Assembly (NCBI GenBank): GCA_048940445.1
Contig: JBHLON010000054.1
Location: forward strand, 1 to 15,681
Direction of reading: 5' to 3'
Length of the DNA: 15,681 nt
Origin: Promethearchaeota archaeon
GTDB taxonomy: Archaea; Asgardarchaeota; Lokiarchaeia; Sigyniarchaeales; SOKP01
Shown here: piece by piece, positions 1 to 15,681 of the stretch
How positions within the stretch are numbered: the stretch's first letter is position 1
Layout: each line of letters begins with the position of its first letter
Program-made: the position numbers and the translations under genes
Notes under the pieces: model-generated
Databases searched by the model: none
Told to the model about the DNA's origin: nothing
The model's input: only the letters and a program-made list of their open reading frames with translations

Positions 1-245
1 GTGTTAGTTTTAATATATGTAAACGGAAATTTAAACATATTTGCATAATAAATTGGGGGATGTTTTGTTTCATAAAAGCCATCATTCCCTGATTTGCTTT
101 TTTCACGTGTTACCGATGTTTTGAGAATTAAGTCTTTATACAACTTAATATATTATTATAAAATAAATACAACATAGTAATATTTATTAGCCTTTTTAAT
201 CATACAATAATGTATAATATGCTAAAAAATAAGAATGGATAAAAT

Positions 246-2168
246 TTGAAAAGTTTTAAATTTAAAGGATTAATGATATGTATATTTCTATTGATTACTT
301 CAATTCCATTAATCCAATCATTTAATTTAGATTTTTCAAAATCTCAAAATAATTCAAACCCAAGAATAGCAGCAAATGGATTTATTTTCATAAATGGAAA
401 TAATCAATTAAACAATACAGCAACATCTGGGGACGGAACAATTGGAAATCCCTACATCATAGAAAATCAAGTTATAAATTCATCTGGAGAAGGAGTCCCA
501 TCCATAACAATTTTAAATACTGATGCCTACTTTGAAATTAGGAATTTAACGGTTCTAGGCCCTGATTTTTTTACCCAATTCATTATTTTACTTCATAATG
601 TTTCTCATGGAACGATAAAGGATTCTAATATTGAAGATTTTTCACGTGATAACATAGGTATATTCCTTAATGAGTCATCGAATAATGTCATACAAAATAA
701 TAAATTATATCATGTTGCGGTGGGTATTTATTTAAATGAAGAATCTCATGATAATCAAATCCTCAATAATGCCATTTTATATTCTCATTATTCTAATGGA
801 ATAATAGTTTTAGATTCAGATGATAATTTGGTAGAAAATAATACAATAATGTTATGTGATTATGATCAGACCGCTGGTAATTTTCAGGGAATATTTGTAT
901 ATGAATCACATAATATAACATTAAAAGGGAATGTTATAAAACATAATTATGGTGATAATTCGCTAGCAATAAGATTGTCCAATTCAAATTATTCTAAAAT
1001 TATAGATAATAAAGTATATAATAATACAGCTTTAGGCTTCACACCATCTTCAATCGGCATTTATTTAGATAGATCACATTTTACGTTGATATCTGGTAAT
1101 TTAATAAATTATACAAATTCGAATGTTGATGGCGCAAATTGTATAGGAATTGGAACATTTTTTTCAATTAATAATACAATTATAAATAATAAAATAAATA
1201 ATACTATAGCCACAGGATCTTCCGCTCTTTCATATGGTATTAGATTAGATACATCGAATTATACAGATATTGCATATAATGTTATAACTAATAATAATGA
1301 TTATGGGATTTATCTCTTCAATTCACACGAAAACAAAAATACGACATGGAATCAAATATATAATCATATACAAAATTATTTTGAAACTGGAGGATCATCA
1401 GGGAACGTTCCAATGGATAATGATTATCATTCATTTAAGATCTTAACTAATGCTGCCGTATCAGCTATGAGTGGAAATATTACCACAAATTTCACTTTTA
1501 CAATTACATATACTGATTATGGAGATATTTCCCCATCCTTCGTCAGAGTAGTTATTGACGGAGTTTTAAATTCCATGCAAATTAAAAATTCAAGTGATTA
1601 TGATTACACTGATGGTGTTGATTTCATATATTCAACTACATTATCCTACGGATCACACGAATTTCATTTTGAAGCAAGTAATGGATCTGATTCTGAACGA
1701 ATTCCTAGAATTTGGGAAAATCTTGGACCCACTGTATCAAATACACCTCCCTTATTGAGTAATGGAAATGTAACACCTCTGGTAGGCAATGAATCGACTA
1801 CATATTTCACGTTTACAGTAAATTATCTCGATATAGATAATGATCAACCAACTTACATTCGAGTGTATATTAATTCAACACCATTTAATATGATAAAACA
1901 AGGAATCGATAATGATTATACTGATGGTTGCACTTATACCTATACGACAAATCTAACAGTTGGAAATTATACTTATTACTTTACCGCTCATGACGGGACT
2001 TATCTAGTTATTAATCCAGAACCAGGAGTTTACCAAGGCCCTTATGTCTCAAAAAGAGAATCGTCAACCACAACTCCATCCATACCTGGTTTTGAGATTT
2101 CAATTATTATTATGGGATTAATTTCCTCACTATTATTAATTCGAAAAAAACTCAAAATCCACGCTTAA
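246..2168 (+). CDS. Cell-surface glycoprotein: signal peptide, NosD/CASH right-handed parallel beta-helix, two tandem ~100-aa beta-rich repeats, PGF-CTERM/Loki-CTERM-like sorting tail
   Basis: TTG start and hydrophobic N-terminus. Has a G-x-GT-xx-NPYIIEN lead-in, then repeated GI-x-L-xx-S-xx-N-x-I-xx-N-x-I units and many N-x-S/T sequons. The C-terminus is STTTPSIPGF + TM helix + RKK. Confidence 0.85.
   Translation: MKSFKFKGLMICIFLLITSIPLIQSFNLDFSKSQNNSNPRIAANGFIFINGNNQLNNTATSGDGTIGNPYIIENQVINSSGEGVPSITILNTDAYFEIRNLTVLGPDFFTQFIILLHNVSHGTIKDSNIEDFSRDNIGIFLNESSNNVIQNNKLYHVAVGIYLNEESHDNQILNNAILYSHYSNGIIVLDSDDNLVENNTIMLCDYDQTAGNFQGIFVYESHNITLKGNVIKHNYGDNSLAIRLSNSNYSKIIDNKVYNNTALGFTPSSIGIYLDRSHFTLISGNLINYTNSNVDGANCIGIGTFFSINNTIINNKINNTIATGSSALSYGIRLDTSNYTDIAYNVITNNNDYGIYLFNSHENKNTTWNQIYNHIQNYFETGGSSGNVPMDNDYHSFKILTNAAVSAMSGNITTNFTFTITYTDYGDISPSFVRVVIDGVLNSMQIKNSSDYDYTDGVDFIYSTTLSYGSHEFHFEASNGSDSERIPRIWENLGPTVSNTPPLLSNGNVTPLVGNESTTYFTFTVNYLDIDNDQPTYIRVYINSTPFNMIKQGIDNDYTDGCTYTYTTNLTVGNYTYYFTAHDGTYLVINPEPGVYQGPYVSKRESSTTTPSIPGFEISIIIMGLISSLLLIRKKLKIHA
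1443..2050 (+). repeat. Intragenic tandem domain duplication (about 1443-1736 and 1755-2050)
   Basis: LTNAAVSAMSGNITTNFTFTITYTDY...RVVI...DYDYTDG...Y.T.L..G...F.A..G...GP.VS aligns with LSNGNVTPLVGNESTTYFTFTVNYLDI...RVYI...DNDYTDG...Y.T.L..G...F.A..G...GP.VS. Confidence 0.85.
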
Positions 2169-2365
2169 ACAATATAGCTTCTTTTCTGTTTTGTAGGAGG
2201 GACACCAAGATGAGATAGCTGAATTAGAAAAAGCACAAGACATAATTGATAATGATGTAGATTCACCAGAACTTTCTAAAAGCTTTTAAGGAACCTTCTC
2301 TTCCTAAAAAGTATAAAAATTTTCTATAAATATTATTTAAAATAAACTTTTAGGTCTGAAGGGAG

Positions 2366-2738
2366 ATGGAAAATCGCAAAATTATTGGTTTAGTTCTTAT
2401 TATAATAGGAATTGGATTCACTCTAAGGTTAATCTTCGGTTTAAGTTATCTTGGACCAGTAATAGGATTACCGTGTATTATTGGTGGAATTTTTTTTTTA
2501 AATGGGTAAATCAAAAACTAGCGTAGATAGGAAAAAAGTACGCGGAGTTGGGATAGGCATGGTTATTGTTGGGTTGATCTGCTTTATTGGTGGTATTGCA
2601 TCTTGGGGTTTTCTTAACTGAACAGGAAGCTTGGCGGCAATCTGGTCTTTAATCGCTATAATTATCGGTATAATTCTTGTGGTGACTGGATTAGTAACGA
2701 TAATCGCTATGAATATAGCCATAAGAAGCTCAAAATAA
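2366..2738 (+). pseudogene. Disrupted small multi-pass membrane protein (~4 TM) with a frameshift at the T10 tract (2490-2499) and an in-frame TGA (2619-2621)
   Basis: ATG 2366 gives MENRKIIGLVLIIIGIGFTLRLIFGLSYLGPVIGLPCIIGGIFFLNG* (TAA 2507-2509). The +1 frame from 2502 gives MGKSKTSVDRKKVRGVGIGMVIVGLICFIGGIASWGFLN*TGSLAAIWSLIAIIIGIILVVTGLVTIIAMNIAIRSSK* (TAA 2736-2738). Confidence 0.7.
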
Positions 2739-2790
2739 TCAATATTTAAATTTTAAGAGACACAAAATTCAAGCTCTTTTAAATTTCGTC

Positions 2791-2810
2791 CCAATTTCCC
2801 TTGAAATTGG
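2791..2810. other. Perfect 8-bp inverted repeat (possible hairpin/terminator between convergent genes)
   Basis: CCAATTTC-CCTT-GAAATTGG. Confidence 0.5.
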
Positions 2811-2814
2811 ATTG

Positions 2815-2854
2815 GAAATGTAAATTCAGAGTTTGATTTCAATGAAAATTTCAT
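2815..2854 (+). repeat. 40-bp dyad-containing intergenic repeat, copy 1
   Basis: GAAATGTAAATTCAGAGTTTGATTTCAATGAAAATTTCAT; ungapped, 35/40 identical to copy 2 and 31/40 to copy 3. Confidence 0.9.
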
Positions 2855-2903
2855 TAAGATTAAATTAAAAATTTTAAAAAAAGATTTTAAAAGATTTTGA
2901 AAA

Positions 2904-3350
2904 TTATTTTGCTAATTTTATTCCAAACTCTTTACATTTGGGCAAATCTTCATCAATAATAGGTCCCTTCATTCCCCCAACTTTTATAGATAAACCAGGA
3001 CTCATTTTTTTCATATTTGGAATGATCTTAGCAATTTGGGCTTCCATCTTCCTTGTAACTTTTTCAAAATCTTTTCCTATATAAGTATCGAAGACAGCAA
3101 AATTATTGGCTTTTAATGGAGCATTAGCTAGTTTCTTGATGAATTTCTTTACTGACCTAATATGAGATCCAATTTGATTTGGGGAACCAATGAGTATCAA
3201 ATCATAAGTTTCGTCTCTTTCAAGATTAATTTCCTTGACATTTTCAATTGAGACAGTATTTCCTTCCACTGTTTTTAAACCCTCACCAATTAATTCTGCT
3301 ACTTTTTTAGTATTTCCATATTTAGTATCATAACCTATAAGTATTTTCAT
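2904..3350 (-). CDS. Flavodoxin-family protein
   Basis: Has the FMN phosphate loop YDTKYGNTKKVA, plus LILIGSP and FAVFDT. The start is set at ATG 3350 because the ORF-track GTG at 3362 is part of a GAAGGTG ribosome-binding site. Confidence 0.9.
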   Translation of the reverse strand: MKILIGYDTKYGNTKKVAELIGEGLKTVEGNTVSIENVKEINLERDETYDLILIGSPNQIGSHIRSVKKFIKKLANAPLKANNFAVFDTYIGKDFEKVTRKMEAQIAKIIPNMKKMSPGLSIKVGGMKGPIIDEDLPKCKEFGIKLAK

Positions 3351-3471
3351 ATAGATATACACCTTCTTTTCTTATAGTTAAATCTTGACAAGTTTGAATT
3401 AATATTCTGTTGGTTAAAACTTTTTTTATTTTATTATTGTCCTTCTTAAGACATTTTTTCATAAAAGGTCC

Positions 3472-3511
3472 GAAAGGTAAATTCAAAGTCTGAGTTCAAT
3501 GAAAATTCCAT
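3472..3511 (+). repeat. 40-bp dyad-containing intergenic repeat, copy 2
   Basis: GAAAGGTAAATTCAAAGTCTGAGTTCAATGAAAATTCCAT; 32/40 identical to copy 3. Confidence 0.9.
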
Positions 3512-3561
3512 ATAAATATTAAATAAAGAAAAGATTCCGCATTGTGATCCATAGTCTAAAA

Positions 3562-4167
3562 TTAATTGACATTTTTGGGTTTCAATAAATTTTCAGAAGT
3601 TAAGATCGTTGAATTCCGAAAATATTTAAGACTTATTAAGATTAAAAATACAGCAATAATTTCAATTCCCAAATAAACATGCAATTCAAGACCAGGTGGA
3701 ATAATTCCATGTTCCCATAGTTCATAATGGAATAAACCTCGTGTAAATCTAACACTATATTCTCCGGGTTTCATTTGAAAGGTCGTCTTCATTGAATACT
3801 CTGCAACCGTAAAGTTAACTGTGAAGTTGTATACAATATTAGTTGCTAGATGTGTAAATAAAACTGACTCAGAACCATATAAAGGATAATAATTAAATGC
3901 TTTAACATCATATTTGTTCAAGATAAGATCATTTTGAGGAAGACTAAAACTATCCCTATACAACCAGGGCTCGAAAAACCATTCTTTTGATGTCCATATT
4001 TTTTCGGTGTTAATATAAGGAACAAGAAAAAATGGTAAAATAATAAAAGAGATTCCAAAAATTGCAAAAACAAAACCAATAATTTTTTTTTTATTCAATC
4101 TTCTTAACTTTTGGCTAAGGATGAGCATCTTTTTTGGCAAAATCATGGTTCTGCTTTTATTCTTCAA
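3562..4167 (-). CDS. Hypothetical membrane protein (N- and C-terminal TM helices flanking a ~110-aa beta-rich loop)
   Basis: 201-aa ORF with TM segments IIGFVFAIFGISFIILPFFLV and LHVYLGIEIIAVFLILISL. Start uncertain (TTG 4167, ATG 4146 or ATG 4128). Confidence 0.7.
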   Translation of the reverse strand: MKNKSRTMILPKKMLILSQKLRRLNKKKIIGFVFAIFGISFIILPFFLVPYINTEKIWTSKEWFFEPWLYRDSFSLPQNDLILNKYDVKAFNYYPLYGSESVLFTHLATNIVYNFTVNFTVAEYSMKTTFQMKPGEYSVRFTRGLFHYELWEHGIIPPGLELHVYLGIEIIAVFLILISLKYFRNSTILTSENLLKPKNVN

Positions 4168-4304
4168 AATTAAATATCAATTACAATCAGATTATATTTT
4201 AATTGGATTTAATTGTACAAAATAAAATTAAGAAGAAGTAATATATAAAACTTCTATAGAGCAATAATTTTTTTAAAAATAAATTAGGTATTTCATATAC
4301 ACGA

Positions 4305-4344
4305 AAAAGGTAAATTCAGAATCTGATTTCACTAAAAACTCCTT
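4305..4344 (+). repeat. 40-bp dyad-containing intergenic repeat, copy 3
   Basis: AAAAGGTAAATTCAGAATCTGATTTCACTAAAAACTCCTT; perfect core dyad TCAGA-A-TCTGA. Confidence 0.85.
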
Positions 4345-4369
4345 TGAAAAATCAATGGAATACATTTAG

Positions 4370-4398
4370 AGGAAAATATTCCTTAGGAGAATATACCT
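4370..4398. promoter_or_regulatory. Tandem quasi-palindromic 14-mers (possible operator) upstream of the acyl-CoA ligase
   Basis: AGGAAAATATTCCT-T-AGGAGAATATACCT, 15-bp period, about 100 bp upstream of ATG 4500. Confidence 0.35.
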
Positions 4399-4499
4399 AA
4401 ATATAATTCAGATTGAATGCAGAGAGAAAAATTGAAAACAAAATACTTAAAAATTTAAAGATTAAATAATGCATAAACAAATTGAGATAAGGATTTATA

Positions 4500-6182
4500 A
4501 TGTCGTGGGAAGAATTTGAAACTCATCCCCATACCATAAATGGGGTTATAGAGAAATGGGCTAAAAAAAAGGCAGAGAAATTCGCATTTATTTTTTATGA
4601 CACAGAAAAGAAATATACTTTCAAAGAGTTTTATGATGCCATAACCATTATGGCATTTAAGCTTTACAATCTAGGATTTCGAAAAGGAGACATAATCGCA
4701 ACGTCCTTACCATTTCTGTATGAGCATATAGTTTTAGGATATGCTTGTGCAAAATTAGGGGTTATGTGGTGCCCCATGGATTTGCGGTTAAAACCTCCAG
4801 AAATTATGAGAAACCTAAGTTTGTTAAAAGAAAAATGCAAAATGTATTGTCATTTAGGTAAGACTACAGCTGCAAATTTTGGGATGATTGGTGCTGCAGT
4901 TATGAAAAATAATCCTTGGTTAGAATATGTAGTTCAATTTAGCACCCCAGATGATAAATATAGGAATGGGATTATTCCCGGATTTCAACTATTAAAAGAA
5001 GCTCAAGATGAATTTAAAGAAACAGAGAAAGGTTCAGAAAATATGAGAAATTTTATAGCAGAATGTGATAAAGTGGGGCAAGATGATCCAATCTTAATCA
5101 TATTTACCACAGGATCAACCGGATATCCAAAACCAGCCATGTTAACAAATAAGGGAATCACTTGTCAAAATATGTGTTTAGCAAAGGGACTTAAATGTAA
5201 AGAAGATGATATCATGCTGGTTAATTTACCACCTTCACACGTTGGAGGAACAACAGAACAATTTATGACTCCCATATTTATAGGAGGAAGCGTAGTTGTA
5301 CTACACATTTTCGACCCTGCTAAAACTCTAGATGCAATTCAAAAGTATAAAGTTACTATTATGGGCCAAATTCCTGCTTTATTTGTGATGGAATGGAGGC
5401 TCCCAAATTTTCATGGATATAATCTGAATTCTTTGAAATATGCAATCGCAGCCGGTCAACCAGTCGATAAGCCATTTTTAGAACGATTAACTAAAATGGC
5501 TCCAAATATGTTTACAGGGTTAGGTTTAACAGAAACATCAGGATTTTGTTCTTATACACCAACTGATCTCCCTTTAGATGAATTTACTGGTACTTTAGGC
5601 TTTGATTTTCCAATATATCCCATGTCGATTCGAAAACCTATGAATGAAGATGGAAGCGCTGGCAAGGATTTACCAAAAGGAGAGATTGGAGAGATTTGTT
5701 ATAAAGGACCTCAAACGTTTTTAGGGTATTTCGGTAATGAAGAAGCGACTCGGAAAACACTGTCATCAGATGGATATCTCTATACAGGAGATATGGGATA
5801 TATTGATGAAAAAGGACTACATCTTGCAGGTAGAAGGAAATTTCTTATCAAGCCGAAAGGTTATCAAGTGTTTCCTCCTGAGGTTGAGGCTCATATCGCA
5901 GAATTACCCCAAATAGAGTTTGTAGGAGTGATTGGAGCTAAGCATAATGTATTCACTGAAGGTGTTGTTGCTTATATTAAATTAAAGGAAGGTCAAGTAC
6001 TCACAGAACAAGAAGTTTTACAACATTGTAAAGGAATGGCATCTTATAAGAGACCGTCATTAGTTGTATTCTTAAAAGAGTTTCCTCTTAATCGAATAGC
6101 AAAGACTGATTATGTGGCATTACAAGAAAGAGTTGATAAAGATATTGAAGCTGCAAGAGCCAAAGGCGGCTGGGATAGTTAA
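4500..6182 (+). CDS. AMP-dependent acyl-CoA synthetase (class I adenylate-forming enzyme)
   Basis: P-loop IFTTGSTGYPK, GLGLTET, YTGDMG, GRRK..IK..GYQVFPPEVE, and a C-terminal A10 lysine in PLNRIAKTD. Confidence 0.95.
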   Translation: MSWEEFETHPHTINGVIEKWAKKKAEKFAFIFYDTEKKYTFKEFYDAITIMAFKLYNLGFRKGDIIATSLPFLYEHIVLGYACAKLGVMWCPMDLRLKPPEIMRNLSLLKEKCKMYCHLGKTTAANFGMIGAAVMKNNPWLEYVVQFSTPDDKYRNGIIPGFQLLKEAQDEFKETEKGSENMRNFIAECDKVGQDDPILIIFTTGSTGYPKPAMLTNKGITCQNMCLAKGLKCKEDDIMLVNLPPSHVGGTTEQFMTPIFIGGSVVVLHIFDPAKTLDAIQKYKVTIMGQIPALFVMEWRLPNFHGYNLNSLKYAIAAGQPVDKPFLERLTKMAPNMFTGLGLTETSGFCSYTPTDLPLDEFTGTLGFDFPIYPMSIRKPMNEDGSAGKDLPKGEIGEICYKGPQTFLGYFGNEEATRKTLSSDGYLYTGDMGYIDEKGLHLAGRRKFLIKPKGYQVFPPEVEAHIAELPQIEFVGVIGAKHNVFTEGVVAYIKLKEGQVLTEQEVLQHCKGMASYKRPSLVVFLKEFPLNRIAKTDYVALQERVDKDIEAARAKGGWDS

Positions 6183-6391
6183 ATAGAGATACTTATACTA
6201 AAAAGAACTTCACAAACCTATTTTTATCCTAATTTTTTAAGATTTCTTGTTGACTAAATTTCCTAAATAAAAATCTAATACTTACAGTATTAGAATTTTT
6301 TGTATAAAATAATAACATCATTTTATAAATTTTTTTAAATGCAAAAGAGTAATCTTAAGCATAGCTATTGAATTTATAGAGCGAGTAAAGT

Positions 6392-7414
6392 ATGATTAAA
6401 ACACGAATCACAGAAATGTTTGGATTGAGATATCCTATTATAAGCGCTCCAATGGGACCTTTTTATACAACTGAATTGACCATTGCAGTTTCGGAAGCGG
6501 GAGGTTTAGGTGTGGTTAGCCATGCAACTCTAAGAGGAAAGAATTCATTAGAAGATATGAAGAAACAATTAGAATATGTAATTGAACATACTGACAAACC
6601 TTTCGGTGTAAATATTCGAACTGCAAGGATTCAAACAGATCATAAAATAATGTTGAGAAAGATTGCACAATGGTGTAAAGAAAATACTAAATTACGTGAG
6701 CAGTTAGTATATTTGCTTACGAGCGCGGGAGGAGCTAAATTCGCTAGCAAAATTTTAAAGGAAAAAGCACCTCAAATTAAGCATTTTCATGTAGGACCTG
6801 CCCTATGGTTAATTGATAAAATCGTTAATGCAGGTTGTGATGGAATAGTAGCTACTGGTACAGAAGGAGGTGGACATCAAAGTTATGAAGGGATTAGTAC
6901 TCTAGTTTTAGTACAAGAGACTGTTAGGAAGTATCCAGATAAACCAATAGTAGCGTGTGGAGGGTTTTCCAGTCCTGAAGGTGTAGCTGCGGGTTTAGCT
7001 ATGGGTGCAGATGCCATTGCTATGGGTACCAGATTTATTGCTTCAAAACAAAGTGAATTTCATCCAAATTATAAAGCTCTTATTCCACCCGCATCATCCA
7101 AAGATACTTTATTAACAACTGGGGGTTTTGGTCCAATAAGATTGTTAAAAAATAAATATGCATTAGAGCATGGTGAAGTTATATCAAAAGAGCAAAAAAT
7201 TTCGCAAGAATTAGCTTATGAAATGGATGAATATTTAAAAGATCTTTACGCTTATGAGATTGTTTATACTAAAGGAGATGTAGAGAATGGAGCTGTACCT
7301 GCCGGTCAAACATGCGGACTTATTGATTCAATAATGGAAGTTGACGATATTATCACTAGTTTCAGTAATGGTGCAGAGAAGATATTAAGGAAGTTATGCA
7401 CCCAAATTTCATAA
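6392..7414 (+). CDS. Nitronate monooxygenase / FabK-type enoyl reductase family FMN protein
   Basis: Motifs YPIISAPMG, AVSEAGGLG, TDKPFGVN, GTEGGGH, VACGG, MGTRF and AGQTCGLI. Confidence 0.93.
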   Translation: MIKTRITEMFGLRYPIISAPMGPFYTTELTIAVSEAGGLGVVSHATLRGKNSLEDMKKQLEYVIEHTDKPFGVNIRTARIQTDHKIMLRKIAQWCKENTKLREQLVYLLTSAGGAKFASKILKEKAPQIKHFHVGPALWLIDKIVNAGCDGIVATGTEGGGHQSYEGISTLVLVQETVRKYPDKPIVACGGFSSPEGVAAGLAMGADAIAMGTRFIASKQSEFHPNYKALIPPASSKDTLLTTGGFGPIRLLKNKYALEHGEVISKEQKISQELAYEMDEYLKDLYAYEIVYTKGDVENGAVPAGQTCGLIDSIMEVDDIITSFSNGAEKILRKLCTQIS

Positions 7415-7530
7415 TTATAAAATCATTATTCCATTATTCTTTTTTTTCAAACTTGGCTTATATTTTGATTCTAGTAAGTTCATATTAAATTTCTAAAATT
7501 AGGTCAAAAATAAAAAAGAAAAAAATTCTT

Positions 7531-9309
7531 TTATTCTCTTAATTCCCTTCTCAATATCTTACCTACGACTGATTTTGGTAACTCGGGTATGATCTCGATT
7601 ATTCGTGGATATTTAAAGGCGCTTATATTTTCTTTACACCATTCCATTAAATCATCTTTAGTTATTTTTCCTTGATATTCAGGTTTCAAAGCGACATAGG
7701 CTTTGATATTTTCACCAGCTTCCGGATCAGGCACTCCAACGACTCCAACCTCAGCTACTGCTTCGTGAAGATACATTAAGTCTTCAACTTCTCTTGGAAA
7801 TACTGAATGGCCCTTGTATTTAATCATATCCCTCTTCCTATCCTTTATATGCAGGTAACCATCTTTATCTATGCAACCAATATCAGTGGTATAATACCAT
7901 GTTCTTCCTTCTGAATCTTTTCTTAACGCATAATCAGTAGCCTCCGGTCGGTTTAAATAACCTAAAAATACTTGAGGTCCACATCCGCATATTTCACCAA
8001 TATATTTAGTCTCATCTGTGCCACAATTATCACAATTCTCATTAGGACATGGTGATAAAATTTTAGTGCCATCTTCTACATCCACAATTTTTATGAGAGT
8101 ATCTGAAACTGGAAATCCTACAGTATTTTCTTTATATTTGTGAAAAGGCGTGGCTGTTAGTAGAGGACTTGTTTCACTCATACCAAAACCTTCAATTATT
8201 AATGCACCCGTTGTCTCTTCAAATTGCTGCTTTACTTCTAAAGGCAAAGGAGCTGCACCACTTAAACAAGCAATTAGAGAGGTCAACTTTCCTTTATATT
8301 TAGGGGTATCTGGATCAAGATTTATTTTTTGCCATAGGGTTGGAACTCCAGGGCCAAAAACTGCGCCCTCTTTCATACAAATCTTCAAAATTTTAGATAG
8401 TTTAGCAGGTGGTTGAGGAAATAATATTAATTTATGCCCCATTTGAACTCCAAAATTCATAGCTATTGATAAAGCGAATTCATGTGCTAATGGTAAAACA
8501 ACAAACATTCCTCCCGAACCAAAAGTTTTTTCTACTTCAGGTAATTGCGTTCTTGCCCAGAGAGCCCCTTGTTGAGCATTAATTACAAAATTTGCGTGTG
8601 ATAATTGACATCCTTTTGGTAATCCTGTAGTTCCCCCTGTGTAAATAAGAGTCGATACATCTTCCTTGGGATTTATCTGAACTTTAGGAACATCAAGAGG
8701 AAGACCATTTGCTAATACATCTTGGAAATTATGAAATGTAACATCTCCAACTTTAGTTGGCCAATTCTTCATCCGGGGCACTTTCCCTAATGCTGTCCCC
8801 AATTTGGCTTTAACTTTTGAAAGATATTCTCCTATTCCTGTTAAAATAATATCCTTTAAGGTAGGCATTTTACTTAGATCGTTATTATACAGATGTTCTT
8901 CATAAAGAACATCCAACATTATCATAAGTTTCCCTTTTGAATCGTTCACTTGGTGAATTATTTCACTAAATCGATTCAAGGGAATTATGGGATTAGCAAT
9001 TGCTCCTATTCTTACAATGGCATAATAAGATATTACAAATTGAGGTAGATTAGGAAGATCGATGAGTACCACATCACCCTTTTTGACACCCATCTTTGAA
9101 AGAGCTGTTGAGAATTGATCAATTAGCGTATCTAATTCTCTATAAGTCATTCTATATCCTTCAAAGTAAATAGCTTGACTTTCAGGGTATTTTTTTGCTG
9201 TGCTTCGCAACATTTCTCCTAAAGAAATGTTCTCATATTCAACATGCCTAGGGGTTTTTGGATAATTTTTATCAATTCCATAAAATTTGAATAAATCTTT
9301 TTCACTCAT
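7531..9309 (-). CDS. Long-chain-fatty-acid--CoA ligase (FadD-like)
   Basis: Motifs YTGGTTGLPKG, SGAAPLP, EGFGMSETSP, DRKRDMIKYKGHSVFPREVE and LPKSVVGKILRR. Confidence 0.95.
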   Translation of the reverse strand: MSEKDLFKFYGIDKNYPKTPRHVEYENISLGEMLRSTAKKYPESQAIYFEGYRMTYRELDTLIDQFSTALSKMGVKKGDVVLIDLPNLPQFVISYYAIVRIGAIANPIIPLNRFSEIIHQVNDSKGKLMIMLDVLYEEHLYNNDLSKMPTLKDIILTGIGEYLSKVKAKLGTALGKVPRMKNWPTKVGDVTFHNFQDVLANGLPLDVPKVQINPKEDVSTLIYTGGTTGLPKGCQLSHANFVINAQQGALWARTQLPEVEKTFGSGGMFVVLPLAHEFALSIAMNFGVQMGHKLILFPQPPAKLSKILKICMKEGAVFGPGVPTLWQKINLDPDTPKYKGKLTSLIACLSGAAPLPLEVKQQFEETTGALIIEGFGMSETSPLLTATPFHKYKENTVGFPVSDTLIKIVDVEDGTKILSPCPNENCDNCGTDETKYIGEICGCGPQVFLGYLNRPEATDYALRKDSEGRTWYYTTDIGCIDKDGYLHIKDRKRDMIKYKGHSVFPREVEDLMYLHEAVAEVGVVGVPDPEAGENIKAYVALKPEYQGKITKDDLMEWCKENISAFKYPRIIEIIPELPKSVVGKILRRELRE

Positions 9310-9422
9310 TTTCTATCAAGATTATTTTTAAAGTAAATATGTAAATATTTTTTTCCTTATTATTTAAAATTTTAATAATTTTAAAGGAAAAATATTGGTT
9401 GTGATTCTGAAATTACTTAAGT

Positions 9423-9854
9423 TTAAGGTTGATAATATTCGGGATCTGGAATAATACTCATCATAACTAGATCATTTCTCATTTCCCAACCTAATTTTTG
9501 ATAAAAAGTAATTACATCATTGTTACGTTTTTCAATGAATAAATGCACTTTATGTACTTTTTTTTCCCGAAATTTTTTCATCAACTCATCAACAAGCATT
9601 TTTCCAAAACCTTTTTTTTGATATTTTGGTTCAATAGCTAAATGATGAACATACCCCCTTCTACCATCGAACCCACCCATTACCACTCCTATAATTTTTT
9701 CGTCGATTTTTCCAATTAAGAATAAATCTGGGTTTAATTGTAACATTCTTTCTACTTCTTCTTTTGAGTCTGATGATGTAATGGTTAGGTCAACTTTCCT
9801 CCAAAGTTTAATAATCTCATCATAATTTTCAATTGCATATTTTTCAATTTTCAT
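9423..9854 (-). CDS. GNAT acetyltransferase, YpeA-like
   Basis: VMGGFDGRRGYVHHLAIEPKYQKKGFG (motif A) and N..VITFYQKLG (motif B). ATG 9854 is preferred over GTG 9863. Confidence 0.9.
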   Translation of the reverse strand: MKIEKYAIENYDEIIKLWRKVDLTITSSDSKEEVERMLQLNPDLFLIGKIDEKIIGVVMGGFDGRRGYVHHLAIEPKYQKKGFGKMLVDELMKKFREKKVHKVHLFIEKRNNDVITFYQKLGWEMRNDLVMMSIIPDPEYYQP

Positions 9855-9892
9855 TAGATACACTTTAAATTATAATTAAAATTATTATAAAA

Positions 9893-12004
9893 TTAGTTAA
9901 AGAAAGAATTCATAGAGAGATTTAACATCTTTTTTCTAATTTCTACCTTTTGTTTAATAATTTCTTTAATCATGTGAGATATCTCTTTTCTTTTATTCAT
10001 ATCTTTTGGAAGAGGTAATAATACTTCCATTATACGATTTCCAATCGTCGCAATAGTCCCTTGTACAAAGGTGATTGCTTGAATTTGTTTTTGAACAATA
10101 TCCAAATTTAGTAAATATAGAACTAAAAATGAGTCGATATGTTCTTTATTTGGGAGAATTTTAATCTGAAATATATGGCTCTGTATAATGATTTTGGTAT
10201 CTAATTCTGTGATATAGGCAGTATTACCGATTAGATTAGGACCACCGTCTTTTACTAAAATTATATCTCCAGTTTCAATATTCTGTCGTTTTCTATAAAG
10301 TTCAAATACTTCCTTGCTAGTTTTTTTATGAGAATCTAGGTTTACTTCCCAATTATTTATATCACTAGTGCGTATAAAAGGAATATCCCCTAATCCATAC
10401 ACACTTGATCCTATTTCATCACCCCTGGGCAGATATCCATTTTTACTAGTAAAAATAATGCCTTTTGCTACTAAATCTCTTACTGAATCTAAAATAATAT
10501 TTTGATTATTTTCGAGATTCTTAAGTGTTTTTTCCACCCCTGAATAATAAGTAGGAATAAAAATATTATTTTTTACTTGACTAAAATTAATCTTAAATAC
10601 TTTTTGCTCTTTAGAATAGTTAAAATCCTCACAAGTGACTAATCTATCATTCAAATCAACCAATTCATCATTTATTATGGGTTTACCTTTGTCATCTAAC
10701 ATCTTGGACCCATCCTTATGTAATTTGTGTAGAGTTTTGCCATCCTTATCATGACCAACATGATCAACAATAGCAAAGTCAATTTTATAATCTAGAGGAA
10801 CAGTTTTTAATTTTTGAAAGAACAAAATACTTGTTTTATTACATGTATAGGGCTGGAATGTGTTCTGATCTAATGAAATTATACCTAATATTTTACCATT
10901 GGAATTTAAATACTCCCAAATATACCTATCTGAAGGATTACCGAATATGCCCTCTGGTAAAATTATACCCAATTTCCCTCCATCTTTAAGTAATTGAACA
11001 CATCTTTCGATAAACAAGATTTGTGGTGGTTGTTGTTTTAGAATTTTGTTTACCATTTCCCATTTGTTTTTAATATTTTTCCAGAGGTGACCAAGTTGAT
11101 AATTGGTTAAAATAGATTTTTCATCAATAGGGATCTTAGATCCAAAAGGAGGGTTGGTTATAATACAATTAAAAAAATCAGGTTTTATATGGTTTCTTGC
11201 TCGGTCTTGGTAATTGTTAAAATCTAAAGAATCTTCACAGAAGATTTTTGATTTTTCTCCACTCAAAATAGCTAAATATAGCTTGCATAATTTGACTAAA
11301 AAGGAATCTTTTTCTATTCCATATAGATTTGTTATAACTTCTAATTTTTTTTGTTCTTTTGTTTCTTTATTTTCCTTAAATTTATTTTCAATTTTTGACC
11401 ATAGTACATCCTTAGTTTCAAGTAAAAAACCTCCATGTCCACAAGCAGGATCTAAGATTCGGTCATTAATATCTGGATTTAAATAATTTACCATAAATTT
11501 GATCACATTTGATGGAGTAAAAAATTGTCCGCCCTCGTCCTTTAATACCTTACTTACGAAGATTTCAAAGGCATCACTTAAAATGTCTCTAGACGAAATT
11601 AAAAGAGAAATCTTTTGTAGTTCCTTAACAACTAAAAATATCAGTTCCTTGCTTAAATTAATTTTTTCATCTTCATCAAATATCTCGTGATATTTTTCCT
11701 TAACATTCTTAATAAAAAAATCTTTTATTCTTGACGATAAAAGATGTGCTTTCTCTCCCTGCCTAATGCAGAACTCAACAGATTCTTCAGGAGTTTTGTT
11801 TTTTTCATCGACAATTTTACACAATAACAAGTTTATGATTTCTTTAGATCTTGATCTTGTATCAGTGTGAGTATGTTTTAGTTTAGCATAAAAATGTTGA
11901 TTTATTTGAGTGAAAATTTGTTTCAAATTTGATACTTTTATCAAATCTTTTTTTTTTAGTGCCTTTGGGCTTTCCCCGACATAATCAGTTATTTTAGTTG
12001 TCAA
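9893..12004 (-). CDS. N6-adenine DNA methyltransferase (type I HsdM-like, gamma class) fused to a C-terminal HsdS-like target-recognition domain
   Basis: Motif X GQFFTP, motif I DPACGHGGF, motif IV NPPF, then LGIILPEG. The C-terminal IPFIRTSDI...GDIILVKDG..IGNTAYI...LLPLP + helix is typical of one HsdS TRD. TTG start. Confidence 0.9.
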   Translation of the reverse strand: MTTKITDYVGESPKALKKKDLIKVSNLKQIFTQINQHFYAKLKHTHTDTRSRSKEIINLLLCKIVDEKNKTPEESVEFCIRQGEKAHLLSSRIKDFFIKNVKEKYHEIFDEDEKINLSKELIFLVVKELQKISLLISSRDILSDAFEIFVSKVLKDEGGQFFTPSNVIKFMVNYLNPDINDRILDPACGHGGFLLETKDVLWSKIENKFKENKETKEQKKLEVITNLYGIEKDSFLVKLCKLYLAILSGEKSKIFCEDSLDFNNYQDRARNHIKPDFFNCIITNPPFGSKIPIDEKSILTNYQLGHLWKNIKNKWEMVNKILKQQPPQILFIERCVQLLKDGGKLGIILPEGIFGNPSDRYIWEYLNSNGKILGIISLDQNTFQPYTCNKTSILFFQKLKTVPLDYKIDFAIVDHVGHDKDGKTLHKLHKDGSKMLDDKGKPIINDELVDLNDRLVTCEDFNYSKEQKVFKINFSQVKNNIFIPTYYSGVEKTLKNLENNQNIILDSVRDLVAKGIIFTSKNGYLPRGDEIGSSVYGLGDIPFIRTSDINNWEVNLDSHKKTSKEVFELYRKRQNIETGDIILVKDGGPNLIGNTAYITELDTKIIIQSHIFQIKILPNKEHIDSFLVLYLLNLDIVQKQIQAITFVQGTIATIGNRIMEVLLPLPKDMNKRKEISHMIKEIIKQKVEIRKKMLNLSMNSFFN

Positions 12005-12103
12005 ACTCTTGAGATATTTATAGAAACCGTTTAATTGTACTATAAAACTTTATTGTTATTCAAATTATTATTCTTTTTTATTAAAAGAAAATTAATTTTA
12101 ATT

Positions 12104-12886
12104 ATGTCATCTGATTTAGATTTTGGACAATATATTGAATTTTCCATTCAAAAAAGGTTTGGAATAATAACACTTAACAGAGTTCATCGATCGAATGCTT
12201 TTACGATTGAACAATTGGAAAATTTGAAAAAAGTTTTAATTCATTGTCAAAAAATTGAGAAAATTAAAGGGGTAATATTTACTGCTAATGGAGATAGCTT
12301 CAGCACTGGAATGGACTTAACTGCAGTAACATCATATAATTATGAGGATATTAAAAAGTTAGAAAAGTTAGCTGCCCAAGTATGTGAGCTGCTATATAAT
12401 GGAAAACCCTCAATTTGTGCTATAAATGGACGAACTCTCGGAGAAGGCGTGGTATTTTTAGTTTGTTGTGATTATCGTTTAGCGGTAAAAGGTAGCTATT
12501 TTCAAATGCCTGAGATTAACTCTGCTATATTTCCCGGTACAGGGTGCATCATATTGTTTTCTAAAATTCTTGGTATCTCTTGGACAAAAAAAATGTTAAT
12601 GTTTTCAGAAAGAATTGCTGCCGAAAAAGCTTTAGAGATAGGATTAATTGACCAGATCGTTATTTCCAAAGAAAAATTAATAGAAGCAGCAATGGAAAAA
12701 GCAACATTTCTCTATTCAAAGAATCAAACTGTTTTGATTGCAATTAAATTATTTAGTAACCATTTACTCGATAAAAATTTTAAGGTTGCCTATGAATTAG
12801 AAAAAGTTGGTTCTGATTGGTATACATTTGAAAAAAAAGATGAGATGATTAATAGTCTTAGAGAAAAATTTAACTGGAAACCATAA
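12104..12886 (+). CDS. Enoyl-CoA hydratase/isomerase (crotonase) family protein
   Basis: Motifs ITLNR...NA, FSTGMDL, KPSICAING, CDYR, FQMPE..FPG and AEKALEIGLID. Likely start is ATG 12104 (MSSDLDF). Confidence 0.92.
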   Translation: MSSDLDFGQYIEFSIQKRFGIITLNRVHRSNAFTIEQLENLKKVLIHCQKIEKIKGVIFTANGDSFSTGMDLTAVTSYNYEDIKKLEKLAAQVCELLYNGKPSICAINGRTLGEGVVFLVCCDYRLAVKGSYFQMPEINSAIFPGTGCIILFSKILGISWTKKMLMFSERIAAEKALEIGLIDQIVISKEKLIEAAMEKATFLYSKNQTVLIAIKLFSNHLLDKNFKVAYELEKVGSDWYTFEKKDEMINSLREKFNWKP

Positions 12887-13075
12887 ATTAATGTTTGTCT
12901 ATTTCCACTTAAATTTTTCAATAGAAAATCCTCAACTAATTTAATAATTAGCAAAATTTTTGCACGATAAGTTAATTTACAAAATCTTTAAATCATGGTT
13001 TATTTTAATTACCTATAACTACCTTTAGATATTTTATTTATCAAAAACAAATCTTTGACTAAAAAAGCTGAAAAT

Positions 13076-13111
13076 CGAAAGAAATTTTAAATACTATGTG
13101 CCTTTAGGTGA
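13076..13111 (+). promoter_or_regulatory. Putative BRE/TATA and ribosome-binding site of alba
   Basis: CGAAAGAAA followed by TTTTAAATA, and AGGTGA 6 nt before the GTG at 13118. Confidence 0.45.
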
Positions 13112-13117
13112 TGGAAA

Positions 13118-13414
13118 GTGGCCAAGAAAAAGAAAGTTGAAGATGATACAGAAAAAGTCTTTATCGGTAAAAAAAAATCAATGAGTTATGTCATGGCAGC
13201 AATGGTAATTCTAAATGATAGACCCGTAAAAATTCTTGCTCGCGGGAGATCAATATCCAGAGCAGTAGATGTGTCTGAAATTCTCATTAACAAATTTATA
13301 CCTGGAAGTACTTATGGAGAAATAAAAATTGATACTGAAACAATAAGCAATGATGATAATACTCAAACAAACGTATCATCTATCGAAATTGAAATTATTC
13401 CACCCAAAAAATAA
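13118..13414 (+). CDS. albA: DNA/RNA-binding protein Alba (Sac10b family)
   Basis: Motifs VFIGKK..MSYV, ARGRSISRAVDVSE, IKIDTE and NVSSIEIEI. Confidence 0.95.
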   Translation: MAKKKKVEDDTEKVFIGKKKSMSYVMAAMVILNDRPVKILARGRSISRAVDVSEILINKFIPGSTYGEIKIDTETISNDDNTQTNVSSIEIEIIPPKK

Positions 13415-13438
13415 ATCAAGTAATAACCAAATAATCAG

Positions 13439-13485
13439 GAGAAAATCAGGAGACTTTCTCGTTTATTTTTTTTATTTTTTATTTT
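13439..13485 (+). terminator. Stem-loop plus long T-tract downstream of alba
   Basis: GAGAAA-a-TC-agga-GA-c-TTTCTC followed by GTTTATTTTTTTTATTTTTTATTTT, between convergent genes. Confidence 0.55.
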
Positions 13486-13496
13486 ATGTTAATATT

Positions 13497-14369
13497 TTAA
13501 AGTGGTTTAAATCTATAGTGATTCATATCAATCACAGGATGATAACCAACTTTTTGATATATGCTATTGGATGTGGTATTACTTAAGTCTGTAAATAAAA
13601 AGCAATATTTATTTCCCTCTTCTAAAAGCATTTGACTTATATGAGCCACTACTTCAGTTGCATATCCCCTTTTTCTTAAATGTGGCGGAGTATATACGAA
13701 GTTAATGAAATTTCCATTTGGAGTTTTTCCTGCTTTTCTTACCAATGATAAAGGAGTATCATTATCATCTAGAAGTAAATAAATATTACTTGTTCCTTCA
13801 TCAAGCTCTTGTCGAAATGATTTTATAGTTTCATCTAATTGTTCCTGATTGATTTCAGCTAAAACTTCCACCATCATATATCTTGCACATTTTAAAACAA
13901 AATTTTCATACTTTTTTGTAGCTTTGATAAACTTTTTAATTCCAAGTGTGTTTTCTGCTACTATTTCTAATTTATAAACGCGCTCATTTCTTAGTAAAGC
14001 TGCTTTCAGTTTTTTCTTTTCAGCCCAAATCTTAGAAAATTTATCTGCTGCATTTTTAAAGCTCAATATACCAGGTAGAACAACATCTCGTCGCAATAAT
14101 TCTTCAATAAGGACGTCAATAGTACTTAAATCATCAGTATATGAAATTAATAGATCATGAGGAGGTGTCCTAATTGAAATTAATTTTATTGAATTATATT
14201 CATTTATTAGGAGCAATAAAGGAGCTGCTTGGTCATATCTATCGATATTTTTTTTGAGCCTATTTAAAATAGCTAAGATTAAGTTATTCTCAGCTTCTCT
14301 TTGCACTAAAAATGGAAAGACTAAATCATAAAATTCTTTAATATCTGTAAAAACCTTAGCTTCCATCAT
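13497..14369 (-). CDS. GNAT acetyltransferase (two-domain, C-terminal FR47-like GNAT)
   Basis: INFVYTPPHLRKRGYAT and LFTDLSNTTSNSIYQKVGY, with an N-terminal REAENNL motif. Confidence 0.92.
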   Translation of the reverse strand: MMEAKVFTDIKEFYDLVFPFLVQREAENNLILAILNRLKKNIDRYDQAAPLLLLINEYNSIKLISIRTPPHDLLISYTDDLSTIDVLIEELLRRDVVLPGILSFKNAADKFSKIWAEKKKLKAALLRNERVYKLEIVAENTLGIKKFIKATKKYENFVLKCARYMMVEVLAEINQEQLDETIKSFRQELDEGTSNIYLLLDDNDTPLSLVRKAGKTPNGNFINFVYTPPHLRKRGYATEVVAHISQMLLEEGNKYCFLFTDLSNTTSNSIYQKVGYHPVIDMNHYRFKPL

Positions 14370-14425
14370 TTTAAATGGGGTTACTTTCTTAATAATTTTA
14401 TTTTGCTCTTAAGTAATTTCTTGAT

Positions 14426-14725
14426 TTAAATTGCTGCTTTTATTTTTTCCAATTGATTCTGAATAGCTTCTATTTGTTCTTTCCTACTTGACCCATTATT
14501 TATATCAAGTACCAACTTAAGGAAATCTTGGATAAGTGGGTGTTCTAATACAGTACAAGTTTGATTTAGAGTATTTACATTTAAAATGATCGCTGATTTA
14601 AGGTTCTCTCCGATTCCTAATACATCCGTACATATTAGTTCATGGTGGTCATTATAGGATAAGATAACAATATCCTCTAATATTTGAGACCCATCATTCT
14701 TCTTGATTATTTTAAACTCGCACAT
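14426..14725 (-). CDS. CooT-family nickel-binding-like protein with C-terminal helical extension
   Basis: Start MCEFK (ATG 14725, Cys2). The ILEDIV...TDVLG...I..VN pattern matches the CooT family. Confidence 0.7.
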   Translation of the reverse strand: MCEFKIIKKNDGSQILEDIVILSYNDHHELICTDVLGIGENLKSAIILNVNTLNQTCTVLEHPLIQDFLKLVLDINNGSSRKEQIEAIQNQLEKIKAAI

Positions 14726-14848
14726 CTTGGTATCTTTCTCTTTTAAATTTGATTTAAGAATAATACTTTTATATCTCACAATCATTCTATTCTTAGAAAT
14801 CTAATATATGTAAAATGATGCATAACTAAATAGGTTTATGTAATTAAA

Positions 14849-15681
14849 ATGAATAAGGAAGAAATTTGTTTTTTGTCTGCTTGTGAGTTATCAGAAAAAA
14901 TAACTTCTCTAGAATTAACATCAGAAGAATTAACTGAAATAATTATTGAGCGGATTGAAAAGCTTAATCCTATCATAAATGCATTTTGTACTCCTACCTT
15001 TGAATTAGCTCGAGAATTTGCAAAAAAAGCAGATAATGAGATAAAGAAGGGAGAAAGAAAGGGATTATTACATGGAATTCCTGTTTCAATTAAGGATGAA
15101 ACTGACACGAAAGGTATCCGGACTACTTATGGATGTAAAATTTTTGAAAAGAATGTGCCCCGTGATGATGAAGCAGCTGTTCGTAGAGTAAGAGACGCTG
15201 GTGCGGTTATCCTAGGTAAAACCAACACTCCAGCTTTTGGATATAAAGGAGAAACCGATAATCTGATATTTGGAATTACAAGAAATCCTTGGGATTTAGA
15301 AAGAACACCCGGAGGATCAAGTGGTGGACCAGCTGCTGCTGTAATTTCCGGATTGGGGCCAATCAGCTTGGGTTCGGATGGTGGCGGCTCAATTCGGATT
15401 CCCAGCAGTTTTTGTGGGTTATTCGGAATTAAGCCAACCTTTGGGCGTGTTCCACAAAATGTTATGCAAATAATGGGAAGTATTGGAACTCTAGTTCAAA
15501 AAGGTCCTTTAGTAAGATGTGTAAAAGATGCAGCACTTATGCTAGACATAATAGCTGGCATTGATGACTCCGATAGGTACTCTGTGCTGAAACCAAATTA
15601 TAGCTATCTTGAAAAACTAGAGGAAGCTCCAAAATCCTTGAAAATCGGATATTCATTAGATATAGGTACTACTGGAGCATT
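14849..15681 (+). CDS. Amidase signature family protein (partial, runs off the window end)
   Basis: Manual translation: MNKEEICFLSACEL...LHGIPVSIKD...LGKTNTP...TRNPWDLERTPGGSSGG...LGSDGGGSIRIPSSFCGLFGIKPTFGRVP. The Lys-cisSer-Ser triad motifs are intact. Confidence 0.95.
   Translation, partial: MNKEEICFLSACELSEKITSLELTSEELTEIIIERIEKLNPIINAFCTPTFELAREFAKKADNEIKKGERKGLLHGIPVSIKDETDTKGIRTTYGCKIFEKNVPRDDEAAVRRVRDAGAVILGKTNTPAFGYKGETDNLIFGITRNPWDLERTPGGSSGGPAAAVISGLGPISLGSDGGGSIRIPSSFCGLFGIKPTFGRVPQNVMQIMGSIGTLVQKGPLVRCVKDAALMLDIIAGIDDSDRYSVLKPNYSYLEKLEEAPKSLKIGYSLDIGTTGA

Follow-up and report, generated by a model that had tools for sequence, protein, structure and literature searches.

The question raised by this locus is why three copies of one short direct repeat stand between unrelated genes in an Asgard archaeon. 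The window, by which we mean the whole stretch of DNA analysed, comprises 15,681 nucleotides of a Promethearchaeota archaeon (contig JBHLON010000054.1, assembly GCA_048940445.1; genome G000 below). An earlier note on its sequence had proposed that the repeats may serve recombination in a system of gene capture or shuffling not described before, whose recombinase acts in trans. In our best explanation, to which we assign a probability of about 0.75, the repeat is the att site of an undescribed family of integrase elements, and cut-down copies of these elements form cassette arrays. The window is, in that explanation, an integrase-less array of one-gene units.

The array in the window and its surroundings

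Re-alignment recovered the three ungapped, same-strand copies described earlier, starting at 2815, 3472 and 4305, with copy-to-copy identities of 35, 31 and 32 of 40 and spacings of 657 and 833 bp. An HMM scan of the window retrieved these copies only (E<=3e-12), the next match having an E-value of 0.19, in agreement with the earlier finding of no full copy in the other intergenic regions. A profile search of the genome returned 15 matches scoring at least 38, whereas the reversed genome gave no score above 13.5; the repeat is therefore not a product of chance. The 15 copies are grouped in same-strand clusters. The description as a 40-mer in three copies was real but too narrow, as conservation extends to about position 47 and a fourth site lies approximately 645 bp before the window, at C36:13051. 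Contig C36 ends with window bases 1-77 (G000:C36:13697-13773, an exact 77-bp overlap), so that the real array has four sites.

The features of the array are as follows.

246..2168, + strand: secreted beta-helix protein, cargo of the upstream unit (PF05048 and PF13229)
2366..2741, + strand: broken membrane-protein gene of the upstream unit (poly-T frameshift at 2490-2499; TGA codon in frame at 2619-2621)
2751..2814, + strand: right-end remnant of the parent element, 64 bp kept (colinear alignment with the end of the L112 integrase element; right-end HMM 53.8 bits)
2815..2861, + strand: site copy 1, junction of right end and left end (profile search)
2819..2826, + strand: probable strand-exchange region, site positions 5-12, placed by sequence comparison
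2904..3350, - strand: cargo flavodoxin, 148 aa (PF12724, E 4.9e-11)
3472..3518, + strand: site copy 2, left end only, right-end remnant absent (profile search)
3562..4146, - strand: cargo membrane protein, about 194 aa (ORF; alternative TTG start at 4167)
4305..4351, + strand: site copy 3, which closes the array; left end only (profile search)
4500..6182, + strand: backbone acyl-CoA ligase bounding the array (PF00501)

Each of the two intervals within the window holds one minus-strand ORF, and the pairing of two unrelated genes, a flavodoxin and a membrane protein, is as the earlier note had it. The stop codons lie 49 and 50 bp from a copy. One start lies 121 bp from a copy, within the 120-140 bp claimed for both, and the other 137-158 bp. 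The membrane protein has no Pfam or NCBIfam match, and its homologues are absent from the genome and from the relatives' loci compared. The upstream unit spans the C36 site to 2815. Its beta-helix protein belongs to a family that often adjoins sites and forms the largest site-associated cluster, with one member inside the complete element L230. The remnant at 2751..2814 corresponds to promoter-side DNA upstream of a regulator-integrase operon; immediately to the left of the site it contains a dyad.

The four-site array sits between a thiolase and the acyl-CoA ligase. These two genes, divergently oriented, adjoin directly in the relatives G139 and G007, which have no array, and the DNA upstream of the orthologous ligase in six relatives contains no site. 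Further along the window, 9893-12004 encodes a 703-aa N6-methyltransferase of restriction-modification type, with 28.6% GC among metabolic genes of 35% GC and no site nearby.

The site family, its integrase element and the giant genes

The motif was found in 96 of the 134 genomes of one Promethearchaeia (Loki) family, f1, and in none of the 19 genomes of sister families of the order. It is present in 36/41 genomes of the genus of G000 and 52/54 of a second genus. After de-duplication by flanking sequence, more than 400 sites remained; some loci represent one genome under two handles (L105/L062, L112/L317), and counts of site pairs are still not independent. Single genomes contain up to 18 (closed bin108) and 40 sites (G043), grouped in arrays at 5-10 or more loci per genome. 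Adjacent sites point in the same direction in 188 pairs and in opposite directions in three (n=191), and an inverted right-end remnant 47 bp from a full site (L108:6514-6561) is one of very few inverted cases. The median spacing is 1.2 kb (10-90% range 0.67-3.1 kb), which fits the earlier exclusion of CRISPR, and 117 of 161 site intervals contain one ORF. The copies thus cluster as repeat-gene-repeat arrays across the genome and its relatives, as the earlier note had proposed to check. Genes beside sites face either way (163 vs 164 on the left, 159 vs 172 on the right) at widely spread distances; the minus-strand orientation and the 49- and 50-bp stop-codon distances hold in the window and are not general. 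The 154 ORFs adjoining sites fall into 118 clusters.

Site positions 7-36 are 89-99% conserved in mostly non-coding copies, except for position 16. The values by codon position (0.047, 0.075 and 0.048) have no third-position excess, and protein-coding constraint was rejected as the cause; the conservation points to continuing selection on the DNA itself. In four loci (L009, L021, L030 and L038), genes including an inositol-phosphate-synthase-like one have their stop codon inside site positions 7-9. Single-strand folding gave z-scores from +1.1 to -1.9, with no consistent fold and no improvement over shuffles. The best internal dyad is centred on position 17; partial symmetry is found only about positions 5-10, and a weak 11-6-11 reading is possible. 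The site had no match in Rfam and no exact match in viral contigs. A Chloroflexi match to a short pattern contained no full site and was dropped as chance.

Approximately one third of the sites carry extra conserved DNA on their left. Followed outward, this DNA turns into the promoter and first part of an operon that points away from the site and encodes a 172-aa ribbon-helix-helix-like regulator (NikA-like, E 8e-4) and a 302-aa tyrosine integrase. In L112 the two genes are placed as follows.

4363-4878, + strand: regulator
4878-5783, + strand: integrase

The integrase matches PF00589 (E 1e-22), conserves residues R151, K175, H242, R245, H268 and Y278, and has a XerA-like fold in structure comparison, with about 20% identity to XerA. 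Judged by its sequence, it is neither XerA nor IntI. The host gene xerA itself stands, at L092:7399-10685, in the order trxB-like, xerA, cdc6/orc1-like, which is kept across the genus (neighbours named by sequence appearance). The integrase family occurs in 19 of the 134 f1 genomes and in none of the 19 sister-family genomes, the same range as the site. In 13 of 15 elements (integrase at least 69% identical), the site core lies 82-83 bp upstream of the regulator start; the core is lost in one of the remaining two and unreadable in the other. The earlier note had suggested looking for a recombinase beside any array; in relatives, this operon provides a candidate for the recombinase that would act in trans. 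The cognate integrase is absent from G000, the closed bin108 (18 sites) and G043 (40 sites), which encode only XerA.

Complete site-to-site units were found in L230 (5.1 kb), L244 (6.3 kb), L315 (6.9 kb) and L317 (9.3 kb). A full element runs from the left end through a toxin tip or other cargo, a replication-type gene, the integrase and the regulator to the right end, from which integrase and regulator both read inward. The replication gene is putative; in L416 it is a D5-type primase-helicase. No conjugation genes were seen in the elements. Tandem integrase elements are joined at a site in L244, L313 and L314. Those of L314 (sites at G078:C31:2307-2336 and 13105-13134) have integrases 69-70% identical and a variant site at their ends. 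A pattern search of 154 genomes retrieved this variant at no other place, and it brought up no parallel arrays for other variants. Across integrase elements, site positions 5-12 are nearly invariant and position 13 onward is variable, and a rare C at position 8 is common to both ends of L313 and of L315. The dyads on both sides of the site may be accessory sites for the regulator.

At other sites, the regulator-end remnants are nested, in a gradient from 1.7 kb to zero. In the window, 64 bp of this end survive at copy 1 and nothing at copies 2 and 3. About 42% of sites have no right-end remnant, and about two thirds of junctions are one-ended.

One reading frame of the site is stop-free and reads K/M-VNSESDFNENS. 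This frame stays open for at least 100 codons after 17 sites, and the other two frames after none. In six ORFs of a giant family, the site is located at the join of stalk and tip, where homologous ORFs diverge. The family, which includes open frames of 11,000-14,800 codons, has members in f1 only (L334-L347 and L355; e.g. G097:C3, G088:C47 and G072:C21). The stalk part examined had no Pfam match. Homologous N-terminal parts carry different C-terminal tips, which often start with a peptidase S24-like domain. In one tip the terminal domain is a toxin-type deaminase (Pfam E 0.005; Atlas 0.89-0.90), whereas another gave an EndoU/BECR-like lead only; the toxin-domain matches fall below curated cut-offs. 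LRR or other small genes come after the tips and are candidate immunity genes. One small family, starting approximately MKxxRxIxIKxPxLRxIRxNLR, stands behind many different tips (L313:11125-12459, L364, L370, L373 and L378) and is a candidate immunity or chaperone family. L315 and L317 have the order stalk, site, tip, small gene, replication gene, integrase, regulator, site and start-less second tip, as expected if an insertion had displaced the old tip. This sequence evidence suggests that the full element exchanges toxic tips of giant proteins. A use of the site by all giant genes was rejected, as 17 of 20 giant-gene ends have none; these genes are therefore one target and not the rule.

Movement of units and competing explanations

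Among pairs of sites with a homologous flank, 45 share the downstream flank only, 29 the upstream flank only and one both, although these are not independent observations. G017 and G024 have in common a two-gene unit that is 94.8% identical over the whole distance between its sites and stands between unrelated flanks, and L016 and L122 form a filled/empty pair that differs by a 631-bp insertion. The site-plus-flavodoxin unit of the window is 84-85% identical in G118 and G106, which belong to another genus, and stands there behind a different gene and with the right-hand site missing. Related flavodoxins also occur in site-free chromosomal settings. Gene order breaks at the repeat between relatives, which is where the gene-capture proposal had placed the breakpoints. 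The outcomes that the earlier note had named as refuting its proposal did not occur, since copies are clustered and co-oriented, gene order is broken and neighbouring genes have no fixed orientation or distance; the proposal is thus supported. Comparison of these genomes shows a fixed-distance link of site and integrase, nested remnants, shuffled flanks and the movement of units from one genome to another.

Within the site, positions 1-4 travel with the upstream flank and positions 37-47 with the downstream flank, while position 16 is linked to neither. Half-site breakpoints spread over positions 2-28, mostly 8-16. Because they are scattered, and because the best dyad is centred on position 17, comparison places the exact crossover in a region and does not pin the cut position. 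Current activity is likewise something we infer from comparison, since G000, bin108 and G043 have XerA and not the cognate integrase, and circles were absent from four metagenome runs. The circular junctions that the earlier note had suggested looking for did not appear: no circle or precise excision was seen in the assembled contigs of these runs, and the joints that resembled one were rejected, having at most 37 bp on the short side and matching the repeat only. One low-depth contig of run X8 joins 2904 to 4267, with both cargo genes deleted and endpoints outside the sites.

In the mechanism that we propose, the integrase would exchange strands within site positions ~4-12. Every insertion would recreate a usable site, so that elements would pile up head to tail, and deletions would remove the integrase and leave one-gene units that retain the left end. 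An integrase arriving in trans could excise a unit at its left end and at the site that follows, or at a short sequence resembling one, and the excised unit could re-insert at other sites. A subfamily of the giant toxin-like genes would be one natural target, where an in-frame insertion would supply a new tip and leave the old tip behind the right end. A bolder extension, which we hold only tentatively and at somewhat less than even odds, is an active cassette system independent of integrons: a tip-swapping integrase would have been co-opted, through its double-stranded site and one-ended capture, to take any chromosomal gene, with multi-locus arrays built across an entire Asgard family and a roaming helper in trans.

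The most serious competitor, in our opinion unlikely, regards the sites as leftovers of the insertion and deletion of integrase elements, with ordinary illegitimate recombination joining the cargo genes. Their spread would then be due to homologous recombination or transformation, with the 45-110 bp repeat as anchor, and not to the integrase. It would account for the scattered breakpoints, the nested remnants, the genomes rich in sites and devoid of integrase, the independence of position 16 from both flanks and the one contig that has lost both cargo genes through a deletion with endpoints away from the sites. However, mere leftovers do not agree with the 89-99% conservation of positions 7-36 (except 16) in mostly non-coding copies with no third-codon-position excess, nor with units that start at the site in different genera. 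A considerably less probable proposal is that the host XerA moves units as XerCD moves pdif modules, making the element integrase unnecessary. XerA is the sole PF00589 match in G000, G041 and G043 and the only tyrosine recombinase in most carriers, and the 11-6-11 reading of the site, weak as it is, would suit it. Against this, sister families possess XerA but not the site, xerA neighbourhoods have no site except for one array 7 kb away, and the sites are direct and not alternating. Moreover, the site is the physical end of the operon of a different integrase and varies with it.

Both alternatives named in the earlier note fared worse. The internal dyads, and the ribbon-helix-helix-like protein encoded beside the full site, could suggest an operator, a terminator or a structured RNA common to the genes of a regulon. 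We consider this highly improbable, as the adjoining genes have either orientation, lie at widely spread distances and form 118 clusters among 154 ORFs, folding is no better than in shuffles, Rfam gave no match and some sites lie inside ORFs; the shuffling of flanks largely refutes the reading. Hardly any weight is left either for a dispersed MITE or REP, or for the ends of an IS91-, IS110-, IS200- or IS607-type transposon. One-ended units with variable right ends do recall rolling-circle capture, yet the sites are strictly co-oriented and have no terminal inverted repeats, IS110 transposase occurs in 0/24 genomes of the genus, and G000 encodes no Y1 transposase and no serine recombinase (resolvase and large serine types were searched). 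The fixed link to a tyrosine integrase operon weakens this reading further. IS91-like transposase pseudogenes on L097 (G016:C6) and L099 (G023:C90) were set aside, as their composition does not fit the host, they have no site and they are probably bin contaminants.

[quoted passage not shown] The pair of integrase and site is open to laboratory testing and might serve as a compact insertion tool.

Relation to known systems

We found no description of the site or the element in the literature, of which our coverage was incomplete; papers on Asgard mobile elements describe other elements. Among systems in which tyrosine-recombinase sites bound single genes, pdif sites are 28-bp XerC/XerD sites in alternating orientation, and the R64 shufflon works by inversion and exchanges a protein C-terminus in frame. 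The resemblance extends to the in-frame C-terminus exchange of the shufflon. Unlike both, the sites here are direct repeats (188 same vs 3 opposite).

Integrons and CALINs have been reported in Asgard archaea, in screens based on attC (PMC9668308), to which the present system would be invisible. The integrase is read away from the site, as in integrons, and same-direction arrays of mostly one-gene units are formed. Integrase-less arrays outnumber integrase-bearing ones, and units are common to several genomes, as with integrons and CALINs. Nevertheless, this system is not an integron. The RYYYAAC...GTTRRRY ends of attC, whose absence had been pointed out, have no match around any site of the window on either strand; no hairpin is found, and it is sequence that is conserved at the site. 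Cargo genes face both ways equally often, whereas integron cassettes are co-oriented with the array. The integrase scores 53.7 against TIGR02249 (cut-off 265) and is missing the IntI-specific insertion, having none relative to XerA.

The giant genes resemble polymorphic toxin loci with orphan tip and immunity cassettes, systems described as rare in archaea (PMC3482391), and they point to a family of toxin-like proteins of 11,000-15,000 aa in this domain. Both have a constant stalk and C-terminal tips that vary; the tips come after a peptidase-like domain, include deaminase- or nuclease-like ones and are each followed by a small or LRR gene, and displaced tips lie downstream (PMC3482391). In the text consulted, the survey makes no mention of 'integrase' (PMC3482391), whereas in the present genes an att site forms the join, with an integrase element between the new and the old tip. 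Asgard plasmid-like elements such as Yucahu-i (PMC11529989) are similar in size (a few kb to 11 kb) and in having a tyrosine integrase, DNA-binding proteins, a helicase and a short AT-rich att motif. They differ in lineage and motif, and cassette arrays are not described there, nor is the word 'cassette' used (PMC11529989).

The closest known system is the accretion of cis-mobilizable elements (CIMEs), with the tandem accretion of ICEs and IMEs related to ICESt1, in which decayed elements keep their att sites and accrete in tandem (PMC5704250). Here, the nested remnants indicate derivation from a tyrosine-integrase element by loss of integration genes, and tandem insertion at a resident att site is found in L244, L313 and L314. 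CIMEs keep both attL and attR; here, a recognisable right end is kept at 118 junctions and not at 286. CIMEs are stacks of a few elements at one gene end (PMC5704250), whereas the present arrays consist of ~1-kb, mostly one-gene units; a genome has them at 5-10 or more loci and can contain up to 40 sites. Further differences from CIMEs and ICEs are that two thirds of the junctions are one-ended, that conjugation genes did not appear and that the elements live in an Asgard archaeon.
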